Source: Pelagomonas calceolata (Eukaryota). Taken from it: a DNA stretch of 64,000 bases. Location: assembly GCA_918797485.1 (NCBI GenBank), contig CAKKNE010000006.1:620001-684000 (forward strand), in the 5' to 3' direction. Under the pieces are notes generated by a model. The model ran no database searches, had not been told where the DNA came from, and saw nothing but the letters and a program-made list of their open reading frames with translations. Positions 1 to 64,000 of this stretch are shown here, one piece after another (within the stretch, counting starts at the first letter, position 1; every line of letters begins with the position of its first letter). The position numbers and the translations under genes are program-made.

Positions 1-861
1 ACCTACGCAAGCGACGACGAGGACCAGGACGAAGGGGTGGCCTTCGTTGCTCAGGAGGACGACGGCTGCGACTCGGCTGACGAGGACGTATTTGACGACG
101 AGGAGGACGACAACGACGCGCCCGCGGCTCAGCAAGGGACTGACGGGCCCGACGAGTCCGACGACAAGAAGATCGACGTGAGAAGGCTGACGGCGGCGGA
201 CTACAACAAGCCGGGCGCCTCCATGGCCGAGAAGGACGAGACCCTAATAGCTTTATTGGATGCGTGTCGAAAGGGCGTGTTCGGCGAGGAGCTCAAGGAC
301 TGCGACGTGCCGCAGAGCTGCGTAGTGGCGGAGGGCTACCCGCTCGGCGTGCACATGAATAGACGACGTGACACCTTCGGCCGCGGCGACAACGACGCAG
401 CCGACGCGAAACTGCTGGCAGCGGGCTTCGTGCCGGTTAGCGCGAGAAGCACTGTGGCGAGGGTGGACGAGACGTTCCTGCGGGTCGCGCCGGTGCTGCG
501 GAACGCGGCGAAGTGCGAGCTCGGGACGACGTCATCGGCGGAGATTCAGAACGCCGTCGCCACGTTGACAACGTGGGTACGGAAGGCGCGCACGTCGGAC
601 GCCGTCGGGAAGGCCTACCTCAAGCTCGCAGTGGAGCTGGGCGGCCTGGCGCCGAAGAATGCGAGGGGCGGCCCGTGGGGCACCGGCGTTTACTGGGCGC
701 ACCGCCTCGCGAAGCAGGCGCGCGCCGTGCTCGCGGGCGACGCGCCGCCGCCGCGGACGAAGAAGAAGGCTGCTGCTCCCAAGAAGCGGGCTTCGTCGCC
801 GCCGCGCCTGCCGCCCAAGAAGCGCGCGAAGCCGGTCAAGAAGCGGTCGGGGCGGCGCTAG
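1..861 (+). CDS. 5'-partial protein with acidic tract, helicase-associated (HA)-like motif and basic C-terminal NLS
   Basis: Frame open from base 1; CDVPQ..GYPLGVHMNRRR..LLAAGF resembles the helicase-associated repeat; KKRAKPVKKR tail. Confidence 0.55.
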   Translation, partial: TYASDDEDQDEGVAFVAQEDDGCDSADEDVFDDEEDDNDAPAAQQGTDGPDESDDKKIDVRRLTAADYNKPGASMAEKDETLIALLDACRKGVFGEELKDCDVPQSCVVAEGYPLGVHMNRRRDTFGRGDNDAADAKLLAAGFVPVSARSTVARVDETFLRVAPVLRNAAKCELGTTSSAEIQNAVATLTTWVRKARTSDAVGKAYLKLAVELGGLAPKNARGGPWGTGVYWAHRLAKQARAVLAGDAPPPRTKKKAAAPKKRASSPPRLPPKKRAKPVKKRSGRR

Positions 862-910
862 GGCGCCTGTATACTGTCTATAGAATTTAAACCAAAACGC
901 TTTAATACTA

Positions 911-3634
911 CTACTGCGGCGCGATCTCGTACGCCAGGATCGCGTCGAGCGACGTCTCGCCGTTCGAGATCTTGGCGAGGTCGACGACGAGCGCCTTGAA
1001 GCGCGGCTTTTGCGCGACCAAGGCGCACAGCGCCGCGTGGACGCGCCGCCGCTCGCCGACGGGGAGCTTCGCGTCGAACAACGCGTCGTCGCCGAGCGCG
1101 TCGCCGAGCCAGGCCACGGCGTTCGACGACGGCGCCGCCGCGGCGACGGCGTGGAGGCACTCGCTCAGCGCCGGCCTCAGCTGCGACGGCGCGGGCCCGG
1201 CGAGGACCCGGATTGCCTCGCGGCAGGCCGCGGCGCCGTGCGCCCCGAGCTGATGTCGGTGGGCCTCGTCCTGCGTCGCCCGCTTCGCGAGGGCGCCCAG
1301 CAGGTTCGCCGCGGCGCGGCCCGCGGACCCGCCGGCGTCGGCGGCGCCCAGGCATCGTATGCAAAACGCCCAGAGCGCGCCGCAAAACTCCGAGGGCGCT
1401 GACAACGTCGACGGAGCCAGCGCGCAGAGCCGCACGAGCAGGGAAAACATTTCTGATGAAGGTGTGTTGTGTCGCGCCGCGGCCGCGACGACGCGCTGCG
1501 CGACGGTCGAGAGCAAGGCGGCGCCGTCGGCGCGCGAGGCGCACGCGTCGACGACCTTCGCCAGAGCTTCCAATGAGGACGCCCAGGCGTGCGCCTCCCA
1601 ATACACTAAGGCGACATTTGCGAGTTGTTGTGCGTCCTCCACCGAAGGGTCCTCCTTCAGCGCGGCGCTCGCGTGGCACCTTAATGCAGAACCGACGACG
1701 ACCTCGTCCAGGGCCAACGGAGGCGCGTGGCACGCGCTCAGCAGCGGCATGAGTCGTACGGCGAGCTGCTGCCGTAGTTGTGGCGGCGCGAAGCTTGCAC
1801 ATGTGTCACATAATTGCAACGCGTGGACGACGCGCTTGAAGGCCCGCACCTTCGCGTCGACGTCCACGGCATTTATGGCCGCCTCGACGCAGACCTTGAG
1901 GGCGTCGACGAGTGGAGCGCACGTTTTTGAGGCGACGTCGACAGAAACATGGGACGCCGCGCGCGCGACGCCCTCCACCACCGAACAGGCCGACTCGTCT
2001 CCGGTCATGGAGACGGCTGTAATAGCGTCCCTTAATGAATCGGGGGCGGACCACACGACCTTTGAATGAGACGAGCAGACCCGACAGAGAGCTTGCCCCG
2101 CGGCCGACGCGACGCGCCGGTCGCGATTTTGCGAGTGCGTGATCACGCCGCTGAGGAACGCTACTGCATTTGGGGCTTGCGTGGAAAGAGCCGGCGCGAA
2201 GGCGCCCAGCAAATCGCAGGCTCCGGCGCACAACACGAAGCCTCGACCCGACTGAAATAAAGCGCCGAACGCGGGATGCTCCGCGAATTGGAGCACGGCC
2301 CCGACGCTCTCCCTCGCAGAAGCAGCGACGTCCGGTCGGCTCTTCAGGTCCGAGCAGACCTCCCTTCTCGCCACCCGCAGCACATACAGAGCGGCCTCGG
2401 CTCTCTCGGGCGAGCCGCCTTCCGTCAGCGCTACCAATGAACTCTTCATTTCATCAGCAATAGTCCTCATATAGGTCTCCCTTAGCAAGAAGTAGGTCGC
2501 AACTAAAACATCCGCGGCGACGGCCCGGAACTGGAACAGCGCGTCCTCGGGGTCCTCGTCGTCGTCCGTACTATTGGCACAGCTCCGCGTGATGGAGACT
2601 AGTAAACGGGAGAAGGCGTCCCTCGTCAACGCGGGGTGCCGTTGCGCTACGGGCACGTCTTGCAGCACGAGAAAAGCGTCCAGTGCTTGGGCCCCTATTC
2701 GTCGAGAAGGGTGCTCGACGCACGTCAAGGCGAGGTCCCAGACCTCGGGTAAGTGTTGCGCCAGTTGCAGGCCGTGCGGCTCGCTCGCCGCGAGGGCGGC
2801 CGTGAGTCTCGCAATGTCCGCGAGGCACTCCGCGTCATTTTCTTGTCGACATTGGCCCAAGAAAGCTCTTAAAGCTTGCAATGACGCGTCGTCTAACACT
2901 TGACCGCCCCCCGCTTCCGCGGCGACGATCAACGTCGAGACGGCGGTCCTTACGGATGTTAATTTCGAAAAGGCCGGGGCGTCCACACCGCCGAGCAGGT
3001 CATGGAGCGAGCTCTCGGAACCATGCTGGAGCCAGGCCGCGAGGACCTCGTCCACACCAGTTGCTTGTAATAGTGCAGGAAAGACGTCCGCGCGCGCGAC
3101 TCGTTGCAATTCAGCTCTGAGCGGTCGTATCCGGTGCGCGCCCGCGTCGACGTTCGGCGCCTCGTCCGCCAGCGCTTTCAGTAAACCTAGACCGTGTGTG
3201 CTTCGACCACACAGCTCCAGCGCCAGTCGCGTGCACTGGCCCACCGCTGAAGGGTCCTCGGCGGCCGTGCGCAAAGCTAATGTCGCGCAGGCCACGGAAA
3301 CCTGCTTGGCGACCTCGCCCGGGACGTCGCTCGCCAGGGCGGTCGCGAGCTGCTGGACGAGCTGGGCCCGGAGCGCGGGTGGTGGGGGCTCCCGTCGCGC
3401 TTTCCGAAACAAAGCGGACGCGGCCCAGAACCTCGTGGCCGCCTGTTCTTGAGGCGTCGTCACGAGTTGCAGGAGGGCGGGCCAGGCGTCGTCTCCCGCC
3501 GAGGCCTGCTCGAGGTACTCGCCGGCCCTTTGTCTAGTGGCGGGGTCTGTATTTGGCGCGTACATGGCCGCGCAGGCTAATCTGATTTCGTCGACGGCCA
3601 TGGACGGGGACCGCTGCAGGGGCATGGCGGCCAT
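911..3634 (-). CDS. Importin-beta family HEAT protein (importin-13/transportin-3-like)
   Basis: 907-aa helical ORF; N-terminal AMYAP..RQRAGEYLEQ..AW..L..RFWAASAL pattern typical of IBN_N domains. Confidence 0.75.
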   Translation of the reverse strand: MAAMPLQRSPSMAVDEIRLACAAMYAPNTDPATRQRAGEYLEQASAGDDAWPALLQLVTTPQEQAATRFWAASALFRKARREPPPPALRAQLVQQLATALASDVPGEVAKQVSVACATLALRTAAEDPSAVGQCTRLALELCGRSTHGLGLLKALADEAPNVDAGAHRIRPLRAELQRVARADVFPALLQATGVDEVLAAWLQHGSESSLHDLLGGVDAPAFSKLTSVRTAVSTLIVAAEAGGGQVLDDASLQALRAFLGQCRQENDAECLADIARLTAALAASEPHGLQLAQHLPEVWDLALTCVEHPSRRIGAQALDAFLVLQDVPVAQRHPALTRDAFSRLLVSITRSCANSTDDDEDPEDALFQFRAVAADVLVATYFLLRETYMRTIADEMKSSLVALTEGGSPERAEAALYVLRVARREVCSDLKSRPDVAASARESVGAVLQFAEHPAFGALFQSGRGFVLCAGACDLLGAFAPALSTQAPNAVAFLSGVITHSQNRDRRVASAAGQALCRVCSSHSKVVWSAPDSLRDAITAVSMTGDESACSVVEGVARAASHVSVDVASKTCAPLVDALKVCVEAAINAVDVDAKVRAFKRVVHALQLCDTCASFAPPQLRQQLAVRLMPLLSACHAPPLALDEVVVGSALRCHASAALKEDPSVEDAQQLANVALVYWEAHAWASSLEALAKVVDACASRADGAALLSTVAQRVVAAAARHNTPSSEMFSLLVRLCALAPSTLSAPSEFCGALWAFCIRCLGAADAGGSAGRAAANLLGALAKRATQDEAHRHQLGAHGAAACREAIRVLAGPAPSQLRPALSECLHAVAAAAPSSNAVAWLGDALGDDALFDAKLPVGERRRVHAALCALVAQKPRFKALVVDLAKISNGETSLDAILAYEIAPQ

Positions 3635-3833
3635 TGCTTTATCTATGCGCGACGCGTAGGTGGAGCTTAAGAGATGCTTATGTGGCTTTGCTCTCGCTGG
3701 CTGCTGCTATGGGTTTTGCTGTGCGCGCCAGCGCACGAGACCAATGCGTGTGCACGAGCCTCGTCCAGCGTTCAGCCCTATCGATACGATCCTTAATGGA
3801 TACAAGCCTTTTTTGGTGCAGCGCTTGGGAGAT

Positions 3834-3857
3834 GCTAGTGTCTTACATGACGCTAGC
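3834..3857 (+). promoter_or_regulatory. Intergenic dyad motif GCTAGTG-TCTTACATGA-CGCTAGC
   Basis: In a divergent spacer; recurs across the window. Confidence 0.6.
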
Positions 3858-4037
3858 CCCGCGCAAGTCGAGGAAGCTCATTAAGGGCTGCATCGCGCTT
3901 GCTATCCTAAAAAACAGTCCCCAGCTTCTCTTGCCGCAGCCGCTCCAAGTCCTGCGTCAGCGCGAGCTAGCGAAGCAGAGCTCCAGAGAGCAGCCATCTA
4001 GCCACTCCTCGGCGTGCGCGCGCCGCGCCGTCGCTGC

Positions 4038-5786
4038 ATGAGCTCAGAGGAAGGTAGTCCTACTGTTGTACATACTGAAATGAGAAGCCGCCGCACCCGC
4101 ATGTCGCCCGAGCCGGAGGCTATCGGAGAGGACGCTCCAGCGGTGGTCGTCGAGGAAGCAGAAGAGTTGTTAGGAAACGACGAGGCACCTGAACAATCGA
4201 CGACCCCGGTCGGCCGCGTTTATGCTTTCTACGAACGACTCTCCACCACATTCAGCTGGCGCTACGTCGCTATCGTCTCGTTAGTCTACGGCGTCAATCA
4301 AGGAGTGGGAGAAGCGTGTCTGTTCACGGCGCAAAAGTACTACCTGTTTGACTATCTCAAATTAACACCAGCTCGTTATTCAAAAGTAGACGGCTTCGCG
4401 AACATCCCCTGGCAGGTCAAGGCCTTGTATGGCATGGTTTCTGATTCATTTAGCATCTATGGGCTTCGAAAGACGCCCTACATCATCTTAGCTTCTATTG
4501 GCGGTATAGTATCCGCAGCGTCGTTGTGGTTGGCCCGCCTCGACTACCAGACGGCTGCTGCATTATTATTGATAGCAAATCTCTCGATCGCGTCGCCGGA
4601 CGTGATGATCGACGGGACGACCGCCGAGAATAGTAGAAAGTTCCCGAAGCTCGCCGCGGACCTCCAGACGCTGAGCTGGGCTAGTCTCTACGGCTGCGCC
4701 ATGGTCGCGAACCTAGCTGTGGGAGAACTGGTAAAACCGTCGTCGATCGGCGCTCGGGGCGTGTTTGGTTTGTTGTGGCTGACGTCGCTCGCGGCGTTGT
4801 TGCCCGCTTGTTTAGGATGGTTAGGAGAAAGACCCGCTACGGTGATACATGAAGCGTCGTCAGACAGAAAACGGGTCTTCGCTTGTGCCTTCGCGACGTG
4901 TGCTGTGTCCGTCGCCGTCGGGAGTCTGCAGGCGTTCTCGACGTTTTCCGATGTCGTGCAGGGCGTCTCGACCATTATCCTAGGAGTGGTGCTAGCAACC
5001 ACAATTCATTTCTTGCTGAAACCCGTATCAAAAGACCTGGCAGGAGCGGCAGTCTACATCTTCCTGTCGGGGGCCTTGCAACCGGCCACCGACGTCATGT
5101 TCGCGTGGTTCCATTCCGACGGCAAAGCACACGGCAACTGCGCGACCCATTGCCCCCCCGGAAATGAAGACTGCGGCTGGGCGTCGGAAAGGCACTACCC
5201 GTGTATTTCCCCCGAATACTACTCTGCGATGCGCGCGACGGCGCGGTTGTTTGGCCTCGCGGGCATCGTGCTGTACAACGCCTACCTGAGCGACTGGTCG
5301 TACAGAAACGTGTTCGTGTTGGGCCACTGCGTGACCTTCGGTGCGAATCTGTTGGATTTTGTCTGGGTTTCGAGGTGGAACATCTCTCTCGGAATTGATG
5401 ATCGAGCGTTCTTACTTGGTTTGGACGTGGTCCAGCCAGTGGTCAGTAAAATAGCCAACATGCCGTCCTACGTCCTCGCGGCCAAGGTCTGCCCGGCGGG
5501 CGTCGAGGCGACGCTGTTTGCTCTATTGATGGGTCTGTCGAACTTCGGCAGTACGATCGGTTTATATAATGGCGTCTTCCTGCTGAGTGCCTTCGGCGGC
5601 GTCGAACAGCCGGAATTTAGGCATTTACCGGCCTTCGTTCTGATGCGGACGGTCTTCTATTTGGCTCCCGTGGCGTTGGTTTTTATTTTCGTGCCTAGGG
5701 GAAGGCCGTCTGATGCAATCGAGGAGGAGGACGTTGCTTCCAAGGAAATCGAGCTGACTCCTGTTGCCGACGCTGCCGCTGTGTGA
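4038..5786 (+). CDS. Folate/biopterin transporter (BT1 family, MFS)
   Basis: IPWQVKALYGMVSDSFSIYGLRKTPY, DVMIDG, AAKVCPAGVEATLFALLMGLSNFG motifs; many TM segments; ATG at 4038. Confidence 0.9.
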   Translation: MSSEEGSPTVVHTEMRSRRTRMSPEPEAIGEDAPAVVVEEAEELLGNDEAPEQSTTPVGRVYAFYERLSTTFSWRYVAIVSLVYGVNQGVGEACLFTAQKYYLFDYLKLTPARYSKVDGFANIPWQVKALYGMVSDSFSIYGLRKTPYIILASIGGIVSAASLWLARLDYQTAAALLLIANLSIASPDVMIDGTTAENSRKFPKLAADLQTLSWASLYGCAMVANLAVGELVKPSSIGARGVFGLLWLTSLAALLPACLGWLGERPATVIHEASSDRKRVFACAFATCAVSVAVGSLQAFSTFSDVVQGVSTIILGVVLATTIHFLLKPVSKDLAGAAVYIFLSGALQPATDVMFAWFHSDGKAHGNCATHCPPGNEDCGWASERHYPCISPEYYSAMRATARLFGLAGIVLYNAYLSDWSYRNVFVLGHCVTFGANLLDFVWVSRWNISLGIDDRAFLLGLDVVQPVVSKIANMPSYVLAAKVCPAGVEATLFALLMGLSNFGSTIGLYNGVFLLSAFGGVEQPEFRHLPAFVLMRTVFYLAPVALVFIFVPRGRPSDAIEEEDVASKEIELTPVADAAAV

Positions 5787-6216
5787 GTAACTCTATGTAA
5801 TGTACATGTGCGTCTAACATATGCGTAGATAGAATGCGTAGAATATATGCGACTCACAGGTGAGGTCTGTACGGCGCGCGGCGACCCCGGGTTTTTTAGC
5901 AGGGTACCTCGGGCCCAATCGTCGTGGGGGGACGCCCGAAGCCTAAAGCCGTCGAGTTACCTCGCCAGAAGTCCCCGGCCGTCGGCACCGGTTGCTAAAA
6001 AACAAATCGGGCAGCATCCAAAAACCTGCCCACCCGCCGGCGCGCGGCGCGAGCGTCTACGGGCGCCACCGGCTGCCCATCGAACTCCACGACAGTCTCC
6101 GGCGCCCACGCAGCCCTCCGCTCTTTGCCGCGCGAGACCGCTGCCCATTTTTAGCTGCCCTCAGGACAGGCGCGCCTCTACGCCGCCGCTGCGCCGCGCC
6201 ACGCGCCGAGCCAATC

Positions 6217-7098
6217 ATGGGCTGGGCCGACGACGAGGGCGGCGGCGACGCGAAGGCCGGCGCCAAGGACGAGCCGCGGCGGCGCCCGCGGCGGGCCTCG
6301 GACGAGCCCGCCGAGGCCAAGGACGCCGGCCCGCGCCGGCCCCAGAAGTCCGAGAACGCCTGGGGCTCTTCCTCTACCGGAAAGAGCTCTTCTACGAGGC
6401 GCGACGACGACAGTGATGGGGAACCGCGGCGGAGGAAGCGCCTCGCCGACTCCGACAACGAGGGCGAGACGGAAATTACGATGATTATTCCGGACCTCGA
6501 CGAGCAGGCGGAAGAGGACATCACTTTACAAGTCGCCGAAGCTCCTAGGAATCGTACGATCAAATTGCCTACTCTAGCTGAATTGAACGCGGACCTCGCT
6601 GCTCACTCAATAATCCCGGTCAAGCCCGGTGAAAAAAGGCTGGATCTATCATTGTTAAATAACCGGCTGGTGCCACCTGCTATGGTGAAGGAGAACACCG
6701 AGGACTGGACCTGGGACGGGCTGCTGCGAGATGTCGCTCGAGACTTCCAGGAGGAGGCCGAGCGGAATCAAGTGATGAGGGAGAAGAAATTAGCGTTCGA
6801 GCAGAAGTTCGCTACGAAGTCTGAAGATACGGGCGAAGCTTTGTTGAAAAGACAAGCCAAAGGTGGGAGACGGGCCGCGCCCAAGCCGAAGAAAGAAGAG
6901 GGTAAAGAGGACAAGGAAGAACCGAAAACTGCCGATACAGCTGAGCTCGATAAAGCGCTGGGCAAGAAGGAGAAGAGCGCCGCGAAGGGCGGTAGAAGGG
7001 CTCGCAAAAGGGACCCCGAGCCCGAGGCCAAGCCGGCGCCGAAGGAGGACTCCGATAGTGATGATGGCGACATCGCGATGCAATCGGAGGCGAAGTAG
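6217..7098 (+). CDS. IFT43: Intraflagellar transport protein 43
   Basis: IIPDLDEQAEEDITLQVAEAP..LPTLAELNADL..LDLSLL..LVP..W.WD motif; ATG at 6217. Confidence 0.85.
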   Translation: MGWADDEGGGDAKAGAKDEPRRRPRRASDEPAEAKDAGPRRPQKSENAWGSSSTGKSSSTRRDDDSDGEPRRRKRLADSDNEGETEITMIIPDLDEQAEEDITLQVAEAPRNRTIKLPTLAELNADLAAHSIIPVKPGEKRLDLSLLNNRLVPPAMVKENTEDWTWDGLLRDVARDFQEEAERNQVMREKKLAFEQKFATKSEDTGEALLKRQAKGGRRAAPKPKKEEGKEDKEEPKTADTAELDKALGKKEKSAAKGGRRARKRDPEPEAKPAPKEDSDSDDGDIAMQSEAK

Positions 7099-7331
7099 CT
7101 AGTTAATCAATATAGCTTTACTAGTACTCACGACGACTCTCTATTTGCTCTAGCCGGCCGCCGGCGGCCCATGCGTTTGTCGCGTCGATGGCGTCTGGCG
7201 CCACCCATACGCCATCGCCGCGACCCGATGCACACTCTCCGACTCTCGTCGCGTCGCGTCGACACGTGCGTCGACGGCGTCAACCTCTAGCCCGGGCCTG
7301 AGTCCTAGACATTTGCCCTATGGACTCGGAG

Positions 7332-8405
7332 TTAATCAACATCTTCATTATCCCCGTCCTCAAAACTCCAGAACGTCGCCGTCTGCAACGGCGATGCCTC
7401 TAGCGCTAGAGCCGGGAGGGGCGCGGGGAGTTGTTCTCGCACAAATTTCCTGAACTCCGCGTCGCCAGCAGCTGCTGTTCTATGTGAGAGAAACGCCACA
7501 TAATCGGAGTCGTCCCGGAACCTCGGGTCGCACGAGTAGAGTCGGGCGAAGGCGTAGTGGCGCGCGTCGTCTCCCGGAGACCAGCCCTGTTTAATTCCCA
7601 GTCCCGGGAAGGCCCATCCCTCCAGTCGCGCTTCGGCGAAGGGCACGGCTCGGCCATTGTCTCTCAATAGTCCCGCGGCGCATCCTAAGTTATCCAACTT
7701 TGGTTGAGCGTGCAACCGTATGCGTGCACGTTGTCTTCGTTTGAGCAGTGTCTCCTCAGACAGATATTCGCCAAGATCCAACCAGCGGCGACACCGCGCC
7801 GCATGCTTCGACTCGTCGTCCGAGAACGCCCGCGCGCAATGCAGACAGACGCCTACTAAACCCTGAGGCTCCAGCAATTTCACAGAGGAGAGTTTTCGGG
7901 TCGGGGCCAGGCCCGACGGCCTCCTCACCCAGAACACTCCCAGTAAATCCTCGCCTTTGGAATTCGCGGGGTCTGCCAGAGTCTTCTTCAGCATGATGCC
8001 ACAGCCATAACAAGAACCGACGACACTCGCGGCGCGGGGCGGCAGCACCGACAGCTTCCGGAACGTAGTGTCGACGTCGACCGTCTTCGTCCTCATATCG
8101 ACAAATTTCCCCGTCGCTTCCACCTTGTGGGCCCTTCTACGTAAGCAGTCCTCGCGGTGCACGGGCCAGTGCCGCCGCTGACACGTGCGCGTGCAATATC
8201 TAGCGTAGTGGCATCCTCCACAAGCCAATAACTTGGGCACCAGTAACCCACAGGAAAAGCACCCGCCATGACTCCCGACACACTGGCCCGTCTCCAAGCA
8301 GCGCTGCATCATCTGATTCCTCATAGCTTGCTTCTGGGCTTCCGGCAGCTCCGGCGGCGGTGGGTCCTCGCCGATCTTGTCGAACTTGCTGTAGTCGATG
8401 GGCAT
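7332..8405 (-). CDS. MYND zinc-finger protein
   Basis: CFSCG..CGGCHYARYCTRTCQRRHWPVHREDC. Confidence 0.8.
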   Translation of the reverse strand: MPIDYSKFDKIGEDPPPPELPEAQKQAMRNQMMQRCLETGQCVGSHGGCFSCGLLVPKLLACGGCHYARYCTRTCQRRHWPVHREDCLRRRAHKVEATGKFVDMRTKTVDVDTTFRKLSVLPPRAASVVGSCYGCGIMLKKTLADPANSKGEDLLGVFWVRRPSGLAPTRKLSSVKLLEPQGLVGVCLHCARAFSDDESKHAARCRRWLDLGEYLSEETLLKRRQRARIRLHAQPKLDNLGCAAGLLRDNGRAVPFAEARLEGWAFPGLGIKQGWSPGDDARHYAFARLYSCDPRFRDDSDYVAFLSHRTAAAGDAEFRKFVREQLPAPLPALALEASPLQTATFWSFEDGDNEDVD

Positions 8406-8608
8406 GGTGGCTTTGCTTGCTGCGCGGGGGCAGCCTTTCCGGCCAGCGCTCGAGTCGAGCTTTTGAGCTAGTACGTTAGTACATTAGCTCCACCTCGATT
8501 AGGATTGCGAGAATCAGTAAAGACCAGCAATACACGGGGCCCTACCTTTTGAAGACGGACCAAGGCTTCGCGGTGCCTCGTTGCTTCAGCGGACTTCGCA
8601 ATCCTACG

Positions 8609-9277
8609 ATGCCACCCCTCACCCTGGCCATCTGCGCCGTCGCCGCGGCCCTGAGCCCCCTCCAGGTCTGCCACCACAAGACATGCTCCAAGCACGGCCT
8701 CGCGAGGCGGACGCTGGACATCGCACACGTGCTCGGCGGCCCCGAGGCGGCGGTTCAGACTTTAGAATGCCAGAGCGGCTGCAACGCGGGCACGGTCTCC
8801 GTTGTCGGTCGCCGCTTGTACGACGTGGAGCGCGCGTCGGCGGCGACGCTCGCGGCGATTCTGGAGATCGAGCTCGGCGTTGCGGTCACGGACGCCGCAG
8901 TTGATGCCTGTGATAAACTAGCCGCCGCCGACGCGGCGCAGCGGCGTGGCGACAAGGACGTTGCGCGCAAAACGCTGCGCGCGCTGCTCGACGATGCGGC
9001 CGCCCTCGCCGCGGCGCCGCGCCTCGAGGCCCTCGCGGCGGTGCGCCTCTTTGACCTCTTAGCGGGCGAGGCGGAACAGCGCGAGGCCCTCGAGCCGATC
9101 TTGATCCGCAGTGCGGAGCACGACACGGCGGCGACGTGGCGCCTGGCGGCGTCGCGCGGCGCGCGGGGCGACTGCGACGGCCAGCGCGAGGTGTTGATCG
9201 CGCTCACGAAACGTGAGCCTGCAGCAATCGACGCGGCGCGCGAATTGATAGAGGGGTGTGACGTAACGTACACTTAG
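8609..9277 (+). CDS. Signal-peptide protein with thioredoxin-like [2Fe-2S] ferredoxin-type Cys motif
   Basis: Hydrophobic N-terminus; QVCHHKTCSKHG...ECQSGCNAG. Confidence 0.5.
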   Translation: MPPLTLAICAVAAALSPLQVCHHKTCSKHGLARRTLDIAHVLGGPEAAVQTLECQSGCNAGTVSVVGRRLYDVERASAATLAAILEIELGVAVTDAAVDACDKLAAADAAQRRGDKDVARKTLRALLDDAAALAAAPRLEALAAVRLFDLLAGEAEQREALEPILIRSAEHDTAATWRLAASRGARGDCDGQREVLIALTKREPAAIDAARELIEGCDVTYT

Positions 9278-9402
9278 CAGGGATGACGTGGCCCGCCGCA
9301 ATAGATTCGACGCCCTGCCAGGTGTCAACGTCCCACTTACGCCATCGAACAGTCTTCCTTGTGGAAATTCCAGGCCGTTACTTCGGGGGGAAGGGGAGCG
9401 AA

Positions 9403-12400
9403 CTACTCGGCCGCCGCGATGAGCCGGTCCAAATCGCGCACGAGCGGGTCCTCCGCCGGGTAGCCCGCGCTCAGCAATGACTCGCGCTCCGTCCGCAGCC
9501 TCGCACGCTGCGCCTCGACGTCCACCGGCGAGTGCGCGACGCGACCGCCGCTCGCAAACGCCTCCGCTTCACCAACAGCAGGCATCGGCGCGCCGCCCTC
9601 GTACTCCGTCCCATTTACGGCATCGAGCGCATCTTCGTCGAAGACCGCTCGAGGCGACGGGCCATCCCTCGGCTCGACCCGTCTTCGGCGCGGCGGACTC
9701 AACTCCTCGACGACGCTCCGAGCCGCGTCCCGCGCTACATTCGCTCTATCCTCCCGCTCCGACGCGTTGCGCCGCAGCGCGTCGAGCTCGGCCTTGATCT
9801 GTTTGAGTTGCTGCCGATCACCATCTAGCACGAAGCGCTCCTCCCGGCCCTTGTACTCTAGTCTCAAGGCATCCAGATCGCGTCTAGCAGCGTCCCTATT
9901 CTCATCTCTGGCGCGCTGCAACGCTCGAGCCAACCGATGCACATGAGCTCGCAACCGCTCCCGCTCCGCTCGCGCGTCCGAGGTCTCCGCATTCGCCCTT
10001 TCTAAGCGAGCCCTTAGATCGGAAGCCTCGGCCTTGGACTTGGCGACTCGAGCAACCAACTCCGCCTCGGGCGTCCGCCGGTGCGCCTGGCGCCAGCGGT
10101 CAAAATCAGCATCAGCAGCAGACGCTCTTTTTTCCGCTCGTTCTTGGGCGGCCCGCGCCGCAGACAACGACTTCTCGACGGCTTTCCTCGCGCGCACCTC
10201 CGCCTCGACACTATGCTTCGACTCGTCCCTGAGTCGTTTCTCGAGCATCTGCAGGTCCAGAACCTTCGAGGCTCTATCTCGCTCCAACCGAGCTTCCGCG
10301 TCGTTCAACGACCGCTCGCGCTGGTCGCAGTCCCGCAATGACGCCCGTAGCTTCGTTTCTAGGCGAGAGTATTCAGCTCGGGACTGGGCGAGCGCGTCCC
10401 GCTCGACCTTGCAGCGAGCTTCAGCCTCCTGCTCGACGCGGTGAATCGCTTCCCGCTCCCTATCCCGCAATCGCGCCGCCCAGGCCCGCTCTTCTTCCCT
10501 TCTCCAGTCCTCCCACGCTCTCCGTTCCTCCTCGTGTTGGGACTGGGCATCTCGTTTGAGTTGAGCGAGTTCGGCTAAGCCAGGCTGGGGCGCGCCGCAG
10601 TAGCGGCACCCGTCTCCAGAAGGTTTCGGTGGTGACCTTCTCGGCGGCGACCGATGAGGGCCTTGCCTCGGTGGCGGCGGGTCCCGCCGCCTCCTCCTTG
10701 GTACCGGAGCCACGTTCCCACCGCGCACGCCGCTTTCGGAAAGGTCGTCGTGCTCCTCTTCGCTACTAAAACCCTGGCTGTCCTCCTCGGAGTAAGGTGA
10801 TTCCGAGGACGGCGAGCGCGCATCATCAGCACGGCCAGCAACAACTCTAGTGGTCAGCACGAGTTTTCTATCGCCGGACCTTCGTAACTCGATATCGGCC
10901 TCGCGTCTTTGCGCGGACAAGCGTCGCCATGCCTTCGGTGCTTTATCCGAGAAGCCTCGGCACGCATCCCCATCGAGCGCCGCCGCCAGATCAATTCTGC
11001 CAGCAGCGACAACTCTACCTTTGTAGTCAACCGCTTCAACGTCTAAGGGTGCCTCCCGCAACAATTTCCTCACGTCCGTCTCGGGGCCGAACTCGAAATG
11101 GGCCACAGCGCCCCGGCCTCGCACCGCTACACTGGTGGTAGCCGCAAAGTCCAGAGAAGCCGTCTCGGCTATAGTTCTTTGGCCGAGCTGCGGGGCGCCG
11201 TACCGCAACGACACCGGATCCGTGTTCCCGTCCGACCTCGTGGCAAATAACAGACTAACTTCTAACCGCCAGGCGCCCTTGGCCGACTTCTCGCCACTGT
11301 CGGGCGAGTCCGGGGCGTAGCCGACGTCGTCGTCGTCTTCTGGTGTTCCCGCAAAGGCCGGCTCGAGCTCGGCGGCGCTCGGCGCGCCTGCGTTGTTACG
11401 GTGTCGCGGCGACGGCGTGACGCTCTGGTTATGCGTCTCCGGTGGCGCCATCGGCGCGTCGCGTCGATCGCGCGGTGTGAGTGAGCGATGGCGTGGCGCG
11501 GACGCCATCGACGCGACGTGAACGGACGCTGTGTCGTACCGCCGGCCATGAGCTCCTCGCGCGTTGATGGAGGCGACGTGTACGGCTCGGAGGCCGGCTC
11601 GTAGGGCTCGGGCGGCGGCGGCGGCTCGTAGGGCTCGTTCTCGCCAATCGTAGGCTCGACGAGCGGCACTTCCGGTCTTAGCGACGCCTCGCGGCCCAGC
11701 GGCCCCTTGTAGGGCGCCGCCTCCTCGTCGGACGGCCCGACGCGCCGCACAGCCGCGAAGACCTCGAGAAAACCCGGTGTAGGTTCGCCGTGCAGCGCCG
11801 GCGCCGGCCGCTTCGACGCGACGTCCCGTCGGACGCGCAAATCAGACGAGAAGAAGTCCTCATCTGAACGAGAAGCAGGCCACGCCTGGCGCGGCAGTAG
11901 GTCCGCCAGGGACAGTCTTGCGGCAGCAACCACCAAATCGTCTGTACAAAGAAACACGTCCAGCGGCTTGGCGAGTTCCTGGGAAAGTTCATTCACTGAA
12001 CACCGCAGCCGGAACCAGTCGCACTCGACGGCGAAGCCCGGCGCGTCTAGGGACTCGGAGGAGAACTGTTCCGTCTGGACGACGACACCTAGTAATTCAT
12101 ACGAGAACCAGTATCGAGGTCTTGGTGAGTACGTAGCAGCATCTTCCAGTTCCCGTCCTACTAACTTTCTCAAATCGCCAGCTTTTTCGAGCGAGACGCA
12201 TAATTCGAACGTCGTAGAACCTCTTCCTAACTGTTTGGCCGGCGGCTCGGCCGGTCGCTCCACGATAGGTGCACTTCGTTTCGCCGCGGCCTCGACCAGA
12301 ATCTCCGCCGGCGCGGCGGCGCCTCGCAGCTTCGACCAGGTCCTCACGCCTCTTCGCAGAGTCCGGACGTCGAGATTTAGCGTACCCACAGCAGCTGAGT

Positions 12401-12722
12401 TGGACGGACTGGGGTCCACATTCGCACCGCCCTTCGTGGCGTAGACATACAACTTGAGGAGGGGCGTCTTCTTTTCCGCCCTTCTTAATGCTTCTTCTGA
12501 ATCAAAACGCCACTCGAGGGAGCCCGTGTCGCCGGCCCAGAAGGCCTCGCCGGCGCGCGCGCCGCGGCCCCACCTGCTTGCTCCAGTTTCTCGGCTCGCG
12601 CCGTCGAGCGCTCCTTGCACGCGCAGGCAGACGTCCTCCCTTCTCGTTCCTAGCTTGTCCAAGAAATCGGGCGGCACATGTTTTAAGCTGCTGATCTGGA
12701 CGGAGACGGACCAGGCGGCCAT
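9403..12722 (-). CDS. CEP120: Centrosomal protein CEP120-like (C2 domains + coiled coil); 2 exons, intron 11388-11539
   Basis: Two ORFs joined in frame by a GT-AG intron; C-terminal LRLEYKGREE..DRQQLKQIKAELDALR and RLRTERESLLSAGY..EDPLVRDLDRLI match the CEP120 tail. Confidence 0.8.
11388..11539 (-). other. Spliceosomal intron (152 nt) carrying ACGCCATCGACGCGAC core motif
   Basis: GTACGA...AACGCAG; removal joins ..MAG/GAPSAAE in frame. Confidence 0.75.
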
Positions 12723-13304
12723 CTTTTACGTAGCGCTGTCGGCTGCGCTCGGTGTACGCAGCGGCGGTGCGCTCCGCACTGTTGCTCCGCAGGGCTGTGT
12801 TCAGCCGGTGCGCCGCGGTTTACCGTCGGCCGAGCTTGTGCTGGTGCCGGCGGACTGCTGCGACCTTACGTACTTACCCTCGCAGGCCAGCACTTTTCTG
12901 TGAGGCCGCGCGGCTTAAAATACCGACGGCAGGTGAGAGACAAATTAAATCGGGTTCGGGTTTTTGAAACGTCCGAAGCCGAACGATGCTGTACAGAACC
13001 AGTCGCGGAGCCGTCCGCTGCAAGCAGGCAAGAGGACGGAGGCGTTTGTTTGGTTGGAGCGGGTATTTTCACTCCTCAAAGCCAACTTTTTACGAGCCAT
13101 TGCTGAGCCTCCATAGTTCCGCTGGGCACATAAAACGCAGCACACAAGTGCCGTCGTCGACCACGCAGTCGACGCGCAGCGAAAACTGCATCACGTGAGC
13201 CCTGGGAGCCGCACAGCTGCATAGCCCCACAGCTAAGCAGCAGCAAAACGCCGTCGACGCAACACGTGAGTGCTTAACGCCATCGACGCAACACGTGACG
13301 CGCT

Positions 13305-14900
13305 ATGGACGTCGCCCGCGTCCGCCGCTTCGCGAGCGCGCTCCAGAACAAAGCAAGTGTGGACCCGGCCCACTACGCGACCAATAAAACAATCAGTGTC
13401 TGGTGCGGTACGTATAATGTGAACGGAAAAAAAGAGCAGCCTTTGACCCTAAGCCACTGGTTACGACAGGGCTGGGATGATAATCATGGAGACTGGACGG
13501 GGACGGCGCCGGCGTTGTATTGCATTTCGTTGCAAGAAATGATCGACCTGAGCGCGGGAAATGTGTTGAGGGACGCAGTACTAGATAACACTGGTGGAGA
13601 CGCTTTACAGAAGTGGCGCGTCGACTTCGAAACGGCGTTCAAGTACGTGCAAAGCGCGAGGAGGCTTTGTTTTGGTCCTACGAACGAGTTCCCGCAGTTG
13701 GTAGCTCTCGAGCACATGGTCGGCGTCGGTGTATTAGTCTTCGCGAGACCAGATTTATTAAAAGCGCACCAGATCCGGACGGCTCGGATTCCTACCGGAT
13801 TTGGGGGTGGTAATCTTGGGAACAAAGGTGCGGTGGCCGTGTCGCTGCAGTTAGAATCAACGTCGTTATGTGTCGTCGGTGCGCATCTGGCGGCGCACCG
13901 AGGTGATGTTGGTGGGAGAAATGCGAACTACCATTCTATAGTCGAGCGGGACTGTTTCAGAAGGGGCCTTGGCTGGTCCCAGAAGGAGGAGGGGAGCCGG
14001 TCCGTGCCGTCGTACGAGAAGAACGCGTGTCGAGATGGGTTTGGTGTTTTAGACCATGATGTGGTGCTGTGGCTCGGGGACTTGAACTACCGCTTCCAGG
14101 CCGACGTGCCCGACGAGCGCGTCATCGAGCTCGTGAGGAGGAAGGACTACGCCTCATTAACAAGGTTAGATCAATTATGCGATGCTATGAACAACAACAA
14201 GGCCTTCTCGACGCACGACTTCCGGGAGCATTCATTAAACTTCGCCCCTACTTACAAATACGCGACCAATTCGGACAAGTACGACTTCGAATTGCCCCAA
14301 GAAGAGCAAGCAAACAGGAAAATAAGGTGCCCCGCCTGGTGCGACCGCGTGCTGTGGCGGGTGGCTCCCACCACACCCCGTTCCGTGGGTGAAGTGACGG
14401 AGAGCGTCATCACAAAGGTTTATGAGCGGGGCGACGCTCGCTTGCGCGCGTCGGACCACCGGCCCGTGCATTGTGCGCTGTCTTTGTCGATACGATGCGT
14501 CAAGGATAGGGGTGATGCGCATGCTTCTTCCGTGAAAGTGCCCTCTGCGGTACGAGGGTTATGTTTGGAACCTACTCACGCCTCGCTATCACTTACGGTG
14601 AGAGAGGTCCAATTGGTGTTGAAAAACGAGTCCGATGCGCAGTCCAATTGGGCCTTTTCCTCGTTACCGGCGTGGGTCGAGGCGGCGCCGGCGTCTGGTT
14701 CATTAGAACCGGGCGCGACGGTGTCCATCGTCATCCGCGCGCTCGAGAAGCCCGAGCTTGGGGTCAATAGAGCCTGCGTCGCGGCGCTGAATTCTTTATT
14801 GGTTCCCGTCACGCTGCGCGCGGGGCCGGGGCGCGATTTGGGGGCGTTTGTGGCCGAGGTTGGGAGGCGGTGGCCGGCGTTGGTGGAGCAACCGTCGTAA
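13305..14900 (+). CDS. Inositol polyphosphate 5-phosphatase with C-terminal Ig-like (ASH/MSP-like) domain
   Basis: GTYNVNG, LQE, GNKGAV, WLGDLNYR, FAPTYKY, PAWCDRVLW, SDHRPV. Confidence 0.95.
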   Translation: MDVARVRRFASALQNKASVDPAHYATNKTISVWCGTYNVNGKKEQPLTLSHWLRQGWDDNHGDWTGTAPALYCISLQEMIDLSAGNVLRDAVLDNTGGDALQKWRVDFETAFKYVQSARRLCFGPTNEFPQLVALEHMVGVGVLVFARPDLLKAHQIRTARIPTGFGGGNLGNKGAVAVSLQLESTSLCVVGAHLAAHRGDVGGRNANYHSIVERDCFRRGLGWSQKEEGSRSVPSYEKNACRDGFGVLDHDVVLWLGDLNYRFQADVPDERVIELVRRKDYASLTRLDQLCDAMNNNKAFSTHDFREHSLNFAPTYKYATNSDKYDFELPQEEQANRKIRCPAWCDRVLWRVAPTTPRSVGEVTESVITKVYERGDARLRASDHRPVHCALSLSIRCVKDRGDAHASSVKVPSAVRGLCLEPTHASLSLTVREVQLVLKNESDAQSNWAFSSLPAWVEAAPASGSLEPGATVSIVIRALEKPELGVNRACVAALNSLLVPVTLRAGPGRDLGAFVAEVGRRWPALVEQPS

Positions 14901-14999
14901 GTTTTGAAGTCTAGCTCCTTGTGTGTCGAAGCAAGCACCCCGGCGTTGAATCCCAACGACGGCGAGCCCCTTGGAGACTCCGCGCCGCCCTCGTCTCTT

Positions 15000-15023
15000 G
15001 CTAGTGTCTTACAGCCCTCTAGC
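15000..15023 (+). promoter_or_regulatory. Intergenic dyad motif copy
   Basis: GCTAGTGTCTTACAGCCCTCTAGC. Confidence 0.55.
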
Positions 15024-15273
15024 TCAAGCTTTCAAGGCGGCGTAGGGGTACAAGTCGATAAGCCTTGTCTCAGACGCCGCGGGGCGCACCAGTGACGCCT
15101 CGTTATAGGACTGATCAATCGCAACCGCAGTAGAAGTCTCCGGGACAGCATATTCCTGCATCCCTCCTGTATCGGCGCTTTTTTTGATCTAAAATTGCGC
15201 ACGCGTTCTCGCGAAACAGCCGTGATCCGTGCTCGCAGGAACGACGTGCGAACATCGGAGGACCATTCACGGT

Positions 15274-15963
15274 ATGCAATTGGTCGTCGCGGCCATCGCG
15301 CTCGCGGCGGCGTCAGCGTGCCCTCTCCACGATCTCGCCGACGCGCTCGAGCGGGGCGTGCAGGCCGCCGGGCCGCACGAGTGGCCCTACGCGGCCGCGT
15401 GCGCGGCGTACGCGAACACTACTGAGGCTACGTGGTGCGGGCCGGGCGTGCGGAACTCGTCGGGCCTCGCGGCGCTCAACGCGTGGTCAGGAGATGGCTA
15501 TGGCGCGTACCGCGTTGCCGAGGAGTGCGGCGCGCCGCTGCCGCGGTGCTTCGTCGACGTCGACCGCGAGGCGACAGCGATCAAGCTGACAAAGCTCATC
15601 GATTGGGGCCAGGAGTACGAAGACGACACCGCGCGGTGGGATCGTGAAATTACGGAGATCTGCCACGAATACATCGATTACTGGCAGCCGCACATCGGTG
15701 CATACATCGGGCGCGGAGAATTTGTCGAATACGCGTACACGCTATCGCCGAAATTTAATGGCGAGAGTTTTCTCCATTCGCCGATACACATCGTCGACCT
15801 TGCAAAAGGCGAGCGCGACTGGGTCATGACCTACACGTGGCGCACGGCGGCCGGCTTTGCTGGCGAGACGCTCGACGGCAAGCCGGAAGAGACGACTATC
15901 CTCATCCGACCACCCCTAGTACTACGCCTCCCTATCATTACATGTACATACGAAATAACTTGA
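15274..15963 (+). CDS. Putative secreted protein, unknown function
   Basis: Signal peptide MQLVVAAIALAAASA; coding-like composition. Confidence 0.55.
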   Translation: MQLVVAAIALAAASACPLHDLADALERGVQAAGPHEWPYAAACAAYANTTEATWCGPGVRNSSGLAALNAWSGDGYGAYRVAEECGAPLPRCFVDVDREATAIKLTKLIDWGQEYEDDTARWDREITEICHEYIDYWQPHIGAYIGRGEFVEYAYTLSPKFNGESFLHSPIHIVDLAKGERDWVMTYTWRTAAGFAGETLDGKPEETTILIRPPLVLRLPIITCTYEIT

Positions 15964-15974
15964 CCTTAAACAAA

Positions 15975-17204
15975 CTAACGTTGGGGCGGCAGCAGCCGCA
16001 TGGGCGCGAAGACCCGGGACGCGGCCACGCGCCGCGGCGCGAGCCAGGCCCTCACATTTTCCAGATCGCTCTCGATCTCCGGGGCCGTCGCCTTGTTCGC
16101 ATGCATCAAAGCGTCCTCCAACAAAACCTCGGCGAAGAGCTTCAGCCCTAGGGCCTTGGAATCGTCGCCGTTCACCGCTAATAACGCGTTGGCTCTCGCA
16201 TGAGCTAGGTCGACGGTCACCGGGTGAGCCGCACCAAGAGCCCTCAGCGCTCGCGCGTAGCTCCGCTTTAGCAACCCTAATTCAGAACGCGGGTCGCCGG
16301 CTCGCGCTCTTGCCGTGGCCAAACAAAGAGCCCTTCTGAGTGTCCGCGGGTGGTCCGAGCCTCGTTCCAGCGTGATCTGTGTTAAAAGAGTCTCCTCCAG
16401 ATGAATCGCCTTCACATGGTCGCCCTTCAGGCCATAGACCTGCGCCAAATTATGTGTGGCTTCTTGTAACGCATCTCTATCCTCGGGGAAATGCGCCTGG
16501 CACAATGCTACATCCGCCCGATGGACCCGCAAAGCGTCATCCAGTTGACCGGCGGAAGTAAGAGCATTCGCCAAGACACTTAAAGCACGCATCTTGTCCC
16601 AGCACTTATCTGGTAAACTGATGGAGCCGCGCCACTGGCACTTGGCCAATGCTAATGCCACATCCGGCGCGTGCGGTTGATCACAAACTAAGCACCGGTG
16701 CCAGCCAATCACCTTCCCGGACTTCTGCTGGTACTCCCTCGCACACCTCGAGAGGCAAGCCAAGTGCGCTCCACTACTACAAGCACAGCCACTGTGCACG
16801 ATCCTCGACGTAGCGGCACTCCCCCCACAGATCCCGCAAAACCCCTCGTCGCACCCTCTTCGAGCCATGACCTCCTGCGCCGCGCTTTTAGCGCTTCCAT
16901 CCGCGTGGCATACTTCCCATCCTCCGATCTTCGCAATTCGTTTACAATCGTCCTTGTGAATGGACCAGTGGCCGCGCTGGCATTCCTGGGAGCAGTACCA
17001 CACTCTACATCTAGAGCAACGACTGGAGCCTTCTTTGCCGCAGGCGGCGCAGACCGTGGGCGCGACCGCTACTTCTTTGTTGTTGTCGGCGGCCGGCGCG
17101 CTGCCCTTGGCCGGGGTGCACTTGTTCGCCTTGGTGCGTGTTGCGCCGTTGGCATCGACCAGGGCGTGCTGCTGGGCGCCTTTGCCCATAGCGCCCTTGC
17201 CCAT
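15975..17204 (-). CDS. MYND finger + RINGv-like + TPR protein
   Basis: CAACGK..CSRC..YCSQECQRGHW..HKDDC; CGICG..GCAC..AHLACL..CLVC; TPR-like helices. Confidence 0.8.
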   Translation of the reverse strand: MGKGAMGKGAQQHALVDANGATRTKANKCTPAKGSAPAADNNKEVAVAPTVCAACGKEGSSRCSRCRVWYCSQECQRGHWSIHKDDCKRIAKIGGWEVCHADGSAKSAAQEVMARRGCDEGFCGICGGSAATSRIVHSGCACSSGAHLACLSRCAREYQQKSGKVIGWHRCLVCDQPHAPDVALALAKCQWRGSISLPDKCWDKMRALSVLANALTSAGQLDDALRVHRADVALCQAHFPEDRDALQEATHNLAQVYGLKGDHVKAIHLEETLLTQITLERGSDHPRTLRRALCLATARARAGDPRSELGLLKRSYARALRALGAAHPVTVDLAHARANALLAVNGDDSKALGLKLFAEVLLEDALMHANKATAPEIESDLENVRAWLAPRRVAASRVFAPMRLLPPQR

Positions 17205-17519
17205 CGTTGTCCGTGACGATTTCGTAGGCGAAGGTGAAAAATGGGCTGCCCCTCAGTTCTTCCGGCAGCGATCGGTTTTTGCAACTACGCGTCGGCAGCG
17301 TGGTCGCCGTGGTCCCCAGGGGTTGCTGCGTGGGTTGCGGCAGCGATGCAATTGCGGGACGGCGAACGCGTGCCAGTCTCGACGGCTCACCTGAAGCGAT
17401 TCGTCGATGGAGGTCTTCGGTCGGGGCGCGCTCCTGCGGCCACGCTTCGTGGCCCATGGAGGCGTAGTGAGGAGTGTGTTGAGCGATGGGAGGAGTGCGC
17501 ACGCGTGCGGGTTGCGTGG

Positions 17520-17541
17520 GCTAGCGGTGTGAGGCACTAGC
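17520..17541 (-). promoter_or_regulatory. Intergenic dyad motif copy
   Basis: Reverse complement GCTAGTGCCTCACACCGCTAGC, divergent spacer. Confidence 0.5.
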
Positions 17542-17746
17542 AAGCCGGGGGGCTGCAGCATTTTAGCTCGTGTTGGACCAATATTGCCGCACGGTTCTAG
17601 ATATTGCGACATTCCGAGCCGCCTGGTCGAGTACTACAAGAATCCGAGCGCGAAATCACGCATAACTGCGGGCAAAAGAGCTGCATTGGTGCAGCCTGCT
17701 TGCAGCCTGCGCAAAAGAGCCTCGTACCGGTGCAACCGGCGCACGG

Positions 17747-18964
17747 ATGAGCAGCGACCAGCCGCCATCACTCCGCCTCGAGCTCGCGGCAGCCACGGCC
17801 CAGTGGGCTGTGCGACAAGGTGCCGCGCTGCACGAGCATCTGCGATTGGAGGAGCGGGATGGCCGGGGCATTTGCTTGGTCGCAGCCGACGCCATCGATG
17901 CGAACGCAACAATCATCCGCATACCTAGAACTCTGTGCGTCACGAGCGACGCCGCGCGAAAGGACGAGGACGTGCGACGCGTTCTTGGTGGAGACGCGCA
18001 CGAATCTTTTGGTGCATTACTTTTACTGACGCTGAAACTGCTCCAAAAACCGGAAGGCCCCTACTTACAGTACTTGGAGCTTATTGCGGACGCGACGTTA
18101 CTGCGACCGCCATCCATCGGCGGGGGACCTCTACGGGAGGCCTTGTGGAAGGCGGTCCACGCCCAGGACCAGGCCTTCGACCAAGCCTTCGCGCCGACGT
18201 TGCGAGGCGACCCCTGCTTCGGAGGCGTCGACGCGACGTTTTATGCGTTATGTCGAAAGCTCGTCGAGACGCGCGCCTTCCAGCTCGATTCAAATGCCTC
18301 ATCTAGGATCGACAGCGTGCAGGCCTTGGTTCCGGTCATGGACCTCGTCAACTACGCCAGGGACTGCGGCACTCGTCTGGTCATCGCGGACGACGTTATC
18401 GAGTTGCGGGCGACATCTATCTTACAAGGGGAAATCTGCTGGGACTACAGTGGACCTCAAAAGGCACCCCTGGACGTCCTGACGCAGTACGGCTTCTTCA
18501 GCACGGGCTTGAATGTGAGGCACGTGGTCCCGTTGAGGTCCGAGGCTTTGGGTCAGCTCTTGGACAATGCCTCAATGGTTCCAATCATCGAGGGCGCCCG
18601 CGACACGATGCTCCGGCGCCGCCGCGCCGTCGCCGTGCGGTTTTGTGTTGACTTAGAACAGCCCCCCATCCTCGAGCATCGACGCGAGGCGCCCTCTCAA
18701 ATTATTTTCTGGGTCGACGCCGCGGACCCGCTGGCCTCGCCGCTTGCTTTAGCGCTGCGCGCGGCGCTCGCGGACGATAGCGAAGTTTTTGAGCGAGATA
18801 GGACGGTGAAAGCGTGGGTCGTTCCGATCAACGCGGAGGCGACCGTCACGAGGGCGCTGCGCGACTGTGCGTTGGCTGTCGTCGAGGAGCTCTCCTCGGA
18901 TACGGGTCCCGTCGTCGAATATCAAAGAGAGCAGCTGTCGAAGTTGGCCGCGCGGCTGGCCTGA
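17747..18964 (+). CDS. SET-domain protein (Rubisco LSMT/SETD3-like)
   Basis: GRGICLVA..IRIPR, LVETRAF, ALVPVMDLVNY, GEICWDY, LTQYGF. Confidence 0.8.
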   Translation: MSSDQPPSLRLELAAATAQWAVRQGAALHEHLRLEERDGRGICLVAADAIDANATIIRIPRTLCVTSDAARKDEDVRRVLGGDAHESFGALLLLTLKLLQKPEGPYLQYLELIADATLLRPPSIGGGPLREALWKAVHAQDQAFDQAFAPTLRGDPCFGGVDATFYALCRKLVETRAFQLDSNASSRIDSVQALVPVMDLVNYARDCGTRLVIADDVIELRATSILQGEICWDYSGPQKAPLDVLTQYGFFSTGLNVRHVVPLRSEALGQLLDNASMVPIIEGARDTMLRRRRAVAVRFCVDLEQPPILEHRREAPSQIIFWVDAADPLASPLALALRAALADDSEVFERDRTVKAWVVPINAEATVTRALRDCALAVVEELSSDTGPVVEYQREQLSKLAARLA

Positions 18965-19103
18965 GACGCGCCCCCTCGACGCCGCCGAGGCGACGAGGCG
19001 CCTAGTTGTAGTAATTTTGTCGTTATGTACAGGTTGGTCTCCCGTGATATGTGCAACCACAAGACGGGAGCGGGACGACTTGGGGGAGGAAACATATGTT
19101 CAA

Positions 19104-19955
19104 TCAGATGGCGTACGTCGCGTCCATGTAGTCGTAGTTTTTGCCGATCATCGTCGTCTTCACGATGTCGTAGACCGCGGCCCAGGCCTCGTGGACCTCG
19201 GTCGTGTAGCCGTCTCCTAAAGCGTCGGATAGCGTCGCGAGTAACGCTTCACCGACGACCTCGTAATGCGCGGGTTCCACCCCATAATTCACGTGCTTCT
19301 TGCCCAGGTTGACCAGGACGGGAATCAATTTATCCAGCTTCTTCAGCATGCCCACGGCCGTATCGACGGTGCCCACCACTTTGGCCGCGTGCTTCCGCAG
19401 CGTCTTATTCTCGAAGAGCTCATCACACACATTCCCGCCGGCGCAGTCCTTGAAGCTGAACAACGCCAGCGCCTGCGGCGCGATCCGAAAGATGTGCCTG
19501 AAGAGGATGACCCCAGCCGTCTCCGCGACGCCGTCGCCCAGCGCGTCCTTGATCTCCTGCCACGTGCCCTGGACGACCGCGATCGTGTTGTCCAGCGCGT
19601 CGTCGGTCGCCTCGTCGAGTTCTTTTTGGTTCGAGACCAAGTCCCCGCCCCCGTCGTCCGCGAAACTGATGCGCGACGCGCGGCTCGAGTCCATCTCGTT
19701 CGTCGCCTCTACGAGCGTCTCGAGCGTGTCTCCAGAAGGTGATCTGCCGAGCTCGTCCTTGCCCACCGCTAATAACTTGGCTTTCATTTCTAAAAATTCT
19801 TGTTCCGAGACGATGCCCTCTTGTCGGAGCGTGTTGAACTCCCGTAGAGCGGATGCAACCTTGAGGACGTTGTCGACGTCGGACTGCGCCGAGTCCATGG
19901 AGGCCGAGCGCTCCTCGCGCGTCGGCGGCGTCATGGCGTAGGCGAGCTCGGACAT
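19104..19955 (-). CDS. SHOCT-domain + globin fusion protein
   Basis: LREFNTLRQEGIVSEQEFLEMKAKLL (SHOCT); VQGTW, FRIAP..LFSF, KHAAKV, LGKKHVNYGV, AWAAVY (3/3 globin). Confidence 0.9.
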   Translation of the reverse strand: MSELAYAMTPPTREERSASMDSAQSDVDNVLKVASALREFNTLRQEGIVSEQEFLEMKAKLLAVGKDELGRSPSGDTLETLVEATNEMDSSRASRISFADDGGGDLVSNQKELDEATDDALDNTIAVVQGTWQEIKDALGDGVAETAGVILFRHIFRIAPQALALFSFKDCAGGNVCDELFENKTLRKHAAKVVGTVDTAVGMLKKLDKLIPVLVNLGKKHVNYGVEPAHYEVVGEALLATLSDALGDGYTTEVHEAWAAVYDIVKTTMIGKNYDYMDATYAI

Positions 19956-20536
19956 TTTTTGCTGTGGCAGCTGGTGCTTGTAGCAATTGGTGCGCTGATG
20001 AACAGCGGGCAGCCCGATTGCGTGGCGGGCGTGGGGAGGCAGGCGTGCGATACGTCCTGCGCTGCGCCGTCTTGCGATGCCGCTGCGCGTTTTTTTGTCT
20101 CGCTCAGATGTCAAGTGATGATCGTCGTGACAGGGAGACTTGCCATCAAACGTAACGCCCGGGAAGCCTCGTTTCAAGGGGTTGGGCGCCGGCGAGCGGT
20201 CGCCAGAGCTCGTGGCCCGGCGCGATTGCGGTCTAGGGGTCGGCACCTGGTCTATGGCCACCAGCGCTCTGGAATAGGTTGGGCGCGCGTGAAAGTTGTC
20301 CGGAGTAATCTGCATATGATGGGCGGAGTGCCGGTTTCCTGCCCTCGAGCCCGTGATATTTGCTCCGTGCGCTAGTGCCTCTATCTGCCTCTGCGCACGC
20401 TAGCTATGGTGCAGCTGCAAGCGCCAGCGTGCCTGGGTTACAGCGGTATTCGTGCTCAAACTGCTGTTGCTGCGGCACGGCAAAAACTGTCGTCAACCAG
20501 ACGCCATCGATGCGACGCAATGCCCGCTAGGAGGCG

Positions 20537-21607
20537 ATGAAACGACTCATCACTATGCTCTCGCTCCAGCACACCGCAGCAGTCGTCCTCAAGCGCGCGG
20601 CAGCGGCGACGCCCCAGGCCTTCGAGCGCGCCACGGGCTTGCGGGTGCTGCATATGTCGCCCGCCGTCGTGGTCGTGGACAAGCCGACGGGTTTGCGGTC
20701 CGTTCCGGCCTACGGCCCGACGCGGGCGCTCCTCGCGGACTTCGCGCGGCGCCAGGCGGCGGGCGAAGCGGATCTGCAAGAAAAGTTCGAGCGGCCGACG
20801 CGGCGGGACCGGTGGTGCGGCGTGGCGCGCGACCTCGACGGCCTAGCACCAGAGCTGAGAAGGCGCTGGGACTCGCTGCCGCGGACGAAGAGCAAATTCA
20901 TCAAATTCTGCGGCGGGCCAGCGGGCGGGAGATTGAATCTAGACGAAGCCGAGGACGCCTGGCAGCTTTTAAGGGCAGCGGTCGCCCAGCGCGAAGCCGA
21001 GGAGGGCATGGAAGAGTCAGACAGCGTTCTTCGAAGGGTCCAGCGCGAGGCGGGGTTTCCGGAGGCGTGTCCGGTCCATCGATTGGACTACGCGACGTCA
21101 GGTTGCTTAGCGGTGGCCCTGACGCAAGCGGGCGCGTCGGACATCTCGCTGCAGTGGCGGAAGAGGACGGTCGACAAGGCGTACGAGGCGGTGGTCGAGG
21201 GTACCGTAGCTCGTGATGAAGGTCTGATCGACAAGGCGCTTCTGAGAGTCGACGCGGTGAAGAGGTCGGGCGACCCGTCTCGCGTCGAGGTTGTGGACGA
21301 CGATGTGCCGGGCGCGAAATTGTCGCTGTCCTCGTACAAGGTGCTCGCGCGGTCCGATCGTGCCACGGTGCTGGACCTGACGCCCCACACCGGGCGTTTG
21401 CACCAATTGCGAGCTCACTGCAAGGCGCTCGGCCACCCCATCGTCGGCGACTGGCTCTACGGCACGGGCGACGCGAACCGGCTCTGCCTCCACGCGTCGC
21501 GGCTCGCCTTCGACGACCCGGCGCTCGGGGGGGAGCGCGTCTGCGTGGCGTCGGCGGCGAGTTGGGAACTGTCGGAGCCTTTCCCGGAGTTGGTGTATGT
21601 TTCGTAA
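20537..21607 (+). CDS. RluA-family pseudouridine synthase
   Basis: VVDKPTGL, VHRLDYATSG, TGRLHQLRAH, GHPIVGDWLYG, LCLHA. Confidence 0.95.
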   Translation: MKRLITMLSLQHTAAVVLKRAAAATPQAFERATGLRVLHMSPAVVVVDKPTGLRSVPAYGPTRALLADFARRQAAGEADLQEKFERPTRRDRWCGVARDLDGLAPELRRRWDSLPRTKSKFIKFCGGPAGGRLNLDEAEDAWQLLRAAVAQREAEEGMEESDSVLRRVQREAGFPEACPVHRLDYATSGCLAVALTQAGASDISLQWRKRTVDKAYEAVVEGTVARDEGLIDKALLRVDAVKRSGDPSRVEVVDDDVPGAKLSLSSYKVLARSDRATVLDLTPHTGRLHQLRAHCKALGHPIVGDWLYGTGDANRLCLHASRLAFDDPALGGERVCVASAASWELSEPFPELVYVS

Positions 21608-22289
21608 ATTGTACTTGCTTTGCTTAGAGCGCTGCCTCGCCACGACCCGCAGCGGGGTCGCGTGACCGCGCGCCCGCCCCCTCGACTTGGGGCCTTGTTT
21701 ATGACTACTCACGAGAGAGAGAATAGTAACGACGCGTACGCTAGATTTCCGTTTCCACCTCGCTCGCCCCACGCCTTGGCAGCCATACCTGGCTCCTCGG
21801 CGGCCGCGGCGCCGCCCGCGTGGAAGGAACTACGGTTTAAGTATCGGTACCCGTGCCTCGCGAGACCTGCAAGCGACGAATTCGGAGTCGTCGGCGCGAA
21901 GGCGGCTCAGAACCCTAGTGTGTCGAAGCGCTAGCTCTCAGCAAAAAGTGAGAGCTCACCGACGGAGGTGAAACCTAGGCGACGGTCCCCAGAACGGGCT
22001 GGAGCGCGAGTGGATGTACGAGCGCTCCGCTTTGCTCAGGATCATGTACCGCTGGACCCGTTATATTTTAGTCTACAAAGAGGACTCCTATATGTGCTCC
22101 ACGTATGTGGCCTACTATCTTAGGCCGCGCCGCGGCCGGTGCGCCGCGGCGTCTATCCTACCCCTCCCGCGCGTCGCCGGCGGCGGCGATGCGGGCTCTG
22201 GTCCCCGACGGCCCTGGTCGGACAAGCATAGGACCCCCCTAAGATGACTTACTCGACAGTTCACCGGAAGTTAAGATACACAAATCGAA

Positions 22290-23488
22290 TTACTGCCCGG
22301 CCTTCATCCGCTCCTCCGCCAATCCTGCAGCATACGCGTAGAAATCCCGGTCCAGGGGCATGCGCCGCGCGATCTCCTCGTTCCAGTCTTGGCGCCACGC
22401 CTCCAACAATTTAAGATTGGGCGCCGGGTTCCTCTTCGCACGGAACGCATCAAAATCGGAGGAAGCCCAGCCAAGCGTCCGCTTCACGAGGGGCCCGAAG
22501 TCGCCCAGCCTTTCAGTTAGCAGAATGACGCTGAAAGTTCTTCGTAAAACATCCTTGGCCTTTGCTAGCGCAGTTTCGTCCACAACGACCGCCCTCTCGC
22601 CCATTCCTAGCAACCGGCGGACGTAGTACGCGTCTAATGGCTGCTCCCGCTCCACAAACCTTCCAAAGGACGGCGCATCATCGGACACTTCCGCGACGTC
22701 GCTATTCCCGCGGATTCGCTTCGTCGCAACAGCATACAAGTCCTTCCGCCGCCACTTCCAGAAGTAGTACGAAACGAAGCGCCGCGTCGGTTCCCGCACC
22801 ACGATGGCATACACGAGCTTGTTTGGGTAGGGCGCTAGAAGATTCGCGCTGCCTGCGCGGAACGACGCCGTCACGCTGCCTGTTTGTGCACGAGGCGCCT
22901 AGACTCTCGCGGCCGCGTCGACGGCGTCGAGGCGGCGCGGCATCGCGTCACGCCTTGGCGGAGACCAAGTCAAGTTCAAGTCCAATATTCATTTGATACT
23001 CCGAGTCACGGACCGGGGAAGCCCTTCTCCGTGGCCACGAAGCGCACGTCCTGCTGTCGCAGCGTCGCGAACCAGCGCGTCTGCTCCGAAGCACCCATGG
23101 TCCACCAGGGCACGCGGCGGCCGCCGAGCTCAGGATCGCCGTTGCGATTGACACGGGCGAGGCCCGCCCGGTTTCCGCGCGCCATGTCCACTAAGGTCGT
23201 GCCGCCGCCCTTGTGGACATGGACGAAAACCAGGGTTGCATCATTACAACGATAGAGCCGCTCGGCGCAGGTGCGCTGTGCGGCCGCCGCCGCGTCCGTC
23301 AGAGTCGCAGCGAGCGTGCCGTTCGTCGGCGCTGCGCACCTCGTGTCGCAAGCCTCGCCGGCCGTCTTCGGCAGAGGCGTGTGGGAGCCCTGCCACCAAG
23401 AGGCGCAAACGAGGAGAATCGCGGCGACGCCGCACCAGACGTAGCGCCTCTGGTCCGGCGCGGGCGCGCGGCGCCGCTCCGCGCCCAT
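22290..23488 (-). CDS. Type II membrane sulfotransferase-like protein; 2 exons, intron 22880-23013
   Basis: N-terminal TM; FVHVHKGGGTT (5'-PSB loop) and VREPTRRFVSYY (3'-PB); in-frame join after intron removal. Confidence 0.8.
22880..23013 (-). mobile_element. Repeat-family intron (family B), 134 nt
   Basis: GTCCGTGACTC...AAACAG; homologous to introns at 32405 and 34025. Confidence 0.7.
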
Positions 23489-23655
23489 GGTCGTCGCGGC
23501 GGCTGGCTACCCTAGGGTGGTTTTGGCACTACTGCTGTACAGAAACGCTGGCGCGTCGTAGCGTCCACCGCTGCAATTCGCGATAAGACGCCGCAGTTAT
23601 TAAGCAGCGAGAGCTTGCACAACAAATGCGGTGATCAAGCAAATAAAAAAAGCTT

Positions 23656-23679
23656 GCTAGTGTCTTACAGGCCGCTAGC
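23656..23679 (+). promoter_or_regulatory. Intergenic dyad motif copy
   Basis: GCTAGTGTCTTACAGGCCGCTAGC. Confidence 0.6.
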
Positions 23680-23766
23680 GCGATTTCCTAACGCGGGAGC
23701 CCTTGGAAGCTGACCTTGAGGCCGAAACCCCTCAGAAAAAGGCAAAACCCGTGGATTATTTTCAAC

Positions 23767-24513
23767 TTACGCCTCCTCCTTGTTTGTCAACACAAACAAG
23801 CCCATGATCGACACGAGCACGTACTTGAGCGCCGGGTAGTCGTTTAGAATGATGGTGACCATCCCGACGTAGCGTAAAGTGCCGACCTGTGCGCAAATCA
23901 ACCAATGAGTGTGATGCAGTCGATCCCTGGGCGTCGCATCGATGGCGTTCAGCTCATGATTCGTGCACTGGTGCCGACGGCTCGCCCTAATACATCGTCT
24001 CGTTCGAGCCACAGCTGCCCGGGCGCGTAGAGGCCTCGGTCGTCGACGCGATTATTGTCTCCTTTCGTGAGGAGCTCGACCGCGCCCGACGCCTTCTCGT
24101 GGACCTTCATCACGCGATGCACGATAGGAATATCGCGGTCCTTAATCTTGAAGACGACGACCTCGCCCACCTGCGCGCAAATCAATCAGTGAGAACGGGC
24201 GTCGCGTCGATGGCGTGAAGGCCATGAGTAAAAGCAGCGCAACAATTTGATTATATGCGCTGCCGCCCACCCGGATCGGGTTCGCTTGGTTGTTAAGGAA
24301 CAAGATGTCGCCGCGCTGAAACGCCGGCTCCATGCTGCCGCTGAGCACCACGACGACGGGCGATTCACTCTTCGTCAGGAACATGAGGCCCTTCCAGATC
24401 ATCAAGGCCGAAAAGACGATCATCGCGAGGTTGAGGCCCTGGTGCAGCAGGAGCCGCTTGTTCTTCCATAGCTTCTTGAGCTCGGCAATCTGGTCCTCAA
24501 CGATCTCGAGCAT
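23767..24513 (-). CDS. SEC11: Signal peptidase complex catalytic subunit; 3 exons (introns 24171-24270, 23887-23978)
   Basis: [48 protein letters not shown]. Confidence 0.95.
23879..23978 (-). mobile_element. Introner element with perfect 8-bp TSD
   Basis: GTGCCGAC at 23879-86 and 23971-78; imperfect TIR CTGTGCGCAAATCA / TGATTCGTGCACTG. Confidence 0.85.
24163..24270 (-). mobile_element. Introner element
   Basis: TSD GTGGGCG(G/A) 7/8; ends CTGCGCGCAAATCAA / TTGATTATATGCGCTG. Confidence 0.8.
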
Positions 24514-24717
24514 CCTTGGCTAGATGCGCGGCCACGGGGCCCTGGTTGTTGCCGTGTGTGCAGCGGAGTGCTTGCAGTGCAGTAGGCGCAGCGGGGGCGC
24601 GTTGACAGCGTCGAGCGGTCCCAGCAGTGCTCACAACTGGATACGAAAGCGCACAGGTGGACTTAGAGGTAGCGTTGCGACGTACAAGACGATCGCTTCA
24701 GCCAGCCAGCCTGGACA

Positions 24718-24740
24718 GCTAGCGCCTGTAAGATACTAGC
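24718..24740 (-). promoter_or_regulatory. Intergenic dyad motif copy
   Basis: Reverse complement GCTAGTATCTTACAGGCGCTAGC upstream of SEC11. Confidence 0.55.
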
Positions 24741-25003
24741 GTTGAACATTTTGGGAGGAAGCTGTATGAAAGAAACAGCACACGCCCGCCGCCGATGAAT
24801 CGGCGACGCGCGATGTCCCCCCAGGGCTCCGCCCACTAGTCCTAGCACCGTAACAATAATACCGTCAGGCGCTAGCCGTAACATGCGCGCGACTGCGCGA
24901 CGGTCAGGCTTGGGGCGGGACGATGGGTCGGCTTGGCGGTAATCAAGGAAGTAATCCACAAATTGCGGAGCCTCAAGATAGATAAACACTAATTAGTCAG
25001 CAG

Positions 25004-26398
25004 TCAAGAGAAGTTCGACACGTGGCACGCCTCGAACGGCCGCAGGTTCCCGAGCGACCCGTGCGCCGCCTGCGCGTGGCCCTGGTCCCGTAGAAAGCGC
25101 GCCGCCGTCGACGCCACGTCGTCGTACGACACGGCGTCGATCCTCGCGAGCAGCTCGGCCAACGGCAACCTCCTGTCATACGTCAGCAGCTGCCGCCCGA
25201 GCTCCTCGCACACATGAGCTAAAGCATCTAATTGCGATATCAGATTCGCCTTCAGTTGAGCCTTGGCTCGTTCTACATCAGACGGCGACATGACCCGCTC
25301 CGGCTTTGTTGATAAAGTTGCAAAGTAGGACATCGTCGTCGCGACGGCCTGGTCGACGCCTTCGGGAGGAGCCACGAGATACAGCCCAAAGAGCCCCGCA
25401 TCTTTATAGCAGGTGTTGAAGGTCATGTACGAGTGGCAACTGTCCGAAGAAGCTAGGGATCGAGCTAGAGCTGCAGGCGCCGAGTCGACGCCGCCCGCGG
25501 CCGGATTCAACCTATCCCACTGCCCGACCAGCGTTTGTAGGACCATAAGCGGCACCGAATAGGGCGACGTCCACTCCGCACCATCAAACGCCAGAGCGAC
25601 ATGCGCCCGAGGTTCACTTAAGTCTTCATTACGAACTTCTGTGGGCGTGAAGACCGCCCGATCAAAGTCCACGGGGAAATCGGTCGAAGACGTCGTCGGC
25701 CGCCCGGACCAGTGTTCTTCGGCCAACCTTACGACTTCGCCGTGATCTAGAGCTCCGGCCGCGGCGACGACCATCCGAGGCGCGGTATAGTGCGTGTCGA
25801 TGTAACTCCGCAGATCCTTCGACTTCAGGGTCTTGATGTTCTCCTCCGGGCCCAGGATCGTCCTCCCAAGGCCACCACCGACGTAGGCGGCCTCGTGCAA
25901 CAAGTCCAGAATGAGCTCCTCGTGCTGCTTGTTGACTTCTTCCATCTCCCTCAGAATGACGTCGCGCTCCCGGTCGACGGCACCACTGTCAAGTAGTGAG
26001 TTCTGGAGGATGTCGCCCAGGATTTCCATTCCAACATCAACATCCTTCCGGAAAAGTTTCGCGTAGTAGACCGTCTGTTCGCGAGACGTGTAGGCATTCA
26101 AGTGGGCGCCCATGTCCTCGATGGCGACTTCGAGCTGGCGCTGCGTCCGTCGCTGCGTGCCCTTGAACGCGATATGCTCGAGAAAATGCGCGGCACCATT
26201 ATTGGACGCGGCCTCGTAGCGCGACCCGGCGTCGATCCACACGCCTAACGTGACCGTCTCGCACTCGGCGGGGACGCGTTCCGTGGCCACTCGTAGGCCG
26301 TTCTTGAGGGTGGAGACTTCGGTGTATTCCGGAAGCGCGCCTAGGACGGCCGCCGACGATTTGTGCCTTTGTATGACGCGGCGCGCGTGGCGGAGCAT
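25004..26398 (-). CDS. PMPCB: Mitochondrial processing peptidase beta subunit (M16)
   Basis: GVWIDAGSRYE, NNGAAHFLEH, LNAYTSREQTVYY; Arg-rich presequence from ATG 26398. Confidence 0.9.
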   Translation of the reverse strand: MLRHARRVIQRHKSSAAVLGALPEYTEVSTLKNGLRVATERVPAECETVTLGVWIDAGSRYEAASNNGAAHFLEHIAFKGTQRRTQRQLEVAIEDMGAHLNAYTSREQTVYYAKLFRKDVDVGMEILGDILQNSLLDSGAVDRERDVILREMEEVNKQHEELILDLLHEAAYVGGGLGRTILGPEENIKTLKSKDLRSYIDTHYTAPRMVVAAAGALDHGEVVRLAEEHWSGRPTTSSTDFPVDFDRAVFTPTEVRNEDLSEPRAHVALAFDGAEWTSPYSVPLMVLQTLVGQWDRLNPAAGGVDSAPAALARSLASSDSCHSYMTFNTCYKDAGLFGLYLVAPPEGVDQAVATTMSYFATLSTKPERVMSPSDVERAKAQLKANLISQLDALAHVCEELGRQLLTYDRRLPLAELLARIDAVSYDDVASTAARFLRDQGHAQAAHGSLGNLRPFEACHVSNFS

Positions 26399-26634
26399 GG
26401 CTTGTTGCGGCGACTGGCGTCTGGTGGTACTGCGGTGTCGCGGCGACAGGCGTCTGGGGTGCTGCGGTGCTGTCGCAGCGACTCTTGTGGTGGTCACCTC
26501 TGCAGCGGCAGCGATGGACGCAGGGCCCAGCGATGGACTCAGCGATTGATGTCGATAAATAATGAGTGCAGAGAGCGCACAACGCGCCTTACCTGCTCTA
26601 CGCGAAGCTCACGCTGCGCCTGCTTGCTTTGCTT

Positions 26635-26656
26635 GCTAGTGTCTTACACCGCTAGC
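26635..26656 (+). promoter_or_regulatory. Intergenic dyad motif copy
   Basis: GCTAGTGTCTTACACCGCTAGC upstream of MPP-beta. Confidence 0.55.
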
Positions 26657-26738
26657 CCCTGACGCGCGCGACGCGTGATCCACACGACGACAGGGTCGTC
26701 CAGGCCCAGGCTCTCTCGCTTCGGAGGTTACATTGTAT

Positions 26739-27325
26739 TTACGCACTACTCGCCGGCGTTTCGCGGGAGCGGAGCGCGGCTCGAGCCTCGGACAGATTAT
26801 GCTCAATCGCTTCTGTGATCGGGTGTGCGCCGCCGAGCACGCGCCGCGCGATCCGTGCCACGACATCGAGCGTCGTCACGGCCTCGCGGATATCGTCGAG
26901 CGTGGCGCCGCTGGCGTTGACGAGCGCCCCTGCATAATTCGCCCTCATCCTGAGCACGACTTCTTCATTCTCGCCGAGGACGCGTCGCGCCACGGGTATT
27001 ATTTTCAGAAGCAGTGACTTGGCTTCTTCGAAGCGCTCTAGACGACTAAGGGTGTCCGCGTAGTTGTAGCCTGCGCGAAGGGTTGATGGGTGTTCCTCGC
27101 CACTGAACTTTAAACGTGCGGAATATACTTCCTGTCGCATGCGTAGTGCCCGGTCTTCCTGTCCGAGCCTGTAGTACGTGTTCGCAAGATTGTTCTGTAC
27201 GGCGAGGATGCGTTCCTCTGATACGCCAAGGCGCCGCTTCGTGGCCAACTCGGCCTCTAGCACGGTCAACGCGTCCTCGACTTGGTGTGCAACGTATAGA
27301 CCGTTCCCGAGCATGTTCATCGCAC
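26739..27325 (-). pseudogene. 5'-truncated TPR-family gene fragment
   Basis: VQNNLANTY, NYADTL..FEEAKSLL..IPVARRVLGE; homology to the 61250 copy begins mid-protein next to a palindrome. Confidence 0.65.
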
Positions 27326-27329
27326 ATAA

Positions 27330-27359
27330 CACTAATGTACCGCATGCGGTACATTAGTG
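27330..27359. repeat. Perfect 30-bp palindrome CACTAATGTACCGCA|TGCGGTACATTAGTG
   Basis: Read directly; flanked by AA on both sides. Confidence 0.95.
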
Positions 27360-27539
27360 AAACTGAAGTGCAACTTTGACTTCAAGTTCAAAAACCCGCC
27401 TCGCGTTCTAAGTTGCATTTTTGGATTTGAGGTGTGTTTTTTTAAACTCGAGTTTAAACCCGGGGTAGGGGGTGGATTTTTGAGGGCCTTCGCGTCCCAG
27501 AAAGGACCCGGAAAGGGCCTCCCTGGCGCACACGAAGCA

Positions 27540-28013
27540 TATGTGCTCGGCGTGCAGGGCAATCTTGCAGGCGCGTATATACAGCTCGGACGGATGGAAG
27601 AGGCCTCACGGGTGCTAAGAGACGTATACTCCGGACGTTTGAGGCTCAACGGCGAAGAATCTATAGAGACCCTCATAGCAGCCAACAACTACGCGAACGC
27701 CCTTTTGAGTTTCAAGTGCCTCAAAGAAGCCAGGTCACTGTTGCTAAAAACGATTCCTGTGGCGCGACGCGTTCTTGGAGAAAGTCATGAAGTTACGCTC
27801 AGGGCGAGGGCGACTTACGCGGAGGCGCTCTACAAGGACCCCGCCGCCACGCTCGGTGATCTCAGTGAGGCCGTGACGACGCTCGAGGAGATAGGACCGA
27901 TCGCGCGGCGCGTGCTCGGTGGGTCGCATCCGCTCACAGCGCTGTTTGAGGATGCTCTACGAAGGTCACGAGCCGCGCTCCGCGCCCGCGACGCGCCGTC
28001 GACGAGTGGCTAA
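27540..28013 (+). pseudogene. 5'-truncated TPR-family gene fragment
   Basis: VQGNLAGAY, ANNYANAL..EARSLL..IPVARRVLGESH; upstream sequence is an AT-rich, non-coding-like spacer. Confidence 0.65.
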
Positions 28014-28045
28014 GAAGATATACTATGTTACAAAAAACGGCGCAC

Positions 28046-30313
28046 TCAAGAGTGCAAACACCCCGCCAGATCCGCCCGCGTCACAACCCCCGCAACGGAG
28101 TTGTCCTCGTGCGAGACCACCACTAAATGCCGCAGCCCCATCGTCACGAAGAGCCGATACGCTCGCGACAGCGGGCAGTCCGCGTAGACGACGTAGGGCG
28201 ACCGCACCATGACCGGTCCCAAGTCGAGGGGCTGCGGCCCCGACGCCAGTCTTCGCGGCGGCGTCTGCGGGCCGTCCCACCCTGCCGAAGACAGCGCCCG
28301 GTCCCGTCGGTCGTCGCGGCCGTCGCGGCGATGCGCGAGTAGAGCCGCGACGTGTTCTCGCAATACTAAACCAGCCAACGGCCTCTTGGATGGGTCCTCG
28401 GGCCCTTCATCACTCGACACGACGGGGAACGCCCCATGTGAGCAAGCATGCAGCACCTCCGACGCCGCCGACGCCGTCGTTAATCGAGTGAGCACTACCG
28501 GTACTTTCATGACGTCGGCCACAAATTTCCGATCGAAATTCGACGGCACGTGCTTTTCCAGGAACGGGATATTTTTCGAGTGCAACGCCACCTCGTAAAA
28601 ACCTCTTGACAGTAAGTTGCCGACGAATCGAGCTACCACAGTGGTCGCGACGATCGGTAGGAGCATGTGCACGTTGCCTGTGCCCTCCAGTACGATCACC
28701 ACCAATGATACGGTCGTGCGTTGGACGCCCGCTAATAATGCGACAGCACCTAAAACCCCTAAATGGCGCTGCGCGGGCGCCTGGAACCGTTTGCTGTTCT
28801 CGAACTTCGTGGATCGCGCCGCGGCGCCGCCCAGACACGCGCCGCAGTAGATCAAGGGTAAAAATAACCCTCCAGGTAGAGCGGTGCCGAAGACGAGCAA
28901 CAACGTCGCGAATGCTAGGCACCCGCAATAGAACAGTGACGAGGCGGAAAACGCGCCTCCAGCTAGTATTTTCTTGATCACGTTCTCTCTCGGAGCGAAC
29001 CACAGCGACGCGAGCTCGTTCACCTCGTCATCATCACAGCCGAAGCGCACCGCAAAAGAAGAATCAGTGGTCCAGGCGTGGCTGCGCCCCTCGCTGTCCT
29101 CTTCGTGTATTTGGACGCATCCTGTTGTTTTTGCCACTGCTAAGAAAGCTAGCGTCGTGATGCCGACGCCGAAGGCCGCTTCGGCGGTTCTCGCACCGAC
29201 GCGCCACGGCCGCGACGAGTAGGACCGCTCGGCGATGAGTCTACGGATCCTTTCTAGGAGCGCCCAGGCCCTCACGAAGAAGCCTCCTAATATACCACCA
29301 ACTAAACCAGCGGGAATCGCCAGTACAAGTAATTCTACCGACACATTTGGATCAGAACCCCCTAAGGATATCAAGCCGTAATGCGACAGTTTGGTGAGGC
29401 CGATGATGCCGTGGTCCAGCGCCAAAGCGGCGAAGACGGCTAGGGACGACGCGACGAGGCCTCTCCATAAAAGTTTATCGTCCCAGAAGCTCGACGCCTC
29501 TTCCAGCGCGAATAGAACACCTCCCACCGGAGCACCAAAGGCCGCGGCGAAGCCGCAGGCGCTTCCCAGCGAGAGGAAGTCGCGCCGGTCGATGTCCGTC
29601 CTAAAAAACGACGGCATCGTCTGCCGTAAGCGCACGCCGCCCGTGAGGAACGAGCCTGCCATGGCGCCGAGGTGCACCAACGGTCCCTCGGGGCCCAGCG
29701 ACGCGCCGGCGCCGACGGCCATAGCTGTGCCAAAAAATTTCACGAGAAAACACTTCGGCGAGAGGCAGCCCCTTACTCTAACGCCGTTGAGGTAGGCCTT
29801 CACTACTGGTATTCCTGATCCCGCCGCTCCGGGTGCTAGTAATGTGGTCGCGCCGGCCGCGAGGCACGCGAGGAGGCAGTCGAACAAAATACAACTTCTC
29901 ATCGTGCCAGGATCACCACCGAACCGCGCCCGCCGGTGCGCCACGATGGCGTTCGTGAGCTGCGACAACGCGACGGCGACGCAGCCCGTCACGATTCCTA
30001 AAGCAGCGGTTACCGCCCACCGCCAGAACGTTCTTCCGCTGTAGCCGAGCAGGATGCGTTTCTTCGCCGGCGTGTACTTCCTCGCTTCAGACAGGGAGGC
30101 GTCGCTCGTGAAGGGGTCATAATTAAGACTTCCGAAGCCGTCTTCGCTGGTCTCTTCTCTTAGGATGGTGCGCACGAGCTCGAGCGCGCGCGGGTATTGG
30201 GGAGGCGGCGGCGGCGTGATCGGTTCAACCTCGTCCTCATCGTCGGACCCCGCGCGGTTGCCGGGCAGCGGGCTGTAGAAGGTCTCGCGGTCTTCATTGT
30301 TTGCGCTGGCCAT
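28046..30313 (-). CDS. CLC chloride/proton exchanger with CBS domains (CLC-6/7-like)
   Basis: GSGIP, GPEGPLVH, AAAFGAPVGGVLFALEE, GLFLP, CBS pair ending MGLRHLVVV. Confidence 0.95.
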   Translation of the reverse strand: MASANNEDRETFYSPLPGNRAGSDDEDEVEPITPPPPPQYPRALELVRTILREETSEDGFGSLNYDPFTSDASLSEARKYTPAKKRILLGYSGRTFWRWAVTAALGIVTGCVAVALSQLTNAIVAHRRARFGGDPGTMRSCILFDCLLACLAAGATTLLAPGAAGSGIPVVKAYLNGVRVRGCLSPKCFLVKFFGTAMAVGAGASLGPEGPLVHLGAMAGSFLTGGVRLRQTMPSFFRTDIDRRDFLSLGSACGFAAAFGAPVGGVLFALEEASSFWDDKLLWRGLVASSLAVFAALALDHGIIGLTKLSHYGLISLGGSDPNVSVELLVLAIPAGLVGGILGGFFVRAWALLERIRRLIAERSYSSRPWRVGARTAEAAFGVGITTLAFLAVAKTTGCVQIHEEDSEGRSHAWTTDSSFAVRFGCDDDEVNELASLWFAPRENVIKKILAGGAFSASSLFYCGCLAFATLLLVFGTALPGGLFLPLIYCGACLGGAAARSTKFENSKRFQAPAQRHLGVLGAVALLAGVQRTTVSLVVIVLEGTGNVHMLLPIVATTVVARFVGNLLSRGFYEVALHSKNIPFLEKHVPSNFDRKFVADVMKVPVVLTRLTTASAASEVLHACSHGAFPVVSSDEGPEDPSKRPLAGLVLREHVAALLAHRRDGRDDRRDRALSSAGWDGPQTPPRRLASGPQPLDLGPVMVRSPYVVYADCPLSRAYRLFVTMGLRHLVVVSHEDNSVAGVVTRADLAGCLHS

Positions 30314-30566
30314 GGCCTGTGAAGTGACCAGCTCCAGTGTTGCTCGCGCACCGGCCTCTGAGCGGCCGTGCGACGCAGTGTTGATTTATGCACCCGAGGA
30401 GGTGTGCGGCAGCGCCGGGTCTTGTTTGATGACGAACTGCTGAGCGTTTTTGCTCTGGCATAATTCCTGGCATAATAACTAGCGTATCGACACACTAGCC
30501 CCAAAAAAGCACGCTTTGCTGCCGAAGCTTAAGCGTACCGCTCACCGGGCAGCCGAGCGCGGGCAG

Positions 30567-30624
30567 CCCTTGTCGGACCCGCACAGATCGCGGGCCCCTT
30601 GTCGGACCCGCACAGATCGCGGGC
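30567..30624 (+). repeat. Tandem duplication 2 x 29 bp just upstream of ATG 30634
   Basis: CCCTTGTCGGACCCGCACAGATCGCGGGC twice. Confidence 0.9.
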
Positions 30625-30633
30625 GCGGCCGCC

Positions 30634-30979
30634 ATGGGCGACTCGTCAATGAGCGCCAGTGAGTTAAGGAACCGCTATCATCAAGGGGGCAGCGCCGGAG
30701 ACGCGGACCTCTCCGCGTCGCAGCTGCGGGCGCGCTACGGCATCGCGTCGAACAGGGCCGGTGCGCGACGGCGTCCTTTTCGCGTCGACACGCGTCGCTT
30801 CGGCGCAGTGTCGGAAACGCGTCGTTCCCCCCCGCGCAGACTTCTCGACGGGCTGCAAGGACCGGCAGAACATGGCCATGGGCGCCGCGGCCGCCGTCGT
30901 CGTCGTGCTGCTTGTGCTCTACTTCTCGCTCGGCGGCTCGTCCGCGGAACCGGAGCGCATCGTCCTGACGCGCGGGTAA
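30634..30979 (+). CDS. Small single-TM protein; intron 30761-30839
   Basis: Internal repeat SASELRNRY / SASQLRARY; GT..CAG intron restores frame to a hydrophobic C-terminus. Confidence 0.65.
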
Positions 30980-31418
30980 CTTATGGGAAGGGAGTATGGG
31001 GTCGAGGGTACGCCTGTCCGCGAAACCGGGGCGTAGAGAGCTCCCTTCGCGGCGGCGGCGCGTAGAGCTCGAGAGCGCGGGCGCGCGACGCGACGGGCAT
31101 TTCGGCACAAGCCGGCGCCGCTCAGCCCTCGCCGCGCCGACGAGGCGACTCGAGAGCTCCGCGCACCACTCCCGACGAAGGCTACCGGAGGGTATCTCCG
31201 GAGGGTACGGGGTCAGGCAGCTCAGCCGCTCGACAGCTGCGCTGTGCCAACGCCCGCGCCCGCCGCCGGTAAAGGCTGCCCGATCACCAAAGACGCGCCC
31301 AAGGGTGCGCTCTACGCCGACGCCCGAGCCCGAGCAACGACGAAGGGCTGCCCCCGAGCGCGTTGGCCAATAGCTCACAGCAAAACCCAATAGCTCGCCC
31401 CCGAGCAACGACGGAACG

Positions 31419-34400
31419 ATGGCCAAGCTCCCGGCCATCCGCACGGAAGGCGCCTCGCCCTTCGCGCGCCGGTCCAGGATGCCCGCCGGCTCCTTCGACG
31501 AGCTCCTGGCACCCCAACGATCCATCAGCGAACAACCCGTTCGGAAATCCCTGCGGAGGCCCGCCGGCCTGCGGAAACCGCTCCGAGACAAGGACCAGGC
31601 CGTCGCCAAGGCCTCGGAGCAGCTCCAGAACAATAGGCAACGTAGAAAGGAATACAAAAAATTGCACTCCGGTAGTATGCGGGATGAAAAAGCGTGTGTG
31701 GTGAAGTCCTTATCATTGACGGGTGGCACGGACGGCTTGGACGCCATGGCTGCTGGTTGTTTACTCCCTCAATTAGCTGCGACGCCCCAATGTTTTAGGT
31801 ATCTACAAACCTTGAATATGAGTGGCACGCGCATCAATGCCCAAGGCGTCAAGTCGTTGGCTACGTTTTTGTCGTCTGGCGAGGACTGCCACGTCAAGAG
31901 TTTGCGACTGGATAAGTGCGGGGTCTCCGACGCGTCGTCGGCACTATTGTTCCGAGGTGTAGAGCGAGCTCGTTGTTTGAAAGTCCTATCAATAGCGAAG
32001 AATAGGGTGGGCCCCAAAGGTTCAGTAGCGTTAGCTAAATCTATACGGAGTACGCATCTCAAGGAAGTTTCGTTGTCGGGCAACGCGCTACACGGCCTCT
32101 CGCTGGGCTTTCTTTGTGAAGCGTTAGCCTACACCACAACCATACACAGACTAGACTTGTCCTGGAACTTACTAGGGAAATGCACGGACGAGCAGGATTA
32201 CGGGCGAGGCGGCGACGCCCCTCCAGCCATACGAGCTTTGGCGCTGATGCTCGCGACCAATAGGCATCTACGAGCGTTGAATCTCGCGAATTGTTCCCTA
32301 GATTTAACAGCTATCGAAACCATCAGTGAAGGTCTCCGAGAGAACACGTCGCTCATCTCCCTGAAAATCAACGACGGAAATTGTGGGAAACTCGACGCGA
32401 AAATGTCCGTGACTCAGTGTCTGTTTCTGACGTTTTCTGAACTTCAAGTTCGCGTCGATGGCGTCAACGCGACGTCACGCCACCGCGACGCCGTCGACGC
32501 GGCCGCCAGAGAGTCGACGCGCCTCGCGAGACGGTATCACTCGACGCAGGTTCCTCGAGGCCGACGCGCCGTTGCAACTCGGCGAGAAGAAGCAGGTCGA
32601 CCGGGGCCATCGGTGGTCTGAACCTGGTTATAGAGAAGTAGAGTTCATGTTCTCGCCGTCGAGCTGCGCGCAATTTGACCCGTCGCGACCCTTGTATTTG
32701 CACTTGGAATGCGACCATTGGCAGGCCGACCAGCTGGACCTCATGGAGCCCTTTGGCTTTGTAAGGTTCAGGGTGCTGCCGCCGGGGAAGCAGTACTACT
32801 TTTTTTCCCAAGGCGATCAAGTGCTCATTGCAGATGACCATGCGTCAGAGATCCATCCTAAAGTTCATTCTCGTCGGAATTACGTGGAGACCACACCTGG
32901 TCATTTACTCAAATCGATACATGATTTAGATCATGCCAGACCGAGGGATCGGGACTGGGCTGACCTCGAGCAGACGCCGTGGCTCGTCGGCAAGTGTCCT
33001 TCGTGGTCCATGCAGCACGCCTTCGTCGGGCGGCACCGGCAACTGTCGGATGCCGAGAAGGGGGACCTGAAGAAGACGAAGGCTGATCCGAGGTTGTTTG
33101 CTGTTGTGCCTCCGGAGCGGTTCGGCAAGACGAGTCAGCAGGCCTGCGTGTTCGATCCTGACAGTGTTTTTAGGGACTACGAGTTGTTCGATTCTCCTGG
33201 ACGTAATCATGCGGCGTCGTACGAGGACTGGTGTGACATGAAGTTGACTCGACTAAGATTGGTACCGGAGAGCGACGAAAAGACGGCCTTGGATGGTTTA
33301 CGATCACACTACGTTCTACTAGCATCATTGTTCCAGCACTTGCGATGTGTGGAATACCCGAACCATCGCACGGAACTCAAGGATCATGTGGACCTCCCGA
33401 CGATGCTTAAGCTACTTACTCGTACTGGATTGGTCGTACCCTCTACGAGAGTGCAGACGCCCCACGTCTCGCCCGGCGGCGCGAAGGCCTACAAGGGCAA
33501 GGTCAAGAAGCGCAATGCGCGCAAGAAGTCCCTCGGTTGCGAGCACTCGTCCGAACCGATAGATACCAAATCTTTGCGGGAACTGTTCTACATCGTAAAT
33601 GTGTCCTTCGAGGAGCACATGGCCGACCCCGACGAGAAGGAGTTACTTGATAGAGGGGAGTTTGTGGAACTACTCTGTAGACTAGCTTTGCTGAGATATG
33701 CGGATCCGGCCGAGCCTGATGGGTTAGAATTACCTCGAGCATTAGATTTATTGATAGAGAACCACGTCGGCCCCTACGTCGACCACCTCGCTCAATCAAG
33801 TTCATTGACACCATCCACAATAGGTAGAAATGACGGCTTTCGAGTCAAATTCTTTTATACGCCTCAGACCGATGCTGTATTGACGAAGTACGAAATGCAC
33901 CTGAGACGCATCTTCCGCGACTACGCCTGCGGCCAGCACGCCAAAGATCCGTTTGGAGCTGCCGAGAAGAAACGGCTCGCTCAGTTGCACAAGAAACCGA
34001 AGAGGCCGGAGCTCGACATCTTCGGCGCCGACTCAGCGCAGAAAATGAACTTGAACCTGACGTGGTCGCGGCGATGGCGTCGACGCGGTGCCGCAGCGCC
34101 TCGACGCCGTCGATGCGGCCGTCAGAGAGTCCACGCGCCTCGCGAGCGTGCCGCGGTCGTGTCGCGACGGTGTCGTTCCCACACAGGCCAAGAAGTCGAG
34201 GAGGACGAAGTTATTTGTCAAGTGCCGAAGATCCAGTTCGCTGATTTACTTGAATTAGTAGTGCGGACCGGAGCTTTGGATGTCGACTATCTGCGGCCCA
34301 AAAAACAACCACCGTCTGACGGTCTTGGGAGAGGTCGAGTGACGGAATATGAAGTGTTGCAAGACGCGATCAAGTCCGAACTCCTGTCCATCGACGACAA

Positions 34401-35355
34401 GGGCGCTGGAGCACAAAATGCGTCCCTAGATTTTGGGGAGTTTCTGGAGTTCGTGTGTCGACACGTCTGGCGCTTGCATGTGTTGGAGGGTGCTTCCCAT
34501 GACGCAGGGCTGGCCCACTACCATTCTAGATTGGACCACTGGATCGAGGCGTTGTGTGGCATCCTCTATTTCGAGGACTCCCATGCGGAGCTGCGGGCGA
34601 GGTATGTCAGAGGGGCTTTACCACCCACGCCGCAAGAATCATCAAGGCCGCAACCGCAGCTCCTGGCCCAGGCCTCCGCTATTAATGTAGCAGCCAAATT
34701 AGCCTCGAAGATGCGCGGCCGCAAGTCGAGCATCGACTCGTGGGCCTTTGCGCCGCCTGCGGACGAGTATGACGAGGAAGAGGAGGAGGAGGTTGAGCCG
34801 GAGCCGGAGCCCGCCAAGCCCCCGCGGAAGGCCGCGAAGAGACAGACGAAGAAGAAGCACGCCTACCAGACGAACCCCTACGCGTTACCCGCCGGGCCGC
34901 TCCGGAAGACGCGCAAGGAGAAACCGAGACGCAAGCACAAGGACGGTCCCGCGACCTTCGAGGGCTTCTTCGTCGAAGGTGGGGAGGACCTGCCTCCTCA
35001 CTCTCCCATAAGAACGCCGAATCGACCGTCCCTCGACGGGCTGCCTGCTGCTTCTGATCCTAGAACTCCTGGTGGAGGCTTGAAGGAGGAGTACCTCGAC
35101 GACGAGGAAGAAGATGATGAAGAGGAGTACGAGGAGGAGTACACTCAACCGCTCACGGCCGCGGCCGACCCCCGGACGCCTGGGGGCGGTCTCAAGACCC
35201 TGAGCGAAGAGGAGTTCGAGGACGAGGAAGACATGGAGGAGGAGCTGTCCCTGACGCCGGCGAAGCCCATCACGGCGGCGGCGGACCCGCGGACGCCCGG
35301 GGGCGGGCTACGAAGTGCCGAGGAGTCCTACGAGGAGTCCTACGAGGAAGACTAA
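31419..35355 (+). CDS. Large LRR (RNI-like) protein with EF-hand-like motifs and acidic tail; introns 32405-32549 and probably 34025-34186
   Basis: LxxLxLxxN repeats; LDRGEFVELLCRLA, LDFGEFLEFVCR; three DPRTPGGGL repeats. Confidence 0.75.
32405..32549 (+). mobile_element. Repeat-family intron (family B), 145 nt
   Basis: GTCCGTGACTC...GACGCAG joins two ORFs (AKM/FLE). Confidence 0.75.
34025..34186 (+). mobile_element. Repeat-family intron (family B), in-frame GC-AG, 162 nt
   Basis: Homologous to 22880 and 32405 introns; ends CCCACACAG; translates as an anomalous Arg-rich insert. Confidence 0.65.
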
Positions 35356-37615
35356 GTATCATGTGACTGACTCACTTACGCGGGGCTCCTGAGAAAAGCG
35401 TTGCGTCGATGGCGTTGGCAGCTGCGTGGGCGTAGGGGCCATCGGCACGCTGACGCATGGCGTCGCTTGCAACAAAGTACTAGTAGTCCGCACCGTGTGA
35501 AAGGGGGCGGACGCCAAAGTGAGAAATTACCGTAGGTTTTCTCCCTGAATAGCTTGAACCCGGAAACTTGCTACGAACATACTTAAGGTAATGACTAATA
35601 TTCACGCAAAACAGGGGCTGCAAACGGTGGGGGGCTTTGGGGTGCGCCGGCCGCGGGCAGGCCGCGGGCCGGACGGCGGAGACTCAAAGTTCCAAATCGA
35701 CGTCGTCGTCGTCCGCATCGTCGTCGTCCTCCGGTTCCACGGGCTGGGCCATCGTCCTCTCGGCCTCCTCGTCGCCGGGAAGGTCGAATTCGTCCTCCGG
35801 CGGGTCGTACTCGAGCAGCACGTCGAGGAGCTGTTCGTCCTCTGCCGCGATGACCATGGCGGGAAGATCATACACACAATAGGTCTGGGTGTCCTTCTTG
35901 TCGTAGGACCTGATTTCAGCGCAGATCTGCGGCGGATCAGTGTCGTCGACCCACTTCATTCCGACGATCTCGCCGGCGAACCGGTACTCGTCGTCGCGAA
36001 CACAGAGCCCAACCCACTTCTCTCCTAGCACTTTCCCGCCGTCCTTCTGGTAGCGGGCGGCCTCCTCGTGGTTCTCCAGCTCCGCTCGGACCACGCGAGC
36101 CCCATCGTCCTCCTTTGCCTTCGGCCGGCCGCGCTTGGCCTTAGTAGTACTACTACTTCGGATCGCCTCCTTCCGCATCGTGATGCCGTCGCCGCCCTTG
36201 TACTTCTTCAGAATAGTGGAGAGCGGCGGCGGCTCCTCCGCGTCCACCTCGGCGATCCTCACCAGACCTCGCGAAGCCGCGACGGCGGTCTGGACGGCGA
36301 CGCGGCGCCACGGCGCCTCGTCTTTCTCTAAATCCAGCACCGCCGTCCCCGAGCCGCCTTCTCGATGAGCTGCGCGCAGGAGTTGCGCCTCGGGCGATGG
36401 CTTGCCGCCAGCGACGAGCGCGGACTTGAAGAGCGTGCCCGCGAGGCCCGCGAGGTTCGCGAACATCCGGCACGTGTTCTTGTCCTTCTGGAGCAGCTCG
36501 AGCGTCAGTAATTGAAGCCGTCCGGCGGTTACAATAGCAAAGGTAACCACGACGATGCCGTCCACGTTTGCTGGTAGCGACGTGTCGATGAAGTCCCACG
36601 CCATCGCCTTGATCGACTTGTACGGCACGACGTATTTTTCCTTCCCCAGGACGTCGAGCTCCAGGACGCCCTTGAGATTGCTCTGGCGGCACTTGATCGT
36701 CGGCGTGCCCACTTTTTGTATGGCGGCGTGCGGCTTTGAGTGGACGAGCTCCCACGCCGCGTCGCCGTCCACGATGAAGGCCCGCGCGACCGGGAACGCC
36801 TGCCCGTTGCCCGAAGCCCCTTCGCGCTTCAATAAGTGCGGCGCCGCCATCGCCATCTCGAGAATGCTGCGGCCCTTGGACGCCTTGCGCCCGTACTTGG
36901 CGCGCACCCACGCGTCGCGGAACGTCAGCTTAAAGTTTTTGACCGTGACGTTCGTCGCCGCCGCGATTTTTGTCAAAATCTTCGGCGCCTCGCCGACCCG
37001 TGCGCGCCTCGCGACGCCGTGGTCCTTGTCCCGCTCAGTTTGTGTCTTCAGCACAAACGCACGCTCTTCCGTCTCCTCGAAGTCCGCGAGCGCGGCCCTA
37101 CGACTCTCCGGGCTCTCGTCGATCGTGTTCCGGTAGGTGCCAACGCCGCGGTTGAAGGTCCAGGACCGTGCCCGGTCCTGCAGGATCGACGCGGCCAGCA
37201 GGATCTTGCCCAGGTGACGCGCGACCTTAGAAATTCTAAGGTGCTTGTCGACGCCCCGCAGGATCGAGTGCATGGTCTCGTTCGACGCTGAGAACGGCAG
37301 CGTCGACCGGAGCTCGTCCGTCATCTTGTTCTTCTTCATCAGCGCGAGGATGCCGGTCATGGCCTCCTCGTTCATCAAATACAGCTCGTAGAGGACCTCC
37401 GAGATGAACCCTCGGTACCGTTGCGCGCCGCGCGCTCTCTGGTCGATGTTCTCCTCGCACTCCTTGTGCCATGCACGCAGCTCCGCGTTGAAGGCCCGCA
37501 GATTCCTAAGATTCTCCTCGAACGTAACTTTGTCGCCCTTCGCGTCGACGCCACGCGCGACGCGCTCGGACTTCGCGATCAGATCGCACAGCCACGCCGC
37601 GCCGTCGAGCCCGAC

Positions 37616-37688
37616 CTGTGTGCGCATAACGTTCGACGCCATCCCCACGAAGACTCGATCCCCGCGAATCGCGGACGCGGGACGGTGC
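37616..37688 (-). other. GC-AG intron (73 nt) in transposase
   Basis: GAG|GCACCG...GCACACAG|GTC; contains GATGGCGT core. Confidence 0.65.
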
Positions 37689-39070
37689 CTCGCGAAACAG
37701 GTCGCCCATCTTCCCGCAGAGGTGGGCCGGCTTCGAGGCCATGCTATCTTTTGGATCCACTACTTCCATCGTGGCGAGATCAGCGAATTCCTGGTGGAAC
37801 TCTTTGGCGCGCTGCTCCCCGAGCTTATCGGTGAGCGACACGTCGTCGACGCGCGAGTAGGTAGGGTCGCCCGGCTCCGAGAGCGTCACCTCGCCGTTCT
37901 CGGTCGGAACAATGCCGCGCAGCCGCGTCAGGAGGATGTCGAAGCGAATCTGTTGGCCCTTGGCCAAAATCCAGTCGCCCCAAAAATCTCGTTTCAGGCC
38001 CTTCGTGTCGTGCTGGTCCATGTCGGACCCCGACCAGAACGGCAGCTCCTCGGCCTTTTTCACATTCTCGAACAGCGGCGTCTTGTCGCCGGAAGATTTC
38101 CCTTTGATTATTTTCCACGCGTCACGATTCGGCGACGCGCCGTCGCCGCCCGCGAAGATCAGCCACGAGCCCTTCTCAAAACACAGGCGGCGCAGCTCCA
38201 AAAAAACGTTTGCGATGATCTTGCCCGTCTCCTCATTAAGAGGCACGACTCCGAGGCAAATCTCACAATTTACGTTCTTGCCGTTGAGCGCGTGGAGCAT
38301 GACCGTCATAAGCTTCTTCGCAATGTCCTTGCCGCCCAGGGCTTTATCATCGTCGAAGTCGTCCTTCCCACGGGCCGCGCCCTTAAGCCCGTCCGGCGAC
38401 GCGGTGCCGAGCACGACGTATTCGCCGTCGATGTCCCTCACGACCTCCAGGCGCGACTCGCCGTGGACACAGTCGAAGGTCACGCCCAGCGCGAGACCCT
38501 CGGGGCCGCCGAGCGTTTCTAGAGCTGCGTCGACCATCGACGCCGAGACGCTGACTATCTCCTTGAGCGGGAACGGCGTCGCTGCATATCTTCGGAGATG
38601 ACGCGGGGTTGGAACGCCCGGCAGATTCTGCAGCATCCCATCAAAAAACTCGGGCACGCCGGGCAGAAACCGCTTCGCGCCTTTGGCAATAGCACCGCCG
38701 CGGAGCAGGTCGATGGCCGACGTGCCCACGACGGTCCAGTAGACGATCCAGAAGCGCAGCACGTCTTCACCCTCCGGGTTGCCGTGCCAGGCGTGCCGTC
38801 CGTACTCGAAGATGTTGTTCATGATCAGCACGTGCCGGAAAATAGTCATCAGGACGTTGTAGACGAACGTCCCGGGCTTGCAATAAGGTCTCATCCTATC
38901 GAAGAGCTCCGTGAGCAGGTCCTTCTTCTCCGGCGTCGCGGTCGACGTATCAGTCGAGACGCGCGCGCGCTTACTGCCGGGCTGCACCGGAATCGCGGTG
39001 TCGTCCTCGTGAGTGCCCGTCACCTTCAGGATGGTGTGGAGGAAGTCTCTCTTATCGAAACCTGTCTGAC

Positions 39071-39124
39071 CTACGTGAGCACAACCGGTTAGATCAAGTT
39101 ATTGATTTTCACACAGGTACTGAC
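39071..39124 (-). mobile_element. Degenerate introner intron in transposase gene
   Basis: GTCAGTAC + CTGTGTGAAAATCAA ... CACGTAG | GTCAGACA. Confidence 0.65.
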
Positions 39125-40327
39125 AACCATTCGAGGGCAAGAGGTCCTTGACATGTGTCCTGGCGATCTCATACATGTGATCCTCGCAAACCCAGGTCTG
39201 CTTTTTCGTGCCATAGACGCAGTGGGGGTCGAACGTCAGCGTCCCTTTATTGTTGGAGCGCGTCCCATCGTTCACCATCCGCTCTAGCTGCGTGATAGTG
39301 GCCTCACAAAAAACCTTGTTCGGGCATCGCTTGCCCGAGATGCAGCAGCAGCACGACTTCTCTTTTGGAGGAGGAGGCAGCTGCGTCGTAGGCGTCGCCT
39401 TCTTCCTCTTCTTCTTGGGCGCGCCGCCCCGAAGCCGTAGTCTCATGTACGCTACGACCACGGGTGCGGCAACGACTTCATCATCGCTATACTTCCGTCC
39501 CTTGGCTGGGTAAATGAGCTCGACGTCAGCATCAGCAGCGACCCCGAGGCGGTCGAGTACTTGCCTAGCAGTAAGACCGTGCCGCACGAACTCGTCCGGT
39601 CGAAGGCATTTCTTCCCTTGCACGAAGAACTTAACCCTGATGCCCCGGTCCGGGTCCGATAAAGGCAGCGCGGCAGCGCCCACAGGGGCGGCAGCGGCTC
39701 GGTACACAAACGTAGGAACATTTGAGCTAACGCAGAAGGCGGAGCCCAGCACGAACACGACGAGAAGAAAGATGGGGGGCCCATACACAAAAACAGAGGT
39801 GAAGAGATTGACGAATAAATCCAAGAGAGATGGTACAAATACTGTACGGCTGCCGCCGGAATAAGCACTGCCGCTGCACCCGGCTGTAGCCGCAGCACAA
39901 CTACGAAGGTGAAATAGGTAGTAGAACTGCATTTTGGCTGCCCGCGGCCTCGCGGCCGCGCGCGCGAGCCCGCTCTCCGGCGGCACAGACCCGCACGGTA
40001 GCCTCTAGTTAGGGCTCTCGTTTACACAGACCGACCTCTCCGTAAGCCCCCCTGAGCTCAGCCGGCCCTTAAGAGGGCCCTACGAGTCCCCCCGACCGAT
40101 CCGCCTCCTTCGGGCGCTCGGTGGAGCGAATCCCTATGGTGGCGTCCGGCCCCGTCCGTGTGACTGGCAACGCCACTGGCAAGTGCAACGCGCGAGGCCT
40201 AGATGCACGCCATCGCCGCGACTCGCTAACACCACGAGCACGCCGTCGCCGCGACTCGCCAATGTATACGCACTCCTTACGCGCCCCCCCTACACGCCCT
40301 CCTTGTTCCGGCGCTCCATGAGTGATT

Positions 40328-40996
40328 TCATGCTTGGGTCGGCAACATTTTGAGGTCCGCCCCGGACTTGCGCCCGTGCTCCGCCAGGAGGTCACTCAGA
40401 CGCTTGAGGTAGTCGTGCTTCGTGTACTCGCCGTAGTCCTGGTTGCCGGTCCCCTTCGACACCCTGTAGCCAGTAGGGGCGTACGGCGACCAGCGCGGGA
40501 TGCCGTAGCCATAATCCCGCATCTTCTGCGCATTTAATAAAGGCTTGCCGATGACGGGTGTCACGGGTCGCGACGAACCAGCCGACGCCGGCCGTCTCGT
40601 AATATTCACGGCCTCCTTCATCTGGTCCCGCTTCGTCCGCCGCATCGCCGAGGCGGATTTGGGTCTATTGCGGAACTCCGGCGCTTTGAAACCGGTCGAT
40701 GACTGGGCGCCTCTCCTTCTTCCATCGTTCTGGGCGGCTCGTCTCGCGTACGGATCGCATCCCGCAGGTGTGGCGGAGCGGTACCTCCCGGATCGACGAC
40801 TGTAGCGTTTCTCGTTTCTGTATAATCGCTCCGACGCAGACATGGCCTCGCGCGGCGTACATTGTCTACTACCAGGACGAAATGTCGCGGCATGCGCACT
40901 CGGCCCGCTCGTCCAGAACTCGTCGGGGTGGCCCTGCCAGTGCGTCTTCCTAAGCTGCCCGCTCCACTTGCTCTGGCCCCACTCCGGGTGGTACAT
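40328..40996 (-). CDS. Basic protein of unknown function
   Basis: 222-aa ATG ORF with RPKSA/RPASA motifs. Confidence 0.6.
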   Translation of the reverse strand: MYHPEWGQSKWSGQLRKTHWQGHPDEFWTSGPSAHAATFRPGSRQCTPREAMSASERLYRNEKRYSRRSGRYRSATPAGCDPYARRAAQNDGRRRGAQSSTGFKAPEFRNRPKSASAMRRTKRDQMKEAVNITRRPASAGSSRPVTPVIGKPLLNAQKMRDYGYGIPRWSPYAPTGYRVSKGTGNQDYGEYTKHDYLKRLSDLLAEHGRKSGADLKMLPTQA

Positions 40997-41530
40997 TGTC
41001 TATCGCGGTGGCGCTTGCGGCCCGTGAGTGGTTGCTTGCTAGGGTGTGGAGCTGCCCGGCTGTTGCTCCCTCCAGTCCGCGCGGGCTGCCTCTCGTGTCC
41101 GCGTGCTGCTGCTGGCTGCTGCCGCTATGCGCACGTTGCCTGTCCTTACGGATGCGCCCCGCTCGGATGGCTCTCGCGCGTCGCGTCGATGGCGTTGTGG
41201 AGCCTCGCGCTGATCGCGACTCGCGCTAGGTGTGTTTCGCCAGCAGCTTTCTACGGCTCCATACGCATCGCTACCGGTGCCGCGGCGATGTTCGAGCTAG
41301 GTGATGTGCGCACTAGCTTTGTGATGCGGAGGAGAGGCAACCAAGGGCAAAGCTTGAGCACCAAGCGCTACGGCTTGCAGCCACACTCGCCAGGCTCGCA
41401 TTCCTTCGGCTCGAAACCGCTGCGACAGTTTTGTCAGTCGTACGCAACCGCTGCGCGACATACGGCCGCACAGCAGTAGAGCAGCGGCTGCAAGCGCCGT
41501 GCGACGCGAAATCGACGCAGCGCGAGCGCT

Positions 41531-41782
41531 ATGGGCTACAAGGAGAACGTCGGGCGCTACTCGCCTAAGGGGATCACGCTCAACTTATTTAGTCTGTGCG
41601 TTTTTGTGACGCCGATTATTCTCACGACGCGCGGCTTCCAGGAGTGGGACTGGCTCTGGAAGGTCAACGTGGGCATGTTCCTCGTCATGTTCGCGACGCC
41701 GCCCTGGGGCTGGAAGAAGCCCCACCCCTATTCGGACCAGCGGCACCTGCGGTCGCGGGGCACGCAGCCGGGGCCCTGGTAG
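41531..41782 (+). CDS. Small two-TM protein
   Basis: 83-aa ORF with GC3-rich codons and two hydrophobic segments. Confidence 0.6.
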   Translation: MGYKENVGRYSPKGITLNLFSLCVFVTPIILTTRGFQEWDWLWKVNVGMFLVMFATPPWGWKKPHPYSDQRHLRSRGTQPGPW

Positions 41783-41955
41783 TAGTCGTGGACTAAGTAT
41801 CGGTAACACTCCAACGCCGTCGTGCCGTTCGAAGGATTAATTCCGAACCGAGTCGTGTCTAGAACCACACATCATCTTACTCGTCCTCGCCGCGCCGCGC
41901 CTCGAGCAGCAACACCCACGGGCACGCCGTCGACGCGCGTACTGCAAACCACACA

Positions 41956-42834
41956 TCACTCGTCGTCCTCGTCACGAGACCTCTTGAGCGCCTTGACTTT
42001 TCGAGATTGCAATTCGTCGACCTTTTGATTTCCGAGGTGGAGCCGGCCGTGGACCTCTCCTAAATCGGTCGTCGAGCGGTTCTTCCGCTTCTTGGGCTTC
42101 AGGCCCTTGGGCTGTTTCAAGGAAGCCTTCCACAGTTCTAGTGACGGCTGGTGGTCCCGCCGCATTTTCAAGGATAAAGGCGGCCCGGACACCTCCAAGC
42201 GAGTATCAGGCAAGGACCCCGAGCCCTTCTTCAGTCGTAACCGATGCGGTTGTAATGATATCGTATCTTCCCTGAGACCAACCACCACGACCGTATCAAT
42301 TCCCGCGAGATTGATGCGATCGACGTCCGGACCCCTTAATAAATCCTGCAGGAAGTTCTTCACTCTCTTCATGATCGGATCGGCGTCGAAGTCCCCGACG
42401 AACACTGTACAAGGCTTCGAGCCTAGTAGCTTCTCGCACGGACCGCCAGCCTCGACAACTCCAAATTCGAAGGCGTCCAACAAGTGGCCGTCGTGCAATC
42501 GTCCTAATACCAGATTGTCGGGCCGTTTTTTGGACGACGACGCGATGGCGAAGAGCGACGCGTCGTGGCTCGCGCAGAGCTTCTCGACGCTACTGCAGTC
42601 GTCAAAAGGCTTCAGGTCCTCGCGCTTGCGGTCGAGGACCTTCGAGTGGGGCTTGAGGAGTAACGCTAACGATTTGAGAGCAGCTGTTGAAGACGTGGAG
42701 GTCTTCGAGCCTCTCAGACAAAGGAGCGTTTTTGGGTTCTCGCGGAGCTTCGGCGCTCGGCTCTCGAGGTGGCGCTTGCCGGCGGGCGTGACCTTCTGGC
42801 CGCCGAAGCTTGTGGACTTGGCCTTTTTGGGCAT
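41956..42834 (-). CDS. RPF2: Ribosome production factor 2 (Brix domain)
   Basis: RAPKLRENPK, PFDD, SSSKKRPDNLVLGR..LLDAFEFGV, EVSGP, GRLHLGNQ. Confidence 0.9.
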   Translation of the reverse strand: MPKKAKSTSFGGQKVTPAGKRHLESRAPKLRENPKTLLCLRGSKTSTSSTAALKSLALLLKPHSKVLDRKREDLKPFDDCSSVEKLCASHDASLFAIASSSKKRPDNLVLGRLHDGHLLDAFEFGVVEAGGPCEKLLGSKPCTVFVGDFDADPIMKRVKNFLQDLLRGPDVDRINLAGIDTVVVVGLREDTISLQPHRLRLKKGSGSLPDTRLEVSGPPLSLKMRRDHQPSLELWKASLKQPKGLKPKKRKNRSTTDLGEVHGRLHLGNQKVDELQSRKVKALKRSRDEDDE

Positions 42835-43037
42835 CTTTGTTTTGTTCGGTGATCGCTGCGGCTTGTGTGCAGCTTGTTGCAGCCTCGGTGTGAACTCTGT
42901 GCGGCGTGTCTGAGTGCACACCAGTGAGTCAGCGCTGCGACGGCGTGACCGTGCCTTGCAATATTCACCTCTAGCGATTGCAATTGCTAAGCAGAAGTGC
43001 AAAGACGGTGCTTGTTTTGGCATCGCCTGCTGATGCT

Positions 43038-43061
43038 TCTAGTGTCTTACTGGACGCTAGC
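43038..43061 (+). promoter_or_regulatory. Intergenic dyad motif copy
   Basis: TCTAGTGTCTTACTGGACGCTAGC, divergent spacer. Confidence 0.55.
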
Positions 43062-43215
43062 TCAGGCTCGAGCAGAGCCCTGGAGGGCCGCTACCATCGA
43101 TTACGGACGCAAAACCACGCCCGGGGCTTTGCCCGCGTTCGAGCTGACGTCCAGAGAGAGCGCGCAAGTTACCTCATCATCTAAGACTTTTTTTCAGTGG
43201 GGGTGCAACACAATC

Positions 43216-43764
43216 ATGGCCGAGTTGGACGCCGCGGCCATGGAGCGGTTGAGAAAAGAAATGGGCGAGAAAGTAGAGATCCCAGTGCCGGAGGGCATGA
43301 TACCAGTCCACGACAACAAGGCGACCGCCGTGTTGGCCGCCCCGGGCGATCTGGAGAGGTTGCGCGAGAGCATGGAGCCAGAGTTAGTGATGAGCACCCT
43401 GGTCGATCCGCTCGCCGTCGTGCGGCTGACGCCCTTTTCGGCCATTCCGGAATGGGCCAACCACTCAACCTTTTGCTCGATCACGCGGACGGCGGATGAA
43501 TTGTCGATCGTAACGTGCTCCTTCGACGTGCCGGCGACGGAGCAGCGGGAAGGCCCGTTTACGGCATTCATGGTGCACGGCCCGCTCGACTTCGCCCTGA
43601 CCGGGATTCTGAGTCGAATCGCGACGGCGCTCGCGCGCGCCGGCGTCAGCATCTTCGCCATCTCGACGTTCGACACGGACTACGTGCTCGTCCCGAGCGC
43701 GGACGCCGACAAAGCCCGGAGCGCCCTGACGGCGAGCGGGACCTGCCGCTTCACCGATCCGTAG
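43216..43764 (+). CDS. ACT-domain protein (CASTOR/ACT_7-like)
   Basis: SITRTADELSIV, GPLDFALTGILSRIA..LARAGVSIFAISTFDTDYVLV. Confidence 0.85.
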   Translation: MAELDAAAMERLRKEMGEKVEIPVPEGMIPVHDNKATAVLAAPGDLERLRESMEPELVMSTLVDPLAVVRLTPFSAIPEWANHSTFCSITRTADELSIVTCSFDVPATEQREGPFTAFMVHGPLDFALTGILSRIATALARAGVSIFAISTFDTDYVLVPSADADKARSALTASGTCRFTDP

Positions 43765-43872
43765 CTAGGGTTCCTAACTCGTGTGAACTGACTTCAGCCC
43801 ACCTCCGCGCCATCGACGCGAGATCGAACGACAGGGAGACGATGATATACTAAAACATTACTGAAAAGGGGG

Positions 43873-45557
43873 TCAGGTAGTAGCGACGCGCTTCACGGGC
43901 AGGCCCTTGCGCCGGAGCATGTCCGCGTAGGAGAGCTGCTTCCGCTCCGGTTGTGCTGGTGGCGGGTCCTCCGGTTGGGGCCGCTCCGACTCGGGGTCGA
44001 CTTGGACCTCCTCCTCCTCGTCGGACGACGAATCATACACCGTTCGCACCTCGAGCGGCAAGTCGTCGCGACTCGTATGTCTGAGACAAAGGTCCATGCC
44101 TTCCGTCCGCAGCGTCCAGCAGTTCACCCTCGCGCTGAATTCGCGCACTTGGGGCGTCAGGTCGACCTTAAACTTCACGCCCTCCTTGTCCGTCCGGAAA
44201 ACAAGTCCCACGAAGAAAGATCTCGTTTTTCGCGCACCATTCGTGTTCTCCAGAGGCGTGGCATGGACCCTGGCTGGCGTTTCTAAATCTAGTGCCACGA
44301 CGAACTGCCTGAGTCTAGACTCGCACCAGGCCGTCCACCTCCGTAGGGCATCATCGCTGTCGGCGGACACGTCGACTTGCACGTAGTGTCTATGGGCCTC
44401 GAAGAAGTCCGACGGCCGGAAAAACCTCCGCCAGGCCCGCTGGAGCTGCTTCGGCGTCCGCGTTTCAGAATGAGCGAGTTTCTGGATCCTCCGCGTTTCG
44501 GATCTACCAAGCGTCAGCTCCTCCTTGATGGCTCGCAGCTGCGGCGCGCCGATATTGTACGACGAGTTCATGGATGGGTGCGCCGGCGTGACGATGGGCG
44601 CGAGGTGGGCGCGGTCGCGGGGGTTGAGCCTGCGTTATCGAGCGTTGACGCCGTCGTCGCGACACATGACAAAGGGACACTGCATAAGCACCGCGGGTTC
44701 CACGCCCGCGCGTCGTCGGCGGAAGGCTGCCGCAGCATGATGGGGTTCGGCCACTCCCACACCTCCATGATCCGGAAGAACTTTTCCAGCACGACCGCGG
44801 GGTCTTTTAACGGGTACTTCTGGCAGACGAAGGCGACCAGGATGGCGCAGTTGATGCCGCCCAATAGCCCTAGCACATTGCTGTAGAGTCCTTTGCACCT
44901 AGCCCATTTTTTGATCGCTCGTAGGGCCACTCTAAATACGCTTTGATCCGGTACTAGATCAAGCAAGTACTCAGCTACTCGGGCACCATTCAAACTCCGC
45001 ACGGACACGTCATCGAGACCGTTCATCAGCGAGTCGTCCATGATATCTAGGGGCTCAGGTAATTTTTCTAGGTCTAACGGAGCAAACAATAGATCTACGT
45101 CCGTCGTACTCATCCGGAACTTCAATACGGGCGTGTAGGCGTCCCTGACGGGCATGACCCTGCCTTCTCCTACATCCTCTCGGTTCTCTAAGCGCTTGGC
45201 CAGTCGGTCGAAGAATGCTGTTCTAGTACAATGCCTCGGCGCTACTAACACAAGATCAATATCCGCGTCGGGCGTGTGGACATCTAATTTAACGGAGCCA
45301 AACGTCCTCAGCTCGCATCTAGGTGAAGAATCATGATCATTCCCCTGCAGGAGCCACTCCTCGCGGCACCAGTGCTGGCACTCGGCCGCGACGTCGTCGA
45401 TCAGCGAGGCGCGTCGTCGCGACCCTTCCTGCGATTCGTAGACACCTAGAGCTTTCAGGACCGTGACTAGGGCGGCACTCGAGTCCTCGTCGCCGTCGTG
45501 GGGCGGCGCCTCGTCGAGCGGCTGGGTGATGCCGTACTTCGAGGCGTCGGCGGCCAT
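43873..45557 (-). CDS. PAP: Canonical poly(A) polymerase; intron 44630-44691
   Basis: YGITQP, FGSVKL..DADID, DAYTPVLK, RSLNGARV, IKKWA..GLYSN, PIVTPAHPSMNSSYN. Confidence 0.92.
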
Positions 45558-45843
45558 GGCCCTCGCGCCGCGCCGCCGGCGTTTGTGTGTTTGTAGTCTC
45601 GACGGCTGCTTTTCCGCGCCGCCGGTCAGTGGTCGTCGCGGCGCCGCCCGGAGAACGCGCGCCGCTCCGGGTCAGCGGTTTTATGAGTAAGCCCTAACTA
45701 AGGCGCTGCGGCTCGTCTCGCGCGCCGGCACGTAGAGCTCGTCTGTCTTTCGATCTATGCGCTGGCTGCGCAGGTCGACACGGCGTTTACGCGCAGTGCG
45801 GAGCCTAGGAAAGCCGGTAGCTAGCGCGACGGCCTCGACGATT

Positions 45844-45867
45844 GCTAGTGTCTTACAGGCCGCTAGC
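45844..45867 (+). promoter_or_regulatory. Intergenic dyad motif copy
   Basis: GCTAGTGTCTTACAGGCCGCTAGC, divergent spacer. Confidence 0.6.
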
Positions 45868-46140
45868 CGTCGACGCGACAGCCCTGCCGGCACGCGTGCG
45901 CCGGCGAGGAGTCGCACGGAGCGCGTGAAAGCGCACGCTAACCGCCGTGCGGGGTGCACCGAAGAGTCTGGCGTGAGGCAAAGCCAGCGGCCACGCGGGG
46001 CGCCCCAGACGGTCGCTGGCGCGGCAGGCGACGGTTCCTGACCCCCTCCGCACGCCTGATCAAGTTTGACGCGCGCGGACGGCGGGGCAGCGGCTGCCCC
46101 GACTTTGAGGCAGCCTACCCGACGCCGCCGCCGAGACGCG

Positions 46141-47861
46141 ATGGTGGACGAGGACCTCGAGCGCATCAAAGCGCTCGAGGTCCTGGACGAGGACCTCGAG
46201 CGCATCAAAGCGCTCCGGCTCAAGGCCGCCGCCACATCAGCGCAGGCCGACGACGAGGAGCGGGACCGCATCGCAGAGCTGCGCCGGCGGACACAAGGCC
46301 ACGCCGACGAGGACCTCGAGCGTATCGCGGCTTTGCGCCGGCGGACGGCGGCGACGCCCTCATGGACGCCGGAGGACGACGAGGAACTCGCTGCGCTCAG
46401 GCTCAAGGCCGCCGCCGTTGCCACCGCCGCCGCGCCGGACGCGATCCGGCGCAAGGCGCCGCAGGAGCTGGCCACGACGGTCACGCCCGACGGCAGTTTT
46501 AATACCCAGGACGAGGCAGACACGCCCCACGCGTCGCGCGACGATTTTGCCATCGAACGGAGCATTGGCAAGGGAGCGTTCGGCGAAGTCTTCCTCGCCA
46601 CGTCCAAACAAAATGGCAGGACCTACGCCATCAAGACGATCCCGCGGGGCAAGGCCGGCGACGAACGTCGAGCGCTGTTGGCGGTCAAGCACCCTTTTGT
46701 TGTCCGATTACGGTATTGGTTCGATGGTCCCGCCGACACTTGGTTAGTGATGGACTACGCGCCTCGAGGCACGCTGGCCTCCCACCTCGAGAGAAGGCCG
46801 GGGCGTAGATTGCCAATCGCCCACGCGCGGTTGGTGAGTGCGGAACTCGCCTCGGCTCTACTAGCACTACATGCGGCGGGCGTCGTCCACCGCGACGTCA
46901 AGCCGTCCAACGCCGTGTGGACATCAAATTTCGGGCGCCCCACGCCATCGACGCGACGTTAACCCAACTCACTGGTTGATTTCCACACAGGTCCAACATC
47001 CTCGTGGACGGCGCGGGGCACTGCCTGCTCGCGGACCTGGGCCTGGCCGCAACGCGTGCATCGATGCGGCTCTGTGGCACTTTGGAGTACCTGGCACCCG
47101 AACAGCTCCGAGGCAAGACGTACGGGCGAAGTGTGGACCTGTGGGCGCTCGGGTGCCTCACGTTCGAGACGTTAGTAGGGTATTCTCCGTTTTCCGCGGC
47201 TCGCACGCGCGCCGTCTTCGAGGGCATACTGCGGCACGAGCCCTACTACGTCGCGTGCGGCGATACTGACGCCATCGACCTCGTGAAGGGGTTACTGCGG
47301 AAGGACGTTGAAAAACGCTTCGGCATCTCCGAAGATTTATTGGGACACGCCTACTTCGCTGATGTGGACCGGTCTCTGCTTTATCAGAGGCGGCTGCCGC
47401 CTCCACTTAGTGGGGAGGACATCGTTCCCCAGGAATCTGTCGGGTCGTCGGTGGTGCCCTGGCCGTCCGTCGGCTCGTCCATCGCACGGGAGACGCCTCT
47501 GCAACGAGAGGCGTCACCAGTGATCGCTGTTCAGAAAAAGCACCACAAGCGCCAGAACCCGCTCGACCGCGCGCGGCAAGACCCCGCGTCGAAGCCGCGC
47601 GGGCCACCCTTGCCACCCCGTCCAGTTGAGGAGCAGCCCGCGCTGCTAGCCGCAGCGGCGACGACGGCGGCGCCGTCGCGCGAGCGGCCCGTGGTCGACG
47701 CCGCGTTGTTCGTGTCCACGGACGAGCTGCGCCTCTGGGCGGACTCAGATGAGGAGAATGGACCTCCAGTGTATCGAAGGCGGTCGGGGACGCTCTTCCG
47801 GCACGAACAGCTTTTGACGCCGGAAGCGCCGCGGCGGCGGCCTCCGAGGCATACCGTTTAA
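46141..47861 (+). CDS. AGC-like Ser/Thr kinase with N-terminal DEDLERI repeats; intron 46905-46990
   Basis: IGKGAFGEV, YAIK, HRDVKPSNIL after splicing, DLGLA, CGTLEYLAPE, DLWALG. Confidence 0.9.
46905..46998 (+). mobile_element. Introner element
   Basis: TSD GTCCAAC(G/A); TIR CCGTGTGGACATCAA / TTGATTTCCACACAG. Confidence 0.9.
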
Positions 47862-48452
47862 TTTAACTTCTGTAGTAATAGGGCCACGTGACCTTGTTTG
47901 TCGTTCCTTCCTTAGGACCTTAGTACGCAATTCCGCGGGGGTACCGCGGCCGTCGGCGTTGGCCTTTAGAGTGGCGCTACTCCCGCAGAGCCGTACCGGA
48001 CTGCTCCAAGGAGTGAATCTGGATGCGTCTAGCCCCACGGCTCTCGCGACGATAAAACAAAACAGGTTTTACTATTGACTTGGCCATTGGATTTTCGCGC
48101 TAAATCGACCGCGCCAGCAAGAGCGCGCCGTCGCAGCGCCATCCCTGAAGCCGCGCAACGCGCCCTGTGCAAGAAACCGGCGCCGCGAGCCGCGCTGTGT
48201 TTATTTCTCTCGGAGAGCGCCAAGTCATCTCAGCGCAAGCGCGACGCCGCGTACGCCGGAAAGCCGGCGCCGCCGTCGCGCGTCGTCATCAAGCTGCCGC
48301 GCTACGACTACGACGAGATCATCGACGCGCTAGAAGGCGAGGAGGACGACGCCGCGGACTCCGACGCCGGCGAGGACTACGAGCTCGCGGGCTGACTCAT
48401 ATATATACCCTTCCTTCCCCCACACGTCTAACTTTATACGATACAAATTATA

Positions 48453-49430
48453 CTAGGCCCCAGCGAGTTCGCTGGGTCCGGATCCCTGAACGACGTTCTC
48501 CAGCGCCCGCGAAAACGTGATCGACGCGCCGACCACAAACAGCTCCACGGCCAGGTGCGCCGACCCGAAGCCGACGGCGCCGAGCTTCCCGAGGCGGTGG
48601 CAAAACATGATCTCGACGGCGCCGAAGAGCGAAGCTGCCGCAATTGATAGTCCTAGAATCAACCGCCGCACGGACCGGTCCGTCTTCGCGTCGCCCGTCT
48701 GGCAGCCGCGGATCGCGTGCGCGCCGTACGTGACGCCCGACACGAGTCCAACGTAGTCGCCGCCCCACGCCGTCAAGAGCCCGTCGCCCACGAGGTAGGC
48801 GCCGAGGCGCCGAGCCCCCGCCCGCGTCGAGTTCAGCGCGCGGGCTAGCTGGAAGAAGCCGAAGATATAGAAGTAGTGCGAACCAAACCAGGCCCACGGC
48901 TTCTTAAACTCGTGAGCAAGAAAGTGCGACGCGTGCCACAGAAAAATCAAGAGGAAGCCGCGCCCCAGCGCGGCCTCGCGGCCCGGCTCGTCGCTCGCGC
49001 GCGCCCGCCGAAACGCGCGATATGCGAAGACCATCTGTGCACAGCCATAGACCGCGACCGCCGCGGCCGACGGATCGAGCGCAGCACCCGCTGCCCCTGC
49101 ATATTCACAGACGTCTTCCGGAAAGCGATACGACCGGCACCAGCGCCACGCCTCGCCGAGCGTCCGCGGATCGCGACCATTCTGCAACGCTCGCGGCGCC
49201 AGCGCTCCCGGCGCGGCCGCGAATTTCAGCCATGGCGCGCGCATCGATGGACTGATGCGGCGCATCGTCGATGGCGTGCGCGTGCGGCGCGGCACGACGA
49301 GTGCTTTGCATGCACCGATGCTTAGAACGCATCGCATGGCTCGCATTGCTGTGCAAGGCATGGCTGTGCAAGCTGCCTTGGTACGTGGATGATCTGGCCA
49401 AGCAGCGCTCCGCAAGTTGATGGCGTGCAC
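48453..49430 (-). CDS. Multi-pass membrane protein, unknown function (start uncertain)
   Basis: Several hydrophobic segments with His residues (WHASHFLAHE, SHY, AHL). Confidence 0.55.
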   Translation of the reverse strand: MHAINLRSAAWPDHPRTKAACTAMPCTAMRAMRCVLSIGACKALVVPRRTRTPSTMRRISPSMRAPWLKFAAAPGALAPRALQNGRDPRTLGEAWRWCRSYRFPEDVCEYAGAAGAALDPSAAAVAVYGCAQMVFAYRAFRRARASDEPGREAALGRGFLLIFLWHASHFLAHEFKKPWAWFGSHYFYIFGFFQLARALNSTRAGARRLGAYLVGDGLLTAWGGDYVGLVSGVTYGAHAIRGCQTGDAKTDRSVRRLILGLSIAAASLFGAVEIMFCHRLGKLGAVGFGSAHLAVELFVVGASITFSRALENVVQGSGPSELAGA

Positions 49431-49597
49431 AAATGATGAGTTTTTCTGCGTCGTGAGTGAGCTAATCCGACGAATGGCACCAATACGTCAGAGGCAGCTG
49501 CGCTGCGCCTGGCCCAGGCGCAGGTCGGCCCTGAAACTGGGGGGCATTTAAACGCTGCCCCACGCACCAACGACAGCACGCGAATTGCTAGGAATCG

Positions 49598-51238
49598 ATG
49601 AGCGGCCGCTCCCAGGCCCGCAAGAGCCAGCGCGAACTGCAAAACGTCTTTACGGCTGGTCGCGGAGGCGCTGACCAGCGGTTACCTGCCGCGCCTCGTT
49701 CGATCGCTTTGCCAGCGCCGCCGCCAGCGCCGGAAGGACTACCGATGGCGGAGCGCGTCGTCGGCGGCACTGCGAATGCGCCGGCGCCACAAGCAACGAC
49801 TTCGGAAGACGTCGCGGTGCCGGGCGCTGGGTGGGCGAACGGCGCGCGCCAAGTGCAGAGCACATTAGATGGCGGGACGGTGGGGGACAATCCGGAGTGC
49901 TCGTGCAAGTGTCTTCCGGCGCGTCTGGATAGGAAGAACGTCAAGTTAGGGTGCATGCACATCACGCCGTTGAAGACTGTCGACTGCCCCAAGTGCAACA
50001 ACTCGAGAAGCAAGAAAGCGCACTCGATTGGCTGCGACAAAAGCGAATATTTTGGCCTGACGCACGGTGAGATCGCCTCGAAGAAGGGGGGCAAGGACCC
50101 GTTCAAGGGTAAGATAACGAAGAAGGACGCCAAGGGTACGGCTCCTCTGTCCTTCTTCAAGAAGCCTCCCAATCCTCCGACGGCTCCCGTCGCACCGCCC
50201 GCGGAACCGCCGGCACCCGCTGCACCGGCGCCGGCGCCTGGAATGCTCAATAGACTTAAGGCGGCGGCCGTCGCTCTCGTGCGGCCGTCCAGCACTAAGC
50301 GTGACGCGTCGACGGCGATCGGAGATGACACCGTGGGCGAAGAGGACACCGCTGACAGGCCACGGCCTTCGTTAGCAGAAGAGACTGCCAGTTTGGAGGC
50401 CGAGGACGACGCCACGCCGCGGTTGATTCCAGAGCTCGAAAAAATCATTCATACTACTATAGAAAAGTGTCCACGCGTCCGCTACGACGACAAAGAGCGT
50501 CATTTCACCGTCTTCAAGTATTCAGGAAGTTTGAGCGCCGATGAACAACGCGAATGTTTCGCACCTGGCGACTTTAGGGTGGTTTTTCACGAGACCATCG
50601 ATACCGGCGCCGGGACGCGGCCCAGCTACATAAAACACGCGCTACGTGGTGTTGAGGTCATATTTCTGCGTCCGGACCTTAATCGGTACGGCGACGAAGA
50701 GGTGGCAGATTCCTTGCGTTGCTTTGGGTGCCGGGGGCGGCTACAGTTCTCTCGGTGGACTTATTCTAAGCGTAAGACGTGCAAGATGATCCTGACGACA
50801 GGTCGTCCACACTTCCTCGTCGAGGGGTCCTACCAGTGCACTGAATGCAAACAGATCTATGGAGCGTCGCAATATGAGATGCGGGTGATGCAGCCGCCGC
50901 GAATTCAGAGCGACCTGCCGGTCGACACGGCGTCCACTGTTTGTCTTCTGGTACATCGAGTCGATCGCGACACAGTGGACGCGGCTCCTGCGCCGGCTCC
51001 GTCTAAGTCAGGCGACGAGAAGAAGAAGAAGAAACTAGCGGCCGTTCGGAAGTACACGGGCTGCCCGAAGTGCGACTGTGGGAAGGTCGACGAAGTAGAA
51101 GAGGAGAACAAGCGCCGCGCTAACAAGGTTCCTCCGATGGGCGGGCTTCGCGGGAAGACCGTGTGGTGCAAGGACGACTGCACGCAGTGGAAGTGGATTG
51201 TCCAGCAGGGTTACCGGGAACCACGGTCTACAACGTGA
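49598..51238 (+). CDS. Cys-rich protein, possibly transposon-derived
   Basis: Cys clusters CPKC..HSIGC, CFGC..L..W..YQCTEC..PPRIQSDLP, CPKCDC..C...C; basic KKKKK tract. Confidence 0.5.
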   Translation: MSGRSQARKSQRELQNVFTAGRGGADQRLPAAPRSIALPAPPPAPEGLPMAERVVGGTANAPAPQATTSEDVAVPGAGWANGARQVQSTLDGGTVGDNPECSCKCLPARLDRKNVKLGCMHITPLKTVDCPKCNNSRSKKAHSIGCDKSEYFGLTHGEIASKKGGKDPFKGKITKKDAKGTAPLSFFKKPPNPPTAPVAPPAEPPAPAAPAPAPGMLNRLKAAAVALVRPSSTKRDASTAIGDDTVGEEDTADRPRPSLAEETASLEAEDDATPRLIPELEKIIHTTIEKCPRVRYDDKERHFTVFKYSGSLSADEQRECFAPGDFRVVFHETIDTGAGTRPSYIKHALRGVEVIFLRPDLNRYGDEEVADSLRCFGCRGRLQFSRWTYSKRKTCKMILTTGRPHFLVEGSYQCTECKQIYGASQYEMRVMQPPRIQSDLPVDTASTVCLLVHRVDRDTVDAAPAPAPSKSGDEKKKKKLAAVRKYTGCPKCDCGKVDEVEEENKRRANKVPPMGGLRGKTVWCKDDCTQWKWIVQQGYREPRSTT

Positions 51239-51603
51239 TTCTTCCGGTTTCGAAGTTCGCACCGTGGTGAATACACCACGGTGCGTAACGCCGCCATCAG
51301 CAGTCACGTTCGCGTTCGCGCGAGAGCACTTGCTATGGCCGCTTTTTGTTTGCTCCCCCTTACTTGCTACCGGCGTGTCGCCCTAGGCCTCCGTTATAGT
51401 AGTAGACCCTATTCATGGCAGCCCCTTCCCTTCGATAGATACACGCCGCGCCCCACCGTTGCTGGAGGAACATCCCCAGGCCTCCGGCGCCCACGGGCGC
51501 CTCCGGCGCCCCCCTCCCTCCCCCCTTCCTCCCCCCCCCCGACATGCGCCCCCCCCCCCCACAGAGCCGGCAGCTTGGACTGCAGCTCCAAAGGCTTGCA
51601 CTT

Positions 51604-51627
51604 GCTAGTGTCTTACAGGCCGCTAGA
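51604..51627 (+). promoter_or_regulatory. Intergenic dyad motif copy
   Basis: GCTAGTGTCTTACAGGCCGCTAGA. Confidence 0.5.
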
Positions 51628-52152
51628 ACGAATCGATCAGACTCGATTCTTACGCGACAAGATCACCCCAATAATAACGCGCTCGCTTCACGTCGTCGAT
51701 TGACCACGGCCACCGTCGTTCGCCGCGCCGCGTCGCGCCGTCGCCCCTCGCGCCATCGCACTGGCACAATCCGAAGCCCTGTAGTCTAAATTCGCGCGCG
51801 CGGCGACTTACGCGTCCCGCGACCGCTTGGCGTTCCGCCGGTTGTTGTCCTCTGTGCACGCGCCCGGCGCGTATGTAGCGTTCGCCGCCAAATCTTCCGC
51901 CTTCTTTAGTAATTCTTGCATTTCGTCGTATTCAGGGTCGGACTCGGGAAGCCTTCGGAAGTACGCGTCGCGTACCTTCGCGAGCCGCGCGTCGAGTTTG
52001 CGCGCCTCCTCAGGGGAAAGAGATACCGCGCCCTCCGGGGCGCCCTCATAGCGCGCCGTTGGGCCACGAACGACATTTTGATCGGACTTGTCCATCGGTA
52101 ATGGCCACTGAGCGAGCGCTCGCAAATGGCGCGCAAAGACTCGACCGCTCGA

Positions 52153-52177
52153 GCTAGCGTCCTGTAAAGACACTAGA
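52153..52177 (-). promoter_or_regulatory. Intergenic dyad motif copy
   Basis: Reverse complement TCTAGTGTCTTTACAGGACGCTAGC. Confidence 0.5.
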
Positions 52178-52228
52178 AAGTAAGGACCAGTATCTTATGG
52201 CACCGTAACAATCAGAGTAGAAGCAAAA

Positions 52229-53857
52229 TTACGGCCCCATGAACCCCCCGACCTCCGCCACCAATAAAGCGTGGTCGAAGGGCCACTGCGCCGTCGGCAT
52301 GAGCATCTCGATCGTGTCCCCCGACTTCAAAGAAGGGAACTGCTCGACGCCTCGTACCAAAGGCTCCATCTTCTCGCCGGCCTCGTCGGCCCGCCAGGCC
52401 ACGACGAAGTCCTTCAACGAAACGTCTAGAACGCCCGCTTTCTTCACTTGGGTCTGCAAGCGCGACCTTCTTTTCGCGACGGTCCGAGCCGCGGGATCCG
52501 AGGCCTCCTCGGCCATGATGCCACAACTTTCGAGAGCCGCCGAGAAGGCGTCACTATCACTGGTATTGGAGTCCATGCCCAGGACAAAGGCAGCCTTGTC
52601 CGAGAAATGCGTCGAGAGGGCCCTCGCGAGGGCCGGGACGAAGGCGTTGCCCACTTCCGAAGCGCCCTTGCCATGCACGGCGCACAAAGCTACGGGCACC
52701 GGTCCGGAGCGAGGTGTGGACCGCAGTCGGAACGAACCCGCTCTACGAGTCATTCTGTCGACGGCCGCCCAGCGCTTCGGTAACAATGAGGCCGACTCCG
52801 AGACCTCCGTCCGTAAGCGTCTTGCTTGGACGACGCAGGTCCTTTGGAGCGTCGTCTCCCAGTCCTTCAGGAGCTTAGGGTCATCTCCGTACAGCTTTCT
52901 ACCTTCCGCCTCCAGTGTGAGATACCAGGCGGGCTTCTCCTCCTGATCTTGGATGGTCTGGAAGGCGTCCCGCCTTGCTAGTACCGCTGTTTCTCCACTC
53001 GAGTTGATGGCGTATTTGTCCGCGAACATCGAGTACATCCGATCTGTTAAAGCAGATTTACCACCGCGAGAAATCTCCACGAGGTCATACGCCTCCTGCA
53101 GACAGACGACCTCCGGGAATTGCAACTCAGCTAACAGCTCCACGAGCTTCGTGTACTTGCCCACTTCTGTCGTGAAGTGCAGCCGATCGTGGAACGACAG
53201 GTGTTCGCGCATGATATCTCCACACGATTCAGATGAAGGATACATCCTCCTGAGCGCTTCAAAACACATCGCATCGAAGATTAACAACCCTGCAACAGCA
53301 TCACCTAATGATACTGCATACTTTTTCGCTCGTTTCGCCCAGGCCGCCCAGTCCTGGTCCGACGTGGAGTGCAACCAGCGCAGCCAGGCGCCGAAGAATT
53401 GTTGGACAGAATCGTCCTCGACGTTGGCCTCGAACTTGAGGAGATTTTCTGGCATTTCGAGGGGCGCCGGTCGCCCCACCCGCAGCGACGCCAAATTGCA
53501 GGCGTTGAAGAGCATGGGGCAGTCGCGCGTGACCCTCTCCAAAGCTTGCTCCCACGTCGCATCATTTAACAGGGAAGTAACAACACTTTCCGTGCTTCGC
53601 GGCTCGGACGCCATCTGGGCATACGCCGCGTCGACGGCTCGCTCCAGCCCTTGGCAGGAAGCCGGCCCCGCCTCGGCCAAGCAAGCATTCGCCTTCGCAA
53701 AGCGCTGGCCCCACTGCTCGCCCAGCTCTGTTAAATCTCCTCGCATCTCGAACTCGAATGAATTGGTATTGCGGCCGCCCACGTTTAACGTGCAGACCGT
53801 GAAGACGGGGGACTCGAGTTCCGGGCGGCCGTCGTCGGACTTGGCCTCGGCGTCCAT
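52229..53857 (-). CDS. Exonuclease/endonuclease/phosphatase (EEP) family protein
   Basis: TLNVG, VCLQE, AVH, LGMDSN, LKDFV, WPFDHA. Confidence 0.8.
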   Translation of the reverse strand: MDAEAKSDDGRPELESPVFTVCTLNVGGRNTNSFEFEMRGDLTELGEQWGQRFAKANACLAEAGPASCQGLERAVDAAYAQMASEPRSTESVVTSLLNDATWEQALERVTRDCPMLFNACNLASLRVGRPAPLEMPENLLKFEANVEDDSVQQFFGAWLRWLHSTSDQDWAAWAKRAKKYAVSLGDAVAGLLIFDAMCFEALRRMYPSSESCGDIMREHLSFHDRLHFTTEVGKYTKLVELLAELQFPEVVCLQEAYDLVEISRGGKSALTDRMYSMFADKYAINSSGETAVLARRDAFQTIQDQEEKPAWYLTLEAEGRKLYGDDPKLLKDWETTLQRTCVVQARRLRTEVSESASLLPKRWAAVDRMTRRAGSFRLRSTPRSGPVPVALCAVHGKGASEVGNAFVPALARALSTHFSDKAAFVLGMDSNTSDSDAFSAALESCGIMAEEASDPAARTVAKRRSRLQTQVKKAGVLDVSLKDFVVAWRADEAGEKMEPLVRGVEQFPSLKSGDTIEMLMPTAQWPFDHALLVAEVGGFMGP

Positions 53858-54294
53858 GGCTGGTGTGTGGGGCTGTTTAGGGGCTGCCCGGGCTCTGCCG
53901 GGGCGCGCGTGTGTCCACGGCCGCGTCGACGGCGTGTGGGCTGGGTCTTAAGCGTCCGCGCCGCCAATCCGGTGGCGCAGCGGGGGTCGCGGCACGCTCC
54001 GCTCTTGCACAGCGGCCAGAGCCGGGCGGCGTCGCGGGTGCCTCTCTCTTCAAGCCGTCCAAGCGTGCGTCGACGTCTCCGGGGCCCCGGCGAGCGATGG
54101 CGAGGCCCTTACTTGGAAAAGGCTCAATAAGCTCTCGGGGCAGCGGATGGGCAGCGCTAAAAAGGGCTGCCCTCGAACGCCAGCCGCCACGCGCCATTTG
54201 CAACTCAGACACGCATTTCTGAGAGCCTCACGTTAGCTTTCCAGGGGCCCGCGACGAAGGACGCGCGCCGGCACGCTGCCTGCCAAGCAGCACC

Positions 54295-55121
54295 ATGCCG
54301 CTCCCAGTGTTTGGCACGTCCGTCCGGGACAACAACAACTGCGGCAACTCATTCATAGGGACGCGGTACTTCCAGAAGTACCCGGCGCCCGGGAGGTATG
54401 AGACGGGCCGGACGACGCTGAACACATTACCTTTATCGAGGTCTAGGACGTCGGACTGGACGCGGAGATATAGGAACACGCGGTCCATGGAGGGCACGCA
54501 GGCCATGCTCTCGCTAGGAGGCGCGGACCGCGTCGGTAGCGTATCGGCGTGGAACGCACCATTGCGTCGATGGCGTCTTAAACCCGCGATTCCCACACAG
54601 GCGAGAAGGTCGGCCCGGCCCCAGGCACCTACGAGGCGCCGCCTGACTCGTTCGCCAAAGCCATGTCGCGCCGCAACACCTGGACGGCGGCCTTCGCGGG
54701 CCGGACGTCTCGGTTGCCGCCGCCTCGCGATGCGAACGGTACTTACTTGCCCAGATACGGTGTCCGGGAAAAACGTTCGGTGAGGCGGACCCTGCCGCCG
54801 CGCAAGAAGAAGTGGACGGACACGCGACCCGTGACGGCGCCGACGCCCAAACAGTTGCCCTACGAGCCGCCGATCCTCGACGCCGTCGACGACGAGGAGC
54901 CCTCTTATGATTTCTTCGCGGCGCCGACCCGACGGCCGCCCGCCTTGGCAGAGTTCACCCTACCAAGGGACCGCGTCCGCCCGCGGGAACGGCCCGTGAC
55001 CGCTTCCGAAATCATACAGCACCGTAGGGCAACCAACGAATTCAAGGACGACCTGCGAGCTGTGAGAGCCTTGAACAAGTTCAAGGTCCCCAAGTCGAGG
55101 ACGTCGATCGTAGCCATCTAA
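54295..55121 (+). CDS. ODF3/SHIPPO-repeat-like protein; intron 54536-54600
   Basis: PAPGRYE and PAPGTYE repeats; GT..CCCACACAG intron restores frame. Confidence 0.6.
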
Positions 55122-55226
55122 CTTACACTCCTATCTCGTAGTTAATTGAGTCGCGTCGGCGGCGTGAGTTCTGGGTGGTGAGTCGTCGACGCCGCCCCGA
55201 CGCCGCCGCCGCGACCCGATCGTAGA

Positions 55227-55955
55227 CTAGCGCAACTCGGCCGAGAGGATCATGGGCTGGTCCCGCAACTTGAACCGGTCGAAGTTGCGCCCGGCGCCAA
55301 AACTGAAATGGCCGCCCGGGAACCCAATAACGTTCGCCGCGGGCTTGCCAAAATCATATTTCGCGGTGTCGTAGACCGGTCCCGGCGACCGCGACTGCTC
55401 CTCCTTGAGCCCGAAGAAGTTCCTTCCCGTCAATGGGGCGCTCTTGCCCTTGGGGAAGCGCGGGAAGTAACTGGCATCCGTGGCAGAAACGATCAAATCC
55501 TTCCTTTTGCTCTTCGCGAACCCGAGCTTGACCCGGCCGCACGTCGGGCCGTTCGAGTAGATCCCGTCGATATTATAGTCCGGTCCGGGAGTTTTATTGC
55601 GACCATATCTCTCCAATCTGGAAGAGTAGCCGAACTTGATGGACGGTGGAGCCCTCAAAGTAACATTGAGCGGTGGATTATAATTTCCTGGCGAGGCGTA
55701 GGGGTTGTACAAATCTCTTTTGCTCTTCATCGTGTTCTCCCAGTCCGACCTGGTTGAGGTGCCGAAGGGCGTGCCGCACCGCGACCGCGTATCAGGTAGT
55801 TGATATAGCGCGTCCGTTTCACTTACGGTCCGCTGCCACTTCATGCGCTCCTCGCCCACATCAATAAAGGCGACGTGGCCCGTCTTATTTGGTATTCTTT
55901 GATCCTGCTTGACGCCCGCATACAAGCGGGGCTGCTTTTTTCGGATGATGGGCAT
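55227..55955 (-). CDS. ODF3/SHIPPO (PGP-repeat) protein
   Basis: SPGNYN, TPGPDYN, SPGPVYD with FG..R spacers; start uncertain. Confidence 0.7.
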   Translation of the reverse strand: MPIIRKKQPRLYAGVKQDQRIPNKTGHVAFIDVGEERMKWQRTVSETDALYQLPDTRSRCGTPFGTSTRSDWENTMKSKRDLYNPYASPGNYNPPLNVTLRAPPSIKFGYSSRLERYGRNKTPGPDYNIDGIYSNGPTCGRVKLGFAKSKRKDLIVSATDASYFPRFPKGKSAPLTGRNFFGLKEEQSRSPGPVYDTAKYDFGKPAANVIGFPGGHFSFGAGRNFDRFKLRDQPMILSAELR

Positions 55956-56389
55956 GGCGCTAGGTGCTCTGTGGCAGGGTGCGGGCGGGGCCGCGGGCGC
56001 TTTTTCGACGGGGGCAGCTTTGGATGGGGCTGCGGGCGACGGCTGGCGGTCGCGCGGGGCGCGGGGGCAGCGCGGCGACGCTTTTAGCGCGGCGCTCAAT
56101 GGGCTCTCACACGGCGCTGCATCTCTCTAGCTTTTTGAGTTCGCCTCATTGCTTGGTGGTCCGGCAGCCAAGTGTATCGCCTCGGCGAGGCCTGCGAAGC
56201 TTACAAGGGGGTTTCCTCGCAGGGTCGGGTTCGGGCAGCTTTTGGCAGGTGCGCCGCACGTTTGTATAGCGCGCTGCCTCGCCGGTTGCGCATCGATTAA
56301 CTCATTGCGTTGCGGCATCGGAACGAAGCACTCGGGCAGCCCCGAGCCATGGCACCACCCTAGCTGTGAGCAACTTAGCACTCACACAA

Positions 56390-59300
56390 ATGAAGCGGGC
56401 AGCGCCCTCAGCGCGCTTGTTCTTCGTCGACGAACCTGACGGCAGTCCCGTCGCGTCGACGCGACGACTGGCCGACCCGCCGTCGCCGCCGCCGCGCCAG
56501 TCGGTCGCGCGAGACCGAGGCCGGGCGACCGCTGCGGCGCCGACGGCGCCAGTCGATCGACGGCCGCTTTCGTCGGGTCCAGCTGCCAGTAGAAGTCCAC
56601 GTTCACACCTTCCGCCGGTGGTCGCGCCAATCGCGGTCGCGCCGGCACCGGCCCCGATTGGAGCCGCGGCGCCAGCACCAGCCCCAAAAACACTACCCGA
56701 GGCCGTGCCGGGCCTGCCGCCGACGGAGGCCGTGCCCGACCTCCCTCCCACAACTCTGGGCCGCTTCTCGCTGCTCCAGAAGCAGCTCCAAGCGCTAGAT
56801 GAGGCCGCGGCGAATGAAAAAGCACAACAAGCCTCGATCCAAAAGAAACTGCGCGAGGCTAGAAAGGAGCGGGACTTGAGATCCACAAAAGCCAAGTCGT
56901 ACCGGCGCGAAGCCGCGCTGGCCGCGATCGCCGCGAAGCGACTGGAGCTCGCGATGGCCGACGAGGCCTACGCAATCGCGGAACAAGCCAAAAAAGAAGC
57001 CCGTGTCAAACTGGAGGTCATGGACCGCGACACCGTCGTGGCTACGAAGGAGCAGTTCCGCGCGACGGCTGCCATCAGAGAAGCGGAACGGGCCAAAAAA
57101 CATGATGCTGCCTTGGCGTCAATTGCCGCGGAGACCGCGTCTGTCGCTTTGGAGAAACTGGCCGTCGAGCATGAGTTAGCTCAATTGCAACTGCAGAAGC
57201 GGGAAGCCGACCGGACCGCGTCGTTGTCCACGGCAGCATTACTCGAGCGGGAGCTCGGGGACGAGCTCCGAGAGGCGCTGGTGACGTCGGCGGGCTTGGC
57301 CGCGTTGCCCCCAGAATTTCCTGGAGACGACAAGGAAGCAGGTCTGGAGCTAGCCATGGCCTCGGTCCTGTCCTCGACGGATGTCACGCCGCGGGCGAAG
57401 ACCGCACCCGCATCAGAAGATCCGGAAACAGAGGCAGAGAACTGTATAGCATCCTTCGAGGACCGCGTCAGAGCGCTCGAGGCGGAAGCTGCCAAGTCGC
57501 TCGAGGAGGTCAAGTGGGCCGAGGGCGCCCTCAGTGGCCTGGAGGACATCGAAAAGGCCGGCGACGAGGCCCTCGACGCGGCAGCTTTGGCGCGGGCGCA
57601 GAAGCAAGATATGGAGAAGCTTGAAAGAAGGGAGGCCGAGACGTATGGCCACGGCGGCGTCGGCGAGTGGGATGATCAAAGGGGCGCGTTGATCAGGGTT
57701 GTGAGAGGTGTGGTGCTCGAGCTTGGACGGGAGTTCATCACCGAGTTGATTGGCGAGGTCGCGCATTCGATGCATGACGAATGCGACAAGGCCCGTTCAT
57801 TGATTGTTGACGCTGTGAAAGGTCTGGTGGATGGGCGTGATTTGAGGACGCTGGAACGGGCGCGCTCTGAGTTATTGATGAGGAATATGAATAATGAACG
57901 GGCCGTCCCGACAAGAGCCGCGCGACGGTTGGCATCCATTGAACCCACTCTATTATTCCTGCCGGGACTCGATGGTTGCATCCCAAAACCAAGCTTGAAG
58001 ACGGATACACCTTTACCTCCGAGGCCGCGCCTTTTAGAGTTAGGCGAGCCCGTCTCGACGATATGCTGTAGTCGAGGCGTCACGGTCACTGATGATGAGT
58101 CTTCAACAGTCTTAGTAGCGGTCGGCGGGCGGCGCGGCGGCGTCGCCATTGGTTCGGTGGCGCATCGGCCGAACCCACGCTATGTGGACGAGGACGACGC
58201 CGACGAGGTCGTCGCGTGCCTGCGAGACACGATCTATCCTACTACATCATCTCAAATCGTCGCCCTGGGTATCGGGAGAAGACGACGGCGGCTTTGTGCC
58301 GTCGACGCGAGCGGTCTGATCCGCGTGTGGCGGTTCGACCTCTCACCGACGCTCCAGGTCAAGAAAATGGAGCGAGAAACGCGCCTCGACGCGTGGACGC
58401 TCCAGGCACGGTGCCGGGACCTTCAAGCGCCGGTCTTCGTGCGCGTCGACGACGACGACGAGCTGTGCGAGGCTGGGTGGAAATCAAATTTCGGGCGCCC
58501 CACGCCATCGACGCGACGGTGTGTCCCTGACTCTGCTCGACGGCGTAGAGCTTCCACGCCATCGACGCGATGCCATAACCTCGCTCACTGGTCGATTTCC
58601 GCACAGGTTCGAAGGCGAGGACGCGTGGATCCGCCGCGACGACGCGCCTAGACTATTGGTCATGGACTCGCATGGTGTTGGTTGTAGGTGGCAGTGCCTG
58701 CCGGCGCCGCCCCTCCCACCTCAAAGGAAGGGCTGGTTCTGGCAGAAGAAACGTGTTGCCCCGGAGCCGAACGACCGCGGTGTCGTGTTAGAACTACTCC
58801 GAGGCGAGGGGGGAAGGCCGCTGTGCTGCTCGACGAATGTGTCCGTCGATAGCTACGGCCTTGTGAGTGTGTGGCCCGCCTTTTCTGAGGGTGATGCCGA
58901 CTGCTCGGTGCAAAGGCGAGTGTCAAGTGTGGAACCGGACGTCCTCGGCCGCGTCGTGACGGCGGCTCCTTCGTGTTCAGATAGAGACGCTTCAGTCCTA
59001 TACGATGAGGGGCCACGAGGGACGGCCCTCGCGCAGTGTCTTCGTGGCGACGCGGTGGCCCAGGCGGCACCAAATGTATATATGAGAGGTGGCGCTACGT
59101 ACTCGTCATCCGTACGGGACGGGGCGCTGGTAGCATTACGGGAACGGGTCGTCGAGCAGAATGACAGCGCGGAGGTCGTCGCTGCCGCGGCGACCGCGGA
59201 CGGCGTCGTCGTGCTGTGCCGAAGGTCAAAGCTGCTGACCGCGGCGGTCGTCGAGTGTAGTTCTACAGAAGCGCCGCGCGTCGACGCGAGTAGAAGTGTC

Positions 59301-59534
59301 GCGCTCCGCGGCGAGGTTGCGGGCGACGTGACCGTGGCCGCGTGCGCGGGCCGCGTCTTCCTTAGAAGGGGCGAGGAGCTGCTGGCCTTTCGGAAGGGGC
59401 GGGAGGAGTTTTCCGTGCGCGTTGGTGGAGGCGTTGCCTTGGCGGCTTCAGAGCCGGGCGTCGTCGCGGCGGCTTCCGGGGACCAGGTGGCGGTCTTCGA
59501 CGTGAGTCCTTGTCCTGGGGGAGGGGTGTTCTAA
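56390..59534 (+). CDS. Coiled-coil + beta-propeller-like protein; intron 58465-58606
   Basis: Long coiled coil followed by beta-rich repeats (DASGLIRVW, DSYGLVSVW); in-frame join EL/FEGED. Confidence 0.65.
58465..58614 (+). mobile_element. Introner element with internally duplicated core
   Basis: TSD GTGCGAGG/GTTCGAAG; TIR CTGGGTGGAAATCAA / TCGATTTCCGCACAG; two CCACGCCATCGACGCGA copies. Confidence 0.85.
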
Positions 59535-59562
59535 AAGGTGTGTTGTTACCCAGCCGGCCGCG

Positions 59563-59621
59563 CCCCACGCGGACTCCGTGTCAGGGATTAGCTTTTCGTC
59601 GATGACGTGCTTCGGCGTCCC
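59563..59621 (+). repeat. 59-bp direct repeat of 61043-61101
   Basis: 54/59 identical by eye. Confidence 0.85.
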
Positions 59622-59706
59622 TATGCGCCGTAGCCGAGAGCTATCTTGTGTTCGGCCGGCTTCTCCCCTGGACAACGACGACAGGAAGGCCTCCAAAACT
59701 GAATTA

Positions 59707-59730
59707 GCTAGCGGGATGTAAGGCACTAGG
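59707..59730 (-). promoter_or_regulatory. Intergenic dyad motif copy
   Basis: Reverse complement CCTAGTGCCTTACATCCCGCTAGC upstream of lipase. Confidence 0.5.
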
Positions 59731-59879
59731 CATCCCTAGAAACTCCAGCTTAGATCGCGGTCGACGATTGGCTGCCCCACACCGCGGCTAGGGAGAGCTG
59801 CCAGCAAATCAGCCTGGGAGCGACACCCAGCATTGCCCGCACGTGGCCGCAGCTGTGAACGAGAGCCAAGGGCAGCCCG

Positions 59880-60989
59880 ATGGAGTGCGTTGGCATCTCC
59901 TGCTTTGATCCGGCCGGAGAGCCGGAGGAGGAGCTCCTCGCCGCGGCGCCCGAGGAGGTGCTGCTGGGCGCGTGCGAGAAGGACTGGAGGACCGAGGCGC
60001 CGACGCGCGAGTCATTGATGGGCGCGTGCGCGCTGTGCCATCTCGTGTATTGGTGGCAGGGGCCGCAGCACCGCTCGCTCGCTTCACTGAGAGAAGACGC
60101 GTTTAAGAATGAAGCGCCCGCCGCGCTCGCGCCACCTTGTGAAAAGACGGGGGGCGGCGGGGCGTACGAGTTCCAGGACCGGAACCAGGTCCACAAATGC
60201 GTCAAGGCGGTTTCTGAAGAACTCCACGACGAGGCGCGCGTGGCGCTGTGGCTCGACGCGATCCACTGTGGTGTGATCGTGGAGCCGGCGCGCGTCGTCG
60301 TCGTCTTCCGCGGAACGGTCGACGCGGACGAGCTCCGGGACGACGCCAACATGCTCCGGTTGGTGAAGTTGCGCAAGGGCGACCGCGCGCGCGTGCACGC
60401 GGGCTTCGTGGCGCACCTTAACAAACAAAGCTGCGGCGAGAAGCTACTGGCGATAGTGCTCAAGGAGGTGGCCGCGCGCCAGCCGTGCGAGGTGCTCCTC
60501 ACGGGCCACTCGCTCGGCGCCGCCGCGGCGACGCTGCTTGCCTTTAGGCTCGACAGCTCGACTTTGCGCATGCGTTTGACGCTGATCACCTTCGGTTCAC
60601 CGCGCGTGGGGAACCGCCCCTTCCAGCGGGCCTTCGACGCTTCCCCGAGAATGCGCCACTACCGCGTGCAGAACGAGTTGGATCCCGTGGCGCGCGGCCC
60701 CTGGTGGCTGCCCTTCCCCGGTTGTTATAAACACACGGGCCACCACGTCTGGCTCGACGCGTCGCCCTCGTGGTGTCGTGTTCCCTGGTACCGTCATCGT
60801 ACTGTAGTTTGCCGGTGGCGGCGCGACGGCGCGATCTGGTCGGCGGCGCGGCCCGTCAATTTATTGGTGTACCCCTTTCGCTGGCTCTGGAACGAGAACG
60901 CCGCGGACTTCCGCACGCACCAGCTCGGCGGCAAGTACAAGAAAGGTTATTTAATCAATCTGGAGAAGGCGACGTGGAACGTCGAATGA
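59880..60989 (+). CDS. Class 3 lipase
   Basis: VVFRGT, VHAGF, TGHSLG, TFGSPRVGN, NELDPV, YKHTG. Confidence 0.92.
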   Translation: MECVGISCFDPAGEPEEELLAAAPEEVLLGACEKDWRTEAPTRESLMGACALCHLVYWWQGPQHRSLASLREDAFKNEAPAALAPPCEKTGGGGAYEFQDRNQVHKCVKAVSEELHDEARVALWLDAIHCGVIVEPARVVVVFRGTVDADELRDDANMLRLVKLRKGDRARVHAGFVAHLNKQSCGEKLLAIVLKEVAARQPCEVLLTGHSLGAAAATLLAFRLDSSTLRMRLTLITFGSPRVGNRPFQRAFDASPRMRHYRVQNELDPVARGPWWLPFPGCYKHTGHHVWLDASPSWCRVPWYRHRTVVCRWRRDGAIWSAARPVNLLVYPFRWLWNENAADFRTHQLGGKYKKGYLINLEKATWNVE

Positions 60990-61004
60990 TTAGTTCCTAA
61001 GTAT

Positions 61005-61250
61005 CCTACAAGCTCTTCAGCTTGGCCGCCCACTCCTGCGCCCCCCACGCGGACTCCGTGTCGGGGACGAGCTTCCCGTCGATGACGTGCTTCGGCGTCC
61101 CGTAGACCTGTGCGAGACAGGTAGGTCAGCCCCAACGCCATCGACGCGGCGCCGTCCCCGCGAACCACGTTGCTCGATGGCGCGACCACGGTTTGATTTC
61201 CGCACCGACCTCTAACGCCGTAGCCGAGCGCGACTTTGTGCTCCGCGTAT
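61005..61250 (-). pseudogene. 3' fragment of a thioredoxin/DsbA-like gene with an introner-like intron (~61107-61216)
   Basis: AYAEHKVALGYG | VYGTPKHVIDGKLVPDTESAWGAQEWAAKLKSL*; intron has CGGTGCGGAAATCAA and ends CGCACAG. Confidence 0.5.
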
Positions 61251-62029
61251 GCTTGGCGGAGCAGGCGAAGATTTTGATCGCGGAAGTCGAGGATAATAAT
61301 TTGGGGGACAAGGCGTTGAATGAGAGGGTCAAACGGTGGTACTCGTGTAGTCAGTGCTTGCAACAATACCACGGCGTCGTGCGGTGCGCGCTTGGGTGGG
61401 CGTGCTGGAAGACGTACTTGGGGCGGCCGGAGGCGGATGAGATTCGGCAATTCGCGATGAACCAGCTTGGGAACGGTTTGTACAATACAAACCACTACGA
61501 GGACGCGTTGCCCGTGCAAGAGGCTGAGTTGTCTATGCTGCGGCGCGTTGGCGCGTCATGGGAACCCATTCTCCTCGTCCAAACAAATCTCGCGGGCACG
61601 TATCAGCACCTCGGACGAGGTGAACAGGCCATGCTAATGCAACGCGAAGTCTACGCTGGACGTTTGAGGCTCGACGGTGGGGAAGCTCTTGGCACTCTCG
61701 CAACAGCCAATAATTTTGCGTCGTCCCTTTGTGCTCTAGGCCGCTTCGAAGAAGCCAAGACACTGTGGCGCACATCGATTTCCACAGCGCGACGCGTCCT
61801 CGGGGAAGCTCATGATCTGACGCTCACGATGAGAATTAATTACGGGAGGGCGCTCTATGAAGACACCGGCGCGACGCTCGACGATATCCGCGAGGCCGTG
61901 ACGAGGTTCGAGGACACTGCACAGAAGGCGCGTCGCATTCTAGGTGGCTCTCATCCGCTCGTCGTGAGGGTTGAGGACCAATTGCATGACGCACGAGCCG
62001 CGCTCCGCGTCCGCGAAACGCAGCCGTAG
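61250..62029 (+). pseudogene. 5'-truncated RING-tail + TPR-family gene
   Basis: CLAEQAKIL..RWYSCSQC..YHGVVRCALGWACW then TPRs paralogous to the 26739 and 27540 fragments; no in-frame ATG upstream. Confidence 0.65.
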
Positions 62030-62110
62030 CTGGTGGTGGGAGTGTGGCGTAAGAATTATCCTGAGCAGTGAGAAGTATCAGCAACAATTATCACACGTTA
62101 AACTAGCCCC

Positions 62111-64000
62111 TCACTCCATCGCGCTCGTATTCACCAGCCGGTAGTACGCCACGTCCGCCGCCGCGTCCTTCAAACCGCGGATGAACGACGGCCGGTCGTC
62201 CGCCCGCGCCCACAGCACGGCCCGCTTCTGGCCGTCGTCCAATCCCTCTAAAGAAGCGATGCGCTGGGGCAGGAAACTCCCGAAGAATCCTGCTAAATCG
62301 GGGGCCGCGAGGCGATGTAAGAGTGCCGCGGCCTCATCTCCTAACAAGGCATGCCTTCCATCCAACAGCGCGCCCAATAAAGCGTCGCAGAGCGGCGCGC
62401 GCCATCTCTCAACAAACGGTTGAAAATCGAATAGCCGACGTTTTTCATCAGCATCTCTGAGCGCGGATAAAGAAGCCTCCACACACCTCGGCGGCAAATC
62501 ATCCCCTCTAGCAGCAAAACAACACAGGTCGCACAACGCATGAAATAAGCGCGCAGCCCTTTCGTCCACGAGCACCGCCGGCGCCGTCGCCTGCAGGAGC
62601 TGCTCCTGCGGGGTGGTCGCCTGTGTGGAAATCAAAATTTGACGGCACGTTTCGTCCTCCACGCCATCGACGCGACGCCTGCTCGATACTGGTTGATTTC
62701 CACACAGGTGGTCGCGTTGTTCGGTCGTCGCACGAACGCCGCCCATCGATCCACCAGCAATCGCCTCGACGTTTCTAGGAGAGGTGGTAAGAGATCAGGC
62801 GCATATTGCGAATTCCTCGACAGCAAAGCGCAGTGGTCCAATAGCAAAGCACACAGATCGAGCGCCGCGGACTGCGCGCCTCGACCCTGGCACGCGGCCC
62901 TTCCCACCACAATGGTCGATTGCACAACCGCCACACAGGCATTCCGCGGCGGCACGGTCGACTGGTTCTCCGACAGCAGCTGGGCCTGGGGCCGCGTCGC
63001 GTCCAGGGCCGCGCGCAGGAACGTCGCGGACGACAGAGCGGCATCGCCGCCGGCCTCGGGGTCGAGCTTGGCCGCACACGCGTTCAGGTCGGCGAGCGCT
63101 GTTGCTAACGCTAGGTGAGGTGCCCTAGATGCCGCTACTTGCCTCGCGATGTTGGGCGGAGCTGTGCGATCCGGCTGCGGTTGCAACGCGCGAGCGGCGG
63201 CATACGCAAGTAGGCGCGGCGTCACGGCTAAAGCGGTTTGTAAGCTCTGTCGAAATGGTGATCTCACTCCATCCTTGAAGGCGCCGGCACATAAAGCTGC
63301 TAGAGCTCGCGCGCCGCCTCGTGCGAGATTCAAGGTCTGTACGTCCAACGCGTCCGCAGCAAACAAAACCGAGTCCTCCACGTTCAGAAGCTTCTGCGAC
63401 GCGTCGGCGAGGGGTGCCACGAGCGGCGCCGCTAATATAGCGTCCGCCTCCTGCCCCGCCGCCGTGTGGACGACCAGAGCCGCTCGCAGCGCCAACGCGC
63501 GCGCGGGCGCACAAACGCGTCTCGCAGCTCCCGCCGCGCCCGCCGCCGCTAGAGCTCTCAATTTTTCAGATCGACCGAGCCACGGCGCTGATGCCGACGC
63601 CTTGGCCACCGCTAATACCAACCACGCGGCACAGCGAGCTAAAGGTTCTGGGGCCGGGACTACTTGGTCGTCTAAGGCCGCGAAGGCCGCGCTTAATACG
63701 CCGTCTATCAATGAAAGTGATTGGTCGCCCGTCGTCGCGGCGCAGGCCGGCGCGAGGGCTCGTAACGCATCGAGCGCCGCACATCCAAGCGCCAAATGCG
63801 CGGGCCCGAGCGAGTGCGCTCGATTCGCGATGCAGGTCTGTGCTAGAGACGCTACAGCTTCAGTCGCTCTGTACAGTTCTGGAGAGGCCGGTGCCGCCGC
63901 AGCTAACACGTAGAGGGACGTCGCGGCGTCGACCGCGCCCGACCGACATGAGGGAGGCGGTCCGTTCTGGCACTCTTCGGGGGGCGGTAAGGCCTTCGGT
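62111..64000 (-). CDS. XPO6: Exportin-6-like HEAT protein, 5'-partial; intron 62621-62715
   Basis: C-terminus DLAGFFGSFLP..LEGLDDGQK..DRPSF..DVAYYRLVN resembles the exportin-6 tail; HALLGDE..LLHRLA. Confidence 0.7.
62613..62715 (-). mobile_element. Intact introner: 87-bp element, perfect 15-bp TIR, perfect 8-bp TSD
   Basis: GTGGTCGC | CTGTGTGGAAATCAA ... TTGATTTCCACACAG | GTGGTCGC. Confidence 0.95.

Follow-up and report, generated by a model that had tools for sequence, protein, structure and literature searches.

A predicted P-element-type DNA transposon of Pelagomonas calceolata whose transposase follows a leader with a ubiquitin-sized domain ending in LRLRGG

P elements are known for control through splicing and repressors, and cleavage by deubiquitinases after LRLRGG is established; in cytopathic pestiviruses with ubiquitin insertions the cut is made by host hydrolases. 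Ubiquitin fusions are frequent in algae, and cleavage of polyubiquitin precursors is also stated in PMC6332867, whose Tables 1 and 2 name no transposase partner and whose text has 0 occurrences of 'transpos'. THAP domains are said to be restricted to animals in the available part of PMC7776569, a paper in which the word 'Ubiquitin' occurs 0 times, and the available part of PMC6431247 mentions OTU domains for Helentrons and no ubiquitin-like fusion of the kind described here. Our search of the open literature, with Repbase and subscription journals outside its range, found no transposase with a ubiquitin-like leader.

Here we describe a mobile element in a 64,000-nucleotide stretch of P. calceolata DNA (the window; positions are counted from its first letter). 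The element spans 35501-40155 (4655 bp) and is filled by its transposase gene; it is intact and transcribed. Its features, with amino acids (aa) numbered along the encoded protein, are as follows.

35493..35500, plus strand: left copy of the 8-bp target-site duplication CCGTGTGA, an 8-mer present just twice in the window
35501..35516, plus strand: 16-bp terminal inverted repeat at the gene's 3' end, identical to the opposite end in 14/16 positions
35582..35588, plus strand: subterminal 7-mer CTTAAGG, lying 82 bases in from the left end
35684..37615, minus strand: exon 3, aa 731-1373 plus stop, with the remaining insertion domain, putative catalytic E843, PH-like domain, C-terminal domain and acidic tail
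36425..36814, minus strand: PH/PTB-like domain at about aa 998-1127, placed by way of residues 808-930 of a homologue model (Z up to 7.8)
37277..37279, minus strand: E843, putative third catalytic residue, E in 22/28 rows
37616..37688, minus strand: intron 2, 73 nt, GC-AG
37689..39070, minus strand: exon 2, aa 270-730, with the helical/HTH region, the RNase H strands bearing D469 and D579, the DxxxH motif and the beginning of the insertion domain
38001..38024, minus strand: D619-x3-H623-x2-K626 signature, D in 19/20, H in 20/20 and K in 20/21 rows
38142..38144, minus strand: D579, putative second catalytic residue, D in 17/19 rows
38472..38474, minus strand: D469, putative first catalytic residue, D in 21/23 aligned rows
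39071..39124, minus strand: intron 1, 54 nt, GT-AG, bordered by a 5-nt direct repeat
39125..39932, minus strand: exon 1, aa 1-269, with the leader, ubiquitin-like domain, NLS and Cys finger
39180..39356, minus strand: non-canonical THAP-like C2CH finger, aa 193-251, with a C..C..CxxH pattern across homologues
39399..39419, minus strand: basic run PKKKRKK, aa 172-178, NLS-like in sequence
39423..39644, minus strand: ubiquitin-sized domain, aa 97-170, a predicted beta-grasp ending in LRLRGG (aa 165-170, 39423-39440)
39723..39842, minus strand: hydrophobic segment, aa 31-70, a possible membrane or signal anchor (19-residue hydropathy 2.3)
40067..40073, minus strand: subterminal 7-mer CTTAAGG in mirrored position, lying 83 bases in from the right end
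40140..40155, minus strand: terminal inverted repeat at the gene's 5' end
40156..40163, plus strand: right copy of the target-site duplication CCGTGTGA

The ends of the element had been overlooked in the preliminary description of this locus. In the single copy examined they are 16-bp terminal inverted repeats (TIRs) starting 5'-A(A/C)GG, flanked by a perfect 8-bp target duplication, a length that falls within the 7-8 bp of the P superfamily, and a comparable structure arose in 0/15 and 4/200 simulated 64-kb windows. Kindred ends with different flanks are found in contigs of runs X8 and X18. Internally deleted, non-autonomous relatives exist: P0003, on a 2735-bp contig, is missing the catalytic core, 5 clusters stop just past GG, and the 3' end recurs in further transcripts. 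An end placed at 35515 was without a partner and was rejected, and, with up to 3 mismatches allowed, the window has no match to the 17-bp TIR of the small element in L004.

The transposase gene was first proposed as three open reading frames joined in frame by two short introns into about 1373 aa, and transcript data bear this out. The minus-strand exons 39932-39125, 39070-37689 and 37615-35684 encode 1373 aa with zero internal stops. In stranded polyA reads from one sample (X21-X24), the exact 54-nt skip of intron 1 is seen in 7/0/2/9 junction reads and the exact 73-nt skip of intron 2 in 7/3/9/19, and the spliced reads derive from the minus strand. Contigs from two separate studies, X1 (4166 nt) and X5 (4130 nt), lack both introns and differ by 0 other letters; they run from 39967 and 39956, respectively, to about 35700 and start upstream of the ATG at 39932. 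Because these contigs span all three exons, exon 1 is joined to exons 2 and 3 in one mRNA, the linkage for which RNA-seq junctions had been suggested as a check. Intron 2 is removed in contigs of 4/4 runs and intron 1 in those of X1 and X5. Two host introns resemble intron 2 weakly (10-14/200 shuffles reach the same likeness).

The leader consists of the hydrophobic segment, which had escaped notice, followed by the ubiquitin-sized domain. All ten relatives scored (10/10) have a comparable segment (19-residue hydropathy 2.35-2.71), and its hydrophobicity is retained in two diverged versions. LRLRGG at 39423-39440 is followed, as originally reported, by APKKKRKK, a Cys cluster and VCEDH, and every other motif named at that time was also located. 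Within this run PKKKRKK is a putative NLS by its likeness to the SV40-type nuclear-localisation motif. The proposal that the domain is ubiquitin-like holds in part. An Atlas model of P0003 residues 55-135, low in confidence (whole-protein pLDDT 0.42), matches ThiS, SAMP2 and the ubiquilin ubiquitin domain with TM 0.60-0.67, 'under the bar', and on this structure alone a beta-grasp is predicted at low confidence; a single-sequence AlphaFold model of the leader was uninformative (pLDDT 39). Sequence homology to ubiquitin did not extend beyond the tail: outside it, neither Pfam nor PDB sequence searches matched ubiquitin (PF00240), profile-profile comparison by hhalign with nine viral ubiquitin bodies gave a probability of 0.1%, and pairwise comparison with ubiquitin without the tail was marginal (z 1.4-3.3, the segment ranking 103rd of about 1300 protein windows).

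The hydrophobic segment, ubiquitin-sized domain, LRLRGG and NLS were found only in close wild relatives, and distant homologues begin at the Cys finger; to judge from these sequences, the leader is a late addition within one clade and not family-wide. As for the expectation that LRGG would be conserved in homologues, 18 of 22 leader-bearing sequences are in frame across the site and LxLxGG-A is kept in 18/18 of these close relatives (16 LRLRGG, 1 LRLQGG and 1 LGLRGG), where it precedes three different Cys-finger types. Invariance of the tail alone is weak evidence, because about half of the positions (39/78) are invariant among six variants. Compared with L001, aa 1-96 of the leader have a pN/pS of 0.28 (10 synonymous and 8 replacement changes, p 0.012, one among eight regions tested on one pair), and the domain body gave 1.59 (p 0.44), with no purifying selection. 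Six out-of-frame ATGs precede the next in-frame Met, Met163.

Taken together, the transposase is probably made as a pro-protein that is freed when a host deubiquitinase cuts after Gly170. The leader would be translated from the ATG at 39932 and held on a membrane, with the ubiquitin-like domain on the cytosolic face; should the segment send the chain into the ER lumen, the site would lie beyond the reach of cytosolic enzymes. Host deubiquitinases would then free a transposase with Ala171 as its first residue and a likely nuclear-localisation signal, by a cut that is probably rapid and constitutive, like that of ordinary ubiquitin fusions, and that would return the ancestral state of a transposase beginning near the zinc finger. 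The freed enzyme may bind the element ends through its THAP-like finger and HTH region, and transposition would proceed by cut-and-paste with an 8-bp stagger.

Tentatively, one may go further and picture a transposase made as a pro-enzyme that is tethered to a membrane and preceded by a ubiquitin mimic, with host deubiquitinase activity timing nuclear entry and the cassette of anchor and ubiquitin tail perhaps reused on unrelated protist proteins; we consider this doubtful. It is unlikely that uncut pro-transposase is parked on the membrane until a specific, condition-dependent host protease frees it and host state thereby controls transposition. The persistence of the hydrophobic segment across two diverged versions and the NLS directly behind the cut site would suit such control, and a body too diverged for ordinary ubiquitin could narrow the set of accepting enzymes; however, ordinary LRLRGG fusions are cut quickly and constitutively, and a freely drifting domain body fits recognition of the tail alone better than recognition by a specific partner. 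The limitation of the leader to one close clade, the neutral-looking evolution of the domain body and the position of Met163, in frame just ahead of the tail, would be in keeping with a captured, decayed piece of a host gene, translated uncut or bypassed via Met163 and without a role. This we judge quite improbable: frame and LxLxGG-A persist in every in-frame variant and before all three finger types, aa 1-96 have a synonymous excess, and transcripts begin upstream of the ATG at 39932, with the six out-of-frame ATGs lying before Met163. Very unlikely, finally, is a leader that lowers activity by diverting most of the transposase to secretion, to plastid import or to degradation, with GG left as a relic. 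The segment does end in an AxA-F-like motif, and the acid-free stretch rich in Ala/Ser/Pro that comes next completes a likeness to algal bipartite targeting signals, but the end of its hydrophobic core, near aa 70, is distant for a signal peptide that is cleaved off, and a retained NLS and GG would serve no need. Release by host deubiquitinases, probably constitutive, is the reading that we prefer.

The identity of the enzyme behind the leader was assessed by fold. The test was made on a model of the homologue P0002 (41% identical, pLDDT 83.5) and not on the window's own protein; its best Foldseek match is the Drosophila P transposase 6P5A (E 1.2e-8), with Z 18.1, an rmsd of 5.2 over 410 aligned residues and 13% identity, far above the next (ISCth4, Z 8.2; Hermes, Z 7.2). 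The match covers the HTH, the split RNase H and the helical insertion region, the last being the domain that in the P superfamily binds a GTP cofactor. Alignment A4 has 83 rows picked for overlap; alignment A3 (123 rows) misaligned 53/122 rows. D469, D579 and E843, assigned as catalytic by position, are conserved. The element is supported as a DNA transposon of predicted P-element type, in agreement with the original assignment. The DxxH motif given at that time is one residue longer, D619-x3-H623, and D621 is variable among homologues. Clustered at 50% identity, the family has no fewer than 247 protein clusters, of which many are fragmentary. Pfam gave no relevant match for the three exons, 22 proteins or 83 family members, and PDB sequence searches with alignments A2, A4 and A5 and with the ubiquitin-sized domain alone returned nothing relevant. 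The proposed C2CH THAP finger stands as to its Cys pattern; the THAP P/W/F/P residues are not conserved, a Pfam THAP match was found in 0/83 family members, and no THAP entry is named in the fold-match lists, where the first 93 residues of the model are barely covered by the comparison. Placement in a different DxxH-type superfamily (Kolobok, hAT, MuDR), or an origin as a host gene by domestication, is exceedingly improbable. In favour of it, DxxxH deviates from the P signature, the ends are 5'-A(A/C)GG rather than the CA of P elements, and hAT likewise yields 8-bp duplications. Against it, P transposase is the sole outstanding fold match, and the TIRs, duplication and deletion derivatives speak against a domesticated gene. 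For Kolobok the target duplication should also be TTAA (PMC9587614); a Kolobok reading drawn from two TTAA sites was rejected, these being internal subterminal motifs and the duplication being CCGTGTGA.

If the cut occurs, proteolytic release from a ubiquitin-type leader would constitute a post-translational layer of DNA-transposon control. The locus also exposes a predicted P-type family that is invisible to Pfam and in which a THAP-like finger occurs outside animals. Because this copy is intact and its host, a marine organism in culture, transcribes it, cleavage, localisation and transposition are directly testable.

Among known systems, Kolobok (PMC9587614) likewise has a DDE transposase of the C/DxxH group, but its TTAA duplication and 5'-RR...YY-3' ends are not found here, nor is a second element-encoded gene. 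The ubiquitin fusion precursors Ub-S27a, Ub-L40, Ub-NiSOD and Ub-actin (PMC6332867) share an N-terminal module ending in LRLRGG fused in frame; their ubiquitin is recognisable, whereas the present domain is undetectable by sequence, sits behind a hydrophobic segment and is placed on a transposase. In cytopathic pestiviruses, according to the available part of PMC13517609, host-derived ubiquitin-like sequence that has been inserted at the junction of NS2 and NS3, upstream of an enzyme, increases release of that enzyme; there it is near-intact ubiquitin in an RNA virus polyprotein, here a highly diverged domain in a DNA transposon. The P superfamily (Drosophila P, 6P5A/6PE2; THAP9; Galileo) is alike in fold, D/D/E triad and N-terminal C2CH-type finger, and, in the available parts of PMC7776569 and PMC4168063, in its 8-bp duplication, TIRs, subterminal inverted motif and internally deleted relatives. 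The algal family differs in having no Pfam match, 13% identity, a finger without P/W/F/P, DxxxH in place of D(2)H (available part of PMC4168063), 16-bp imperfect TIRs starting A(A/C)GG and extra PH-like and C-terminal domains, and in the hydrophobic and ubiquitin-like leader at its N-terminus.

The preliminary description joined three minus-strand open reading frames, and the product spliced from 39932–39125, 39070–37689 and 37615–35684 is indeed a 1373-residue protein with no internal stop, in which LRLRGG (aa 165–170), the run APKKKRKK and a Cys cluster follow one another as described. In one sample (runs X21–X24, about 6–12% of each read), stranded polyA reads span the gene and come from the minus strand. 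Intron 1 (54 nt, GT-AG) is skipped exactly in 7, 0, 2 and 9 reads of these runs, respectively, and intron 2 (73 nt, GC-AG) in 7, 3, 9 and 19. Contigs from X1, a run of the same sample, and X5, from another study, traverse exons 1 to 3 and contain no other letters; those from runs X8 and X18 give evidence for intron 2 alone. The contigs place the transcript start upstream of the ATG at 39932. The linkage of exon 1 to exon 2, on which the proposed fusion hinged, was therefore tested by exact intron-skipping reads and three-exon contigs and was not refuted. The sequence is present in one cultured organism and in seawater polyA metatranscriptomes. The borders of intron 1 (39071–39124) carry a 5-nt direct repeat, and the relatives P0003, P0018 and P0174 do not have this intron; intron 2 is missing from P0001, P0002, P0007 and others. 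Both look like recent intron gains within a transposon.

Two copies of the 8-mer CCGTGTGA are present in the window (35493–35500 and 40156–40163), and immediately inside them lies a 16-bp inverted repeat whose arms agree at 14 of 16 positions. The element they enclose (35501–40155, 4655 bp) has the transposase gene as its sole content, and a mirrored 7-mer lies 82 and 83 bases from its two ends. Terminal inverted repeat (TIR) and duplication structures of equal quality arose anywhere in 0/15 and 4/200 simulated 64-kb windows; the real window holds one further such pair (15/16), built of host palindromic repeats. The element is real, intact and expressed, and its neighbors are host genes:

Ending at 35355, plus strand: LRR gene
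40283–41158, minus strand: small expressed gene just outside the element, with a 223-aa ORF at 40328–40999
Brix gene

Pfam gave no match for the 223-aa ORF and no significant match for the long open frames at 49592–51238, 52229–53947 and 56270–58651 (548–793 aa). Two introns of the LRR gene (32405–32549 and 34025–34186, the second GC-AG) have in common an 81-nt palindromic repeat, 84% alike. GC-AG introns bearing palindromic repeats would point to a pelagophyte-like alga.

Contigs from X8 and X18 (the X18 consensus comprising two contigs, agreement 0.68) carry related ends with different flanks, and many reads match the transcript in its final 150 bases alone; other copies or derivatives therefore exist. 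The 3' end (35514–35730) also appears, with variant bases and behind a different upstream sequence, in other polyA transcripts that are more abundant and likely represent non-autonomous derivatives. The homologue P0003 is without the catalytic core, and its contig is too short for a full gene. A short stretch in the element's 5' end (40042–40099) has matches in other expressed contigs, where the flanking sequence is unrelated; it may be a promoter-like repeat that is dispersed. A related DNA sequence, L004, harbors a 918-bp element (5857–6774) with an 8-bp duplication, CCCAGTGG, and perfect 17-bp TIRs that differ from those of the window element; it encloses an internally deleted piece of the window transposase gene (92–98% identical), and the 5' end motif of the window element recurs ahead of that piece, at 5967. 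L003 has an identical right flank and a longer gene piece inside. Compared with L001, replacement changes in 37689–39068 cluster at aa 424–463 and 530–543; this clustering and the many leader-variant combinations suggest frequent recombination between copies.

Pfam had no pertinent match for the exons or for the 83 family members in the alignment, and a profile search yielded 247 family clusters at E ≤ 0.001; the best 150 of these were mostly fragments. The homologue P0002 (1199 aa; 41% identity to the window protein over aa 194–1347) was modeled from an 83-row alignment with a mean pLDDT of 83.5. Foldseek matches to this model at E < 0.001 were two Drosophila P transposase structures only, and a wide fold search returned 6P5A (Z 18.1, rmsd 5.2, 410 aligned), followed by ISCth4 (Z 8.2), RAG1 (7.7) and Hermes (7.2), a ranking consistent with the P-type RNase H-like transposase first proposed. 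Behind the catalytic core comes a PH-like domain, with a middling Z of at most 7.8. The putative catalytic residues D469, D579 and E843, conserved in 21/23, 17/19 and 22/28 aligned rows, stand in the same order as D230, D303 and E531, the catalytic residues of Drosophila P transposase in an excerpt of PMC7776569. The D, D and E motifs of the preliminary description are conserved, but its DxxH-like signature reads D619-x3-H623-x2-K626 in place of D(2)H. The finger at the N-terminus shows a C2CH pattern but lacks the P, W, F and P residues that also define THAP (PMC4168063, excerpt). The transposon is best classed among the P-type elements, as a divergent lineage without the D(2)H feature, and would, on motifs and model, work like a P element. 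The rules for Kolobok in an excerpt of PMC9587614 do not fit the element.

By size and tail, aa 97–170 can be called ubiquitin-like, and by fold probably so: a low-confidence Atlas model of P0003 55–135 matches ThiS, SAMP2 and a ubiquilin ubiquitin domain at TM 0.60–0.67, and the one named feature it hits, a ubiquitin cluster at 0.84, is no more than a lead. By sequence the likeness does not hold. HMM searches with the domain found no match, hhalign against nine viral ubiquitin bodies gave a probability of 0.1%, and six domain variants, tail removed, scored pairwise mean z 1.4–3.3 against 16 viral ubiquitins (3/19 loci left out for a stop or no Met).

A hydrophobic run (aa 31–70) lies ahead of this domain. 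Leader searches, covering proteins of at least 147 aa, retrieved 18 proteins of 147–471 aa and three longer, all close relatives (63–97% identity over the matched part). With the window's own protein included, the frame runs on through the site in 18, each of which retains LxLxGG-A, the conservation looked for at the outset; five stop soon after the site and four end or shift frame before it. P0156, P0159, P0160, P0161 and P0163 encode the leader alone, stop a few residues past GG and read as a leader-only derivative keeping the cut site. Of 26 homologues with a match extending as far as the finger, 2 have LxLxGG upstream of it, both close relatives. The motif occurs in 0/24 of the others, 13 of which have their first Cys pair ≤7 residues from Met (four with one common N-terminus); these leader-less homologues might have a missed upstream exon. 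The leader is mosaic in make-up, combining two hydrophobic versions, at least two domain versions and three finger types.

We consider it somewhat probable that a pro-protein is made and cut after Gly170 by host deubiquitinases, most likely constitutively; the cut would free an NLS-led transposase, and the hydrophobic leader would stay behind. Translation, topology and cleavage are here what we infer. A bolder version, in which cleavage is regulated and acts as a gate, seems to us doubtful. That the leader is a passenger is less likely still; relative to L001, synonymous changes are in excess over aa 1–96 (pN/pS 0.28, p 0.012; eight regions were tested), and the domain body has no such excess (pN/pS 1.59, p 0.44). 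Mis-routing is highly improbable.

Algal ubiquitin fusions are many, but those listed in an excerpt of PMC6332867 include no transposase, the partner found here. An excerpt of PMC6431247 describes no such fusion, and our searches of literature listings, whose scope stopped short of Repbase and subscription journals, turned up no transposase carrying this kind of leader. A ubiquitin-tailed leader on a divergent P-type transposon is apparently undescribed. The nearest functional parallel is in pestiviruses, which, according to an excerpt of PMC13517609, have acquired ubiquitin-like inserts at the NS2/NS3 junction.
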